In this document: piece by piece, positions 1 to 64,000 of the stretch
Layout: every line of letters starts with the position of its first letter
How positions within the stretch are numbered: the stretch's first letter is position 1
Origin: Octopus sinensis
Lineage: Eukaryota
DNA: 64,000 nt
Reading direction: 5' to 3'
Assembly: GCF_006345805.1 (NCBI RefSeq)
Contig: NC_043002.1
Location: 72,912,001 to 72,976,000, forward strand
The notes under the pieces: model-generated
What the model was told of the DNA's origin: nothing
The model's database searches: none
Seen by the model: only the letters and a program-made list of their open reading frames with translations
Program-made: the position numbers and the translations under genes

Positions 1-134
1 CCAGCTGTAGAAACTCTGCCAGATCAAGATTGGAGCCTGGTGCAGCCATCTGGTTTATCAGTCCTCAGTCAAGTCGTCCAACCCATGCTAGCATGGAAAG
101 CAGACATTAAATGATGATGATGATGATGATGATG
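1..134 (+). mobile_element. 3' end of RTE-LINE 3'UTR-type repeat with (GAT)n tail
   Basis: Same sequence as the ends of 40306-40748 and 48828-49450 (ccagctgtagaaactctgccag...catgctagcatggaaagcagac..aaatgatgatgat). Confidence 0.8.
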
Positions 135-156
135 AACACTGTTGTTAGAGGATGTA

Positions 157-360
157 CAGGGGTGCTGAAAACTTCCTGGCTTTAGGTAAAAGAAAGTACA
201 GGAGGATCAGTTGATTCTGATTTTATTCAACATATTTCCTTCTCAGATTCACACGCTTATTGCAGCGGTCCTTCAGTTTTTCTAAGCCTTGTAAAACGTT
301 GGGCCTCCAACCAAGCTTTTGTGATATCCTTAAAACTAGGAACTTTTCAGCTCTCCCTTG
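157..360. mobile_element. Mariner-type MITE
   Basis: TA at 155-156 and 361-362; imperfect TIRs caggggtgctgaaaacttcctggcttta / taaaactaggaacttttcagctctcccttg. Confidence 0.7.
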
Positions 361-503
361 TATATATGCCTGGGTGTGACAAAGAGGGAGAGGGCATGTG
401 GTTTAGTTATATGAGATAGTGGGGTTATTGATTATGTGCTCTCACTAACTTGAGAAGTTTTAGCACAAAACATTCTTCATGGCAAACCTAAATAGGTTTA
501 TAT

Positions 504-903
504 ATACTCTTTCCTACTCTAGACACAAGGTCTGAAATTTTGGAGGAGCGGGGCAGTCGATTAGATCAATCCCAGTATGCAACTGGTACTTAATCTACTG
601 ACCCCAAAAGGATGAAAGGCAAAGTTGACCTTCGCAGAATTTGAACTCAGAATGTAAAGACAGACAAAATACTTATTTCTTTACTACCCACAAGGGGCTA
701 AACACAGAGAGGACAAACAAGGACAGACAAACGGATTAAGTTGATTATATCAACCCCAGTGTGTAACTGGTACTTATTTAATTGACCCCGAAAGGATGAA
801 AGGCAAAGTTGACCTTGGCGAAATTTGAACTCAGAACCTAACGGCAGACGAAATACTGTTAAGCATTTCACCTGGCCCCTAACGTTTCTGCCAGCTCACC
901 GCC
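504..903 (-). mobile_element. tRNA-derived SINE with Nin-like domain (dimeric)
   Basis: Minus strand reads ggcggtgagctggcagaaacgtta...ctgagttcaaat...ctttcatcctttcggggtcaattaaataagtaccag; the module occurs twice; many copies in the window. Confidence 0.8.
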
Positions 904-1953
904 TTAGGTTTATATATACTAAATGATCGGAAGAGATCATTATTATTGTTATTATGTCTGCTTTTTCCATGCAGGCATGCATTTGATTTAACTTATTCAG
1001 GTAGAGTTTTATGGCTACATGCCTTTCCTCTTGTCATCCCTTATCTGTTTTTCGAGGAAGGGTTGATAAAGGGTATTTTTATTCAAGTGGTTTTCACATG
1101 TCTAAACTGTTGTTGTTTATGGGAGACGTAAGCATAATGTCACCACCACCCAGATGCTGTTAACATGAAAGCAGACAAAAATAAACCTTTCTGCATACAT
1201 GCATGTGCACGCAGACACATGCACACACACACACACACACATGATGGGCTATGTATTGTAAGTTACTTGGTGACTTCACTAGTGCCTGTATCATGTAAAA
1301 AGCACTTGGTACATTGTGTGAAGTGGTTGGCATTAGGAAGGGACATCCAGCCATAGAAATCATGCCAAAGCAGAAATTGAAACTTGGCACAATTCTCTGG
1401 TTCATTGGTTTCTGTCAAACTCACCAACCCATGCCAGCATGGAAAACGGCTGTTAAATGATGATAGTTTGTAATCACCACCACCATCATCATCATCATAA
1501 CATCCACTTTTCCATATTGGCATGCATCAGATAAAGCTTGTCGAGGTAGTTTTATAACATCTCTATAGCTGCACATGTTTGCACTAGAGATTGTAAACAA
1601 AGAGACCATTGTATAGACAGTTGCTTTCTTTTTTTTTTATATATATTTTCATTCCTTTTTTTTTTTCACATAGTGCACACATAACACCAAGACAACGAGA
1701 TGACAAACAAATAGTCATATAGATACTTTTCCTTTGCCAGTTTCATTCACAAGGCATTGGGTCAGTGCAAGGCAATAGAAGATGCCTGCCCAAGATGTCA
1801 TGCTGTGAGATTGAACCTGAAAGCACATTGTTATGAAATGAACTTTATTACCACACAACCATACCTGTACTTCATTACTGGGGAAGATTACTTGTAGCTT
1901 GCACCTGTAGTAACTAGGATACCCTGACGTTCTGCATAGAAAACAAATGTGAT

Positions 1954-2304
1954 AAATTAGAAAATGGACTAATTTTAAATCTCACAATGCGAGATATTCA
2001 GCAACAGTACTTTGTAGTAAAGATTGTTTGCCAACATAACATGGTAGTCCTGGTTTAGGACTAATGTTGCTGTAATTTAGCCCCAGGAGACATTCAGTGC
2101 TGATGAAAGGAAATAACCCAGAAATCACGATACACAGGTATTGTTTTGAGCTGAGTGGGGGTGCTAGATTCCCTTGTTCAAAAATGTAAGGATACAGATT
2201 GTGTCGTGTAGCCAGCTGGAGACGATGTCTCCTGGGGCTAAATTACAGCAACATTAGTTCTAAACCAGGACTGCCATGTTATGTTGGCAAACAATCTTTA
2301 CTAC
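1954..2304. mobile_element. Fold-back element (83-bp inverted arms) with hammerhead motif in the loop; PLE-type
   Basis: Arms 2011-2093 and 2225-2307 are near-perfect reverse complements; aaacaaatgtgat is duplicated at 1941-1953 and 2305-2317. Confidence 0.75.
2095..2137 (+). ncRNA. Minimal type I hammerhead ribozyme motif (slightly degenerate)
   Basis: cagtg-CTGATGA-a-agg aaataa ccc a-GAAA-tcacga-T-A-cacag. Confidence 0.6.
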
Positions 2305-2317
2305 AAACAAATGTGAT

Positions 2318-2352
2318 GTTTAACATTTTGAGCTGAATTCTTCATCAGAGAA
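2318..2352 (-). ncRNA. Degenerate hammerhead motif (PLE-end remnant)
   Basis: Minus strand ttct-CTGATGA-a-gaattcagctc-aAAA-tg-T-T-aaac; resembles the 45820 family; G12 mutated. Confidence 0.35.
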
Positions 2353-2832
2353 AAATCTTTCTTCTCGGTCATCATCATTTATTGTCCACTTCTGAGTCTT
2401 TGAAGGGCAGATTTTCTATGGCCAGATGCCCGTCCTGTTGCCAACCCTCACCTGTTTTCAGGAAAGGTAATATTTCTGCATGGCTACACATGTTTTTCAC
2501 AGAAAACTGGAAATGAGCAACATGGTTTTTATGAAAGTGATGCTTGTTTACAAACATTACGTGTTGTCGAGACATGGGTACACACACACACAGACACAGA
2601 CACACACTCACTCACACATACACACACACCTGCACATGTACACGCAAACACATACACACATAGACACATACATGTATATATATATATATGTATGTATATA
2701 TTAAGAAAAAGGAGGTAGTCAGAATTTTGAATAATTTGTTTAGCACTTTTGTCTTGTTTTGGGGAATCATCAGAAATGAGACGAATGTGCTAAATAAATA
2801 ATCATTCAAAATTCTAGCTACCTCCTTTTCCT

Positions 2833-3204
2833 TACTCTTTTACTTGTTTCAGTCATGTGACTGTGGCCATGCGGGAGTACTGCCTTTAGTCGAGCAAATC
2901 GACCCCAGGACTTATTCTTTGTAAGCCTAGTACTTATTCTATCGGTCTCTTTTGCAGAACCGCTAAGTTACGGGGATGTAAACACACCAGCATCGGTTGT
3001 CAAGCAATGTTGTGGGGACAAACACAGACACACAAACATATACGCTCACATACATATATACATACATATATATGACAGGCTTCTTTCAGTTTCCTTCTAC
3101 CAAATCCACTCACAGGGCTTTGTTTGGCCCGAGGCTATAGTAGAAGACACTTGCCCAAGGTGTCACGCAGTGGGACTGAACCCAGAACCATGTGGCTTGT
3201 AAGC
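2833..3204 (-). mobile_element. tRNA-derived SINE with CORE-like motif and internal microsatellite
   Basis: gggttcagtcccactgcgt..accttgggcaagtgtcttc...(TA/TG)n...gactgaaacaagtaaaagagta; at least 12 copies in the window. Confidence 0.85.
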
Positions 3205-4440
3205 ATCGGTATGCTGTTTCCCCCTTTCGAAGTTTTATGTTGTGAAGATCGGGCAGCATGTTTTTCCTGTGCATCCTCACAGTCCCACAGGCATTAGTCC
3301 TCCTCACTTGCAGCTGCAGGAAGAGGTCTGGACAGGAAAACCAGTTGTTCATATAAATATTGTACCTTTTGTCAAATGAATTTTTGAAGATCCAATCTGT
3401 CCTGACCAGTGTAGATTTTGTAATTCTACATGTACCCACAGGCTCTGCCAGTTGACTGGTATACTTTATAAACCTTGACTCCAAAGCAGACATGTTTGGT
3501 TGGGTTTAAATCAGAGCCTTCCCTTGAATTTCCTCAAGCTCTCATCTGTACAAATGTCCTGAGTGGGGACATACACCGTTTTGAAATTTTTTGCCACTTC
3601 ATCAATGGTAGGATGTATTTTGTGCAGCCTGTCATCTTGGTTCTTGCTTGAATTGATATGTAAATTTTAAAGGAGCACCAGAAATCGATCACGTGGCATC
3701 ATTTCCAGAAAGAAAGGTGTCAACGTGGCTGGATCCCGATTCCAATATGATGCCAGACTTGTTCTCTTCATGATGCCCATCAGTATCAGCAGGACAAGCA
3801 GAACTTTGACTTTGTCCCCTGTGCTTGGAAACCAATCACCACCATGCCCGGGTCTGACATGCTGGGGATGGTTTTCAGCATAGTCATTCGTTTCGTTTGC
3901 TATATATATTGGAACATTTCATCAGTCAAAAACTCGTGGAAGATTTCCAATGGCGAACTTCCATGTTCAAGATTTGCCTTTATGCCAGGATTACCAGTTA
4001 ACCTATGCCATTGGATGAAATTGTCTCTTACTTGCCACACAACATTCTGTTGTCCAGGACCATTCACTGCTGCCCGCTTGTACCTTTGATTCACCGGAAT
4101 ATCATCAACGCTATCAGAATCATCTGATTCTGAACTAGAAAAATACTTAGTCTCTGAGTCATCATCCGAACCGCAAGAAACAATTGGTGAAGTGGTGGAG
4201 CTTGGTGTAGCTTGGCACAACGACTGTTAGTTGGACAAAACAAGGTACAACGACAAAGTTGATGGAACCGGAGTGGTAGGATGCAATGAGTCTAAATTCA
4301 ACAAAACAGGACTTGATGATGAAGTTGACAGAGCCGGAGTGGCAGGACTAGCCTATTGGGTAGTAAATATTTACATGAAGCATCTAATCAGCCAATCAGT
4401 TGGCAGTTGGACCAGTACTAACTCAGGCAACAGGTTCTAA
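3205..4440 (-). pseudogene. Decayed piggyBac (PGBD4-like) transposase
   Basis: Minus-strand fragments SSPLEIFHEFLTDEMFQYI and YNIYMNNWFSCPDLF...TNACGTVRMHRKNM..DL...KLRKGE match piggyBac DDD-domain motifs; frameshifts and an acidic N-terminus. Confidence 0.85.
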
Positions 4441-5422
4441 GTCAGGCAGTGTGTAATTGTGATTTAAAGCATGTACATTGTGTACATACATTTACATCAA
4501 CCATTTCTAAAGAGTAAAGAAAAAAAAAAGAAGTGTTGACTTTATAAAAGTTGAATGCATCATATTCTATAATATAAAGTCAGTCTTCTGGAAATATCCT
4601 ACTAATCTGTTGTTTTTGTCTCTCTCTTTAGCTACTGATCATATCCATTTAAAACTTTCTTTTTTCATTTCCTTCATTGGATTTATTTAATAACATTGTA
4701 GCCTGTGTTAAACTCATTGTAATCTCTCCATTTGCCCACTTCTCTCATTTTTTTTTTTTTTGCTGTATTTACATGCAATGACTGTGCATCAATTCCCTTT
4801 TATCATGTAATTGAATGGAATAAATTTATATGTGTTACTAATGGTTGTTTTGAATTGCATTTTTAATGCTTTCTTATTTTTAAATATGCATTGAAATATT
4901 TTAGGTAACCTACATTATGTTTCACTAAGCAGTATTAGTTATACTTACAATGTTTTGTAATGCAACATAAATTTGTTGACTGGTTAAGATATATATCTCA
5001 AATGACATTGGTGGATCTTATTGTTCATGTGGCTCAGCCAATAGTGTCGGCAGGAATGAAATGGAACATGAGAAAATCTATTGAGGTGGCAGAGGCTACC
5101 ATGGAAATAAAGAGGTGAAAGATGAAGTGCCAAATACGTGGGCTGGATTTGGTTAGTTATGGAACAAGCGGATATCTCGCTATAATAACAAAAGCAAGTG
5201 AAATATTGTGGCTGATTAAATCTGTTGTCCTGAAGAGGTGGAACAATAGGGGTTGAAAGCCAATGCACATGGGAGACAACTGAGCAAAGGGAGCTTTCAT
5301 GGAAAAGGAAGCCTGCTAGGTTTCATTTCTTCTTGAGAGTGGAGCACAATGTGCTTTTATCCCTAATTGATATTAAATGGTGGGAGTGGAGTGACACAGC
5401 TGAATGTCCATCGAAGTGGGAG

Positions 5423-6128
5423 TTATACATTGTGGGAGCATATTTTGGTAGGTGCAGTTATCCTTTGCAGTGTATGCCTGCTGGCATAATCAAGTCTTGA
5501 GTATCCCTACCAATACATTGAGATAACAGTTCAGTAGTGTGAGTGAAATGAGAATCAACACTAAGTTCTACCTTGTTATTTTCAAGATGGGGGGCAAGAA
5601 AGGTGAGTGCAAGAGCATTCACATATGAAAATCATTAGCCAGACTTCTGTTTCATATTAATGACTGGGAGGTGCTGGTAAATTTCTATGGCGTATGTGTT
5701 CACCCCAGCTAGTCGAGACGCCAGTCCATTGCAGCGTTACTCAAGAGACAGGAAGAAAGAGTGAGAGAAAGTTGGGGCGAAAGAGTACAACAGGGGTCGC
5801 CACCAGCCCCTGCCGGAGCCTCGTGGATCTTTTAGGTGTTTTCGCTCAATAAACACACACAACACTCGGTCTAGGAATCGAAACCGTGATCCTCCAACTG
5901 CGAGTCTGCTACCCTAACCACTGGGCCATTGCGCTTCCACAAGCTATACATTGTTGGAACATATTTTGGTAGGTGCAATCACCCTTTGCAGTACATACCT
6001 GGTGGCATAATCAAGTCTTGAGTATCCCTACTGATACACTGAGATAACAATTTAGTAGTGTCAATGAAATAAGAATCAACACTAAGATTCACCTTGTTAT
6101 TTTCAAGTGGAAGGGCAAGAAAAGTGAA
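5423..6128. repeat. Diverged ~190-bp direct duplication (about 5423-5610 and 5943-6128) either side of a SINE
   Basis: tatacattgt..catattttggtaggtgca...ggcataatcaagtcttgagtatcccta...gggcaagaaa present twice. Confidence 0.75.
5683..5940 (-). mobile_element. tRNA-Arg-like (OR-type) SINE, head A with V-like tail
   Basis: gtggaagcgcaatggcccagtggttaggg...ggtttcgattcc head; tail gagtaacgctgcaatggactggcg. Confidence 0.8.
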
Positions 6129-6464
6129 TTGTTAACTTGTATTTTTGGTTGTGTTGAAATTGTCTGTGGCCATTGAGTACAATGTGTGCAGCCATGCAGT
6201 TAGTCTTCAACTTCAGTTGTCATTTCTTTTTCTTGTCTACTGGTGTTGCTGTATGTGCTATTGTGATATTTCTTTTATAGGTTTTTGTTATGGTGTCATG
6301 TAGTAAGGTATTATATACTCTCAGATTGTATACATTGCACAGGTTTTCCACAAATGCAAACAAAGTGGAAAATCTCATACTCTCTTGCAGTTGCTACTGT
6401 TAGATATTTGCTTTCACTTTTCTAAATTATGATTTTTTAGAAAATAAATCTTATTTTATTTATC

Positions 6465-6855
6465 TTTTGCACCTTACTTGTTTCATTCATTAGATTGTGG
6501 CCATACTGGAGCACTGCCTTGAAGGGTTTCAGTAAAACAAATTGACTCCAGTGTTTATGGTTTGTTTGTTTGTTTTTTTTTAAAAATCCTGTACCTATTA
6601 TGTCAGTCTCTTTTGCCAAACCACTAAGTTACAGGAATGTAAACAAACCAACACCAGTTGTCACATGGTCATAGTGGTGGGTTGACAAATACAAAGACAC
6701 ACACACATGCACACACACGACAGGCTTCAACCAAATTTGTTGACAAGGTATTGGTTGGCCTGGGGGCTGTCATAGAAGACACTTGCCTTAAGTGCTGCAA
6801 AGTGGGATTGAACCTGAAACCTTGTAGTTGCAAAGCAAGCCTCTTAACCTCATAG
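6465..6855 (-). mobile_element. Old copy of CORE-like microsatellite SINE
   Basis: Diverged match to the 28028-28451 family. Confidence 0.7.
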
Positions 6856-8074
6856 ACATTCATGCATCTATTTAGCACATAATATTCAAATCTGTCTTGG
6901 GCGGGTATTTCCTACATTTTAAAGCTACTATATTAGTTAGTTGCTGTGTTTTGAGTTGATGTGGAAGAAAACTTAAAACTGTTTACATTTCATTACATAA
7001 ACACATGGGTACATACATATACTCACACACATACATTCATACATGAAAATACATGCACACATGCAGAGGATAATAATAAATTGCAAAACGGATTATTATG
7101 TTATTAATAAGGAAAATAAACATACATAAATAAAAAATAAATGAACATAAAATTTAAATCATTAATTAAAAGCATTAAGCTGGAACTAAGAAGTTAATTA
7201 TTATGAATCCTTTTCAGTGGTGTTAGTGGTAGTGCCAAGTAGCTCTGAAAGATTGTCAGATTTGCAAGATTAATCCATGAAGGATAATATTAGAATGTTA
7301 ATAAAATAAAGATAGACTTTTCATTCACTTCCATATTCTTTTCAAATTATGCCACTGAAGGAGCAATTGTGATGTGTGTATGACGTATGTTACAGCCTTG
7401 TCTTGCTTCTGTAATAAGTTTTCTATTTCTGTGGGGAATTCTATAAAATATGGAAGTATTTTTCTGTTTATGTTTTCCTATCTAGCTTTGTTTTATGGTG
7501 TATATGGTGTTTGTCTATTGCAATTGTTCCTTATTTTAAATGCCAGTGAGCCTTTAAGAGAGTGTTATGGATGATAAAGGGGAATTTGACAGCTTTATTG
7601 TTCCAAATAAACTATAAGGGTTCTTCTACATGCAGATACAAAGCAACATTAATAAAAAAAAAAGATTAAATTAGAACATAGTAGTGTTTTCTCTACAGCA
7701 TATTTAAAATCAAAAGTTGTTCTCCTTGTATACAACCATAAATGTCATTGTCATCATTTAAACCCTGGTTTCCATACTGGCATGGGTTGGATTGTTTGAC
7801 AAAGCACGATCAGTTGGAAAACTGCATTATACACTAATGCTAAGGGTGGCATGATTTCTATAGCTGGATGCTCATCCAGATGCCAAACACTTTACATTTA
7901 CAGAGTGTACTAACTGCATTTTTCATTGTACCAGCACTATATATATATATATATACACACACATGGCCTGCTCGCTTAGCCAGCGGGTTGGCGTCATTCG
8001 ACGGCTAAAACAATGCGAACGCATTGTGACCAGCGATGTGTAACAACATCTGATAGTCTGGTCTGTCACGTGAT

Positions 8075-8118
<44 letters not shown>

Positions 8119-8263
8119 GACTTCTTACAGTTTCCGTCTACCAAATCCATTCACAAGGCTTTGGTGAAGACACTAACCCAAGGTGCCATGCAGTGGGACT
8201 AAACCCAGAACCATGCAGTTGGGAAGCAAGCTTCTTACCATACACCCACTCCCATGCCTATAT

Positions 8264-8312
<49 letters not shown>

Positions 8313-8356
8313 CAAATGAGAGAAAGAAAAACTGGAATTGACAAGATTGTTTATTA

Positions 8357-8462
8357 ATCACTACGATCGTTTTGACACATTTTGCATTGGTCCCTTGTAG
8401 GTGAGATTCTGGACAATTGGTTGTGGTGCATCATTTGGTGCAGATGTGTCTAATCAGGAAAC
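8357..8462 (-). ncRNA. Degenerate hammerhead motif with long stem II
   Basis: Minus strand CTGATtA-gacacat...atgtgtc-aAAA-cgatcgT-A; palindromic stem III acgatcgt. Confidence 0.45.
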
Positions 8463-8568
8463 TTTTTGAAAGGTACCTCACTCAATAAAATTGCTGTTGC
8501 TTAGTTCAATTAGAATATATTTTGTTATTTGCCTGTTGCTGGTTGTGTACAAAGTATCATGGTTTGGT

Positions 8569-8611
<43 letters not shown>

Positions 8612-8614
<3 letters not shown>

Positions 8615-9018
8615 TCTTTACTCTTTTACTTGTTTCAGTCATTTGACTGTGGCCATGCTGGAGCACCGCCTTTAGTCGAGCAAATCGACCCCGGGACTTA
8701 TTCTTTGTAAGCCCAGTACTTATTCTATCGGTCTCTTTTGCCGAACCGCTAAGTGATGGGGACGTAAACACACCAGCATCGGTTGTCAAGCAATGCTAGG
8801 GGTACAAACACAGACACACAAACACACACACACATACACACACATATATATATATATATATACATATAAACGACAGGCTTCTTTCAGTTTCCGTCTACCA
8901 AATCCACTCACAAGGCATTGGTCGGCCCGGGGCTATAGCAGAAGACACTTGCCCAAGATACCATGCAGTGGGACTGAACCCGGAACCATGTTGTTGGTTA
9001 GCAAGCTACTTACCACAC
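8612..9018 (-). mobile_element. CORE-like microsatellite SINE
   Basis: Near full-length family match with internal (CA)n(TA)n. Confidence 0.85.
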
Positions 9019-9021
9019 ATC

Positions 9022-9317
9022 ACCGTGGCCGTGACCGACCAGGCTATCAGATGTTGTTACACATCGCTGGTCACAATGCGCTTTGCATTGTTTTAGCCTT
9101 CAAATGACGCCACCCCGCTGGCTAAGTGAGCAGGCCAACAGAAGAAAGAGTGAGAGAAAGTTGTAGCGAAAGAGTACAAAAGGGATCACCACCACCCACT
9201 GCTGGAGCCTCGTGGAACGTGAGGTGTTTTCGCTCAATAAACACTCACAATGCCTATTCTAGGAATCAAAACCGCGATCCTACAACCGCGAGTCCACTGC
9301 CCTGACCACTGGGCCAT
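9022..9317 (-). mobile_element. OR-type SINE, head A with tail b
   Basis: Head tggcccagtggtcagggcagtggactcgcgg; tail gttggcctgctcacttagccagcggggtggcgtca (also solo at about 7963-8081). Confidence 0.8.
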
Positions 9318-9863
9318 ATATACATATATATATGTATGTGTGTGTATTAAATTACTACAAGCTGATATCAATTAAACCTTTTAAAAATACTACTTTACCT
9401 CACATAGCAAAAAAGTATACTATTATAATACATATTGATAGCGTTGCAGTGACACTTCATCAAAGGAAAGACTTAGACTCAAAACTAAATATGAGAACAC
9501 TGTTATTTATATATCTGCTGGTCTGTAACAGCTGGTTTTTTTTTTTTTATATACAATTTGCAATGAAAATCTCCCCTCATTAAGTGTAAATCTAATTATA
9601 GAAAAGAATGAAATGCCCACTGATGAAATGAAAGGAATTAAACTCTAATTTGTGCTCATGATTATTAAACCATAATGCTGTGAATAAGATTTTACTATCG
9701 AATAGAAAAATATATGTATTCTGCAGGGTAATAGACTTTGTCAATTAAACTTTGTAATACATATAAGCTAGCATTACAGTGATCCAACATCAAAAGGTTA
9801 GAGAAATAATTACACACATATGCACACTCACACACACATACATGCATACATACATACATACAT

Positions 9864-9895
<32 letters not shown>

Positions 9896-10180
9896 GTTTT
9901 GTGTGTGTGTGTGTGTGTGTGTTGGTAAATTGAGCAAAAACAACAGTGAATTCTTTAGTATTGCTGAGAGTATGAGAAACTCCCTAGTGCAGGTGTCTTG
10001 TTGGAATGCACCCAGTACACGTGGTAAAGTGGTTGGTGTTTGGAAGGGTATCAAGCCTTAGAAGTGATATGTATGAGTGAGGTGTGACATTCTGATTCCT
10101 CTGCGAGGATATGGGCCCTGAATAAGAACCTACTTGAGATATAATGATCTATCCACTCCATGCCAGTATTAAAAAAGGTC

Positions 10181-10497
10181 ATCATCATCATCATCACCAT
10201 CATCATCATCGTTTAACATTCGCTTTCCATGCTAGCATAGATTGGACGATTTAACTGAGGTTTAGCGAATCAGATGGCTGCACCAGGCTCCAATCTGATC
10301 TGGCAGAGTTTCTACATCTGGATGCCCTTCATAATGCCAACATCTCCGAGAGTGTAGTGAGTGCTTTTACGTGCCACCAACATGAGGGCCAGTCAGGCAG
10401 CACTGGCCATGGCCACACTCAAATGGTGCTTTTTATGTGCCACCTGCACAGGAGCCAGTCCAGCGGCACTGGTAATGACCTCACTCGAATGTTTTTT
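10181..10497 (-). mobile_element. RTE 3'UTR-type repeat
   Basis: (CAT)n-cgtttaac...ctggatgcccttc...gtgcttttacgtgccacc. Confidence 0.8.
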
Positions 10498-10571
10498 TAA
10501 AATGATTATTTGTGTATGTGTGTTTGCATGTGTGTGTAAAAAAAACAAAACAAACCAAAACCAGGTACGCT

Positions 10572-10890
10572 GTCAGTTGTGATGATGAGAGTGTTCCTGT
10601 TGATTCAGTCAAGTGAACAGCTTGCTCAAGAAATTAACGTACACGTGGCTGAGTGCTCCATAGACATGTATACCCTTAATGCAGTTCTTGGGGAAATTCA
10701 GCGTGACCCAGATTGTGACAAAGCTGGCCCCTTTGAAATACAGGTGCAAGCCATTTTTGTCAGCTGAGTGGATTGGAACAAGGCAAAATAAAATGTCTGA
10801 TCAACGACACAATGTGCCACTTGGTTTCGAACTCACAACCTTACGATCATGAGCCGAGTACCCCTAACCACCAAGTCACACGCCTTCACT
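10572..10890 (-). mobile_element. OR-type SINE, head B with tail a
   Basis: gtgaaggcgtgtgacttggtggttagggg head; tail matches 52730-52909. Confidence 0.7.
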
Positions 10891-11073
10891 TCTATATGTA
10901 TGTATGTATGTATGTAAGTATGTGTGTGTGTACAGAGTGGTTGACGTTAGGAAGGGCAGTAAAAACCATGCCAAAACACACTCAGAAGCATGGCACAGGC
11001 TCCTGCCTGGCCAGCTTCTGTCTTACTGTCCAAACCATGCCAGCATGGAAGATATTACACAATGTTGATGATG

Positions 11074-11101
<28 letters not shown>

Positions 11102-11104
<3 letters not shown>

Positions 11105-11355
11105 AAGGCTCGTGGCTTAGTGGTTAGGGTGTCAGCATCATGATCATAAGATTGTGGTTTCGATTCCTGGACCAACCGATACGTTGTGTTTTTGAGCAAA
11201 ACACTTCATTTCACGTTGCTCCAGTCCACTCAGCTGGTAAAAGTGAGTAACGCTGCGATGGACTGGCGTTCTGTCCAGCTGGGGAACACATACACCATAG
11301 AAACCGGGAGACCGGGCCCATGAGCCTGGCTAGGCTTTAAAAGGGCGCATTTATT
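11102..11355 (+). mobile_element. OR-type SINE, head B with V-like tail
   Basis: A box tggcttagtggtt, B box ggtttcgattcc, then ttgagcaaaacacttcatttcacgttgc and gatggactggcgttctgtccag. Confidence 0.8.
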
Positions 11356-11356
11356 T

Positions 11357-11388
<32 letters not shown>

Positions 11389-11945
11389 TATACTAGCAGT
11401 ATCGCCCGGCATTGCTCGGGTTTGTAAGGGAAATAATTATATAAGCATTTTTAGAGATGTAAAGTATAATAGCCATCTCAATATGGCTAACCACAAAGGG
11501 GGAGGGGTGTTACTGTAGCTTTTTACGTTCTGAGATTTAATAATAAATTTTAGAGAGTTACTTCCCTTATATATGTCAAAAATGGATTAAAAATGGGAAA
11601 AATTGATGGTAAATTTTTTTTAAAATCGTAGACTCATCGTAGACGCGCGCTAATACCCAGACGGTCTCGATATGAATCACGACTATAAGATACCCGGTTT
11701 TGGTAAAACTGCACCGCAAAATGTGGGAGTAGTTAGGAATCTAAATCGTAGGAGACAGACACACAACCTCACTTTTATATATAAAGATTTCCTCTATTTA
11801 CATAATATTGAGGTCTCTTTCTTTCTTTTGTTATCTTACTGTTTTTACCAATATACATATATATATATAAATATATATATAGTTACAGAGATGTACTTGC
11901 ATAGCAAGTGACTTGATCTGAGATCGTGTGCTGGAACGAAAACAG

Positions 11946-12204
11946 TTGCAGCGTTGAAGGTGTTTATAAGCCATTTAAGAAACACACAAAAACCGTTAGA
12001 TTCACTTCAACATTTAAATTTAATTTGTCGAAATATTTTCGTCGCTTTGAGACCGCGACCTGTTAGCACGATATTTTTGTCAGTGAACAGGTCGCGGTCT
12101 GAAAGCGACGAAAATATTTTGGCAAATTAAATTTAAATGTTGAAGTGAATGTAACGGTTTTTGTGTGTTTCTTAAATGGCTTACAAACACCTTCCACGCT
12201 GCAA
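11946..12204. repeat. Long palindrome (119-bp arms, 21-nt spacer), PLE pseudo-LTR inversion type
   Basis: 11946-12064 is the reverse complement of 12086-12204 with few mismatches. Confidence 0.9.
12076..12126 (+). ncRNA. Type I hammerhead ribozyme motif, G3-C8 core variant
   Basis: tttgtca-GTGAACA-g-gtcgc ggtctgaaa gcgac-GAAA-atat-T-T-tggcaaa. Confidence 0.7.
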
Positions 12205-12559
12205 TATATATATACACACATATATATATATGTATGTATGTATGTGTGTATATGTGTATGCATGTATGTGTGTGTGTGTGCGTGTCTGTGCTTGTGATTG
12301 TCCTCCACCACTGCTTGACAACGAATGTTGGTTTGTTTACATCCCTGTCACCTAGTGGTTTGACAAAGGAAACAGATAGAATAAGTACAATGCTTACAAA
12401 AATAAAACTGGAGTTGATTCATTAAACTACAATTCTTCAAGGCATTGCCCCAGCATGGCCACAGACCAATGGCTGGAAAAAGCAGAAGAATAAAAGAATA
12501 CATTCTCTGCTTTGGTCATATGTTGAAGGCATGAGAAAGCTTGAGTTTACATGAGAAGG

Positions 12560-13048
12560 CCTAACAGACCTGGTAGAAACAGCAGCCAAATCTCCCTCAA
12601 ATCACACCTTACTGTCTTATGTATGTATATATGTATGTATGAGCCAATGAGGGGGACCTCTACATGGTAGCTAGACCTGGTAGAAATAGCAGCCAAATTT
12701 CCCCCAAATCACACCTTACTGTCTTATCTATGTATATATGTATGTATGAGCCTATGAGGGAGACCCCTACATGGCAGCTAGACCTGGTAGAAATAGCAGC
12801 CAAATTTCCCCCAAATCACACCTTACTGTCTTATCTATGTAATATGTATGTATGAGCCTATGAGGGAGACCCCTACATGGCAGCTAGACCTGGTAGAAAT
12901 AGCAGCCAAATTCCCCCAAATCACACCTTACTGTCTTATCTATGTATATATGTATGTATGAGCCTATGAGGGAGACCCCTACATGGCAGCTAGACATGGT
13001 AGAAATAGCAGCCAAATCTTCCTCAAATCACACCTTACTGTCTTATCT
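12560..13048. repeat. ~107-bp minisatellite, about 4.5 units
   Basis: ctacatggcagctagacctggtagaaatagcagccaaatttcccccaaatcacaccttactgtcttatc... repeated in tandem. Confidence 0.95.
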
Positions 13049-15090
13049 TTCTGCTACTTGGATATAGGTGTTATATTCGTTGTAAAAAAACTTTCCTGTC
13101 ACACACTCACGCACACGCACACACACACACACACACACGCACCCTCACACACACACACACGCGCACACCCACACACACCCACTCACACACACGCACGTTA
13201 GCTTACAATTTTATTTATATATTTGCGTGTCTGTGTGGAAAGAAGAAGTGGGAGGCAGAGTGAAAGAATCACTCACTACAGTAAGTGAATTAGTTTCATT
13301 TTATTCGTTGCCCACTGTGTGTGTGCGTTTGCGTGTGGTGTAAACCAGACTAAGAAAAGCATTTGGACACACACCAGAATGTGAGTTTTCTGTAAATTTT
13401 GCTTAACTGGAGTTTAAATTTTAAAAACTGGAGCTGGCATGACGCGATGCATTGTACTCTTAAAAATGCAAGGTAAATTGTAATTGAAGAAATCCTATAT
13501 TGTAGATTTGTATAACTCCCAAAGGGAGGCAGATAAAATCTGCCTTTTATAATAAGAGATACATACATATGTATATAGTGGTTGGTGTTAGGAAGGGTGT
13601 CCAGCTGTAGTAGCCATGCCACAACATATAACTGGAGCCTGGTGCAATTCTCTGGCCTGCCAACTCCTATCAAACTATCCAACCCATGTCAGCAAGGAAA
13701 GCAGATGTTAAATGATGACGATGATTAAATATATATATATTTTCCTTTTTTTTTTTCTTGCCTTTTGTTCATGAGAACAAGGATTCTACATACAGAATAA
13801 AGTACTCTTTACTCCAAGAAGTAGAGTGTGTTATAGTCTTCATTTTGGTAATTAGTGTGTGGGCTTAATTATTTTATGCTTCTTTTAATTGAACCTGTTT
13901 ACACGTTGTGAACGGGTTCAATTAAAAGAATCAAAACAGAATTAAATCTGTAAATTTCTCATATATGTATATATATATATACAAACATATATACATTATG
14001 TATATATATATATGTGTGTGTGTAAATATATACACACGCACATACTATATACACGTAAGGTACTCAGCAGGCAAATACAGCTCTAAAACATACGCGCACA
14101 CACACACACACACACACATATTTGTTTGTTTGATGAACATTTATTTTCCATACTTGGTGTGGGTTAGACTGGAAGATTTGAAGCAGAATTTTATAATCAG
14201 ATGCCCATCCTGTTGCCAACTTTCACCTGTTTTTTTTGCATGAAGGCTTATTTATTCCAGAGATTTTTTTAAGTGCAGATCGACCAGTCTTAAGGTCTGC
14301 AAGGAATGTCAATACCATTACTGTTCTTTTTTTTCAAGCATGGAATCACAATAATTATGGATGTGTGTGTACACACACACACACAGCCTAGAGGGCCTGT
14401 AACAAGCTTCAAAACATATGGCAATCATACATTTCAAAGTCAACATATGTAGAGAGAGTGCTTCTCCATGGAGTTGAAACTTGGACTACAAAGAAGGAAC
14501 TTGAAGAATGCTTTGATAGTAAATGCAGCAGATTTCTCGTGAAGCCTCAAAATATTTCATGGCATTAATATAAAACCAAGGAGGTGATATATAAGAATTG
14601 GTTGAGAGATAAAACACTCAAATAGTAACTTAAAGAGGAGAAACAAGAGAAGAGAACTCAACAGAACAATGACCAGGAAAGTACTTATAGAATAAGGATG
14701 AAACAGTATCTGAGAGATGAGTGAGAGGTTGAAATTTAGCTGCTGAAACAAGGGTAATAAAGTTGGAAACTGAAAGAAGGAAAGATTAGCAGAAGCTATT
14801 CTTCCTCTCCTTGAATTTCCGACTAGACACTATTTCATATAAGAGTGAAAAAGACACTTATAAAGATGAAGGGAAATATGATAATGAACTTCATACAGGG
14901 AACCAACCTTCATACTTATTTATTTAAGCTCTTTATTCCCTATGGAGTATAGGCCATAGACAGCTTTTCTACACTGTTCTTGAATCTGGACTGTCTTTTC
15001 AGTTTTCCCCTCCTAGGACTTTGGTTTTGAATTGCTGTTGATGCTTCTGTAACTTTGCTATTATCTAAGTAGGGACGTTGAGAAATCTCT

Positions 15091-15390
15091 AGTATCCTTA
15101 ATATCTCTTGGCAGTTGCACACAACTAACAAGACCTTATATGGGTATCTTCTAAAGATTTCAGCTGTCATGAGAAGGCATCATCTGGCTCTTGCTGGACA
15201 TGTAATGAGACACAGTGAAGCTGCTGCAAGAGTTCTGTTATGGTCGCCCCAAATGTCATTCATAGATGTAGTTGCCCAAATCTGATCTTGAAGAAGACAT
15301 TGAACTACATGGCAGTGTCTTGATGAACATGATGCAAGATCGCAATTCATGGAGGAACCTCATAGTGTCACCAGTTGGAGTTTGATGATT
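15091..15390 (+). pseudogene. RTE-clade LINE ORF C-terminal fragment
   Basis: ILNISWQLHTTNKTLYGYLLKISAVMRRHHLALAGHVMRHSEAAARVLLWSP resembles the RTE post-RT region. Confidence 0.75.
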
Positions 15391-15619
15391 TATAAAAAGA
15401 GATGTTGACCCTATGTAGACTCGTTTTTATCTCTGGGAAGATGTGGTTATATTAGTCTGGCTTCTGTCCTCTGATCTGTCAAGCATGGGTGGCCTTACCA
15501 AAAGCTTTCACTCTGCTGGTATATTCATTGCTGGACAAAATTTTAAGGCCAGTGAAAAAACTGCCAAAATATATTCAACTGTTTTTCATTATAGATTCAT
15601 AATTGACAAATAGATGGAA

Positions 15620-15976
15620 ATGGAAGCACTCCGTTGGTTACGACGATGAGGGTTCCGGTTGATCCGAATCAACGGAACAGCCTGCTCGTGAAATTAATGT
15701 GTAAGTGGCTGAGCACTCCACAGACACGTGCACCCTTAAGAGAGTGACAAGGCCGGCCCCTTGAAATACAGGTACAACAGAAACAGGAAGTAAGAGCGAG
15801 AGAAAGTTGTGGTGAAAGAGTACAGCAGGGATCACCACCATCCCCTGCCGGAGCCACGTGGAGCTTTTTAGGTGTTTTCGCTCAATAAACACTCACAACG
15901 CCCGGTCTGGGAATCGAAACCGCGATCCTATGACCGCGAGTCCGCTGCCCTAACCACTGGGCCATTGCACCTCCAC
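15620..15976 (-). mobile_element. OR-type SINE, head A with tail a
   Basis: Matches 56108-56493; tgacaaataga is duplicated on both flanks. Confidence 0.9.
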
Positions 15977-16139
15977 ACTGACAAATAGAACAGGATATAC
16001 GAAAACCTAAAGAAATGTTTAACAGTTAATGCTGAATATATGCATTGTTTGAAAACAAACAATATTTTGCCTGATCAAAAATTTAAGACCATGACAAATA
16101 AAAAGTTTAAATACAAAGTTTATATAAACTATAAAAATT

Positions 16140-17105
16140 GTGGCATTTAAGTTCAAGCTTTCAATGTGTCAACAAGTGCCAGTCACTCCCTGTCTATTTC
16201 ACAACAATTGGGAAAGCTAAAATGTTGACGGATTTTGAATGTGGTAGAATTGTAAAGCTTTTGATACAAGATCTTTCTCAACCTGCCATCTCCAGTGATA
16301 TTGGTCACAGTAAAACTGCCATTGCAAACTTCTTAAAAGACTTTGAAGTATATGGATTGAAAAAATCGTCTGGCCAGCTAAAGAAAATTTCACAAGCATT
16401 GAGCAGAAGGATTCGATGGGAAGTTAGGAAAGACATTAGTCCATCATCAAACCAGCTTAACCCTTTCGTTACCAACCCGGCTGAAACCAGCTCTGGCTCT
16501 GAGTACAAAAGTCTTGTTTTCATAAGTTTTGAATTAAAATCTTCCACCAAACTGTAGTTACAATTTATGTTCCTAACACTAGCTTAATGATAACTAAGTT
16601 ATTTTACTAAATTCTTTGTTATATTTAAAGTAATTGAAAGAAATACAGAGCATCTCAAAATAAATACAGTAATGAAAGGGTTAAGGCACTCACAGATTAA
16701 GAATACAGCTCAAGGACAATAAGTTGACATTTGAGAGAGAGGCTTTAAAAATCTTAAATGTTTCCAGAGACCCTATCTTCTTCCGTGCCACAAAACTACT
16801 TGTTTAGAATTTACCCAGAATCACCAGAGTTGAGACATTCACAAATGGGAGAAGGTTTTATTCTAAGATGATAGAAAATTCGATTTTGATGGTCCTGATG
16901 GTTTCCAACAATATTGGCATGCGAAAGAAATTCCATAAGAGACTTTTTCAACGAGACACAGTGGTGGAAGCTCTACTATAGTGTGGAGTGTTTCCTCATA
17001 CAGAGGAACTATGGAACTTCAGGTTGCTAAGGGGCATTAAACAGCAGCTGGCTATGTTGGCATATTGGAGTGGGCTTCACTCTTGAAGGCTCTTGTTTGT
17101 GTGGA
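16140..17105 (+). pseudogene. Decayed Tc1/Tc3-like transposase interrupted by a MITE
   Basis: LTDFECGRIV...SKTAIANFLKD...GQLKKISQ helix-turn-helix region, then WEKVLF*DDRKFDFDGPDGFQQYW and ETFSTRHSGGSSTIVW. Confidence 0.85.
16461..16680. mobile_element. TTAA-targeting (piggyBac-type) MITE
   Basis: TTAA at 16457-16460 and 16681-16684; TIRs ccctttcgttac / gtaatgaaaggg. Confidence 0.85.
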
Positions 17106-17599
17106 GAAGTCTTGGTGCAAGCATGGCATCACCCTGTCCAGGAATTGAAACCACAATCTTATGCTCATGAGTCCAGCACCCTAATCACTAAACCATGCAC
17201 CTCCATGCTGGTATATCACTCAGGGTCATTGAGATATATACAAGCCACAACACCATAACAAGGAATGAGCCTTGTGGTGGAACTAACCTTTATAGTGGCT
17301 TGCTTAACATTCCAAGTAAGGTCTTTTGACAAGAGTTACACCTAAAAGATGAAGACTAGAAGACTCAGGAAGAACACTATCCGACATAGAATTATCTTCA
17401 AAATTCTTGTAATGATTAAGGGAAAGAATTTTAGTTTTGAACAGAATTGATAGTAATCAACCAGTGAGCACTTCAATCAGTCAGTGAATGCAAAAAAAAA
17501 CTGGATGCCTTTCCTGCAGCTTACCCTGTTATTATATACACATACATATATAAAAGAAAAAGTGTTGATGTTTCATTTGTTTCAAGTTTGTGCTTATAA

Positions 17600-18153
17600 T
17601 CATCATCATCATCATCATCGTTTAATGTCCGTTCTCCATGCTAGCATGGGTTGGACGGTTCGACTGGGGATCTGGGAAGCCAGAAGGCTGCACCAGGCTC
17701 CGGTCTTATCTGGCAATGTTTCTACAGCTGGATGCCCCTCCTAACGCCAACCACTCCGTAAGTGTAGTGGGTGCTTTTTATGTGCCACCTGCACTGGTGC
17801 CAGGCGAGGCTGGCATCGGCCACGGTTGGATTGGTGCATTTTAAGTGCCACCTGCACGGAAGCCAGTCGAGGTGGCACTGACTTCGGCCACAATTCGGAT
17901 GGTGCTTTTTACGTGCCACTGACACGGAAGCCAGTTGAGGCGGCGCTGGCATTGGCCACGATTCAGATAGTGCTTTTTACGTATCTCCAGTCCAGGGGTC
18001 CTGGCATCTGCCGGGTGCCAGTCATAGGATTGGTTCAATTTCGATTCCAATTTCGATTTCACTTGCCCCAACAGGTCTTCGTTGGCATAGGTGCCTGTCG
18101 TCGGATGAGGTTCGATATCGACTTCGCTTGCCTCAACAGGTCTTTGTGTGTCC
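17600..18153 (-). mobile_element. RTE 3'UTR-type repeat with internal ~55-bp tandem units
   Basis: (CAT)n tail; repeated ggtgcttttta(c/t)gtgccac modules. Confidence 0.8.
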
Positions 18154-18676
18154 GTCTAATAAAATGTGTGTGTGTACATATATGAGCTAGTAGAATTATT
18201 CAACATTGTCCAGGCTGTAAAGTAGCTATAAATTGTTCTTAATGAAAGCTTATTTAGTCTAATAAAATATTATTGGATTTCTCTCAGAAACTTACCTTTC
18301 ATGTAAGACACAAAATTGTTCTCCAATACTTTTGTAGCAGTCTGATGTCTAATGCACCTTATTACAGAAATGGTAGTATATTTAGTAATTTAATTGTGTA
18401 AATGACACACACACACACATACACATATAATTCAGGCTAATTAAGTAAGAACGCAGGAATAAGTAAATGTGAAAGCAGTTTTATTTCATTTGAAACTGTT
18501 ATTGAAGTTAATGCATTCTCTTTTATTCTTGATAGTGTACTGACTGATGAGACACATGTTAAAACAGTGTCCCAGAATCGCTTGTGTGTGTCACGAACAC
18601 ATTGTCATCATAAAAAGTCGTTCTGTGACATACACAACAGCAACTAGCATATTTTGCATTTGAATCTGCTGGAACA

Positions 18677-18893
18677 TATTGGTTTCAAATTTTGGCACAA
18701 GGCCAGCAATTTCGGGGGATGTAGCTAGTTGATTACATTAACCTCAGTGCTCAACTGGTACTTATTTTATCAACCCTGAAAGGATGAAAGACAATGTTGA
18801 CTTCAATGCAATTCGAACTTGGAACTTAAAGACGGATGAAATGCTGTGAAGCATTTCACCTGGCATGCTAATGATTCTGCTAGCTTGCCACCT
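18677..18893 (-). mobile_element. Nin-like SINE
   Basis: Family match to 43768-43985. Confidence 0.75.
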
Positions 18894-19456
18894 TAATCTG
18901 CTGTAATGTATGAAGAATAAATATGTAAATCATTGTACACAGTGCAAATAAAGGTTTTTTTTATCAGTTGGCAGTTATAAACACTGATCAGCAAATGTTT
19001 TGAATCACTGAAATTAAAAACAAAGCCTGTGGGTTGTTTTGGCTTAAAAGTTTGGATACATCTGGCTGACATGACACAATATGCCAAAACACCAGTGTTC
19101 CTGAATCCCTTGTGCCAGTAAGCCAAGTGTGTTATGAATGTACTGTTGTTGTAGAAAGAAGCTGTTCTCCTGTAACATATGCAACAGCAACTAGTATATT
19201 TGCATTTATATCTGCTAGACTATATTAAGAAAAAATATGCAAATCTTTTATTGAATGCTTTCTAGCAATGATATCTTGTTTTATTTATTTATTTTGCATC
19301 ATATCGTATAATCTAATACCATGTTAACCAATATAGTCTGAGATCTCAGATATCATTTTTAATACAGTATGATGTAATTTAAGGTAACTTTAACTGCTAT
19401 TTCTAGCAAGAGAAGCAGCATGTACATGCTTCTCTAATGGCTCGTGGTCATATGCA

Positions 19457-19679
19457 TACTCTTTTACTCTTTTACTTGTTTCAATCATTTGACTGTGGCC
19501 ATGCTGGAGCACCACCTTTAGTCGAGCAAATCGACCTCAGGACTTATTCTTTGTAAGCCGAGTACTTATCCTATCGGTCTCTTTTGCCAAACCGCTAAGT
19601 TACGGGGACGTAAACACACCAGCATCAGTTGTCAAGCTATGTTGGGGGGACAAACACAGGCACACAAACATATACACAC

Positions 19680-19729
<50 letters not shown>

Positions 19730-19863
19730 GATGGGCTTCTTTCAGTTTCTGTCGACCAAATCCACTCACAAGGCTTTGGTCAGCCTGAGGCTATAGTAAA
19801 AGACACTTGGCCAAGGTGCCACGCAGTGGGACTGAACCCAGAACCATGTGGTTGGTAAGCAAG
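19457..19863 (-). mobile_element. CORE-like microsatellite SINE
   Basis: Family match; tactcttttactctttta tail. Confidence 0.85.
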
Positions 19864-20387
19864 ACCCTAGTAATGTAATATTCCTTGAGATTTCCATAGA
19901 AAATACATGTGTGTGTGTGTGTGGTGTGTGTGTGTGTGCAAGACAAAGACAGAGAGATGGTCTGTGGGTCCCTTTGAACATCTATTTTATGAGTATCCCA
20001 GTTGTTGAATCTGTTGCAGATTGTTGTTTATGTGGAACTTTTACACTAATAACTCTGTTTTTTTTTTATCTCTTTGATGCATACACACAAAATTACACAC
20101 ACTCACATACACACATATTCTTGCACTATCTCACAATCATATAGATACACACACACACACACACCTTTTCTTTATCCCTTTTTTCCGTATCATGTTCTCT
20201 TTTATTCATTTTTGTTTTTTTTGTATGTAGGTTTATGTTTTGTAAGCTTTATTTTATTATATTTTATTTATTTATATCCTGACTTCTCAGATTTCTGAAA
20301 ACCTCCCTGTTTTTACTTTCATCTTAGATATTATTGTCAATAACAACAGCTTCATAAAATCCGTTAAGTTGTTTATTTAGTAATTCT

Positions 20388-20418
<31 letters not shown>

Positions 20419-20688
20419 TACACACACATGTGCATGCGTGCACACACATACGTGCATGCGTGCACACATACACACACGTGCATGCATGCACACACATATA
20501 CTCTTGCACTTGCAAGATTTGGGTATGTCCAAGAACAGAGTGCACTGCCTGGTCTAGGAATCGAACCCCCAACCTTACATTTGTGAGTTCAACAGCTTAA
20601 CCACTTGGCCATACAACTTTCCACTACCCAAGTACCTGTGCAAATGATACACCAACATACTTTCAGCATATCTGTTGGATAATCTGAA

Positions 20689-21348
20689 TTAACCCTTTTT
20701 GTTGCTATATTTCTATTGGAATACACTGCCCTTGTTTCATTTAATTTTGAAAATAATGAAGACCTTAATAAAATAACTTTGTCATTATTAAGCTGGTGTT
20801 TGGAACTTAAATCAACATGACATAGGTGTAGGAGTGGCTGTGTGGTAAGTAGCTTGCTTATGAACCACATGGTTCCGGGTTCAGTCCCACCGCGTGGCAC
20901 CTTGGGCAAGTGTCTTCTACTATAGCTTCGGGCCGACCAAAGTCTTGTGAGTGGATTTGGTAGATGGAAACTGAAAGAAGCCCATCGTATATGTGTATAT
21001 ATATATATATATGTATGTATGTGTGTGTGTGTGTGTGTGTGTGTTTGTGTGTCTGTGTTTGTCCCCCCAACATCGCTTGACAACCGATGATGGTGTGTTT
21101 ACGTCCCTGTAACTTAGCGGTCCGGCAAAAGAGACCGATAGAATAAGTATTAGGCTTACAAAGAATAAGTCCTGGGGTCAATTTGCTCGACTAATGGCGG
21201 TGCTCTGGCATAGCCACAGTCAAATGACTGAAACAAGTAAAAGAGTATGACAATTAAATGGATGGTTTTAATTTAAACCACTTTAAACGGGAAGTTTGTA
21301 TTATAGAACCAATAGTAATCTCAGGCAGGTTGGTACCAAACGGGTTAA
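20689..21348. mobile_element. TTAA MITE interrupted by a CORE-like SINE (20823-21246, +)
   Basis: ttaacccttttt...ggtaccaaacgggttaa termini; body is the reverse orientation of 16461-16680. Confidence 0.7.
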
Positions 21349-21598
21349 ATATGGAGAGAGAAACATTTAATTTCAGCAGAATTGGTATTTCATTAATCTT
21401 GTTGCTTCCTTTAGCCATAAACACTAAGCTGTCAGTAGTTCAACCCGTAAAATCTATTAATGTCACTTAGTGAGCAGATATTGTCTATTATGCTGTATGA
21501 TTTGATTTTGTTATATAATCTTTTTGTACCTTTATATATATATTTTTTTTTCATTTGCTGATTAAAAGATCCTAATTTAGTATCAATTTTTTTTCCAG

Positions 21599-21640
21599 TG
21601 TTTCTGTTTTGAAGAACAACGATTGAATCCTCATGAGCAG
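21599..21640 (+). CDS. COX11: Internal 42-nt exon of cytochrome c oxidase copper chaperone COX11 (CFCFEEQRLNPHEQ)
   Basis: Acceptor ttttttttccAG ends at 21598 and donor GTcagt starts at 21641. The 14 codons match the conserved COX11 segment KIQ-CFCFEEQRLNPxEx-VDMPVFF. Flanking exons were not found in the window. Confidence 0.9.
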
Positions 21641-22668
21641 GTCAGTTTTTTATATTTTAAAAAAAGATATTTTTATTAAATTAAAGCAACCATTTGCAGA
21701 ATTTATTTCCCTAGTTCTCACCATTTTTTTTTCTTATGAAAACTTTCAAACATTATTGCTTATTATATTGGGTTAGATACTAATATATATTTAATAGCCT
21801 CCCTCATATAATATTTGACCTGGAATAACAAAGATCTTAGTTCGTTTATAATTATCTCTGTTATGTTGCCAAAAATAATGTCTGTGGATTTTTGTACCAC
21901 ATCCTGGCAAAAGCATCTATTAATTTTCTTGTACTAAATGTACATAAAGATAATATAGAATATAGAGATTATTACATGAGTGTGTGGTATCAATCATTTC
22001 AATCAACATGGTATTGATTCAAGTTCCTGTGTACTATACTCAGGATTGATCCAAATATTTCTTATTTATTGACTTCTGTATACAGGTAGATACATGTTCA
22101 TATTATCCTTAGTCAGTATTCCACCATCGTCATCAAACTATCATCTTCAACTAGTCAACCTATAATTGCTATCAGTAGAGAAGAAATGCATATATTTTTA
22201 AAACACACATTTTGACCTATGAAAGTATTAATATTTTAGCTTTTTTTTTTTTTATAAGCAAACCCTTTCCAGTTCTCATTAATCTTTTCTATATTTGGCT
22301 GTGTATATGTGGGTTTTTCTTTTTAACTAATTAGCTCTGTGGAATTAGAATTAGGCCTCAATTATCAGAATGAGATGTGCAGGGCGTATTGTTTGAATAA
22401 CTGATTGTTTGGATAACTGCTCTGACTGTAAACAAAGGAAGTTATATTGAACATAATTATATTAAAAAGAAAATGTTTACAGTGTTTGTGTGTCATCAAG
22501 CCAGACTGTCGATGGTTTGATGTCATTCCAAGAATCAGTGGCCACAAACAAAGCATCCTTGACTGTAAATAAATTTCATATTGTAACAACCTTTTGTCTG
22601 TATTGTCTTCACCAATGACACCACAAAACATGTGACAATAGCAATATATTTTTTTTTTTGATGTGATG

Positions 22669-22708
22669 GTTTCCTGAAGAAGCAGATGTAGCTGCTTGAA
22701 AGTAGGGT
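22669..22708 (+). ncRNA. Candidate degenerate hammerhead motif
   Basis: tttc-CTGAAGA-agcag atgtag ctgct-t-GAAA-g-T-A-ggg; stem III shortened. Confidence 0.4.
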
Positions 22709-23097
22709 TTGATATAAACCCTTCAACATGTCAGCTATTTTTGTTTGTTAAAATTATTTCAACACTATTTAAAGTGATAAACAGATATCAGACTAGCAGA
22801 CTGACAAATACATGATATTATTGATTACTACAAAAGAAAGGATAAGATCTTTGACCCTATATTGGTAATGTTTGGTTAACATGTTTATGTATCCTTTAAT
22901 CAGTAGCACAACAGAGGTGAGAGTTGGGGGCAGTTCACCCTGAGTGATGTTTTTATGGAGGGATAATTTTGAGTCTGCTTTAGATTCCTGTATAGAAGAC
23001 GAGAGGTGGGGGTATGGAGGTGTGTTGCAAACTCAAGGGCTACTCCAAGCGGCAAACACTCTAGCTGTACCACTGTCTTCATTAGTTTGAAGCTACA

Positions 23098-23325
23098 TTA
23101 AGCCCTTTTGATACCAACTCACCTGAGATTGCCCTTGGTCTTGACACAAACTTCCTGTTTTAATATGCTCTAAATTACAGCCATCCATCAATATTTTGTG
23201 CTAATTTATATATTCAATTACCAGCTTAATAATGATGTAATTGTTTTACTAAGTTCATTAATTACAAATTTAACTAAAACAAAGGCCATGTATTTCAACA
23301 GAAATATAGTAAACAAAAGGGTTAA
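23098..23325. mobile_element. Old TTAA MITE copy
   Basis: cccttttgatacc...gtaaacaaaagggttaa; body similar to 16461-16680. Confidence 0.65.
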
Positions 23326-24447
23326 TCATAGTAAACAAAAGATAATAATATAATTAGTATTATTCAGGTTGGCTAAATAGTATGACTAAAGAAATATTCA
23401 CAGAACCTTGAGACCTTGTTTGGATAATCCAGAATTTGGGTAATTAATATTAATCAAGGTTTGACAGTAATGATAAGGTGCAAAGGTATTTGACTAAAGA
23501 ATTGTTGTAGGCATGTGCCAAGGTGTAACATTCGAATCGTTCCCCTGCCCTTACTCTGTTTTAAAGCCAATAGTGAGTTTTGGCTGCTATATTGATTTGG
23601 GTTAGTATTTAAGCAGAAGTTTTACTCATTGGTTCATCAAATGTTTAATTGATACCATCGTTTTATGCTTATGAAATAATTTATGTTGAAAAATTATGGC
23701 TGCAAGATTTTCAACACCTTCATCAGAAGCATCAGTGTCCCATTTCAGTAACAAATCAAAGCTCTTTATTTTTTGTCCACTCCACCCTGCCAATTTAATA
23801 ATTCAAGGCTCTGTTATTTAACTATTTTACTATCTATGTATTATGTACTGTTGACTAGCAGCCTGACAGCATCGATAGGTTGAATACCAGCAAAGTAAAA
23901 AACAAACTGTATTGTACTGATGCATCATCATCATCATCATCATTAATTCATTGATTGTTTCTTCCTGAAAATCATATACTGTACCGACATAGTTACGACT
24001 ACCAAGTGTTCTAGTTAATGACTATCTACATTTAAAATGAAGATCAATAGTCCTGAGTTACTGTTTAGTTCTGATTTAGTAGTCTAACATCTGTTCTAGT
24101 GTGAAATGAAATGTTTCAACAGAAACAAAAGTGTAATGCTAGTATCAGAGTTGAGGCTGGTAGATATAAAATAAGTAAAATATTGGCATTACTATTTGCA
24201 TAAAATAAATATAAATATCAGAATACAGGTTTTTTTAAAAATAATTTTTAGTATTCCATTGTGTTTTTATTTTGAGATGCTCATAATAAAGACGGCAATA
24301 AAGCTTCATTGTAGGACACTTGATAACATTTGCATACCGTATTGTGTTATTGAACAAAAATATGAAATAGGATAATTATATAGTAGTACTAATTATTTAT
24401 TTTTACTTGTATAAAAGGAGTGCAGGCACGACTGTGTGGTTAAGAAG

Positions 24448-24670
24448 TTGGCAGAAATGTTAGCACGCCGGGCGAAATGCTTAGCAGTATTTCGTCTGCT
24501 GCTACGTTCTGAGTTCAAATTCCGCTGAGGTCGACTTTGCCTTTCATCCTTTTGGGTCAATTAAATAAGTACCAGTTACGCACTGGGGTCGATGTAATCG
24601 ACTTAATCCGTTTGTCTGTCCTTGTTTGTCTCCTCTATGTTTAGCCCCTTGTGGGCAGTAAAGAAATAAG
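24448..24670 (+). mobile_element. Nin-like SINE inserted into a CORE-like SINE
   Basis: tggcagaaatgttagcacgccgggcgaaatgc...gcctttcatccttttgggtc. Confidence 0.8.
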
Positions 24671-24926
24671 AAGTTGGTTTCACACCTAGGTGGTTTTGTG
24701 CTTTCAGTTTCATTGTGTGGCATCTCAGGCAATTGTTTTCTACTGTAGCCCTGTGCTGACCAAGGTCCTGGGAGGCTTTTCTTTTTCCTTCATTGATAGA
24801 AACTGAAAGAAGCCCATTGTATATATGTTTGATGAAGGCAATAAAATGCAAAAAGAAAGAAAACATGAGAGGAACAAGTTTTAGCAGATATTGTATTAGT
24901 TTAATGGTTAAAATGAAGGAAATGAG

Positions 24927-24962
24927 TCTTGATGCTTTGAACACTAGTCCTTTATCAGAAGA
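24927..24962 (-). ncRNA. Degenerate hammerhead motif in a PLE end
   Basis: Minus strand tctt-CTGATaA-a-ggac tagt gttc-aAAg-ca-T-C-aaga; same family as 46064-46100. Confidence 0.45.
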
Positions 24963-25513
24963 TAGATGGAGAAGAAAAATAAGGGAGAAGATTGAATGAG
25001 AAAAAATGGTTGGTGGATTGTATGTGTTTATGCCTTTTGATGTTGCATGCTAACTGTGAACTGTCATATGAGTGTTATCTTCTGTGAAAACATGTCTAGC
25101 CATTGTGCTGTTTGTGTTTGAGAGGCTAGGTAATAATATAGCCTTATGAGAAAATAAGTGGGGATTGGTCATAGGAAGGGCATCCAGCTGTAGAAAATCT
25201 GTCTCTGCGAATTTTGTGTGACCCATCCAATCATGGAAAAGTGTACACTAGAATGATAGTGACACTGATATTGCTGTGATCTTATTCAATCTGCAGTTTA
25301 AACAAGATTTCTTAATGAGAAAAGCATTTAGGAAACAAAGTTCAGAATAATTAGTATTGGAGCTAATAGACATTACTATTACAAACAGTGTAGACATATA
25401 TGAGGGATAGAAATATATCCTGGACTGATGTAGCTGTTTATTTCTGAATAGTTCTGGTAACAATGCATTCTACCTAATCCCATATCTGTTCAAATATTCT
25501 ACTTGTTTTTTGC

Positions 25514-26066
25514 TAACCCTTTTGATACTAACCTGCCTGAAACTGCCCTTATTCCTGTGTTACAGATTCTGTCTTAAAGTGATGTAAATTAAAAACCTTC
25601 CATTGAAATTTCATGTAAATCATGTTTTAAACATCAGCTTAATAATGACAAAATTATTATACTGTGAAGGTGCATAGCTCAGTGGTTAGAGCGTTGAGCT
25701 TACGATCATGAGGTTGTGAGCTCGAATCCTGGACTGGGCTGGGTGTTGTGTTCTTGAGCAACACACTTTATTTCATGTTGCTCTAGTTCACTCAGCTGTA
25801 GAAATGAGTTGTGACGTCACAGGTGCCAAGGTGTATCGGTCTTTGCCTTTCCCTTGGATAACACAGGTGGCGTGGAGAGGTATGCATGGGCGACTGCTGG
25901 TCTTCCATAAACAACCTTGCCTGGACTTGTGCCTAGGAGGGTAACTTTCTAGGTGCAATCCCATGGTCTGTGTCATGACCGAAGGGGGTCTCAGATATTT
26001 TACTAAATTCCTCATTATTTTCAAAAATCTGTGCATGTCGAGAGGAATAAGGTAGTGAAAGGGTTA
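25514..26066. mobile_element. TTAA MITE interrupted by an OR-type SINE (25663-25992, +, head B with tail d)
   Basis: taacccttttgatac...gtagtgaaagggttaa; SINE A/B boxes tagctcagtggtt / gctcgaatcc. Confidence 0.7.
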
Positions 26067-26529
26067 AAGAAAAAAGCTAGATGCAGCCTCTCGTGCTTTC
26101 TCTACAATGTGCTTCTAAAAACAAGCACTCACATCATTGAAGTCTCAAAAGCTATGAAATAAGGCATATTTAATTCAAAGCAATGAAAATAAAGAAGCAT
26201 TATATTGATAGAATAATCTGAATGGTAACAGGTTAAATGTAAGAGACTGTTGAATTGGTGCTTAAAAATAATGGGTAACAAGATATGTTTTTGCTACATT
26301 TGGTTAAATTCAATACCTAGAAATTCTTAATTACAAATACTAATTGAAATGGATCAGGCTGGTGCATTGAACTGATGAGATGTTTGCAATAGCTTTTGAA
26401 TGGCTCACTTTAAGCAAGGTCAATGTTACTCAGATAAACTTCTTTTTGCTGACTCAATACATAACATTGGTATATATGAAAGGCATGCGAAAGAGGAAGT
26501 TTCTCAAGATCTGTGAACTGCTATGCTAT

Positions 26530-26681
26530 GGGTGTATTTGCTTCCTAACCACATGGTATCAGATTCAGTCTCATTGCATGGCACCCTGAGCAAGTGCCTC
26601 CTACTATAGCCTCAGGCCAACCAAAGCCTTGCGAGTGTGTATTTGGTGGATGGAAACTGAAAGAAGCTTGTCATATGTGTA

Positions 26682-26737
<56 letters not shown>

Positions 26738-27170
26738 TATACATACACACACACACATACACACACACACATATATATCACAGGAGTGGCTATACAGTGG
26801 TAAGTAGCTTGCTTACCAACCACATGGTTCTGGGTTCAATCCCTCTGCATGGCACCTTGGGCAAGTCTCTTCTACTATAATAGCCTCAGGCCGACCAAAG
26901 GCTTATGAGTGCATTTGGTAGATGGAAACTGAAAGAAGCTTGTCGTATATATAGATGTATATGCTTGTGTGTCTGTGTTTGACCCCCCCCCCCCCCAGCA
27001 TCACTTGACAACCAATGCTGGTGTGTTTACATCCCCGTAACTTAGCAGTTCAGCAAAAGAGACCAGTAGAATAAGTACTAGGCTTACAAAGAATAAGTCC
27101 TGGGGTTGATTTGCTCGACTAAAGGTGGTGCTCCAGCATGGCCACAGTCAAATGGCTGAAATAAAAGAAT
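26530..27170 (+). mobile_element. Two tandem CORE-like microsatellite SINEs
   Basis: Head repeated at about 26530 and 26782. Confidence 0.75.
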
Positions 27171-28027
27171 ATATATATGTGTGTGTGTGTCTCTTTATCA
27201 TTGTGTCTATTCGTGCCACCACCACCACTTGGCAGCTAGTGTTGGTTTGTTTACATCCCCATAACTTAGTGGTTCAGAAAAAGATGCCAATAAAAAAAGG
27301 TATTGGGCTTCAAAAAAAAAAAAAAATAATAAAAAGTACAGGGTTGACTTATTTGACTAAAACCCTTCAAGGTGGTGTTACAGCATGGCCACAGTTCAAT
27401 AACAGAAACAAATAAAAGATGACAGGTATTTTTAATTCTGTATTCCTTCCCTGCAGAAATCTTTGTCTTGCTGCTTTGGGATTTCTGTCCATCTCCATTA
27501 AACAAAAAACTCTCTATATATCAAAATAGCATTTTTTTTTTTACAAAAATTTGTTTACTTACAGAAATAGTTTAAAGTAAAAGTTCCAGACATGTCAAAC
27601 TATATTAGAGAAGATGACAGAGGCAGACATAATCTGTAGGTTGTGGAATATTTAGTCAAAGGATAGGCTTAAGTCTGGCAAGTTATTAAGCTTTAAAAAA
27701 TATAAATTAGGGTTAATCTTTTTTGTGTATGACCAGTTCATGAGTCATGTGTTTCTATCTGTTCCGGATAGTAGTAGTAGTAGTAGTAGTAACAGTAGTA
27801 GTTGTTTCATCCTCCCTTATTGGAGTGGTGTTTGCTCATAATAAGATTTGAGCTCAGCATTGCAATAGTTACACTGAAAGCTAGTGACACTCCAATCCCG
27901 TGACACTGCTAACCAGAGACACTGCATACCACTGACACTGCATGCTGGTGGCACTGCAAGTCAGAGACATTGCAAGCCAAGCTGGTGACACTGTAAGAAA
28001 GTGTCACAGCAAGCTGGTGATGTAAAT

Positions 28028-28199
28028 AGGCGCAGGAGTGGCTGTGTGGTAAGTAGCTTGCTTACCAACCACATGGTTCCGGGTTCAGTCCCACTGTGTG
28101 GCATCTTGGGCAAGTGTCTTCTACTATAGCCTCGGGCCGACCAAAGCCTTGTGAGTGGATTTGGTAGACGGAAACTGAAAGAAGCCAGTTGTATATATG

Positions 28200-28231
<32 letters not shown>

Positions 28232-28451
28232 CGTGTATGTTTGTGTATCTGTGTTTGTCCCCCTAGCATTGCTTGACAACCGATGCTGGTGTGTTTATGT
28301 TCCCGTCACCTAGCGGTTCAGCAAAAGAGACCGATAGAATAAGTACTGGGCTTACAAAGAATAAGTCCTGGGGTTGAGTTGCTCGACTAAAAGGCGGTGC
28401 TCCAGCATGGCCGCAGTCAACTGACTGAAACAAGTAAAAGATTAAAAGAGT
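28028..28451 (+). mobile_element. Full-length CORE-like microsatellite SINE
   Basis: aggcgcaggagtggctgtgtggtaag...gggttcagtccc...aagtaaaagattaaaagagt. Confidence 0.9.
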
Positions 28452-29099
28452 AATTAGATAATTGTGCCGGCGTTGCTCGGGTTTGTAAGGGAAATAACTA
28501 TATAAGCATTTTTAGAGAGTTATAGCCAAAAAATAGCAAAAAATGCATTAAAAATGGAAAAAATATGATGGTAAATTTTTTTTTAAATCGTTGACTCATC
28601 GTAGACATTTTTAGAGAGTTACTTCCCTTATATAATAGCGAAAAAATGCATTAAAATGGAAAAAAAACGATGGTAAATTTCTTTTTAAATCGTAGACTCA
28701 TGTAGACGCTTTCTTAGCCATTTCTGTTTTGGTGTCTTCAAGCCATGAAGTCGTTGTTCTAAAAGAACACTGGTCTCCTTGACAACGCATTACGACGTTG
28801 ATTTCCTTACACTCCCTTCCCCACAGGTGCAGGTGTGAGCGTGGACGCCAACTCCGCCGCCATCGACACACGAAAAATTATGCATTAAAATGGAATAAAA
28901 AATGATGTTAAATTATTTTTAAAATCGTAGACTCATCGCAGACGCGCGCTAATATTCAGACGGGCTCGATATGAATCACGACTTTTAGCTACCCGAATTT
29001 GGTTAAACTGTACCGCAAAATGTGGGAGTAGTTAGGAATCTAAATCGAAGGGGACAGACACTCACACAACTACAGTTTTATATATATAGATATACATAG

Positions 29100-29460
29100 C
29101 GCAGTAGTGGTGAGATATGACAGCAAAGAAAAGCATACATTCACTCTCTGCATGCAATTAGACTCGGAAAGTTCGTGAGGAACCCATTGACCCAATTTGC
29201 TGACTTTTCCGATAGCACACAGGTGTCAATGAATGGTTGAATGACCAAATCCAAGCTTCTCTGCTAGTTCCTCAACAGTTACGATGATATTTTGTTCCAC
29301 CAGGGTTTTCAGGATGTCCTTGTCAAGTTCTACAGATCTTTCAGGATGAGGCTCGTCTTCTAGGCTGTAGTTTATGGCTCGGGATTTCTGGAACCACCAT
29401 TGACACTGCCTTACGCTTATTGTCCAATCCCCATATACTGCATTAATATTTCTTGTACTT
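29100..29460 (-). pseudogene. Deleted copy of the captured mariner fragment
   Basis: STRNINAVYG...LGFGHSTIH, nearly identical to 33168-33400. Confidence 0.85.
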
Positions 29461-29698
29461 TGCACACATTTATATTCTGTTATTCTTTTATATGTTTCAG
29501 CCTTGAGGTTGTGGCCATGCTGGATCATGTGTGTGTGTGTGTGTGTGTGTGTCTATCTGTCTGTCTGTCTGTATGTATATATGTATATGTATGTGTGTGA
29601 ACAATAATATTTTCAACAGATGTGTTGCAAATGTATCTGATTGTTCTCAAGCTTCAATACTGTGTGTGTGTGTATGTATGTGTGTGTATGTATGTATG

Positions 29699-29729
<31 letters not shown>

Positions 29730-30777
29730 GTGTGTGTATGTATGTGTGTGTATGTGTGTGTGTATGTATGTATGTATGTATGTATGTATGTATGTATGTA
29801 TGAGTGTATGTTTACTTTATTACTAATTACTCTCTTCCAAGAACATTTTCACTCACTCTTAGCTCTTAACTTCCCATACATTTTACTCATGTATCTATCA
29901 GCGTCATAGACAGAATACTTTCACTTTAGTCTTCCTCAAATCACTCTGTCGCTATTTACTTTCATTTTATTCGTTGCCCACTGTGTGTGTGCGTTTGCGT
30001 GTGGTGTAAACCAGACTAAGAAAAGCATTTGACACACACACCAGAATGTGAGTTTTCTGTAAATTTTGCTTAATTGGAGTTTAAATTTTAAAAACTGGAC
30101 CTGGCATGACGCGATGCATTGTACTCTAAAAAATGGTAGGTAAATTGTAATTGAAGAAATCCTATATTGTAGATTTGTATAACTCCCAAAGGGAGGCAGA
30201 TAAAATCTGCCTTTTATAATAAGAGACTAGCAGTATCGCCCGGCGTTGCTCGGGTTTGTAAGGGAAATAATTATATAAGCATTTTTAGAGATGTAAAGTA
30301 TAATAGCCATCTCAATATGGCTAACCACAAAGGGGGAGGGGTGTTACTGTAGCTTTTTACGTTCTGAGATTTAATAATAAATTTTAGAGAGTTACTTCCC
30401 TTATATATGTCAAAAATGGATTAAAAATGGGAAAAATTGATGGTAAATTTTTTTAAAAATCGTAGACTCATCGTAGACGCGCGCTAATACCCAGACGGTC
30501 TCGATATGAATCACGACTATAAGATACCCGGTTTTGGTAAAACTGCACCGCAAAATGTGGGAGTAGTTAGGAATCTAAATCGTAGGAGACAGACACACAA
30601 CCTCACTTTTATATAAAGATTTCCTCTATTTACATAATATTGAGGTCTCTTTCTTTCTTTTGTTATCTTACTGTTTTTACCAATATACATATATATATAT
30701 AAATATATATATAGTTACAGAGATGTACTTGCATAGCAAGTGACTTGATCTGAGATCGTGTGCTGGAACGAAAACAG

Positions 30778-31036
30778 TTGCAGCGTTGAAGGTGTTTATA
30801 AGCCATTTAAGAAACACACAAAAACCGTTAGATTCACTTCAACATTTAAATTTAATTTGTCGAAATATTTTCGTCGCTTTGAGACCGCGACCTGTTAGCA
30901 CGATATTTTTGTCAGTGAACAGGTCGCGGTCTGAAAGCGACGAAAATATTTTGGCAAATTAAATTTAAATGTTGAAGTGAATGTAACGGTTTTTGTGTGT
31001 TTCTTAAATGGCTTACAAACACCTTCCACGCTGCAA
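30778..31036. repeat. Second copy of the 119-bp-arm palindrome
   Basis: Matches 11946-12204 (offset 18832). Confidence 0.9.
30908..30958 (+). ncRNA. Type I hammerhead motif, G3-C8 variant (copy 2)
   Basis: Identical to 12076-12126. Confidence 0.7.
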
Positions 31037-31391
31037 TATATATATACACACATATATATATATGTATGTATGTATGTGTGTATATGTGTATGCATGTATG
31101 TGTGTGTGTGTGTGTCTGTGCTTGTGATTGTCCTCCACCACTGCTTGACAACGAATGTTGGTTTGTTTACATCCCTGTCACCTAGTGGTTTGACAAAGGA
31201 AACAGATAGAATAAGTACAATGCTTATAAAAATAAAACTGGAGTTGATTCATTAAACTACAATTCTTCAAGGCATTGCCCCAGCATGGCCACAGACCAAT
31301 GGCTGGAAAAAGCAGAAGAATAAAAGAATACATTCTCTGCTTTGGTCATATGTTGAAGGCATGAGAAAGCTTGAGTTTACATGAGAAGGCC

Positions 31392-31880
31392 TAACAGACA
31401 TGGTAGAAACAGCAGCCAAATCTCCCTCAAATCACACCTTACTGTCTTATGTATGTATATATGTATGTATGAGCCAATGAGGGGGACCTCTACATGGTAG
31501 CTAGACCTGGTAGAAATAGCAGCCAAATTTCCCCCAAATCACACCTTACTGTCTTATCTATGTATATATGTATGTATGAGCCTATGAGGGAGACCCCTAC
31601 ATGGCAGCTAGACCTGGTAGAAATAGCAGCCAAATTTCCCCCAAATCACACCTTACTGTCTTATCTATGTATATATGTATGTATGAGCCTATGAGGGAGA
31701 CCCCTACATGGCAGCTAGACCTGGTAGAAATAGCAGCCAAATTTCCCCCAAATCACACCTTACTGTCTTATCTATGTATATATGTATGTATGAGCCTATG
31801 AGGGAGACCCCTACATGGCAGCTAGACATGGTAGAAATAGCAGCCAAATCTCCCTCAAATCACACCTTACTGTCTTATCT
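31392..31880. repeat. 107-bp minisatellite (copy 2)
   Basis: The period shows in ORF starts 31494, 31601, 31708, 31815. Confidence 0.95.
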
Positions 31881-33039
31881 TTCTGCTACTTGGATATAGG
31901 TGTTATATTCGTTGTAAAAAAACTTTCCTGTCACACACTCACGCACACGCACACACACACACACACACACACGCACCCTCACACACACACACATGCGCAC
32001 ACCCACACACACCCACTCACACACACGCACGTTAGCTTACAATTTTATTTATATATTTGCGTGTCTGTGTGGAAAGAAGAAGTGGGAGGCAGAGTGAAAG
32101 AATCACTCACTACAGTATGTGAATTAGTTTCATTTTATTCGTTGCCCACTGTGTGTGTGCGTTTGCGTGTGGTGTAAACCAGACTAATAAAAGCATTTGA
32201 CACACACACCAGAATGTGAGTTTTCTGTAAATTTTGCTTAACTGGAGTTTAAATTTTTAAAACTGGAGCTGGCATGACGCGATGCATTGTACTCTTAAAA
32301 ATGCAAGGTAAATTGTAATTGAAGAAATCCTATATTGTAGATTTGTATAACTCCCAAAGGGAGGCAGATAAAATCTGCCTTTTATAATAAGACTAGCAGT
32401 ATCGCCCGGCGTTGCTCGGGTTTGTAAGGGAAATAACTATATAAGCATTTTTAGAGAGTTATAGCCAAAAAATAGCAAAAAATGCATTAAAAATGGAAAA
32501 AATATGATGGTAAATTTTTTTTTAAATCGTTGACTCATCGTAGACATTTTTAGAGAGTTACTTCCCTTATATAATAGCGAAAAAATGCATTAAAATGGAA
32601 AAAAAAAACGATGGTAAATTTTTTTTTAAATCGTAGACTCATGTAGACGCTTTCTTAGCCATTTCTGTTTTGGTGTCTTCAAGCCATGAAGTCGTTGTTC
32701 TAAAAGAACGCTGGTCTCCTTGACAACGCATTACGACGTTGATTTCCTTACACTCTCTTCCCCACAGGTGCAGGTGTGAGCGTGGACGCCAACTCCGCCG
32801 CCATCGACACACGAAAAATTATGCATTAAAATGGAATAAAAAAATGATGTTAAATTATTTTTAAAATCGTAGACTCATCGTAGACGCGCGCTAATACTCA
32901 GACGGGCTCGATATGAATCACGACTATAAGCTACCCGAATTTGGTTAAACTGCACCGCAAAATGTGGGAGTAGGTAGGAATCTAAATCGAAGGGGACAGA
33001 CACTCACACAACTACAGTTTTATATATATAGATATACAT

Positions 33040-33632
33040 AGCGCAGTAGTGGTGAGATATGACAGCAAAGAAAAGCATACATTCACTCTCTGCATGCAAT
33101 TAGACTCGGAAAGTTCGTGAGGAACCCATTGACCCAATTTGCTGACTTTTCCGATAGCACACAGGTCTCAATGAATGGTTGAATGACCAAATCCAAGCTT
33201 CTCTGCTAGTTCCTCAACAGTTACGATGAGATTTTGTTCCACCAGGGTTTTCAGGATGTCCTTGTCGAGTTCTACAGATCTTTCAGGATGAGGCTCGTCT
33301 TCTAGGCTGTAGTTTATGGCTCGGAATTTCTGGAACCACCATTGACACTGCCTTACGCTTATTGTCCAATCCCCATATACTGCATTAATATTTCTTGTAC
33401 TTTCCGTTGCGTTGTTGTCTTTATTGAACTCATAAAGCAAAATATGCTCCTTTGTTACTTCCGACATAGCTTTGAAAAAAATAGCTGTTAAAATCGAAAT
33501 GCACTCTTCAAAACTTGCACTATGAATAAGGACAAGATAAAATTACTACCTGCTTTTATAGCAAGTTAATATAAGTAGTTTATCCCATTCCCCTCTGACT
33601 TTTAGTTCAAGCTGTTGAAAAAACCGCATTAT
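33040..33632 (-). pseudogene. 5' part of a mariner (Hsmar1/SETMAR-like) transposase with TIR remnant
   Basis: MSEVTKEHILLYEF...NINAVYG..TISVRQCQWWFQKFR...SLEDEP..ERSVELD...VEELAEKLGFGHSTIH; taatgcggtttttt upstream. Confidence 0.9.
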
Positions 33633-33642
33633 TATATATATA

Positions 33643-33674
<32 letters not shown>

Positions 33675-33765
33675 CACACACACTCTCTCTCACACACACA
33701 TGCACACATTTATATTCTGTTATTCTTTTATATGTTTCAGTCTTGAGGTTGTGGCCATGCTGGAT

Positions 33766-33801
<36 letters not shown>

Positions 33802-33970
33802 TATCTGTCTGTCTGTCTGTATGTATATATGTATATGTATGTGTGTGAACAATAATATTTTCAACAGATGTGTTGCAAATGTATCTGATTGTTCTCAAGC
33901 TTCAATACTGTGTGTGTGTGTATGTGTGTGTGTGTATGTATGTATGTATATGTATGTATATGTATGTATG

Positions 33971-34001
<31 letters not shown>

Positions 34002-34557
34002 GTGTGTGTGTATGTATGTATGTGTGTGTGTATGTGTGTGTATGTATGTATGTATGTATGTATGTATGTATGTATGTATGTATGTATGTATGTATGTATG
34101 AGTGTATGTTTACTTTATTACTAACACAAGCCACTACGGTTATTTAATGTAAAGTCTTCCTCAAATCACTCTGTCGCTAATTTACTCTCTTCCAAGAACA
34201 TTTTCACTCACACTTATGTCTTAGCTTCCCATACATTTTACTCATTTTACTCAGCGTGATAGACAGAAACAAATATTACATCTAGTTTCACTTTATTCGT
34301 TGCCCACTGTGTGTGCGTTTGCGTGTGGTGTAAACCAGACTGAGAAAAGCATTTGACACACACACCAGAATGTGAGTTTTCTGTAAATTTTGCTTAATTG
34401 GAGTTTAAATTTAAAAAACTGGACCTGGCATGACGCGATGCATTGTACTCTTAAAAATGCTAGGTAAATTGTAATTGAAGAAATCCTATATTGTAGATTT
34501 GTATAACTCCCAAAGGGAGGCAGATAAAATCTGCCTTTTATAATAAGATATATATAT

Positions 34558-34611
<54 letters not shown>

Positions 34612-35856
34612 CGTGTATGTTTGTGTATCTGTGTTTGTCCCCCTAGCATTGCTTGACAACCGATGCTGGTGTGTTATGTTCCCGTCACCTAGCGGTTCAG
34701 CAAAAGAGACCGATACAATAAGTACTGGGCTTACAAAGAATAAGTCCTGGGGTTGAGTTCCTCGACTAAAAGGCGGTGCTCCAGCATGGCCGCAGTCAAC
34801 TGACTGAAACAAGTAAAAGATTAAAAGAGTAATTAGATAATTGTGGCACCTTGTTTGGTGACTCCTTGATGAGGCAACTTCTATGTAGTCACTCATCTTT
34901 CTAGAAAGTGCAGCTAAATCTTCCTCAGCTCCCATTCTACAGTATCTTTTGAAAAAGATGAAGGGTTACTTTGATACTCTAATGGCAGATATAATACATT
35001 GTTTTTCATGTTTCCTGGAGTTAGATGTCCCATTGTGGGTTGACATGCTGGATACTGAGGGGTTGGTAAGGAGTGGTCAGATGTGTTGAAATATCGGCCC
35101 ATGCATAGGAAAATACTGTGAAGGTTCTTGTGAAAGCAATTACCCATCTAATGATGGCCTGTATCACCAATGTAGCAGGTATTGCACAGTGTACATGTGA
35201 TGCAATATATGTTGTTGGCTGACTCAACCAAAAAAGAATCCCTCTTTTCTTTAGAACTGACCATGCCTTCCATTATTGTTTTTATTCTCTCTTCTCACCA
35301 TATATATATATATCATCATCATCATCATCATCGTTTAACGTCCGTTTTCCATGCTAGCATGGGTTGGACGGAAAAGAGCGCATGAGACAGCGCCAGTGGT
35401 TTCAAGGTAGGAAGAATTCAAGTAGAGTTCAGATTAACGAAGTAACCACACGGCTAATATGTATATATAAATTAATAATAAGGAGAACAGAGATTTATAT
35501 GCCGTTTTATTCTGCTGTCAATCACTTCTTTCCATTTCTGCACGTACTTATGTTTCAGCTGCAATTTCATGCACACTGCAAAATTTTGCTTCTTGGTGTG
35601 CATTTTGGTGTTAATTGCTGCTTCTTTAGGGTGCTATTAAGAGCATTTTGGATCCAATTTGAATTCAATACATTTCATACAGGTGGTGTTAGCATTGTAA
35701 AAATAGCCTAAATTCTAACCTTTTCAACCCTGCTGGTCAGAAAAACAGGCGACCAGTAGTCAGCAAGTGCATTTTTTCTTGGAGTGGTGAATGGTCATAT
35801 ATTTAGTATTTAAGGTTTCTTAATGTATGTTTATGTTATTGTTGTTGTTGTTGTCG

Positions 35857-35887
<31 letters not shown>

Positions 35888-35914
35888 CATCAATCATCAT
35901 CATCATCATCATCA

Positions 35915-35950
<36 letters not shown>

Positions 35951-36131
35951 TATTATTATTATTATTCTGCCGTTATGTTCTGAGTTCAAATTCTGCCTAG
36001 GTCAACTTTGCCTTTCATCCTTTCAGGGTTGATTAAATAGGTTCCAGTTAATCACTGGAGTCGATGTAATCAACTTAATCCTCTTGTCTGTCCCCACTAT
36101 GTTTAGCCCCCTGGGGGCAATAAAGAAATAA

Positions 36132-36163
<32 letters not shown>

Positions 36164-36370
36164 CATTATTAAAGTGAGAAGCTGGCAGAATCATTAGCAC
36201 ACTGGACGAAATGCTTAGCGGTATTTCACCTGTTGCTATGCTCTGAGTTCAAATTGCATTACCTTTCATCTTTTTGGGGTCAATAAATTAAGTACCAGTT
36301 GACTACTGGGGTCAATGTAATCAACTATCCCTGCCCCAATTTCAGGCCTTGTCTCTATTATAGTAAGGGT

Positions 36371-36720
36371 TATTATTATTATTATTATTCAGATCACTGC
36401 TTGGAATCGAACTTGGAATCTTGGGGTTAGTAGCCCGCGCTCTTAACCACTATGCCATGAGCATATGGCATAGTGGTTAAGAGCACGGGCTACTAACCCT
36501 AAGATTCTGAGTTCAATTCCAAGCAGTGACCTGAATAATAATAATAATAACAACAACAACAACAACAACATCGAAAAATATCTTAGGAATGAGAACCCAA
36601 GTTCGAAATTCCCCCAAGACACCTGATGAAGGCTGGAGGGTATATCAGCCAAAACATTGTGTTAACAACAAAGAAGATGAGGACAAATATCTGTCAAATG
36701 TAAATAATGTAGATAATGTA
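36371..36720 (+). mobile_element. tRNA-head palindrome plus hammerhead non-autonomous retroelement
   Basis: Inverted arms 36371-36458 / 36465-36551 each carry A box tggcatagtggtt and B box gttc(g/a)attcc; hammerhead at 36618-36663; aatgt(a/g) tail repeats. Confidence 0.7.
36618..36663 (+). ncRNA. Type I hammerhead motif (G12 mutated in this copy)
   Basis: gacac-CTGATGA-a-ggctg gagggtatat cagcc-aAAA-ca-T-T-gtgtt; stems I and II pair fully. Confidence 0.7.
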
Positions 36721-37055
36721 AATTAAGTACCAGTGAAACACTGGGGTTGATGTAATATACTAGTTCCCTCTCCACAAATTTCAGGCCTTGTGCTTTTAGT
36801 AGAAAGGATTATTATTATTATTATTATTATTATTGTTACTCTAAGGTGGCGAGCTGGCAGAATCATTAGTATGCTGGGTGAAATGCTTAGCTGTATTTCA
36901 TCTGCCGCTATGTTCTGAGTTCAGATTCTGCCAAGGTTGACTTAGCCTTTCATCCTTTCAGGGTCGATAAATTAAGTACCACTGAAACACTGGGGTCGAT
37001 GTAATTGACTTATCCCCTTCCACCAAAAATGGCTGCTCTTGTGGCAAAATTTGAA

Positions 37056-37118
37056 ACCACTACTACTACTACTACTACTACTGCTGCTGCCACTACTACT
37101 ACTAGCACTACTACTACC

Positions 37119-37177
<59 letters not shown>

Positions 37178-37194
37178 CACTACTACTACTACTA
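37056..37194. repeat. (CTA/CCA)n trinucleotide microsatellite
   Basis: Seen directly in the sequence. Confidence 0.95.
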
Positions 37195-37888
37195 TGAAAT
37201 ATATCAAGACTTAATGTGATGGTATCTGTATTTGATACAACTTCATTGATCTGCCACCATACAATTGTCACTATTTTTAATGTTTTCAATAGTACCCTAT
37301 TTGTATCTAATTATATAGTAGACTAGTTAATGAAGATAATTTCTTTCGGCATAATTAGTACATTCCTAAGCTATTGTGTCATACAGAAAATGATTAATCA
37401 GGTTAGTTAATTAATTAATGAAAATTATTTAGTATACAAGGCCAACGGGTTCAGAACGGCTGAAGGAGAGAAACAGAACTGTTAGGTTATTGTTGTTGTT
37501 GTTGTTGTTATTGCTTAACCTTAGGTCTGTACTGATTGAGCAGACTCATGAGTAAAAGCTTTCCCGTCATGACCATCCTGCCTTTTTTTTTGGTTCAAAT
37601 ATTACATATTGAATGCTACATTATCCAGTTTAGTCTTAAATATCATTCTTAAAACAATAGGATATGATTTAAGGAAACATTGGCTGTTATTTTTAGCAGG
37701 TCAAGCAACAATGTAGAGGCGGTATGAGGCTTTGATGTTCGTTTCTTTTATGTATTCCTGTCAATTAATATTCCTTGTTCTCATGTTCTTTGTCTTTTGT
37801 GCATGCATTTTGTAACAAGCTAACAGGTACATAATATGTTTGTTAGGCATGACTTTGTGGTTAAAAAGCTTGCTTTGCTTTGCTTCCA

Positions 37889-38207
37889 CAGTGCCATCTT
37901 AAGGCTAGGGCATGCTGGGTTATTGTCTGAGGGTCTCACATGCTTAGGAGACCAAAACTTATCTATTTATGTTGTGACCTGCTCTCAGTAAATAAATAAA
38001 AGCTATATATATAGGTGTAGGAGTGGCTGTGTGGTAAGTAGCTTGCTTACCAACCACATGGTCCCGGGTTCAGTCCCACTGCACTTGGGCAAGTGTCCTC
38101 TACTATAGCCTCGGGCCAACCAAAGCCTTGTGAGTGGATTTGGTAGACAGAAACTGAAAGAAGCCCGTCGTATATATGTGTGTGTGTGTATATATATATA
38201 TATATGC

Positions 38208-38241
<34 letters not shown>

Positions 38242-38760
38242 GCGTGTGTGTGTGTGTATGTTTGTGTGTCTGTGTTCGCCAAAAGAGACCGATAGAATAA
38301 GTACTAGGCTTACAAAGAATAAGTCCTGGGGTCGATTTGCTCGACTAAAGGCAGTGCTCCAGCATGGCCACAGTCAAACTGACTGAAACAAGTAAAAGAG
38401 TATAACTCAGCACTCTAATTTCCCAGGGCGTCACACATCTAGGGACCCAGTTCTGATCTATTTATGTTGTGACCTGATGTAAATAAATGCTATAGGGTCC
38501 AGCGCATTAATTTAACTAGGGTCTCACGAGTCTAAGGGCACAATGCTGATGTATTTATGTTGGGGGTCGCTGTCAGTAAATAATGCTATAGGGATCAGCA
38601 CACTTGTTTACCCAGAGTCTCAAAGGTTTAAAGGTCCAATTTTGTTTATTTGTTTATGTTGTGACATGCTATCAGTAAATAGATAAATGCTATAGGGCCC
38701 AGTGCACGTTGATATGCCCAGGTTCTAAGGGTCCAGTGCACTGATTTGCTCAGGGGCCAA
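37889..38760. repeat. Degenerate ~100-bp tandem repeat element, interrupted by a CORE-like SINE (38012-38402)
   Basis: tatttatgttgtgacctgc..tcagtaaataaat..gctatagggnccag repeated four times; begins cagtgccatcttaagg. Confidence 0.65.
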
Positions 38761-39446
38761 TCATGCAACTAAGATGGCTCTGTCTATATGGTTTTGAGTT
38801 CAGCTCTACTATATGGTACCTTGAGCAAGTGTCTTTTGCTACAGCTCCAGCCTTGTAAGTAGAATTTGTAGAGGGGAAATTGTATGGAAGCTCATCCTGT
38901 ATGAGTGTGTGTATGTTTGTGTGTGTGTGTATGTGTGTGTGTGTACAAGAATATTGGCATTCCACAACTTTAATTTTTAACAGCTGAGCTAAATGGTGAT
39001 ATGATGTATACTTCCTTGTTGACGTTGCTGCCAGTTGCTCTGTGCTTTGAAAAACCATCAGAACAAAGGATCCCTTACTTGAAAAACAGATAAGGATTGG
39101 CAACAAGGAAATATATCTGACCATTAAATGCTGCCTCAAGTAATCTCCATCAAATCCATGTTAGGCTGCAAAACAGATATTAAATCAGACAGGTTAAGGA
39201 ATATACATTAACACACACACGTACACACACACATATGTACACACACATAGATAGATAGATAGATAGATAAATAGGATTTATATGTAATATATATGATGTA
39301 TGTCAAATGAATGAGGACCTGAGCATTCTATACATGCAATCATGGTGTAGGATATATGGTTTCTTTAAACTAAATGTTTATTTTGTGGCTTAAATTTCAT
39401 GCTGCTGCAATCTTCATACATACATACATACATATGTATATATACG

Positions 39447-39524
<78 letters not shown>

Positions 39525-40305
39525 TATCTATGTGTAACATGTTTATATATAATTGTGAGTAATGACAGGAAGATTTGCATTGCTTGGTTTTATTACTTTG
39601 GCACTTAAGGCTTCTTGAGAGGAATAAATGTCTCTTGTTTCAATAGTTTAATTCATTAACAAAAAATAGATAAGAAATATTTTGTGTCCTTTTATATTTT
39701 TTTTGTCTATTGTTAATTAATTTAACAGTACTAATTCTAATTCTCTATTAGGCACATGACCTAGTGGTTAGGCTGTTGCGCTCATGATCACTAGACTGTG
39801 GGTTCGATTACCAGACCAGGTGGTGTGTTGTGTTCTTGAGTAAAACATTTCATTTCATGTTGCTCCAGTCCCCCTTTTCGATCAGAGGGTAATGTTGGCC
39901 TGCTTGCCTAGCTAGCAGGGTAGTGTCAGTCATGCGATCACGTGATCACTTGAATTCTAATTCTAGTTGTAAGTGTATGTTGATAGTGCATTTCTGTTGA
40001 CTGGGTTTGACGGGGTCATTTTTATTTTCAGGGTAGGTAGAGGCTCACTGAATTGAATTAATTATTTTTAATACCCAGCAGATTTTGAACCTCAAACTTA
40101 GTATAATGCTGTTGCTTATTTTCATCAACCCAGAATATATAAAAGATAAAATCAATCCTAGCAGAATGTGAACCCAGATCCTAAAAGGGTTAAACTAATA
40201 TTATACAAGACATTAAGGGTGCTGCTGTGTCAGTTACACCAATTCTACTGTATTTCTGCATCTTCACCGATTAAATTTTTGTTGGTGACGTATTAAATCA
40301 AATTC

Positions 40306-40748
40306 AATGACTAGCATCTGTGCTAGTGGAGCGCTAAGAGCACCATCCGAGCATGATTGTTGCCAGAGTGGCTAACTGGCTTCCGTGCTGGTGGCACATA
40401 AAAAGCACCATTCGAGCGTGATCGTTACCAGCATCGCCTTACTGGCACGTGAAAAAACATTCGAGCGAGGTCATTGCCAGTGCCACTGGACTGGCTCCTG
40501 TGCAGGTGGCACGTATAAAACACCATTTGAGCATGGCCGTTGCCAGTACCGCTTGACTGGCCCTCGTGCCGGTGGAATGTAAAAGCACCCACTACACTCT
40601 TGGAGTGGTTGGTGTTAGGAAGGGCATCCAGCTGTAGAAACTGCCAGATCAAGATTGGAGCCTGGTGCAGCCATCTGGTTTGCCAGTCCTCAGTCAAATC
40701 GTCCAACCCATTTTAGCATGGAAAGCAGATGTTAAATGATGACGTTGA
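40306..40748 (+). mobile_element. RTE 3'UTR-type repeat with tandem units
   Basis: Matches 48985-49450. Confidence 0.85.
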
Positions 40749-41568
40749 CGGCGTATGCAAATCTGTTCTCACAACCTCTTTCTATTGGCCAGTAAAAATA
40801 AAAAATGGGCAGTACCTCATATTAAATGTGGAAAATTCCAGAAAGTTCTCTGCTACCAAAGATGAGCTAGTTGAAGACTATAAGGAAAACATTTGCACAA
40901 AGAGTTGCAAAGCAAACATTTTAATTACACAGCCATGCTTACAACTATATTTAAGATATTAATTTACTCGTAAAATTCAAAAATGAATCCCATCCTGGAA
41001 ATTTTCTCTTAAAGCAATATGGGTCCTTTTCATTCTCTGAACTCTGTTGCTTTGCCCTAACTCATTTTATTCACCAAATATGTAATACAATTTACTAAGT
41101 GCAGTTTATATTTTTCTTGGCTAATATCTAAAAACTCTGGCCTGCATTTGTTCTTGCAGTTAAAATTGAAATATTTTAAATTTAGAAAAAAAAAAAGAAT
41201 TTCATGTAATTTTTCTTTGCTAAATTTAAAAAAACGTCTTAGTTTTTAAAATCTTCAGCAGACCATGAAACTTATTGCTAATGCATTGACTTCTGAAGTT
41301 GAAAATGTGGAATCCATATCAGCTTGCTACCAAGGTTTCCATCTTGTTATTTTTATGGTATGAATTAATGAAGTGTAACAAAGATGTTTTACTAAAATAT
41401 TTCCATGAATCATCATCGGAATCTCTTCATCCACTGGAAAATTATTATTCACCATAAAGATCATTGAACTTATCCAATTTCTTTCTGGAGTAGTATCTGT
41501 AGTCAAGTAAATTAAATGCTGAAAATTAATCTGCTCCAGGGTGAAAAAAATGTCTAAATTTATCTTTC

Positions 41569-41617
<49 letters not shown>

Positions 41618-41683
41618 ATTAATAATATCAAAGAGTAATCTGAAATATTAGAAATTCCCATTACTTAAATGTACACTATATAT

Positions 41684-41900
41684 ATCTATTATATAAAATC
41701 TGTTCTGTCTGTGTGTATGTCTTCTAAGATCTCGGGCATCCTCCATCCGATTGCGCTCACATTTGATATGTAGGTACTGATGGTATTAGAGCATGTATAA
41801 GTCATTCCAGGTGAGAATGCGATTGATAAAGCAGTGTGAATGTGCATTTGTATGTGCAAGTACATCAGTTGTTACGATTGATACTACGCATACGCAAGAA
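41684..41900 (+). mobile_element. Helitron 5' fragment
   Basis: a|tctattatataaaatctgttctgtctgtgtgtatgtc...catccgattgcgctcacatttg, inserted in (TA)n; resembles the 5' end of the 11393-11787 core. Confidence 0.6.
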
Positions 41901-43159
41901 AAATGCACGTGCAGTTTTCCTTTGGAATAGAAAAAAGTCTACCTTTATTTCTTCTTTTGCTGGTGTCTCAAATTTAGGTTAAATCAGTGTTTCTCAAAGG
42001 GGAGGCCTATGGGACTGTCAGACAAGTTGTTTTGGGAAAATTTGGTTTAAATGTTTGACAACTAAGCACCATCCATTGGACGGGGGGCGTTTTGCTTGTA
42101 TATATATATTTATGTTAATATGTATGTATGTATTACTTTCAACAAATGCTTGAAGCACTCAACTTCTTTCATCTTGATACATTATTAGAAGAGCTCTGTA
42201 AACCTATGACTAAACAGCAAAATTACAAAAAAAATGCCCAATTTTGTTGTTTTTTAAAATAGCATGGTGTATGTTTGAGTGTCAGTTGAACTTTGTATAC
42301 CGATTGTGCATAAATATATAATAAAACATATAACATTTAGATAATAAAACTGAACATCTGCTCTAGTTGAGCTGTAACCTACTAAATTTATTAAGTATGT
42401 GTGGTTTGACACTACTACAAACTACTTACTTTAATGACCTAAACTTCTTGAAAATGTATTCTTTCTTTGGCCTTCACTGTGAATTTCTTCATCATTTGCT
42501 GATATATGTAAGAAATAATGAGTATTATAAAAAAGCTGTATGTGTCAAGTTTTCTCCCTCTCTCTCTCCCCCCTCTCTCCATGTGCCAATTCTTATTTCA
42601 CAGGTGTTGGTAGTTATGGCCCCTCATGCTAAAAGCTGAGGATTTATGATTTTTGTTGAGAAAGATACAGTGGTGTTTCCCTGTTGCCTTCTGCTGGTTT
42701 ATTTACAGTTTACTCTGCTAGTCTCCGGCTCTCACAAGCTTATTCTGTGAAGTACAGAGTTTGTTTAACCCCTAAGCTGAAGGACTGGTTCATGTAACAT
42801 CAGGGTATTTTCACACAAGGGTGGGCTTGTGTGACACATATCTAGGGACCAACATTCCTCTGAGTCCTCTGTGCCTTAATCACAGAATCACCTTCTGTTA
42901 TCTGATCCATAACTGGGGTTCTTTACAGGTACTACTACTGTGGGCCAGAGTGAACCTGGGAATAGTGGTGACTCAGAAGTGATACCATTCTCTCCAAAAC
43001 TCCTGAACTTCCAAGCTGGAGCCTTCTCAGGATGTAATATTATAATATATAAAATAGATAACTTTATAGTTTCTGTAAATTTATAAATTAAATTTAAATA
43101 TAATTTCAGCTTCCTGCCTCCCATCACTTGTGAGGCTAGAATTGCAGGTACCAGCATAC

Positions 43160-43683
43160 TAATCTGTCATCTTCATCTTTTGATCCTGAAAAGAGGAGGT
43201 TGTGAAAAAAAAAACGAACATGCTGTCTTCAATTTGGTTTCTGTGCCTATCCTCATCTATTATCACAAAGAAGAGTATGACTGGAAATACAAATGGCTAA
43301 AATCCTCTGAAGGATCTCTGGAATTATGTTACTCAACAGGGTGCGGAGCTCACAGATCAGGAAGCCTCTCTAGCTTGAGTCATTACTTCTGTGCATTGAG
43401 AAATCACGGCTCCAATACTATGGACATGTGATTAGATTGTTGCCGGAAGGGATCACAAAATGGATTCTTTAAGCCAAGCCAACTGGCAGGAAACCTTGGG
43501 GTAGACCACAAACAAGGTGGTTGGATAATATCCATAGTCTCAGTTATTCAGTCTTGGGAATCCAGCTAGAAAATATGATGATGGTTGCTTCTGATAAGAC
43601 TCTATGAAGGAGGTACCTGAGGACTCTAACCCCTACAACCCTCTCAAGAATAATGAGTAGAGAGAATGGATAGATGGATGGAT
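43160..43683 (+). pseudogene. RTE-clade (Expander/Rex3-like) LINE 3' fragment
   Basis: SRLQYYGHVIRL...AKPTGRKPWGRPQTRWLDNI...LGI; ends in (GATG)n. Confidence 0.8.
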
Positions 43684-43767
43684 TATAATTTCAGACTTAA
43701 ATCTATCCTGTTTTTGAAGTGAAACAATTGAATAGCAAGGAAATTAATAATGATCAGCCTCAGCAAA

Positions 43768-43985
43768 TATTGGTTTCAAATTTTGGTACAAGGCCAGCAA
43801 GTTCAGGGAAGTGGGTAAGCCAATTATACCAACCCCAGTGCTCAACTGGTCCTTATTTTATTGATCCTGAAAGGATGAAAAGCAAAGTTGACCTCAGCGA
43901 AATTTGAACTCAGAACATAAAGATGGACAAAATGCTTAGCAACATTTTGTCGGGCGTGCTAACAATTCTGCCAGCTTGCCACCTT
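43768..43985 (-). mobile_element. Nin-like SINE with TSD tcagcaaatatt
   Basis: Family match; flank duplicated. Confidence 0.8.
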
Positions 43986-44520
43986 AGCATCAGCAAATAT
44001 TAAATCTAGAAAGTTTACCAAGTTGAAGGGATAAATTTGTGTGATATAAAGAATGGAAGTTACCTAGAAATTAGGGAAGGAACTTTTATCTGCCAAGCAA
44101 TTTTCACTTTAGAGTTTTGTTTTTGCTTGGCCATTCTTGAAATTTTTGTTATTCAGATTATGACTAACACTTGTATTCTTTAAAAATGATTTCTTGATTT
44201 GCATATTTATGCTTAACATATTCTAGGCATGGGTGTGTGGTGAAGAAGCTTGATTTGGAACCCAGTGAATTCAGGTTCAATCCCATTGTTGTGCTGCACC
44301 TTCAGCAAATGTCTTCTAATGGGTGGACCAATGTTTTGTCAGTGAATTTTGCAGATGAAAACTGTGTGGAAGCAGATGAAAAATATGTGTGTGCGTGTAT
44401 GTTTTTGTTCTCCTTACCATTGCTTGACAAATGGTGTTGGTTTGTTTATGTCCCTATAAATTAACAGGCTTTGCTGAAGAAAGCAATAGATTAAATACCA
44501 GACACTGTTTTCAAATAAAA

Positions 44521-44562
<42 letters not shown>

Positions 44563-45136
44563 GGAGTTGATATATTTGATTAATTGCTTCCAGTGACTGA
44601 AACAAATGACAAAATACATAAGATGTTGCATGAGATGTATTGCAGACTCCCAACCCATCTCATGATAGAGAAGCAAATATTAAAACGAGAATTAAACAAT
44701 CCTTATATTCTGTTCTGCATATTCCAAGCCCCCTTTTTTCCTTATTAATGGAGTGTTTTGATGGGAAGTAAACACTGTTTTTTCCAGTTGTTGGGAAAGT
44801 ATAAATACCAGCTTTGAAGCAGCAACACAGAATAATCTCAGAAAACTGATAGATTAATAACAATGATAGATGTTTATAGAGATCCATACTGGACATCAAA
44901 AGCTGTGGAATTACTCTCAGAATTGTTAAGACTGTAAAATATAACATAATACTTTCGTCGTGTTTAGAGCAGACATCAGGCATTTACCATACTGAATGCA
45001 GTGTTTTATCTTTTTTTTTTTTTGTTTTTGTTTTTTAAATATTTTTGTATTTTTGTTTATTTTTTATTTTTATTTGTCTGCATTTATCATCCAAAGAATT
45101 TCTTATTCAAAGAAATGGTATTGTATCCTCCTCCTC

Positions 45137-45167
<31 letters not shown>

Positions 45168-45596
45168 CACCACCGCCACCACTACTACACTCTTGTCCAA
45201 CAATCCTTCTACCATCGTTGCTTGTTTTGTAAATCAATTTCCTCAGTCATTTCTTTTTTATTGCTTTATATTTTCCTAAACATATATATTGTAAATAGAC
45301 CATGTTGCAAATTCTTTTAGTTATGTAATGTATGTCTGTGTGTACATATATATATGCTGGTATGGAAGATGGATATTAAACAATGATGATGTTGATGATG
45401 ATGATGATATATAGTTATATATCATGTGTTATAATTATTGAATATTCTTACTCTGTTGTACTTGATTCATAGTCACTAAAACCTTTGTAACAAATATCAT
45501 GTTTATCATTGAAATGTTAGTTAATTCATATTATTTACACATGTATATAATGGCTAACACAGCAAATTAGCACTCACATATGTATATATATGTGTA

Positions 45597-45684
<88 letters not shown>

Positions 45685-45819
45685 GTGTATATATATATGT
45701 ATATATATGCATATATATATATATACATACATATGTTATATATGTTACAAAAATGTAACCACATGTGATTGTTGGCAATTTTTTTACCTCCTTCATCTTG
45801 GATTTTCCTGTTTCTTCCT

Positions 45820-45853
45820 GTTTCTGAAGAAGAGCTGTGCTTGTAACATAAAC
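45820..45853 (+). ncRNA. Hammerhead motif in a PLE end (degenerate)
   Basis: gttt-CTGAAGA-a-gagc tgt gctt-GtAA-ca-T-aaac, followed by a T-rich tail into (TA)n. Confidence 0.55.
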
Positions 45854-45944
45854 TTCTCTTTTTCTACTCTGTGCCTTATTAATATATTGCTTGGGCTACA
45901 TCTAGACATTTGTTTTTTTCTTTATCACTGTGTTTTTTTAATTG

Positions 45945-45984
<40 letters not shown>

Positions 45985-46063
45985 GAGTAAAAAGAAGACA
46001 AATCTAAAGGGACCAGTTTTAACAAACGTTGTTTTAGTTTGACACTCGAAAGGAAGGGTAAGA

Positions 46064-46100
46064 GTCTTAATGTTTCAGACACTAGTCTTTCATCAGGAAA
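46064..46100 (-). ncRNA. Hammerhead motif in a PLE end
   Basis: Minus strand tttc-CTGATGA-a-agac tagt gtct-GAAA-ca-T-T-aaga. Confidence 0.65.
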
Positions 46101-46144
46101 AAAAGGAAAGAAAAAAGAATGGCGAAAAACAGAGAGAGGAAAGG

Positions 46145-46560
46145 TGGTGGCATGTAAAAAGCACTTTAGATTTGGGCTTCACAGAGGCAATGTGGCTGAT
46201 GCCAGTGTTGAATAACTCGCACCTGTGCCAATAGCACATAAAAAGCACCTTTCGAGTGTTGGGCCTCATGGAGGCACTGACAAATGACTGAGACCTTTTG
46301 CAATATGCTGTGCTTGAGAAGAAGATGCATCAAGCCAAGTAAAATCACAGTCATGGCAGATACTGGTGTCACACAACTGGCGCCCTTACCAGTGGCACGC
46401 AAAAAAACACCCATTATGCTCTTGGAGTGGTTGGCTTTGGAAAAGGCATCCAGCTGTAGAAAATATAACCATACCAAATCAGCCTGTAGTCTGGCACAGC
46501 CCTCCCCCCCAGCTTACCAGCCCTGATCAGACCTTCCTACTTATGCCAGTATGGACAGAT
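46145..46560 (+). mobile_element. RTE 3'UTR-type repeat (second subfamily)
   Basis: Matches 55460-56010. Confidence 0.7.
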
Positions 46561-46917
46561 AATTGTCCTGTAAAATCTGTTTCTTAAATCCTATAAAATC
46601 TGTTTCTCAATTCTGAAGAATCTGTTTCTTAATGAGAATGAAAGGGGTTGCTTTGAAATTTGGGGTGGATTGAAATTTTTATTTGAGTAAGTTTTATAGA
46701 TTAAGGTTGAGTGTCTAATGAAGTTTGCTAGCTGTATTAGTAACAACAGTAGTTTTGATCTTCAAAACATCTACAGAGTGTCTCCTTTGTAATAATTTGT
46801 TACACGATTGTATGACTCAGAAAGCAAATCAACAGCTTGAGGTCAACAACGCCTACTTGAGAGTTTCAATTAATATGAATTTATTCATATATGACTATAT
46901 ATATATATATATATATA

Positions 46918-46953
<36 letters not shown>

Positions 46954-46958
46954 CATTT

Positions 46959-47172
46959 AAGGTGGCGAGCGGGCAGAATCATTAGCGCTCTAGGTGAAAT
47001 GCTTAGTGGTATTTTGTCCGTCTTCATGTTCTGAGTTCAAATTCCACCAAGGTCAAATTTGCCTTTCATACTCACAGGTTCAACAAAATAAGTATCAGTG
47101 ATACACTGGAGTCAGTGTAATCAACTAGTCCCCTCCCACAAAATTTCAGGCTTTGTTCCTTTAGTAGAAAAG

Positions 47173-47173
<1 letters not shown>
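46959..47173 (+). mobile_element. Nin-like SINE in (ATT)n
   Basis: Family match. Confidence 0.75.
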
Positions 47174-47207
<34 letters not shown>

Positions 47208-47805
47208 GGTTGACTTTTGCTTTGTATTTGTACATGTTGGCTTCATGTCTCACCCAGAGACCTCAAGAGACAAGTTAGAAATTCATGTTGGCATTATGCT
47301 CCAGGGTGTCATATATTTGGTTTTGCATATAGTATTGTTCTAGAGAATGTTTAAGAAAACATAAGAAAATTATCATCATCATCATCAACATTATTGAACC
47401 AACCACCAGTAGTGAGATTATTAATGAATTACAATTTCCTACTGTAAACTGAATTCAGACCTATGTTTTCTCAGCAAGCTTTATTTCATGTTTTCAGAAG
47501 AGCTGAAAATTTTCAATACATCCAGTTGGCTATGGGTTTGTCTAACCTTGATGTGCCACTTCCTGCTAGGTCTACCCTTATTCAGGGTCATTGTTCATTG
47601 TACTTGTTGTTTAGTCCCAAATCAACCCTAATCAAATGGAATTATAATCAGCTTTTCAAACCATGAAAATCCTGTCTTTTCCTTATATCTAGGGCTATAT
47701 TATTGAATGGGTCATTCCTATTCTAATACAGTTAAGTGTAATTTGAAGGAAATTTGGGTACTATTTTTGGCAGGTCAAATAACCATGTAGAAGTTCTTGA
47801 GGCTA

Positions 47806-48108
47806 TTTGTTTGCTCCTTCTTGAGCCATGCCTGGCTCATTAGGGCCGGTTTCTCGGTTTCCTTGGTGTATAGGTTCCCCACCTGATTGGGACACCAGTC
47901 TGTTGCGGGTGAACTGCAAGATACAGGAGGAAAGAGTGAGAGAAAGTTGTGGTGAAAGAGTCAGCAGAAGTTCTCCATTACCTTCTGCCAGAACCACATG
48001 GAGCTTAGGTGTTTCACTCATAAACACACATCGCCCAGTCTGAGATTCGAGCCCACGATCCCTCGACCACGAGTCCGCTGCTCTAACCACTAGGCCATGT
48101 GACTCCAC
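47806..48108 (-). mobile_element. OR-type SINE, head A with tail c
   Basis: Matches 58236-58539; tgaggctat is duplicated on the flanks. Confidence 0.8.
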
Positions 48109-48827
48109 TCCTGAGGCTATGGGTAAAAAAAATGTTTCCCAGCAGAAGTCTGCTGCCACATAGTATACAGGGCTTGATACCACTGGGGATAAAGCCTCGG
48201 TCAACTGGCATTTAATCTTACATCCTCTTCTCCAACAATTCACGATGAGTTTCCTAGCATGCACAGGATTTTTAGAGGGTGCCTGCAGCCATGCTCATCC
48301 AACTGTGCTACTTATAGGGATTGAAGGAGTAGTTAGTAGCAACTTGGAAGTCATCACCTTACCATCTTTTCCTATCACCACTACCAAAATAAAAAGAAGA
48401 AATATAACAAAAATTTGCAAACTATTTCGTTTTTTTTTTTATTACTTCATTAGTCATAATTTATAATTTTTAATTTCAACTAAACTTATACTTGGCTAAA
48501 GGAACCACAGAAAAACTAAAAGGAAACAGAAATTTGTCTTTTTCTTTGGGGAATACAATCAAGATAAATTTAATTTGCATCGATACTTAATAGGACAGTT
48601 TCCTGTTGAATTTCTTTCACATGGTTTATCTCTTCCTTTAATAACTTTTCAGCTAACTAGTTCAAGGTTAGCCTTTTAAAAATTAATTAATACAAGCTGC
48701 ATTTGATTTTAAGAATTCTAATTGTCAGTTCTTGCTGTAGGCTCCCTGATTAGGTTTAGCACATTATGAAAATATGGTAATGGTTAATTACAAATATGTA
48801 CTGGAATTTTATTTATTCATATTTATG

Positions 48828-49450
48828 CTGTACTTGAGATGATCCGGCAAGCCAAGTGAGACCATAACCTCGTGGCCTATGCCAAGGGTGTAACCAGCCC
48901 ACTTATGTGTACCTTTCCTTCATTGGACACTAAACTCTGCTTGTGAAGACCTGTTGAGGCAAGTGAAATCGAAATCAAATTTGATGAATGGCATCCATGC
49001 TAGTGGAGTGCTAAGAGCACCATCCGAGCGCAATCGTTGCCAGAGTAGCTAACGGGCTTCTGTGCTGGTGGCACATAAAAAACCCATTCGAGTGTGATCG
49101 TTACCTGCATCACCTTACTGACACTTGTGTTGGTGGCACATGAAAAACATTCGAGCGAGGTCATTGCCAGTGCCGCTGGACTGGCTCCTGTACAGGTGGC
49201 ACGTAAAAAACACCATTTGAGCATGGTCATTGCCAGTACCACTTGACTGGCCCTCGTTCCGGTGACACGTAAAAGCACCTACTACACTCTCAGAGTGGTT
49301 GGCGTTAGGAAGGGCATCCAGCTGTAGAAACTCTGCCAGATCAAGATTGGAGCCTGGTGCAGCCATCTGGTTCGCCAGTCCTCAGTCAAATCGTCCAACT
49401 CATGCTAGTATGGAAAGCAGATGTTAAATGATGATGATGATGATGATGAT
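48828..49450 (+). mobile_element. RTE-LINE 3'UTR with tandem units and (GAT)n tail
   Basis: Starts tgctgtacttgagatgatcc, similar to the ORF end at about 57890; ends with the common tail. Confidence 0.85.
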
Positions 49451-49756
49451 TTATATTAATATGTAATATAATCAATTATACACCTCTCTTACAAACATGT
49501 GACCTTGTGCTGAATATTATCATCGATATTATTAACAACAACAGCAACACTAATGCTATTTTAATGTGTCTGTGTTTATGTAATGTATATCATCATCATC
49601 ACCATCATCATTACATCATCATTATTTTAACATCCACTTCCCAAGTTTATTTGAATTGCACAAATTTGTTGAGGCAGACTCTCTATGACTGGATGCCTTT
49701 CCTGTTGCCAAACCTCACCTGGTACCAAGGCAATATTTTTTTATGAACAAAGATGG

Positions 49757-49965
49757 CAAGCTGGCAGAAACGTTAGCATGCCGGGCAAAATGCTTAACGC
49801 TATTTCATCTTCTTTACATTCTGAGTTCAAATTCCGCCGGGGTCAACTTTCCCTTTCATCCTTCCAGGGTCAATAAATTAAGTACCAGTTGCATACTGGG
49901 GTCAATCTAATCAACTGGCTCCCTCCCAAAAAATTTTGGGCTTTGTGCCTAGAGTACAAAAGAAT
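49757..49965 (+). mobile_element. Nin-like SINE
   Basis: Family match. Confidence 0.8.
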
Positions 49966-50322
49966 ATTTTTTATGGCCAGACATGTCTTCATAGAAGATT
50001 GGAAATGGACACTGCTTGCATGACAGTGATACTTGTTTACAGCAATCACACAAAGCCAGTGCAAAGAGACAACAACATATTCATGCGTGCATGCACACCA
50101 CACACACACACCACACACACACACAACACACACACACACACACACACACACAGAGCTTATTTCAGTTTCTATCTACCAAATCCACTCACAAGGCTTTTGT
50201 TGGCCTGGTGCTATTGTAGATGACACCTGCCCAAGGTGCCATGCAGTAGGACTGAACCTGAAGCCATTTGGTTGGGAAGCAAACATCTTATCATACAGCC
50301 ATCTTAAATATATCAATGTATA

Positions 50323-50360
<38 letters not shown>

Positions 50361-50862
50361 TTATATTTAAAAAATCTCAGCTGTACATGTTTTAGCATTT
50401 AATTCTCTAGGGATATTCTAAGTCAAATAGAGAAGTTGTTATTAGTGTAATACTATAAACAATGTTAAGAGCTAACTATCTGTTAGTGATTTAGTAGCTG
50501 CTGAATTCTTTGTGATTCTCATGGGATATGAAAGGAGACCAAATAGATAAACTTATCCAGTAGAAAAATGTTTATATTTGTTATTTTGATAGTGAAAAAT
50601 CTACTGCCTGCCACCAAGTGGCAAGCAGTAGATGCAAGGGTTTTGAACTCTCATAAAGGGATCTGTTCCTTTTTATTTTAACCGAAGCCACATCTGTGGA
50701 CATTTTTATATGCATGCATGCATGAATGCATACATACTTCCATACCCACCTACCTACCTACTTACCCCAGCACTCACCAAAACCACCACCACCACCACAA
50801 CACACACATACATGTGTTGCAGGAATATTCAGCAATTGCCCAATATCACGATTCGCAAGAAT

Positions 50863-51281
50863 ATTCTTTTCTATTCTAGGCACAAGTCCCGAAATTTTGG
50901 GAGGAGGAGGCCAGTTGATTAGATCGACCCCAGTACGCAACTGGTACTTAATTTATTGACCCCGAAAGGATGAAAGGCAAAATCAACATCGACGGAATTT
51001 GAACTCAGAACGTAAAGACAGGAAAAACCGCTAAGCATTTTGCCCAGCGTGCTAACATTTCTTATTTCTTTACTGCCCACAAGGGGCTACAAACAAGGAC
51101 AGACAAATGGATTAAGTCAATTATATCGACCCCAGTGTGTAACTGGGACTTATTTAATCGACACCGAAAGGATGAAAGGCAAAGTCAACCTCGGCGGAAT
51201 TTGAACTCAGAACGTAGTGGCAGACGATATACCACTAAGCATTTTGCCCGGCATGCTAACATTTCTGTCAGCTCGCCACCT
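50863..51281 (-). mobile_element. Dimeric Nin-like SINE
   Basis: Same structure as 504-903. Confidence 0.8.
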
Positions 51282-51799
51282 TCGCAATTCACTAGAATAT
51301 TGCTCACATGATCAACAAAATCTGACCAATAACAACATTGTGTTGAATAGGATCCAACAATGATTTTTTTTTTTTTGGTGTGCTTCACTCCAAGCAGTTT
51401 GAATTCAATATGTTATGACCATTAGACAGAGAAAGCATCGACAGATGTTGTAGGAGTTGATCAACAAAGTCAGAGGACAGTAGCTCATACCACAAAGGCA
51501 ATGAACAGTTGGAGGACGAATGACATTAGAAGTCAGTAACCAGAAAGTAACTAATCACACTTTAACTGCTACACCAAAAACAAAAACTCTTGATGTTTTG
51601 TTGTTTGTAGCACCACCTTTAGTCAAACAAATTGATCCTAGGACTTGTTATTCTTTGTAAGCCTAGTACTGATTCCATTGGTCTCTTTTGCCAAACCACT
51701 AAGTTACAGGGACATAAACTCATCGACATCACTTGTCAAGGGATGGTGGGGTGATAAACACAAACGCATACATACATACATACATACATACATACACAC

Positions 51800-51850
<51 letters not shown>

Positions 51851-51853
<3 letters not shown>

Positions 51854-52272
51854 AAGAATTCACAAAAAAACAAAAGACAAAGACAGGTGGTGTAGACAAC
51901 AAACATGTATTAGTTTAACGCTCGGGAAGTGAAAAAGTCTTTAACATTTCGAGCCTGCACTCTTCCACAGAAAGGAATACAGAAAGAAACAAGGAGAGAA
52001 AATAAAGAATGTGTAGTGGCTAGCGATCTGTCATGGCGAAGGCCGGACAGAAGGGTCACACAAGAGAACTAGGGAGAAGGGGAGATAATAAAGTAGTGGT
52101 AATCCCAAAACAAAGGTGTGCATATGTGTGTATTAGTATGTATGTGCATGTGGAAGAGGGCTGGTGACCTTGACATGTGCGTGTGTCTATGTGTAGGTGT
52201 GCGGATGTGGGGCTGGGAAGTGGTCAGTGCTAGTGTGTGCATTGTGGTGTGATGTGATGTGGTGTTGTGTGG
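51851..52272 (-). mobile_element. Penelope-like element 3' end inserted in the (TA)n of a CORE-like SINE (51610-52483)
   Basis: Homologous to about 61170-61670; flanked by (TA)n on both sides; carries a hammerhead. Confidence 0.8.
51939..51974 (-). ncRNA. Hammerhead motif, U6 core variant
   Basis: Minus strand cttt-CTGTGGA-a-gagt gcag gctc-GAAA-tg-T-T-aaag. Confidence 0.6.
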
Positions 52273-52307
<35 letters not shown>

Positions 52308-52595
52308 TATATATTTACACACAACAGGTTTCTTTCAGTTTCTGTCTACCAAATCCACTCAAAAGGCTTTGGCTGGCTCAAGACTATAGTAGAAGACACT
52401 TGCCCAAGGTGCCACACAGTGGGATTGAATCCAGAACCATATGGTTGGGAAGCAAGCCTCTAACCACACAGCCATGCCTGCACCTATATGTATTTCTTAT
52501 TTTTTTATACAATTCATCTGGTTTTGTTGTAGAATTTAGCTGGTCCAATTTATTAATATAAGGGACATACACCTTTACTTTAATTATTAGGTATG

Positions 52596-52909
52596 CAGGG
52601 CGTTGTAGTTAGGGCAATCAGCTCACATTCCTAAGGTCGTGAGTTCAATTCCCGGCAACACATTGTGTCCTTGAGCAATACACTTTATTTCACATTGCTC
52701 CAATCCATCCAGCTGGCAAAAATGGGTAGTACCTGTATTTCAAAGGGCCAGCCTTGTCACACTCTGTGTCATGCTGAATCTCCCTGAGAACTACATTAAG
52801 AGTATACAAGTCTCTGGAGTGCTCAGCCACATGCATGTTAATTTTACGAGCAAGCTGTTTCATTGATTGGATCAAGCGGAACCTTTGTCGTCATAACCGA
52901 CAGAGTGCC
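52596..52909 (+). mobile_element. OR-type SINE, head B with tail a
   Basis: gagttcaattccc...tccttgagcaatacactttatttcac, then gtacctgtatttcaaagggccagcc. Confidence 0.8.
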
Positions 52910-52949
52910 CCCTCTCTTTGAACATAATTTGTGAATTGAATGAACAAGC

Positions 52950-53084
52950 AACCACAAGGTTCCTGGTTCAATCCCACTGCGTAGCATCTTGGGCAATTGT
53001 CTTCTACTATAACCTCAGGCCGACTGAAGCCTTGTGAGTGGATTTGGTAGACAGAAACTGAAAGAAGCCCGTCATATGTGTGTG

Positions 53085-53117
<33 letters not shown>

Positions 53118-53352
53118 GTTTGTGTATATGTTTGTGTGTCTGTTTTTGTCTCCCCAACATCGCTTGTCAACCGATGCTGGTGTGTTTATGTCCCCGTAAC
53201 TTAGCGGTTCAGCAAAAGAAACCAATAGAATAAGTATTAGGCTTACAAAGAATAAGTCCTAGGTTGATTTGCTCGACTAAAGGCAGTGCTCCAGCATGGC
53301 TACAATCAAATGACTGGAACAAGTAAAAGAGAGAGAGAGAGAGTAAAAGAGT
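52950..53352 (+). mobile_element. CORE-like microsatellite SINE
   Basis: Family match. Confidence 0.85.
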
Positions 53353-54464
53353 AAGCAATTTAAAATTTTTTTCCTGTTGAGGAATTTTGAGTGCACCGTA
53401 TTGAAGAGAATAGAACTGGCTCTCTGTGGCCAGTGATATCCCATTTGATTGATGTTCAGCAGCTGTCTTATGATTGCTGTTCAGTTTTAAAGATGGATAT
53501 TATATGACCAGATGGATTGATACAATTTTATTAGAAAGACACATAAGACACATACACACTGATATATTTATTCATCATCATCATCATCATCATCATCATT
53601 TAATGTCTGTTTCCCATGCTGGCATGTCAGAAGACTGTGCCAAGTTCTCATGTGTGCTTTGGCATGGTTTCTACAGCTGGATGCCTTTCCTTGTACCAAC
53701 CACTTTACAGAGTGTACTGGGCTCTTTTTATGTGGTACTAGCAACAGTAGTAGTGAAGTCACCAAGTAACTTGCAAGGCAAGACCCCTCAACTGAGGGGC
53801 AGGTGAATAGCATTGAGAGACAGAAACAGTCTTGCAATAGAGTTACACATACACGTTCGTATCCCATGCTGGTATGGATTGTAGGTTTGACAGGATCTGA
53901 TGGGCCCAAGGACTGCATTATACTCTGGTGTTTGCTTTGGTATGGTTTCTATGGTTGGATGCCTTTCTCAATGCCAACCACATTAGAGTGTGTGTGTGTG
54001 TGTATGTGTGTGTGCATGCATATTTGTGTGAACATAATAAAGAACAAATTCTTTTCTAGAAACATACATGAAGCTGATTGGTGCTAAATACTGATATGAC
54101 ACACTTGAATGGATAACAAAAACAATAACTAAATAAATAAATAAAAAAAGGAAATGGCAGGTTACCACCCACTTGACAAACAGGAAAGCATATGTGTGTT
54201 AGTATATACATATATTTGCATATATGAATGGGCATGACATACATACATACATACACAGAAACTCACCCACACACAAACACACATACATGCAGACTTTATA
54301 TATTGAAAATAGCTGAACACGTAAAATTTATTTTGATTCTGAGAACCTAAAACCAATATGAAGTCTGTTCATAATAGCATTTCAGAAGTGCCTAAGTCAT
54401 ATGTTATTATAAGGTTACAGACAGCCTCATGTATATATATATATATACATACATATATATTTGT

Positions 54465-55172
54465 GTCAGTGGCATGTGAAAAAGCATTTAAGCGAGGTCG
54501 CTGCCAGTGCCGCTGGACTGGCTCCTGTGCAGGTGGCACATGAAAAGCACCATTTGAGCATTGCCATTGCCAGTACTGCCAGACTGGCCCTCATGCCGGT
54601 GGCACGTAAAAGCACCCACTACACTCTCGGAGTGGTTGGCATTAGGAAGGGCACCAAGCTGTAGAAACTCTGCCAGATCAAATTGGAGTCTGGTGCAGCC
54701 ATCTGGTTTGCCAGACCTCGGTCAAATCGTCCAACCCAAATCTCTATTTACAGGGAGAGAGAGAAAGAGTGGTGCAGGTATGGCAGTATGGTTAAGAAGT
54801 TTCCCAACCATGTGGTGTCTTGTTCAGTCCCACTGTGTGACACCTTGCACAAGTGTCTTATATTTTAAACTCTGGGCTGAACAAAGTGTTATGAGTGGAT
54901 TTGGTGGGCAGAAACTGAAAGCACCCTGTCATATATATGTATATTATATATATATATATATATATGTGGCACGTAAAAAACACCCACTACACTCGCGGAG
55001 TGGTTGGCGTTAGGAAGGGCATCCAGCTGTAGAAACACTGCCAGACTAGACTGGAGCCTGGGGCAGTCCCGAGCTCCCCAGACCCCGGTCGAAACCGTCC
55101 AACCCGTGCTAGCGCGGAAAACGGACGTTAAATGATGATGATGATGATGATGATGATGATATATATATATAG

Positions 55173-55210
<38 letters not shown>

Positions 55211-55227
55211 TGTATATTATATATATG

Positions 55228-55295
<68 letters not shown>

Positions 55296-55372
55296 GTATA
55301 TTATATATATATATATATATTATATATATATATATGTATATTATATACATGTATATTATATATATGTATATT

Positions 55373-55403
<31 letters not shown>

Positions 55404-55423
55404 GTATATTATATATATATATA

Positions 55424-55460
<37 letters not shown>

Positions 55461-56006
55461 AGGTGGTGAAGCATGGGCTTTGAACTTTGGACCACACAGA
55501 GGCAATGAGTAGTGACCGAGACCTTTGGCAATATGCAGTGCTTGAGAAGACCCGTCAAGCCAAGTGAGATCATACTCGTGGCCAATGCTGGTGTCACATA
55601 ACTGGCATGTAAAAAAGCACCTTTTGAGCATTGGGCCTCACGGAGGCAAAGTGACCAATGCTGGTGGTATGTGGAAAGCTCCTTTAGAGTGTTGGGCCTC
55701 ATGGAGGCAATGACGGATGACCAAGACCTTGGCTTTATGTCATGCTTAAGAAGAAGACCCATCAAGCCAAGTAAAATTGCAGTTGTCGCCGATACTGGTG
55801 TCATGCAAATGGCATCTGTGATGATGGCATATAAAAGCACCTATTGCACTCTTAGAGTGGTCGGCATTAGGAAGAGCATCCAGCCATAGAAACTATGCCA
55901 AATCAGACTGGAGTCTGGTGCAGCCTTCCAGCTTACCAGCCCTGGTCAAACCATCCAAGCCATGCCAACATGGACAACAGATCTTAAATGATAATGATGA
56001 TGGTGA

Positions 56007-56010
<4 letters not shown>
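54465..56010 (+). mobile_element. Three RTE 3'UTR-type fragments (54465-54737, 54966-55160, 55460-56010) separated by (TA)n tracts and a SINE head
   Basis: Each contains gttggc.ttaggaagggcatccagc.gtagaaac or a close variant. Confidence 0.75.
55160..55458. repeat. Long imperfect (TA)n microsatellite
   Basis: Seen directly; explains the YIYIYI ORFs. Confidence 0.95.
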
Positions 56011-56078
<68 letters not shown>

Positions 56079-56107
56079 ATATCTATATATATATATATAT
56101 AGCTTCT

Positions 56108-56493
56108 GTGGAGGCGCAATGGCCCAGTGGTTAGGGCAGCGGACTCGCGGTCACAGGATCGCGGTTTCGATTCCCAGACCAGGCGTTGTGAGTGTTTATT
56201 GAGCGAAAACACCTAAAGCTCCACGAGGCTCCGGCAGGGGATGGTGGTGATCCCTGCTGTACTCTTTCACCACAACTTTCTCTCACTCTTACTTCCTGTT
56301 TCTGTTGTACCTGTATTTCAAAGGACCGGCCTTGTCACTCTCTGTGTCACGCTGAATATCCCCGAGAACTACGTTAAGGGTACACGTGTCTGTGGAGTGC
56401 TCAGCCACTTACACGTTAATTTCACGAGCAGGCTGTTCCGTTGATTCGGATCAACCGGAACCCTCATTGTCGGAACCGACGGAGTGCTTCCAT
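56108..56493 (+). mobile_element. Full-length OR-type (tRNA-Arg-like) SINE, head A with tail a
   Basis: A box tggcccagtggtt, anticodon-like gac-tcg-cggtc, B box ggtttcgattcc; TSD atatagcttct. Confidence 0.9.
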
Positions 56494-57519
56494 CCATATA
56501 GCTTCTACTTGTTCTCTTCAGTCCATTCTCAGGAATGGACTAAACAGAACAAGAAGAGGTACGTGAGACAGAGATTCACTATATAACTTCCATTTGATAT
56601 TAGATTGAAGGTGTTTGCAAACTCATTCCTATTTTCTAAAACTGCAACAGGTGTTGAACATTGAATGCAAATTGTAAAGCATTTCTGTGTTATTATTTGT
56701 TTTCTAAACAACTGTAACAAAACTTTCAGGTTACATAGAAAACATTTTGTGCATTGTGACAAAAAACATGCTCAGTAAACTTTCTATATTCAGTACTTGA
56801 AACGACATGCTCTGAGTTGGTGGTATGTTGTAAGCAGGAAAATTGCTGAAGTTGTCAAACTGGCTATTCTATAAAATCTGTTTGTGTTTCTTATTATTTG
56901 CTCTGCCATTCATCATTATCATCATCATCATCATCATGTTTATTTTTATGTGAATTTTTTTATGAGCTGTGCTGGCCTCAGTGTCATACCACTTGTCACA
57001 GTCCTTTGTTGTTGAGTGCACACAGTAATGGTGAAATGCTCCAATTGTTGTAGATGCATATGTCATATCCTTTAGTATGTTTGTTTTTTTCATTCCTGGA
57101 TGCCCTTTCTATTATCAACCACTTTACAGCACAGACTTAATGCATTTTATTCTGCTGCCGGCACTAGAGAAGTTGTCTGCAGCAAAACTGCAATTCTCCT
57201 CTGCCTTGTAGGTTTTAATAGGTGCAGTGGAATAACAGGAAGGTTATCAGAGAAAGTAATGTTCATATGTGGAAGAAGCACACGATCCTTAAAAACTACA
57301 GATACTCAGGACATTGATTTTCTCAATGCCCTGATGGCTCATTAGAGGTAGTAGATAATCTCTGCTATCTAGGGTACAAATTAGTAGTGGGGGAGGGTGT
57401 ACAGAAAGTGTAATAGCTAGAATAAGAATAGGAGGGAGGAAATTCAAAGAGCTTCTACCTCTGTTGGCTACAAAAGGTTTCTCTCTCTGAGTGAAAGGAA
57501 GATTGTATGATGTATGTAT

Positions 57520-58186
57520 GTATGCAGGCAACAATTCTACATGGTAGTGAAATGTGAGCCCTGAATGCAGAGGATATGTGAAGGTTAGAGAGGAATGAGG
57601 CTAGTATGCTCCACTGGATGTGTAATATAAGTGTCCATGTTTGATAGAATGCTAGTGTATTGAGAGAGAAGTTAGGCATAAGAGGAATTAGATGCAGTGA
57701 GCATTTGGTTTGGTCATGTGGTGTGGATAGATGCCAGTAGCTCCATAAAAAAGTGCTGATCTCTCAAAGTAGATGGAACACGTGAAAGTGAGAGACCCAG
57801 AAAGACATGGGATGAAGTACTGAAGGACAACCTGAGGATGCTGAACTTTTCAGATGAGATGACAAAGGACAAAGTTACCTGGTGCCTTGCTGTACTCAAG
57901 AAGACCTGTACTCCACATCAGAAATGTTAAGGCCACATCACCTGGTGAAGGGGATTGGCCTGTAAGTTCCCCTGTACCAGTGCCACATTATAAAATTACT
58001 CATGACAGTGCCATGTAAAAGCATCCAGCACACTCTGTAAAGTAGTTGGCATTAAGAAGGGCATCAGGCTGTAGAAACAATGCCAAATCAGACTGGAGCT
58101 TAGTGCAGCTTTCCAGCTTGCCAACTCTGGTCAAACTGTCCAACCTATGCCAGCATGGGCAACAGACGCTAAATGATGATGATGAT
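57520..58186 (+). mobile_element. RTE-clade LINE 3' fragment (decayed ORF, 3'UTR and (GAT)n tail)
   Basis: ILHGSEM*ALNAEDM*RLERNEASMLHWMCNI...REKLGIRGIRC...WFGHV...RPRKTWDEVL, continuous with the common 3'UTR repeat. Confidence 0.85.
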
Positions 58187-58235
58187 ATATACATATATGT
58201 ATGTGTGTATATATGTGTGTGTGTGTGTATATGTT

Positions 58236-58539
58236 GTGTTTGTTCCTTCTCGAGCCATGCCTGGCTCATAAGGGCCAGTTTCCCAGTTACATTGTCATAT
58301 AGGTTCCCAACTTGGATGGGATGCCTGTCTGTCTCAGGTGAGCTGCAAGATGCAGGAGAAAAGAATGAGAGAAAGTTGTGGCGAAAGAGTCAGCAGAAGT
58401 TTGCCATTACCTTCTGCTGGATCCACGTGGAGCTTAGGTGTTTCACTCATAAACATATACTTCACCTGGTCTGAGATTTTAAACCACAGTCCGTCAACCT
58501 TGAGTCTGCTACCCTAACCACTAGGCCATATGCCTCCAC
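58236..58539 (-). mobile_element. OR-type SINE, head A with tail c
   Basis: Matches 47806-48108. Confidence 0.8.
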
Positions 58540-60039
58540 TATATATATATATATATATCGAGTTACTGCTGTCCTAGATGGGTTATCTCTACTGTTGCTT
58601 GTAGAGGCCAGGTCTTCCCCCTCTAACATGTCATGCAAAGCCCTCAGAAGTTGTTTACTAGAGTAGCTGCTGTATAAATCATGATAATCATGCAGATTAG
58701 TTTGAGTGTTATAATGGTGGGAATGTTCTATAGCTTCTTGAAGATCAAATGCAATGAACGTTATTCCAAACAGAAACCCATGCAAGAGAGTTCTTCAATT
58801 TTTGTTTTGAATATGGAGAATTTGGCATACAATCACTACACTGTGTTGTTTTTGTGTCAGTGGTACTAGCAGTTGCATAGATCCAGAGAATCAGGTGAAA
58901 ATTATTTATATTTGGGCACAGGGCCAGTTTTGCTAGCTGGAGCATATTCAGTTGGATTTATCTCAGTATGCGACTGATATTTATTTTACCAACCATTGAG
59001 AGTACCTCTACATGGTTATTCAATGAGTTCGTTTTATTGTTTCTTTAGAGAGTAGGGAAGTTTTGCTGCTATTTCTAGTATGTCAAGCATCTGCCTAGAT
59101 GCTCTTTCATTGCCTTGAGAGATGTTTTTAAAAATATTTTTGTGAGTTAGTTTGTGTTATAAAGTGTTATAGTCTGAGTGGTTCCAATGTCATCATTCTT
59201 CAAATGTATGGGGAGGTTCTGCCTAGCGGCTGTGACACACCTACATTTATGTTATCATTTAACCTCATATCAACCTTGATTGAGTGGTTCTATAACTGAA
59301 GGCATTCAAGCTTTGACCATCTGATTTTTTTTTTTTTGTTTTTTTTTTCCAGAAATTGTTTACAGTGTATCTCCATCATGAAGACTGTAGGGTGTGGTTA
59401 AAGGGAAATTTGGCTGCTATTTCTAACATATCACATGACCCTGTAGATATACCCTCATTGGCTTTTGTTTTGCATCTCCAAGCCAACTCTGACTGAACAG
59501 AGCCAAGTCATGTAGGTGTCTCACTGAACGACTCGCTTGTGACTCGCAGATCTGTTACTGTAGATATATGATGTCATCACCTAGCCAATGATCACACTGC
59601 ATACTCTGACATATAGTGATTAATGAAATGGAATGCAGTATTGCAGTTTAGACATATTTCTATACTTACATCTGATTTGTCATTGGACAACAGCTATACT
59701 GAAGTACTACCTTCAAGGGTTCTTCTTTTGTTTCTGTTCTCAAATCCGTCTTTTCAACTCAAGTACTTTGCTTGGTTCTTACTTCATTGACCTCAGTAGG
59801 TTGTTTCTTCTTATTGCAAGGAAGAGAACCGTCATACCAGGAACCAATTGTATTTTTGTGTTATTAGTAAAATAAACTTATTGAATCGAATGGCATTATG
59901 TACATCATATAATCTTCAAACATTTATTTAATTTGATTTTCTCATTTCAACTATAACGTTTTTTTTAATATCTGCAGACAGAAACCATTATTTCGATTTT
60001 AACTGAATCTCTTTAATACGAAGTACTTGAGGATATAAT

Positions 60040-60290
60040 TGTTGTGGAGATCGCTAGCATCTAAATCTGTCCAATAGAAATTGCTGGTGTGTGAATCTGT
60101 CCAATAGAATCAAATGGAAAGTTGTAGAACTCTCTAGAATGTTCTAATAGCTTACTGCTATCTAAGCAGTGCTGGTAGAGGGGCCTTTCTTCTTTTGCCT
60201 TTATCTTTTCTTGTTATACACTGACAGATAATAAACCTATCTAGTGTATCAGTGTGTTCTTCTTTGCTAGTGAACAAGAGAAGCACAACA
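60040..60290 (+). mobile_element. Solo LTR (251 bp)
   Basis: TGTTGTG...CACAACA inverted termini; 5-bp TSD ATAAT (60035-60039, 60291-60295); duplicated ctgtccaatag boxes; internal aataaa. Confidence 0.85.
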
Positions 60291-60444
60291 ATAATCAATA
60301 AAATTATTTACAATTCGGAGGAAAATATTTGGGAATAGAAACAGACAAGATGTGAAAGTGAAAGTATTTGATTAAGAAGGAGTAATTTTAGTTATTAAGT
60401 TGTGTAGAGTGGTAAATTCAATTTTATATTTATTTTTTATATTT

Positions 60445-60812
60445 TAACTTTCACTTGTTTCAGTCATTTGATTGTGGCCATGCTGAGGCACCACCTTGAA
60501 AGGTTCTAGTTGAACAAACTGATCCCAGAACATTTTTTTAAAGCCTAGTACTTACTCTATCAGTCTCTTTTGCTGAACTGCTAAGTTATGGGAACATAAA
60601 CTCACCAACACTAGTTGTCAAATAGTAGTGGGGGACAAATACAGATGCAAAGAGACACACAAATAGACACACACACACACACACTCACATATACGACAGG
60701 CTTCTTTCAGTTTCTATCTGAAATTTACTCACTTTGGTCAGCCTGAGGATATATTAGAAGGCATTTGCCCAAGGTGCCATGCAGTGGGACTGAATCCAGA
60801 ACCATGTGGTTT
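60445..60812 (-). mobile_element. CORE-like microsatellite SINE
   Basis: Diverged family match. Confidence 0.75.
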
Positions 60813-61670
60813 GCAGAGCACCTCTGAGGCATCAGATTCGGTAATGACACCCTGGTCTTGCACCATTTCTGCTCTACTGGTCATTCACTACAACACATGT
60901 CTGTGTTCAGACTATCTTTGTGCAGGGGCCATCTGGACTCCTATCTTCGCTGTGAACAGGAATTAATCTTCTCTCTTTGCTCCTTTGCACCACATGGGTT
61001 CAACTCCCCTCCTCTTTTCATCTGACACCTACTTCCTCTCTTCATTCCTACCTACCTTCTTTCTTCATTGATACCACCCTGCTCCTACTCCCACCCACAC
61101 CTACCCCACATCTCCACACCCACCCCTCCACACCCACCCTACCCCACATTCCCACACCTCACCCTACCCCACATCTCACACCACCACACTGCACTACGCC
61201 ATACCACTCCACACACTCACTAGCACTGACCACTTCCCAGTACCCACACCGCACACCATCATCTGCACACCCACACACAATCTTCAATAACATCACCACA
61301 CACACCATATATAAGCAGCCACACGTTACAAACACATGCACACACCCACACATGTTAAAGTCACTAGCCCCTATCCACACACACACACACATATGCACCT
61401 TCATTTTGGGATCAACAATACTTTATTATCTCCCCTTCCTTCAACCTCTTCTTTCAAACTTTTTTCCAAATCAGTCACCATGATTGACCACTAAATCCAC
61501 AATTTTTAAAAAATTCTCTCTGTTTATTTTTTCTTATTCCTTTCCGTTGAAGAGCATAGGCTTGAAACATAAAAGACTTTTACACTTTCCCGAATCTCAA
61601 ACTAATACACCTGCTTGTTGTTCATACACCTGTTTCTTCTTTTGTTTTTCTATAAATTTCAACAATAGTA
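60813..61670 (+). mobile_element. Penelope-like element 3' fragment: GIY-YIG endonuclease C-terminus (60813-61025), C/A-rich UTR and hammerhead end
   Basis: AEHL*GIRFGNDTLVLHHFCSTGHSLQHMSVF...LRCEQELIFSLCSFAPHGFN matches the PLE pattern EH...HF...H...E...I..L....P.GLN. Confidence 0.85.
61540..61575 (+). ncRNA. Hammerhead motif, U6 variant (degenerate)
   Basis: cttt-CcGTTGA-a-gagc atag gctt-GAAA-ca-T-A-aaag. Confidence 0.55.
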
Positions 61671-61729
61671 TAAAGGACTACCCGTTGTTACATGACATAT
61701 GAGAGTTCAGCAATTTCTTACCGAACAAC

Positions 61730-61960
61730 CACACAGATGATTTGTTTATAGTGACACATAAGCTCACTCCTTCCATCAAATTGACATTACCTGTACAGGT
61801 GCAGCTGGATGCCATGTATCAGATGTCAAAATGATTGCAGAGCAACATGAAATGAAGTGCTTTGCTCAAGAACACGACGCAACACCTAGTCTGAGAATTG
61901 AACTCATGATTTCGCAATCATAAGTGCAACATCCTAACCACTAAGCCATGTATCTTCACA
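61730..61960 (-). mobile_element. Old OR-type SINE (head B)
   Basis: gtgaagatacatggcttagtggttagg...gagttcaattctc...gttcttgagcaaagcacttcatttcatgttgc. Confidence 0.7.
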
Positions 61961-64000
61961 TATTGTGGCAGATTTCCTATAATCGGATTCCATTCTTGTT
62001 GCCAACCATCACCTGTTTCTGAGTAAGATAATACTTCTCCTTGGTCAGATGTTTCCTCAGAAGATTAGAAATGGAGGACATTAACTTATAATACTGTGAT
62101 ACCTGGTTACAACTATCACACATTGTCAAGACAAGGAGTCACTAACACACTCTCTCCTCCTTTCTCTCTCGCTCTCTTTTTTCTCTTCCTTTACTGCAAA
62201 TTGTCCATGTATCTCCTTTACTGCAAACTGTCCATTTCTGTCCCTCTACTTATATTCTAACCTCTCATCTACCACAAAGCGATCTTCCTCAATGCTACTC
62301 GTCTCTCTCAGTTGAGGGGTTTTGCCTTGTAAGGTATTTAGTGCCACATAAAAAGCACCCAAAATACCATGTATAGTGGCTGGTTTTCGGAAAGGTATCC
62401 AGCCATAAAAAAACATACCAAAGCAGGCAGTAGAGATTGGTGCCAAACCACCCGACCCATACCAGCATGGAAAGCAGACATTAGATGATGATGATGATAT
62501 ATATTAGAGACCATGTGGATAATGCAGCCTTGTCTTAAAATATACCCCTGACAGAATACAGAAGCTTCAGTTTCTATTCGGTCATTAGACAGACATGTCT
62601 GTAACTTATGTTTGACAGAAACCATATCTATCACACACTTTTTGCACTTGTTAAGGTTGCCAATCTTCTCAAGTTTCTTGACTGTCAATATTATATTGTA
62701 AGTTTGCAATATTGCAGTGTCTGTTTCCATCTTGGCAATTTCTGTCTTATTTTATAGATTACTTACTCCAGTTTTATTTTTCAGTTGATGAGTTTACCTT
62801 TTCAATAGCAAAATATTCAATAAATTTATTTTCCCTCCAGCTTTTCATTTGTTATGTAGTGGCATTTATTACATTTTTGTTTCTTTATTTGAAATGTTTA
62901 ATATTTCAAATAAACTACATCTTATTGCAGATGGTTTCCATAGTAAAAAAAAAAAAAAAAAATTGTAAAGGAATAAAATAGAAAATCAAAGTTAATTGAT
63001 TTTAATATATTCAAATTGGAGGACATTGACTTCTTTCCCATTTACTGAAAAGATTTTTAGTTTTCTCCAGAAACATTAGCAATGTAAATGGAAGTTGTCC
63101 CATCTTGAAATTCAAGCTAGACTGCAAATTTAGTTCTCTAAAATCTTTCTAAATTAATGATACAATATTTTGTTTTTGTATTAGGTCTGCAAGATTCTTG
63201 ATGTGAAGTTGTGTTGAACATATTTTATTGTATCTTGGGAGGGTCATTATGCTCATAATAAACACATGCACAGGTTATATTTTTCTTCCTTAATACTACA
63301 AGTTGATTGATTAACCAATTAACCAATCAAGTGTTAGATTAATTGTTCAGTCAGTTAGTCAGTCAGGTTTGTCAGAATCCTCTTGTCGCCATTCATGATC
63401 TCATCAATGACATTTTCTCTCTGCTCCAGGTCTGTTTCTTTGATGCAAAATATTTAAAAATATAGCACTATAGCACTCCATAACTTAGCAATTTGGCAAA
63501 AGAAACTGATGAAGTAAGTACCAAGCTTAAAAACAAATAAGAACTTGGGTCAATTCGATCGACTAAAATCCTTCAAAGTGGTGACCTAACAAGGCCACAG
63601 CCTAATGACTGAAACAAGTAAAAGATAAAAGAAAAGAAGTAAGAAATTGTTACCAATTTTAGGTTAACATCTGTTTTTCTGCAACTTAGAAAGGAGGATG
63701 ATGACTTGTCTAACAATCGTACCAATATTCAGAATTTTATATACAAACACTAACAAACTAATATTATACAATTTTCAAACAATGGTATCCAGGTGTTGTA
63801 ATAAGCTGACAAAATTAAGGTAATTAAGGTAACAAAATATTTCCTGTTGTTAATTTATAAATCATAATTTACACTCTGAGTAATCTATTTTATGTTGCTT
63901 TGCTGCCTAGAGTTCTTGGAAAAGTCTGATGTTTGTAATTGCTTTCTGTTACACTTGTCCTTGTAAGTGCTGGTTGCACTATTTCTCAGCATATCATCTT

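What the first reader, a model, noticed from the sequence alone, without database searches (positions are those of the whole stretch)
11393..13559. Composite Helitron that captured ~1.5 kb of foreign DNA including a ribozyme palindrome, a SINE half and a minisatellite
Seen (minus strand): an outer 5' end A|TCTCTTATTATAAAAGGCAG with a subterminal hairpin (ggcagat-ttt-atctgcc), then cargo, then a complete inner Helitron (11787-11393) supplying the hairpin-CTAG|T end. The unit sits in TA-rich microsatellite with no TSD and recurs almost unchanged at 30227-32392 with different flanks. Known: Helitrons capture DNA by 3'-end bypass or new end pairing. Inference: rolling-circle transposition is spreading a retroelement-derived hammerhead.
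Basis: partly seen in the sequence, partly recalled or inferred. Interest (0 to 1): 0.7.

Follow-up and report, generated by a model that had tools for sequence, protein, structure and literature searches.

The report
Composite Helitron carrying variant Penelope hammerhead
A 2.2-kb block bounded by rolling-circle transposon (Helitron) ends occurs twice in this probably octopus DNA and carries ordinary repeat debris, including a fold-back piece of a Penelope retrotransposon whose hammerhead-ribozyme motif has an unusual swapped core base pair; the block was likely copied by Helitron read-through, and the ribozyme is likely a silent passenger.

Summary
The anatomy is real. Two copies of the unit differ by 10 substitutions and 7 indels. 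Homology starts at a 5'-TC Helitron end and stops at the CTAG of an inner Helitron, whose ends recur in hundreds of contigs. Corrections: copy 2 is not at an A|T site but inside a head-to-tail array of other composite Helitrons, so recombination could also have placed it; the cargo is common host repeats, not foreign DNA. The palindrome is an inverted Penelope-like (PLE) insertion: its long arm encodes the first 31 codons of an Octopus PLE protein. It holds one complete minimal type I hammerhead motif (+ strand, 12076-12126; 0 hits in 200 shuffles) with a G3:C8 core pair in place of C3:G8, apparently the majority state of this high-copy family. I found no natural G3:C8 example in print (limited library). 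'Helitrons are spreading the hammerhead' is unsupported: two copies are known, the PLE family is already abundant, and the palindrome is predicted to sequester the fold. Ordinary composite Helitron; mildly interesting ribozyme variant.

The parts
11393..13559 (-). Unit U, copy 1: composite non-autonomous Helitron, A|TC ... CTAG|T, in TA-rich microsatellite
13290..13559 (-). Segment A: Helitron-type 5' end, shared by four units in the window (starts 13559, 32392, 30226, 34548); 3-8 substitutions between copies; no own hairpin-CTRR terminator found
   Evidence: high copy in contigs, and other genomic copies run on about 20 nt further like U (9 contigs in X3)
13527..13545 (-). 5' subterminal 8-bp hairpin of segment A
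   Evidence: z -2.9
13049..13289 (.). Unclassified spacer with a (TG)n tract at 13100-13196; no other copy in the window outside U
12566..13048 (.). Minisatellite, 107 bp x 4.5; unit related (76-85%) to dispersed single copies at 37650, 47724, 59381
12220..12500 (+). Tail half of a common SINE-like repeat; the half with the tRNA-like A/B-box head is absent (head seen in the full copy at about 28040)
   Evidence: box identity judged by eye from recalled consensus
12065..12204 (+). PLE short arm: starts about 11 nt before hammerhead stem I, ends after codon 10 of the PLE ORF in (TA)n
12076..12126 (+). Minimal type I hammerhead motif: 7-bp stem I, core with G3 (12083):C8 (12088), extra G after A9, 5-bp stem II with G10.1-C11.1, GAAA, palindromic stem III, U17
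11882..12064 (-). PLE long arm: hammerhead truncated (G3-U4-G5 missing), ORF codons 1-31 at 11974-11882, including a 64-nt extension ('tail') absent from the other arm; ends in (TA)n
11788..11881 (.). (TA)n plus a 63-nt stub of another high-copy repeat, cut by the inner Helitron
11393..11787 (-). Inner Helitron C: own A|TC start, imperfect hairpin 11420-11405, CTAG end; supplies U's terminator
   Evidence: 390 (X1) and 478 (X3) contigs leave the stretch at its 3' end with mixed flanks, 60 (X1) at its 5' end
30227..32392 (-). Unit U, copy 2, joined head-to-tail (CTAG|TC) on both sides; hammerhead motif at 30908-30958 (+)
32393..34548 (-). Second composite Helitron: segment A + region X + mariner transposase fragment + inner Helitron B (33032-32393), relative of C
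28467..30226 (-). Second copy of the A-X-mariner-B composite, with a 298-nt deletion and the last 13-14 nt of the 3' end missing

Best explanation
A 2.2-kb block that begins with a Helitron 5' end and finishes with a complete inner Helitron lies twice in the window, and it was likely created when a transposase supplied in trans started at the outer end, read through 1.5 kb of ordinary repeat-rich DNA and stopped at the inner element's hairpin-CTAG. Steps: (1) shown: segment A has no terminator of its own here, and all 4 A starts in the window run to a B/C-type 3' end 1.8-2.2 kb downstream, with two different cargoes; (2) inferred: end bypass made the composite, and copy 1 was inserted at A|T in a microsatellite; (3) inferred: copy 2 entered a head-to-tail array of the other composite by recombination in the shared ends, either from a circular intermediate or by conversion (direction between copy 1 and copy 2 is not resolved); (4) shown: the palindrome is an older inverted insertion of a Penelope-like element (arms differ at 6 of 119 sites, identically in both copies), ending inside its ORF start with a tail at one end; (5) predicted: its hammerhead motif is a slow, dimer-dependent ribozyme in the parent PLE, but is dead in this unit because one arm lacks the core and the other is locked in the palindrome.
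For: Homology of the two copies begins at TC and ends at CTAG. Copy 1's flanks are both TA-rich microsatellite meeting at A|T. The inner element's ends are true mobile ends: 390 and 478 contigs leave at CTAG|T with mixed flanks (agreement 0.43-0.44), 60 at A|TC. No other convincing hairpin-CTRR terminator lies inside U (4 candidates printed, the GC-rich one with correct spacing is C's end). 10 substitutions separate the copies, most outside homopolymer edges. End bypass, circles with CTAG|TC joints, AT preference and abutting Helitrons are documented for Helraiser and bat Helitrons (PMC4778049). PLE link: window codons 1-31 are 90% identical to the start of P0028 (O. sinensis) and 21 of 24 to P0027 (O. 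bimaculoides); these overlap P0029/P0030 (O. vulgaris), whose nearest Atlas clusters carry DUF8422, HTH_animal, RVT_1 and GIY-YIG. Inverted truncated copy, one-sided tail and (TA)n target match PLE structure (PMC8557442; PMC11167929). Hammerhead descriptor: 2 hits in the window, 0 in 200 shuffles. Stems I and II: probability 0.00 with both arms present.
Against: Only two copies are known and no genome was available. Copy 2 has Helitron homology on both sides, so it is no independent proof of transposition. Copy 1's flanks are low-complexity, so A|T and the lack of a TSD are weak tests, and its start could be read 2 nt later at C|T. No empty site was seen. One search gave no count for the cargo/C junction and no listed contig spans the stretch; the two raw-read runs laid only 7 and 159 of 12.9 million reads each and were useless for copy number. 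No autonomous RepHel partner was tested. Pfam itself found no RT domain in P0029 or P0030, the link runs through predicted gene models, and P0028 is a chimeric model. The descriptor was written after I saw the motif. No covariation in the stems was seen; activity is untested.
Confidence: 0.6

Rival explanations
1. U never transposed as a unit. A and C inserted separately 1.5 kb apart at locus 1, and the block was copied once into the array by gene conversion or template switching primed in the shared A segment and resolved in the shared last 44 nt of the B/C end.
For: Both junctions of copy 2 lie in sequence homologous to the array's own ends. Copy 2 starts like A4 (2 nt shorter) but has U-type internal variants from about position 95, as expected from a switch inside A; one of its last 20 nt matches B rather than copy 1. 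The copies are only 19 kb apart.
Against: Copy 1's two flanks read as one interrupted TA microsatellite, which two independent insertions would not give. The second composite (A-X-mariner-B) shows the same A-to-B/C pairing with a mariner cut off at the Helitron, so read-through capture occurs in this family. The 2-nt marker sits in a dinucleotide repeat and can slip.
Confidence: 0.25
2. U is a successful Helitron family with many genomic copies, and it spreads a working hammerhead.
For: The copies are young (0.5% apart). 16 of 24 listed runs hold half or more of the words of the unit. A 2-nt gap called at 30222 in 14 (X1) and 7 (X3) contigs suggests that CTAG|TC joints to A recur elsewhere (not a copy number).
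Against: Word sharing is explained by the high-copy parts. The PLE family is abundant without U, and other fold-back copies with different breakpoints exist (joints 30784-30854 to 30905-30914). The fold is sequestered in U and needs a partner for stem III (PMC4209133).
Confidence: 0.1
3. The duplication or the array is an assembly artefact.
For: Several differences are 1-2 nt indels in repeats, typical of long-read error. No listed contig spans the stretch.
Against: 10 substitutions between the U copies and 13 of 998 between the mariner-B copies; breakpoints fall exactly on TC and CTAG; both continuations of A also occur in independent contigs.
Confidence: 0.05

Closest known systems
Non-autonomous composite Helitron1 elements made by 3'-end bypass (Helraiser experiments and Helibat exemplars; Grabundzija et al. 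2016, PMC4778049, passages and section 12 read)
   Same: 5'-TC start, hairpin plus CTAG end, A|T site, no TSD, capture of adjacent DNA, new 3' end taken from a neighbouring Helitron, 5' end abutting another element's 3' end.
   Different: Cargo is repeat debris, not gene fragments; two different composites share one 5' segment and alternate in a three-unit array; segment A has a 5' hairpin; only two copies are documented.
Head-to-tail Helitron junctions and tandem arrays (Grabundzija et al. 2018, PMC5876387, passages; Xenopus arrays, PMC12001565, passages)
   Same: Precise CTAG|TC joints.
   Different: The array is mixed (AXMB-U-AXMB), its last 3' end is truncated, and it is framed by a duplicated SINE half of about 250-280 bp.
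Inverted pLTR insertions of endonuclease-positive Penelope-like elements (Craig et al. 2021, PMC8557442, passages; Poseidon PAc, Frangieh et al. 2024, PMC11167929, passages)
   Same: Inverted 5'-truncated copy next to a direct one, ends inside the ORF start, tail at one end only, (TA)n target, hammerhead just upstream of the ORF start.
   Different: Tail is 64 nt rather than 30-40; the ATG lies 93 nt after G3 rather than at stem II; the PLE clade was not determined.
Minimal type I hammerheads of metazoan PLEs (Cervera and de la Pena 2014, PMC4209133, parts 1-2 of 4 and supplement passages)
   Same: U-rich lead-in, extra nucleotide between A9 and 10.1, G10.1-C11.1, palindromic stem III, U at 17 (frequent in their alignment), AU-rich downstream, paired motifs on opposite strands.
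   Different: Core pair is G3:C8; their text reports C3:G8 and U3:A8 only, and Perreault et al. 2011 (PMC3088659, section 8) report natural U3:A8. The extra nucleotide is G where their consensus has H. Stem I is longer (7 bp).

Membership tests
Helitron1 (canonical), non-autonomous | 5'-TC terminus | tested here: met
   13559 and 32392; inner start 11787 backed by 60 contigs
Helitron1 (canonical), non-autonomous | 3' hairpin followed by CTRR | tested here: met
   Imperfect hairpin 11420-11405, CTAG at 11396-11393; weak by energy but a true end in 390 and 478 contigs
Helitron1 (canonical), non-autonomous | Insertion between A and T without TSD | tested here: inconclusive
   Met for copy 1 in low-complexity DNA; not met for copy 2 (G|T, head-to-tail)
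Helitron1 (canonical), non-autonomous | Composite moved as a unit: several copies with both ends, empty sites | tested here: inconclusive
   Two copies only; no genome; junction not counted
Helitron1 (canonical), non-autonomous | Autonomous RepHel partner with matching ends | not testable with these tools
   No eukaryotic genome collection; recently active Helitrons are reported in O. vulgaris (8 families, 178 insertions; PMC13282606)
Helentron / DINE-1-like (Helitron2) | Subterminal inverted repeats at both ends and TT target (recalled definition) | tested here: not met
   A has a 5' hairpin, but ends are TC and CTAG at A|T; no paired subterminal repeats among the 25 longest of 311 inverted pairs
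Penelope-like element (EN+) | Linked to an ORF with PLE-type RT and GIY-YIG | tested here: met
   Indirect chain: window codons 1-31 = start of P0028 (90%), overlapping P0029/P0030; Atlas neighbours carry DUF8422, HTH_animal, RVT_1, GIY-YIG. Pfam scan of P0029/P0030 alone was blank; GIY-YIG not seen in these partial models
Penelope-like element (EN+) | Inverted truncated pLTR copy with a tail at one end | tested here: met
   Arms end at codon 10 and codon 31, both in (TA)n
Minimal type I hammerhead ribozyme | Stems I and II, GAAA, A15.1-U16.1, H17, palindromic stem III | tested here: met
   7-bp and 5-bp stems, U17; 0 of 200 shuffles
Minimal type I hammerhead ribozyme | Canonical C3-U4-G5-A6-N7-G8-A9 core | tested here: not met
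   G3 and C8 instead; the Watson-Crick pair is kept. The engineered C3G/G8C double mutant is partly active (PMC11167929). No Rfam match
Minimal type I hammerhead ribozyme | Self-cleavage at N17 | not testable with these tools
   Needs a cleavage assay; no RNA holder was listed
Non-LTR retrozyme | Tandem 170-400 nt repeats each with a hammerhead | tested here: not met
   One motif per unit, inverted not tandem; the minisatellite has no descriptor hit

The most novel reading that the evidence does not exclude
An abundant octopus Penelope family carries an active natural hammerhead with a swapped G3:C8 core pair that standard CUGANGA/UUGANAA descriptors and Rfam miss, so a hidden class of genomic hammerheads exists. 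The swap may be forced by an overlapping splice acceptor (U-rich tract then CAG at 12081-12083, a second CAG at 12088-12090), as the intron end maps to helix I in D. virilis Penelope; splicing and self-cleavage would then be alternative fates of the PLE RNA. In addition, terminator-less Helitron 5' ends would systematically borrow B/C ends and build mixed head-to-tail arrays through circles.
Probability: 0.2. Interest if true: 0.55.

Novelty: new variant of a known kind. Interest (0 to 1): 0.3.

Why it matters
The composite Helitron itself is ordinary and shows one class of mobile element carrying debris of three others. The part worth keeping is the ribozyme: a natural, apparently family-wide G3:C8 core would be the evolutionary counterpart of the classic C3G/G8C rescue mutant, would be invisible to the usual hammerhead searches, and is cheap to test. 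The mixed array with exact CTAG|TC joints is a small genomic trace of how Helitron ends are re-paired.

Tried and rejected
No whole genome is held, so no genome-wide BLAST or empty-site search. Rfam: no ribozyme; miRNA hits are generic hairpins and microsatellites. Exact-pattern scan of metagenome contigs gave 2 loci, both chance matches in prokaryotic coding DNA; viral contigs gave 0. Raw-read runs X23 and X24 laid 7 and 159 reads of 12.9 million each, with many differences: probably a more distant animal, not used for copy number. No RNA holder listed; expression untested. The antisense 49-codon frame over the long arm had no homolog. P0026, the second of 2 phmmer hits, is a chance match to a bacterial Ig-repeat protein. 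Atlas search of P0027 30-167 gave only scores under 0.8; PDB search of P0030 was blank. ARAGORN found no tRNA gene. I considered segment A a complete short Helitron ending at the CTAR near 13290 and dropped it: no hairpin, and other copies continue in family sequence. Transposase-guided insertion of copy 2 at the G|T joint predicts the long start on copy 2 and the short start on A3; the opposite is seen, on one slippage-prone marker. Earlier-findings look-ups by sequence and place were empty. Natural G3:C8 in print: searches found only engineered mutants and natural U3:A8; Hammann et al. 2012 was not held, supplement file 1 of PMC4209133 was not searchable, and subscription papers are missing, so absence from print is not established.
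Full report
Setting. The window is repeat-rich animal DNA, about 37% GC. It is probably from an octopus: the only named protein among 25 hits to a mariner fragment is from Octopus sinensis (66%), and the named relatives of the PLE ORF start are from O. bimaculoides, O. sinensis and O. vulgaris. No whole genome is held.

The unit and its copy. On the minus strand the unit runs from A|TC at 13559 to CTAG|T at 11393. An 8-bp hairpin lies at 13545-13527 (z -2.9). The second copy, 32392-30227, aligns at 99.1% with 10 substitutions and 7 indels. Copy 1's flanks are both TA-rich microsatellite. The inner element C (11787-11393) has its own A|TC start. Laying Logan contigs on window 29850-30985 (54,393 records laid from X1, 40,891 from X3) shows that its ends are real mobile ends: 390 and 478 contigs leave the stretch just past CTAG|T with mixed flanks, and 60 leave at the 5' end. 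The terminal hairpin is weak by energy alone (85 of 200 shuffles as stable).

Copy 2 is the middle unit of a head-to-tail array. On the minus strand: unique flank, SINE tail half (34845-34601), (TA)n, then A4-X-mariner fragment-Helitron B1 (34548-32393), CTAG|TC, unit U, CTAG|TC, A3-X-mariner-B2 (30226-28467, last 13-14 nt missing), then the same SINE half again (2 substitutions in 246) followed by the rest of the SINE. B and C share their first 200 and last 50 bases. So all 4 A starts in the window are paired with a B/C end, with two different cargoes, and I found no terminator belonging to A. Copy 2 and A4 begin 2 nt shorter than copy 1 and A3, whereas internal variants group copy 1 with copy 2 and A3 with A4. 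That swap is what a crossover in the first 95 nt of A would leave, whether from a circular intermediate, a pop-out from the array, or gene conversion. It rests on one slippage-prone marker. A 2-nt gap at 30222 in 14 (X1) and 7 (X3) contigs suggests that such joints recur in the genome (inference, since a gap call needs the contig to continue into CTAG; depths are not copy numbers).

The cargo is ordinary host DNA. It holds a (TG)n tract and a 107-bp x 4.5 minisatellite whose unit resembles three dispersed single copies; the tail half of a SINE-like repeat about 73% identical to the best other copies; the palindrome; and a stub of another high-copy repeat. Nine contigs of X3 continue past A's first 270 nt like U for about 20 nt, and 16 continue like A4, so the captured part starts a little later than 13290.

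The palindrome is a Penelope-like insertion. Arms of 119 nt, 95% complementary, fold at -197 kcal/mol, 0 of 200 shuffles. The long arm contains an ATG-started frame at 11974-11882. Searched against 1.84 billion proteins it gave 2 hits: one chance match and P0027, an O. bimaculoides protein, 21 of 24 residues identical. P0027's later part found 2 of 226 candidates: P0028 (O. sinensis), which begins with the window's 31 residues at 90% identity, and P0029 (O. vulgaris). P0029's cluster mate P0030 shows motifs I recall as PLE-type RT motifs, and its nearest Atlas clusters carry DUF8422, HTH_animal, RVT_1 and GIY-YIG (scores 0.93-0.97). Pfam alone did not hit P0029 or P0030, and these are predicted gene models, P0028 a chimeric one. 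The short arm ends after codon 10 and the long arm after codon 31, both in (TA)n. This is the inverted-copy-plus-one-sided-tail pattern described by Craig et al. (PMC8557442, passages), and copy ends inside the ORF start match the internal RT start sites of Poseidon PAc (PMC11167929, passages). Contigs that jump from 30784-30854 to 30905-30914 are likely other fold-back copies with other breakpoints, and 152 contigs of X1 leave the stretch before 30907 with mixed upstream sequence. The arms differ from each other at 6 of 119 sites but are identical between the two U copies, so the insertion predates the duplication.

The hammerhead. Rfam finds none. A descriptor allowing any Watson-Crick 3:8 pair finds exactly two hits in the window, at 12083 and 30915 on the plus strand, and 0 in 200 block-wise dinucleotide shuffles of the window, both strands (descriptor written after I saw the motif). 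The motif has a 7-bp stem I, an extra nucleotide after A9, G10.1-C11.1, a 5-bp stem II, a palindromic stem III and U17. These are the hallmarks listed for PLE minimal hammerheads (PMC4209133, parts 1-2 of 4; consensus line in the supplement), except that the core pair is G3:C8 and the extra base is G. In one search no variant is listed at G3 (30915) or C8 (30920), loop II position 30933 is the variable one (G replaced in about 88% of depth in X1), and 94-96% of depth at 30862 restores the first pair of stem I that the long arm has lost. 24 further variant rows were not shown, and reads were selected at 88% likeness, so this shows a majority state, not covariation. C8 is also present in the long arm. 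Natural covariation to U3:A8 is published (PMC3088659, section 8; PMC4209133); the C3G/G8C double mutant is partly active (PMC11167929; a G3-C8 variant is also mentioned in PMC3884650). My searches and passages of PMC7229834, PMC6962438, PMC6155905 and bioRxiv 10.64898/2026.07.22.740005 showed no natural G3:C8 case; the library is incomplete and one key review was not held.

Is it being spread, and can it work here? With both arms present the two stems have pairing probability 0.00; alone they reach 0.27-0.37. On the plus strand the antisense arm is transcribed first; on the minus strand the core is truncated. The family is abundant without U. Only two copies of U are known, and one search gave no count for its cargo/C junction; the raw-read runs were uninformative (7 and 159 reads laid). 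20 of 24 listed runs hold part of the unit, 16 of them half or more of its words, which the high-copy parts can explain.

Mechanism and odds. Most likely (0.6) a RepHel supplied in trans started at A, found no terminator and ran on to C, as shown for Helraiser (PMC4778049); copy 1 is a normal A|T insertion and copy 2 entered the array by recombination in the shared ends. Circles with exact CTAG|TC joints and tandem arrays are known (PMC4778049; PMC5876387, passages; PMC12001565, passages), and Helitrons are recently active in O. vulgaris (PMC13282606, passages). The main rival (0.25) is assembly in place plus one conversion event. A widespread ribozyme-spreading family (0.1) and an assembly artefact (0.05) are less likely.

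Verdict. The one unusual item is the G3:C8 hammerhead core of the parent PLE family, untested for activity. Interest 0.3.

Noticed in passing
window 28043-34845: The Helitron array is framed by a direct duplication of about 250-280 bp of SINE tail half (2 substitutions in 246), with a clean A|TC join at one end and a truncated 3' end at the other: it looks like an insertion whose 3' end was resolved by template switching, giving a long pseudo-TSD.
   Followed up: partly
window 33045-33458 (-) and 29102-29461 (-): Mariner (Mos1-type HTH_48) transposase 5' fragment captured in the second composite Helitron and cut off at Helitron B; it has an internal stop codon.
   Followed up: partly
window 51850-52200 (+) and 61332-61658 (-): Two 70%-identical copies of another repeat next to (TA)n with a degenerate hammerhead-like stretch (about 51880-51960 on -, 61540-61620 on +); neither passes the descriptor. 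Possibly a second PLE family.
   Followed up: no
window 36369-36554: A 186-bp palindrome (90%) made of two tRNA-like SINE heads in inverted orientation, flanked by (TAA)n on both sides.
   Followed up: no
window 2011-2307 and 2702-2834: Inverted repeats: 83-bp arms at 97.6% around a 130-bp spacer, and an older 133-bp palindrome (77%).
   Followed up: no
window 41685 onwards (+): Another Helitron-like 5' end (A|TC followed by a TATA-rich run) in a TA tract; no CTAG end was looked for.
   Followed up: no
window 12077-12090 (+): The hammerhead's lead-in and variant core contain two CAG triplets after a U-rich tract, resembling splice acceptors; in D. virilis Penelope the intron end maps to helix I (PMC4209133).
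   Followed up: no
window 30907: 152 contigs leave the stretch just before hammerhead stem I with mixed upstream sequence, suggesting that many short PLE copies begin close to the ribozyme's upstream edge.
   Followed up: partly
P0028 (XP_029654200.2): An O. sinensis gene model that fuses the PLE ORF start to a methyltransferase fragment; probably a chimeric annotation.
   Followed up: no

What the first reader, a model, noticed from the sequence alone, without database searches (positions are those of the whole stretch)
36371..36720. Head-to-head tRNA-promoter palindrome coupled to a hammerhead ribozyme: candidate Penelope-mobilised ribozyme SINE
Seen: two inverted copies of a tRNA-like head (A box tggcatagtggtt, anticodon-like arm ggg-ctactaa-ccc, B box gttc(g/a)attcc) face outward from a 6-nt spacer at 36459-36464, each running into (AAT)n. 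The right copy continues through (AAC)n to a type I hammerhead (36618-36663) with paired stems I and II, and ends in short aatgt(a/g) repeats. The core differences (ccgaaacgtt expected, ccaaaacatt seen) are two G>A changes at CpG. Known: Penelope-like elements carry minimal hammerheads with palindromic stem III and often show inverted 5' partial duplications; schistosome Sm-alpha joins a tRNA-type promoter to a hammerhead. Inference: a non-coding, Pol III-driven, self-cleaving family that borrows PLE reverse transcriptase rather than LINE machinery, and could make bidirectional transcripts or dsRNA. I do not know of a description in cephalopods but cannot search.
Basis: partly seen in the sequence, partly recalled or inferred. 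Interest (0 to 1): 0.85.

Follow-up and report, generated by a model that had tools for sequence, protein, structure and literature searches.

The report
Penelope retrotransposon with captured tRNA promoter
This is a dead two-armed copy of the end repeat of a protein-coding Penelope retrotransposon that carries a tRNA-type promoter sequence and a hammerhead ribozyme motif; the promoter likely drives the short RNAs behind most of its thousands of copies, and possibly the whole element.

Summary
In detail: 90-nt inverted arms, A/B boxes, and a minimal hammerhead with two CpG-decay hits. It is one copy of a family of roughly 10,000-20,000 loci whose commonest hammerhead core is intact.

It is not a free-standing SINE that borrowed a Penelope tail. 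Longer copies run reverse transcriptase, GIY-YIG, stop, tRNA-like head, (AAT)n, hammerhead, tail, so the whole unit is the pseudo-LTR of an autonomous Penelope element. Penelope hallmarks are met: an inverted partner arm (54 of 90 loci), a tail on one arm only (43 of 48), and direct pLTR-ORF tandems. Two-arm inserts also carry target duplications of 10 nt or more (41 of 84).

What looks new is the tRNA-type promoter inside the pLTR. 41 of 52 arms that reach the head's start stop within -12..+8 of it, which fits Pol III transcripts. The 2.4-kb sense strand also has no shared T4 terminator run, unlike control frames, which hints that Pol III could transcribe the whole coding element. Transcription, cleavage and translation are untested; the RNA reads were uninformative.

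The parts
36369..36458 (-). Left (inverted) arm: tRNA-like head from about +7, plus AAT tract; its hammerhead body is missing
36455..36464 (.). Junction of the two arms at the small hairpin that sits at the head's 5' end (4-nt microhomology, then bases +1..+6 of the right head)
36459..36533 (+). Right tRNA-derived head, SINE-type; A box 36466-36476, B box 36510-36520
   Evidence: (natural copy L160 scores 58 against host tRNAs, shuffled maximum 54, and 72 against a host SINE head)
36534..36569 (+). (AAT)n/(AAC)n tract, likely the tail of the captured SINE; length varies and other elements often lie in it
   Evidence: origin inferred
36570..36718 (+). Penelope pseudo-LTR body, tail-less type; in tandem copies this stretch is also the start of the reading frame
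36589..36591 (+). First ATG of the frame that, in tandem copies, runs through the hammerhead into the N-terminal domain (no ORF follows in this copy)
   Evidence: open in L248, one stop in L243, frameshifted in the other 4 of 6
36618..36663 (+). Minimal type I hammerhead: stem I 36618-22/36659-63, core 36623-29, unpaired A 36630, stem II 36631-36/36645-50, palindromic stem III; predicted cut 36658|36659; G12 and G16.2 mutated here, so predicted inactive
36697..36718 (+). 9-nt AATGTAAAT-type repeats where tail-less arms end; predicted loop of a 3' stem-loop in tail-bearing copies
   Evidence: (3' ends cluster at body 138-149 or 170-173)
36170..36369 (+). Flanking unrelated SINE-like repeat with an ATT tail, abutting the left arm
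   Evidence: D3, D4, D6, D7; SINE label inferred
36716..36840 (+). 3' half of another copy of that repeat, likely the insertion target
   Evidence: (D3, D6); inference

Best explanation
The feature is a decayed two-armed insertion of the pseudo-LTR of an autonomous Penelope-type retrotransposon, whose tRNA-derived head likely acts as an internal RNA polymerase III promoter giving short RNAs that the element's own reverse transcriptase and GIY-YIG nuclease would copy back into the genome. Shown: the parent's layout (RT, GIY-YIG, stop, about 30 nt, small hairpin, head, AAT tract, hammerhead, tail); direct pLTR-ORF tandems; two-arm inserts inside one target duplication of mostly 10-15 bp; a tail on one arm only; a sharp pile-up of 5' ends at the head's start. 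Inferred: a SINE was captured in the 3' UTR; Pol III starts about 6 nt before tRNA +1; two RNAs, perhaps paired through the palindromic stem III, each prime on one end of a staggered cut, and the two cDNAs join by microhomology, often at the hairpin; the hammerhead cleaves only part of the RNA, as a dimer, and a cut would remove the first AUG.
For: Parent: RT-EN-head-hammerhead collinear in 4 of 7 long copies and RT-EN-head in 5 of 7; RVT_1 E 7.8e-10; C-terminal segment nearest to GIY-YIG clusters, score 0.97; 7 homologues, all with PF26215 and 5 with RVT_1. Tandems: 16 of 20 ORF-start loci have a direct pLTR piece upstream. Insertions: inverted arm in 54 of 90; tail on one arm only in 43 of 48, Fisher p 2.6e-8; shared flank of 10 nt or more in 41 of 84 against about 0.7 shuffled. 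5' ends: 41 of 52 arms stop in -12..+8, 0.038 per nt against 0.009 inside the head and 0.003 upstream; sharp edge at -7. Exact 20-mers genome-wide: 3,719 in the head, 888 just upstream, about 6:1 after calibration. Two templates: the arms differ at the T/A site N7 in 4 of 15 head-selected pairs and share only 28 of about 450 rare variants (shuffle mean 10.5). Cleavage hint: 6 of 125 unselected arms (5 loci) start at body 89-91, the predicted cut, and only 2 of 94 in the 28 nt before it.
Against: No direct evidence of Pol III transcription: reads from three runs of one study, of a different organism label, lie about equally in both directions and follow the copy-number gradient. The same boundary holds a hairpin that could itself favour junctions. 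One ORF-start locus (L242) reads through the head into upstream EN sequence, and 10 of 16 extend past the hammerhead cut, so RNAs or template jumps longer than the Pol III unit, and uncut RNAs, exist. The starts at the cut site also sit beside a 10-nt palindrome. Arms are somewhat more alike than random, so some self-copying or conversion occurs. Rfam and ARAGORN do not recognise the head or the ribozyme; Pfam GIY-YIG does not hit the EN segment.
Confidence: 0.68

Rival explanations
1. Ordinary Penelope with a passive passenger: the SINE head is inert, all short copies are 5'-truncated copies of a Pol II (or circular) RNA, and the pile-up comes from the hairpin stalling the RT or joining the two cDNAs.
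For: The hairpin lies exactly at the boundary and many junctions use it. L242 reads through the head. Drosophila Penelope has an internal TATA-less LINE-like promoter (PMC2377424, abstract). The RNA reads give no strand excess.
Against: The hairpin is only 5 bp with a 2-nt loop, yet about 80% of arms stop there. Ends run through it to -7 and almost never fall in -8..-24; a stall would stop on its 3' side (inference). The perfect 10-nt palindrome in the body gives a far weaker hotspot, 0.009 per nt.
Confidence: 0.22
2. One reading: an independent non-coding ribozyme SINE, Sm-alpha-like, that acquired a Penelope 3' end and spreads from its own master copies.
For: Head and hammerhead are always linked. 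Most copies look like SINEs. Variant alleles exist (N7 T/A, a 3-nt deletion), which would fit several source copies.
Against: The autonomous element contains the same head and body at 79-92% identity to the window copy. 11 of 90 loci extend past the head's start into upstream parent sequence. The same variants occur in ORF-linked pLTRs. Tandem arrays are rare (3 of 90).
Confidence: 0.07
3. The palindrome is a DNA-level product (a foldback or MITE-like element, or snap-back self-copy of one cDNA) rather than two separately primed arms.
For: Near-perfect head-to-head symmetry in this copy; arms share slightly more rare variants than chance.
Against: The arms have independent 5' truncation points and different 3' ends and can carry different N7 alleles. 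A self-copy cannot supply a tail that its template lacks (inference). Spacer orientation does not significantly predict the tail side (13 to 6, p 0.17).
Confidence: 0.03

Closest known systems
Penelope/Poseidon-clade Penelope-like elements (PMC8557442 passages; PMC4209133 parts 1-2 of 4)
   Same: One RT + C-terminal GIY-YIG frame; pseudo-LTR tandems; inverted 5'-truncated partner; tail at one end only; minimal hammerhead in the pLTR with an unpaired base before stem II, G10.1-C11.1 and palindromic stem III.
   Different: A tRNA/SINE-derived A/B-box head inside the pLTR with 5' ends piling up at it, and no shared T4 run in the sense strand; neither appears in the passages I read. The tail is about 25 nt against the 30-40 reported.
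Schistosome Sm-alpha / Sj-alpha hammerhead SINE-like repeats (as reviewed in PMC6765202, passages; the primary paper was not held)
   Same: Pol III-type promoter 5' of a type I hammerhead in a short repeat.
   Different: Those are non-coding tandem repeats. This unit is dispersed, inverted rather than tandem, and is part of a coding parent.
Animal non-LTR retrozymes (PMC7229834 passages; bioRxiv 10.64898/2026.07.22.740005 parts 1-3 of 5)
   Same: Short non-coding type I hammerhead units related to PLE pLTRs, proposed to be moved by PLE proteins.
   Different: Defined as head-to-tail tandems giving circular RNA; no tRNA promoter described in what I read; no cephalopod named among the sampled groups.
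Cassandra, Helenus and Ajax small-RNA-bearing LTR elements (PMC10886601; abstract start in listing and two reference passages)
   Same: A small-RNA-derived sequence within a retroelement's repeat (5S in Cassandra's LTRs).
   Different: Non-autonomous LTR elements, not PLEs.
R2 elements (PMC6765202 passages)
   Same: A coding retroelement whose RNA carries a self-cleaving ribozyme and is likely translated through an IRES-like structure; the analogy for the novel case.
   Different: HDV-type ribozyme, rDNA-specific insertion; Pol I co-transcription (recalled).

Membership tests
EN+ Penelope-like element | RT followed by C-terminal GIY-YIG in one element | tested here: met
   the Pfam GIY-YIG model itself does not hit; all long copies fetched are broken by stops or frameshifts
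EN+ Penelope-like element | Direct pseudo-LTR upstream of the ORF | tested here: met
   16 of 20 ORF-start loci
EN+ Penelope-like element | Inverted 5'-truncated copy at the 5' end | tested here: met
   54 of 90; 5 of 7 long copies carry an inverted pLTR-containing copy
EN+ Penelope-like element | Tail present at one end only | tested here: met
   43 of 48
Penelope/Poseidon clade | No Zn-finger-like linker between RT and EN; placement in an RT tree | tested here: inconclusive
   No cysteine-rich linker seen in the translations, unlike another PLE family here; no tree with reference clades was built
PLE minimal type I hammerhead | Conserved core, unpaired base after A9, G10.1-C11.1, palindromic 15.2-16.2, short helix I | tested here: met
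   column counts, 1,487 exact cores; helix II is 6 bp; the window copy itself fails at G12 and G16.2; no Rfam hit
PLE minimal type I hammerhead | Self-cleavage, as a dimer | not testable with these tools
   indirect hint only: 6 arms start at body 89-91
tRNA-derived SINE | tRNA-related head with A and B boxes | tested here: met
   isotype not assignable (20 host tRNAs of 6 isotypes compared)
tRNA-derived SINE | Non-autonomous family distinct from its partner | tested here: not met
   the head lies within the autonomous element
tRNA-derived SINE | Pol III transcription | tested here: inconclusive
   5'-end pile-up fits; reads uninformative
Non-LTR retrozyme / Sm-alpha | Head-to-tail tandem units, each with a hammerhead | tested here: not met
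   second direct body in 3 of 90 loci; only 1.5 kb of flank per side was examined
Non-LTR retrozyme / Sm-alpha | Circular monomer RNA | tested here: inconclusive
   'goes back' joints are explained by the repeated pLTR

The most novel reading that the evidence does not exclude
An autonomous, protein-coding retrotransposon that switched to RNA polymerase III: after capturing a SINE promoter in its pseudo-LTR it purged T4 terminators from its whole 2.6-kb sense strand, is transcribed end to end by Pol III, is translated without a cap from an AUG that its own hammerhead can cut off, and throws off a SINE-like swarm from the same promoter.
Probability: 0.3. Interest if true: 0.88.

Novelty: new variant of a known kind. 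Interest (0 to 1): 0.62.

Why it matters
It shows a SINE-like population being born from inside its autonomous partner, a route different from a tRNA head picking up a LINE tail. If the whole element is a Pol III transcript, it would be a coding retroelement run by a polymerase thought unfit for mRNA. Apart from that, thousands of short two-arm insertions with readable target duplications, one-sided tails and allele-marked arms give a ready dataset for the Penelope integration mechanism, which PMC8557442 calls still undefined. For annotation, such copies could easily be filed as SINEs (inference).

Tried and rejected
Rfam and ARAGORN: no tRNA or hammerhead call.

A Pfam GIY-YIG search of the genome found 147 matches, but the 20 loci fetched share nothing with this unit; the parent was found by walking upstream instead.

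Spacer orientation against tail side: 13 to 6, not significant. Pure snap-back copying: rejected. A pile-up of full-length 5' ends at the hammerhead cut: 1 of 16. tRNA-Arg origin (my recalled first guess): not resolved; Ala and Arg tie at 58.

Reads from X21-X23 were uninformative on strand and start sites.

Earlier findings: nothing returned. Nine paper searches listed no description of a tRNA-headed Penelope pLTR or of this family. Two cephalopod repeat papers have no 'hammerhead' in their main text. Two papers were not held. Repbase, Dfam and all supplements were not seen and may hold the family under some name.

Full report
Observation. The sequence at 36369-36720 is as described. Inverted arms of 90 nt and 92% complementarity flank 36459-36464. 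The right arm runs head, (AAT/AAC)n, hammerhead and 9-nt repeats; the left arm has only head and AAT tract, and no second body lies in the window. ARAGORN and Rfam recognise neither tRNA nor hammerhead. The head has correctly spaced A and B boxes. A near-intact copy aligns to host tRNAs above all 500 shuffles (58 against a maximum of 54) and better to another host repeat's head (72), so a captured SINE head is the likeliest origin.

Family. Of 30 loci chosen by the body, 23 have a head nearby. Of 30 chosen by the head, all 30 have the body downstream and 25 an inverted partner. Both sets include the window's own locus and one duplicate. Forty 10-kb stretches at fixed positions held 3 loci, all with head plus body, or roughly 20,000 loci with wide error. 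Exact 20-mers give 8,409 (body), 3,719 (head) and 888 (just upstream of the head). Divided by their retention in fetched copies (0.49, 0.30, 0.43), that is about 17,000, 12,000 and 2,000 arms. In 56 copies not chosen by the body, every hammerhead core position has the canonical letter as its commonest. The main non-CpG substitution is at N7 (34 T, 19 A), which is the free core position (recalled), and 10 copies carry a 3-nt deletion in stem III. There are 1,487 exact intact 35-nt cores and 0 for the control. The window copy has lost G12 and G16.2 and is predicted dead.

The parent. Some copies continue upstream of the head into a GIY-YIG-type frame that stops about 30 nt before it. Walking further gave an RT (RVT_1 E 7.8e-10; weak PDB hits include telomerase RT). 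Four of 7 long natural copies read RT, EN, head, hammerhead in order. The EN segment is nearest to GIY-YIG clusters (0.97), although Pfam misses it. At the other end, the tail runs straight into the ORF's 5' region, and 16 of 20 such loci (20 of 40 hits fetched; one is a near-duplicate of L224) have a direct pLTR piece upstream. The frame opens at an ATG 5' of the hammerhead and passes through it: open in L248, one stop in L243, shifted in the other 4 of 6. In 35 of 48 body lengths the frame class is kept. So the finding is a Penelope pseudo-LTR, not a separate SINE.

Insertion anatomy. I examined 90 loci from the first 100 exact-core matches on contig 1; two of them, L153 and L154, may be a local duplication. 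Of the 90, 56 have a head, 54 an inverted arm, 11 extend past the head's start into upstream parent sequence and 3 have a second direct body. In 48 two-arm loci the roughly 25-nt tail is on one arm only in 43, on both in 2 and on neither in 3. Across all fetched sets, 41 of 84 two-arm loci have a shared flank of 10-17 nt, peaking at 12-13, against about 0.7 in shuffles, so both arms are one event. Inverted partners and one-sided tails are the features described for PLEs in PMC8557442 (passages). The arms differ at N7 in 4 of 15 head-selected pairs, with 4 concordant for the rarer allele (Fisher p 0.14 for concordance), and share 28 of about 450 rare variants against 10.5 by shuffling. That points mostly to two templates, with some self-copying or conversion. 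In the window copy the left body was probably deleted by recombination between the flanking repeats (inference).

The promoter question. Of 70 head-bearing arms in the 90 loci, 18 stop inside the head, 41 of the remaining 52 stop within -12..+8 of tRNA +1, and 11 go further. At base level the ends spread from about +8 to -7 and almost never fall between -8 and -24. A purine at -6 after a pyrimidine is a typical Pol III start (recalled). A 5-bp hairpin at the same place is the rival cause, and it clearly serves as a joining site. Reads from three RNA runs (one study, another organism label, about 6% of each run) cover the element in both directions about equally and do not decide this.

A further hint. 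Over about 2.4 kb of the sense strand, no four adjacent columns have T as their commonest letter; coverage sampled along it is 2-21 copies, only 2-4 in part of the 5' region. L224 has 0 T4 runs against 5.1 expected from composition (P 0.006; 3.1 and P 0.05 under a first-order model), while another PLE family has 6 per 1.8 kb. Four other single copies of this family carry 0-3 unshared runs and three of them are not significant alone. Twenty-eight clusters of other open frames have 87 observed against 65 expected. This family's 14 ORF segments (overlapping; two chimeric frames dropped) have 3 against 19, with Phe TTT:TTC 25:58 against 164:149. This test was post hoc and rests on one family. It is the basis of the novel case, because T4 or longer ends Pol III transcripts in animals (recalled).

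Ribozyme role. A cut would separate the head and first AUG from the 3' part, yet 10 of 16 upstream pLTRs span the cut, so much template RNA is uncut or religated. That fits the low, dimer-dependent activity reported for minimal PLE hammerheads (PMC4209133, parts 1-2). Six of 125 unselected arms (5 loci) start at body 89-91, and only 2 of 94 in the 28 nt upstream; this is a weak sign of in vivo cleavage, confounded by an adjacent palindrome. Pairing of two RNAs through stem III would explain two-template inserts; this is untested.

Comparison and verdict. It is a member of the EN+ PLEs on all four structural tests. It is not a retrozyme or Sm-alpha member (no tandem arrays) and not a SINE family by origin, though most copies likely arise as SINEs do. 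PLE-derived non-autonomous hammerhead repeats are already proposed (bioRxiv 10.64898/2026.07.22.740005, parts 1-3), and a Pol III promoter plus hammerhead is known in schistosomes (PMC6765202, passages). I found no report of a tRNA-type promoter inside a PLE pLTR in nine searches; Repbase, Dfam and supplements were not seen. New variant of a known kind; interest 0.62.

Noticed in passing
L107, L108, L117 and the match list: A second, apparently young GIY-YIG PLE family with a cysteine-rich linker before the nuclease and many copies with 781-aa open frames; no hammerhead motif matched in its fetched flanks.
   Followed up: partly
L109 742-1177; L104 about 2621: Other hammerhead-like motifs with palindromic stem III near GIY-YIG hits, one as an inverted pair; unrelated in sequence to this family.
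   Followed up: no
L019, L050, L144, L152, L174, L190 (AAT tract): The AAT tract between head and body is often interrupted by several hundred bases of other repeats, some LINE-like, so it appears to be a landing pad.
   Followed up: partly
window 35960-36370 and 36716-37030: Several copies of an unrelated SINE-like repeat with ATT tails surround the finding.
   Followed up: partly
body positions 103-160 in tail-bearing copies (e.g. L192): The tail is predicted to fold back on the body as a stem whose loop holds the 9-nt repeats where tail-less arms end, reminiscent of a bounded template region.
   Followed up: partly
window 12566-13048 and 31396-31880: The same 107-nt tandem array, with matching upstream microsatellites, occurs twice about 18.8 kb apart: a local duplication or an assembly artefact.
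   Followed up: no
window 10361-10491, 17770-17982, 49132-49279: A dispersed 66-68-nt tandem unit family occurs in both orientations.
   Followed up: no
L244: A head-to-head pair in which both arms run on from the pLTR into the ORF's 5' region.
   Followed up: partly
L111: GIY-YIG hit that looks like a cellular SLX1-type nuclease gene (label recalled) on a small contig rather than a retroelement.
   Followed up: no
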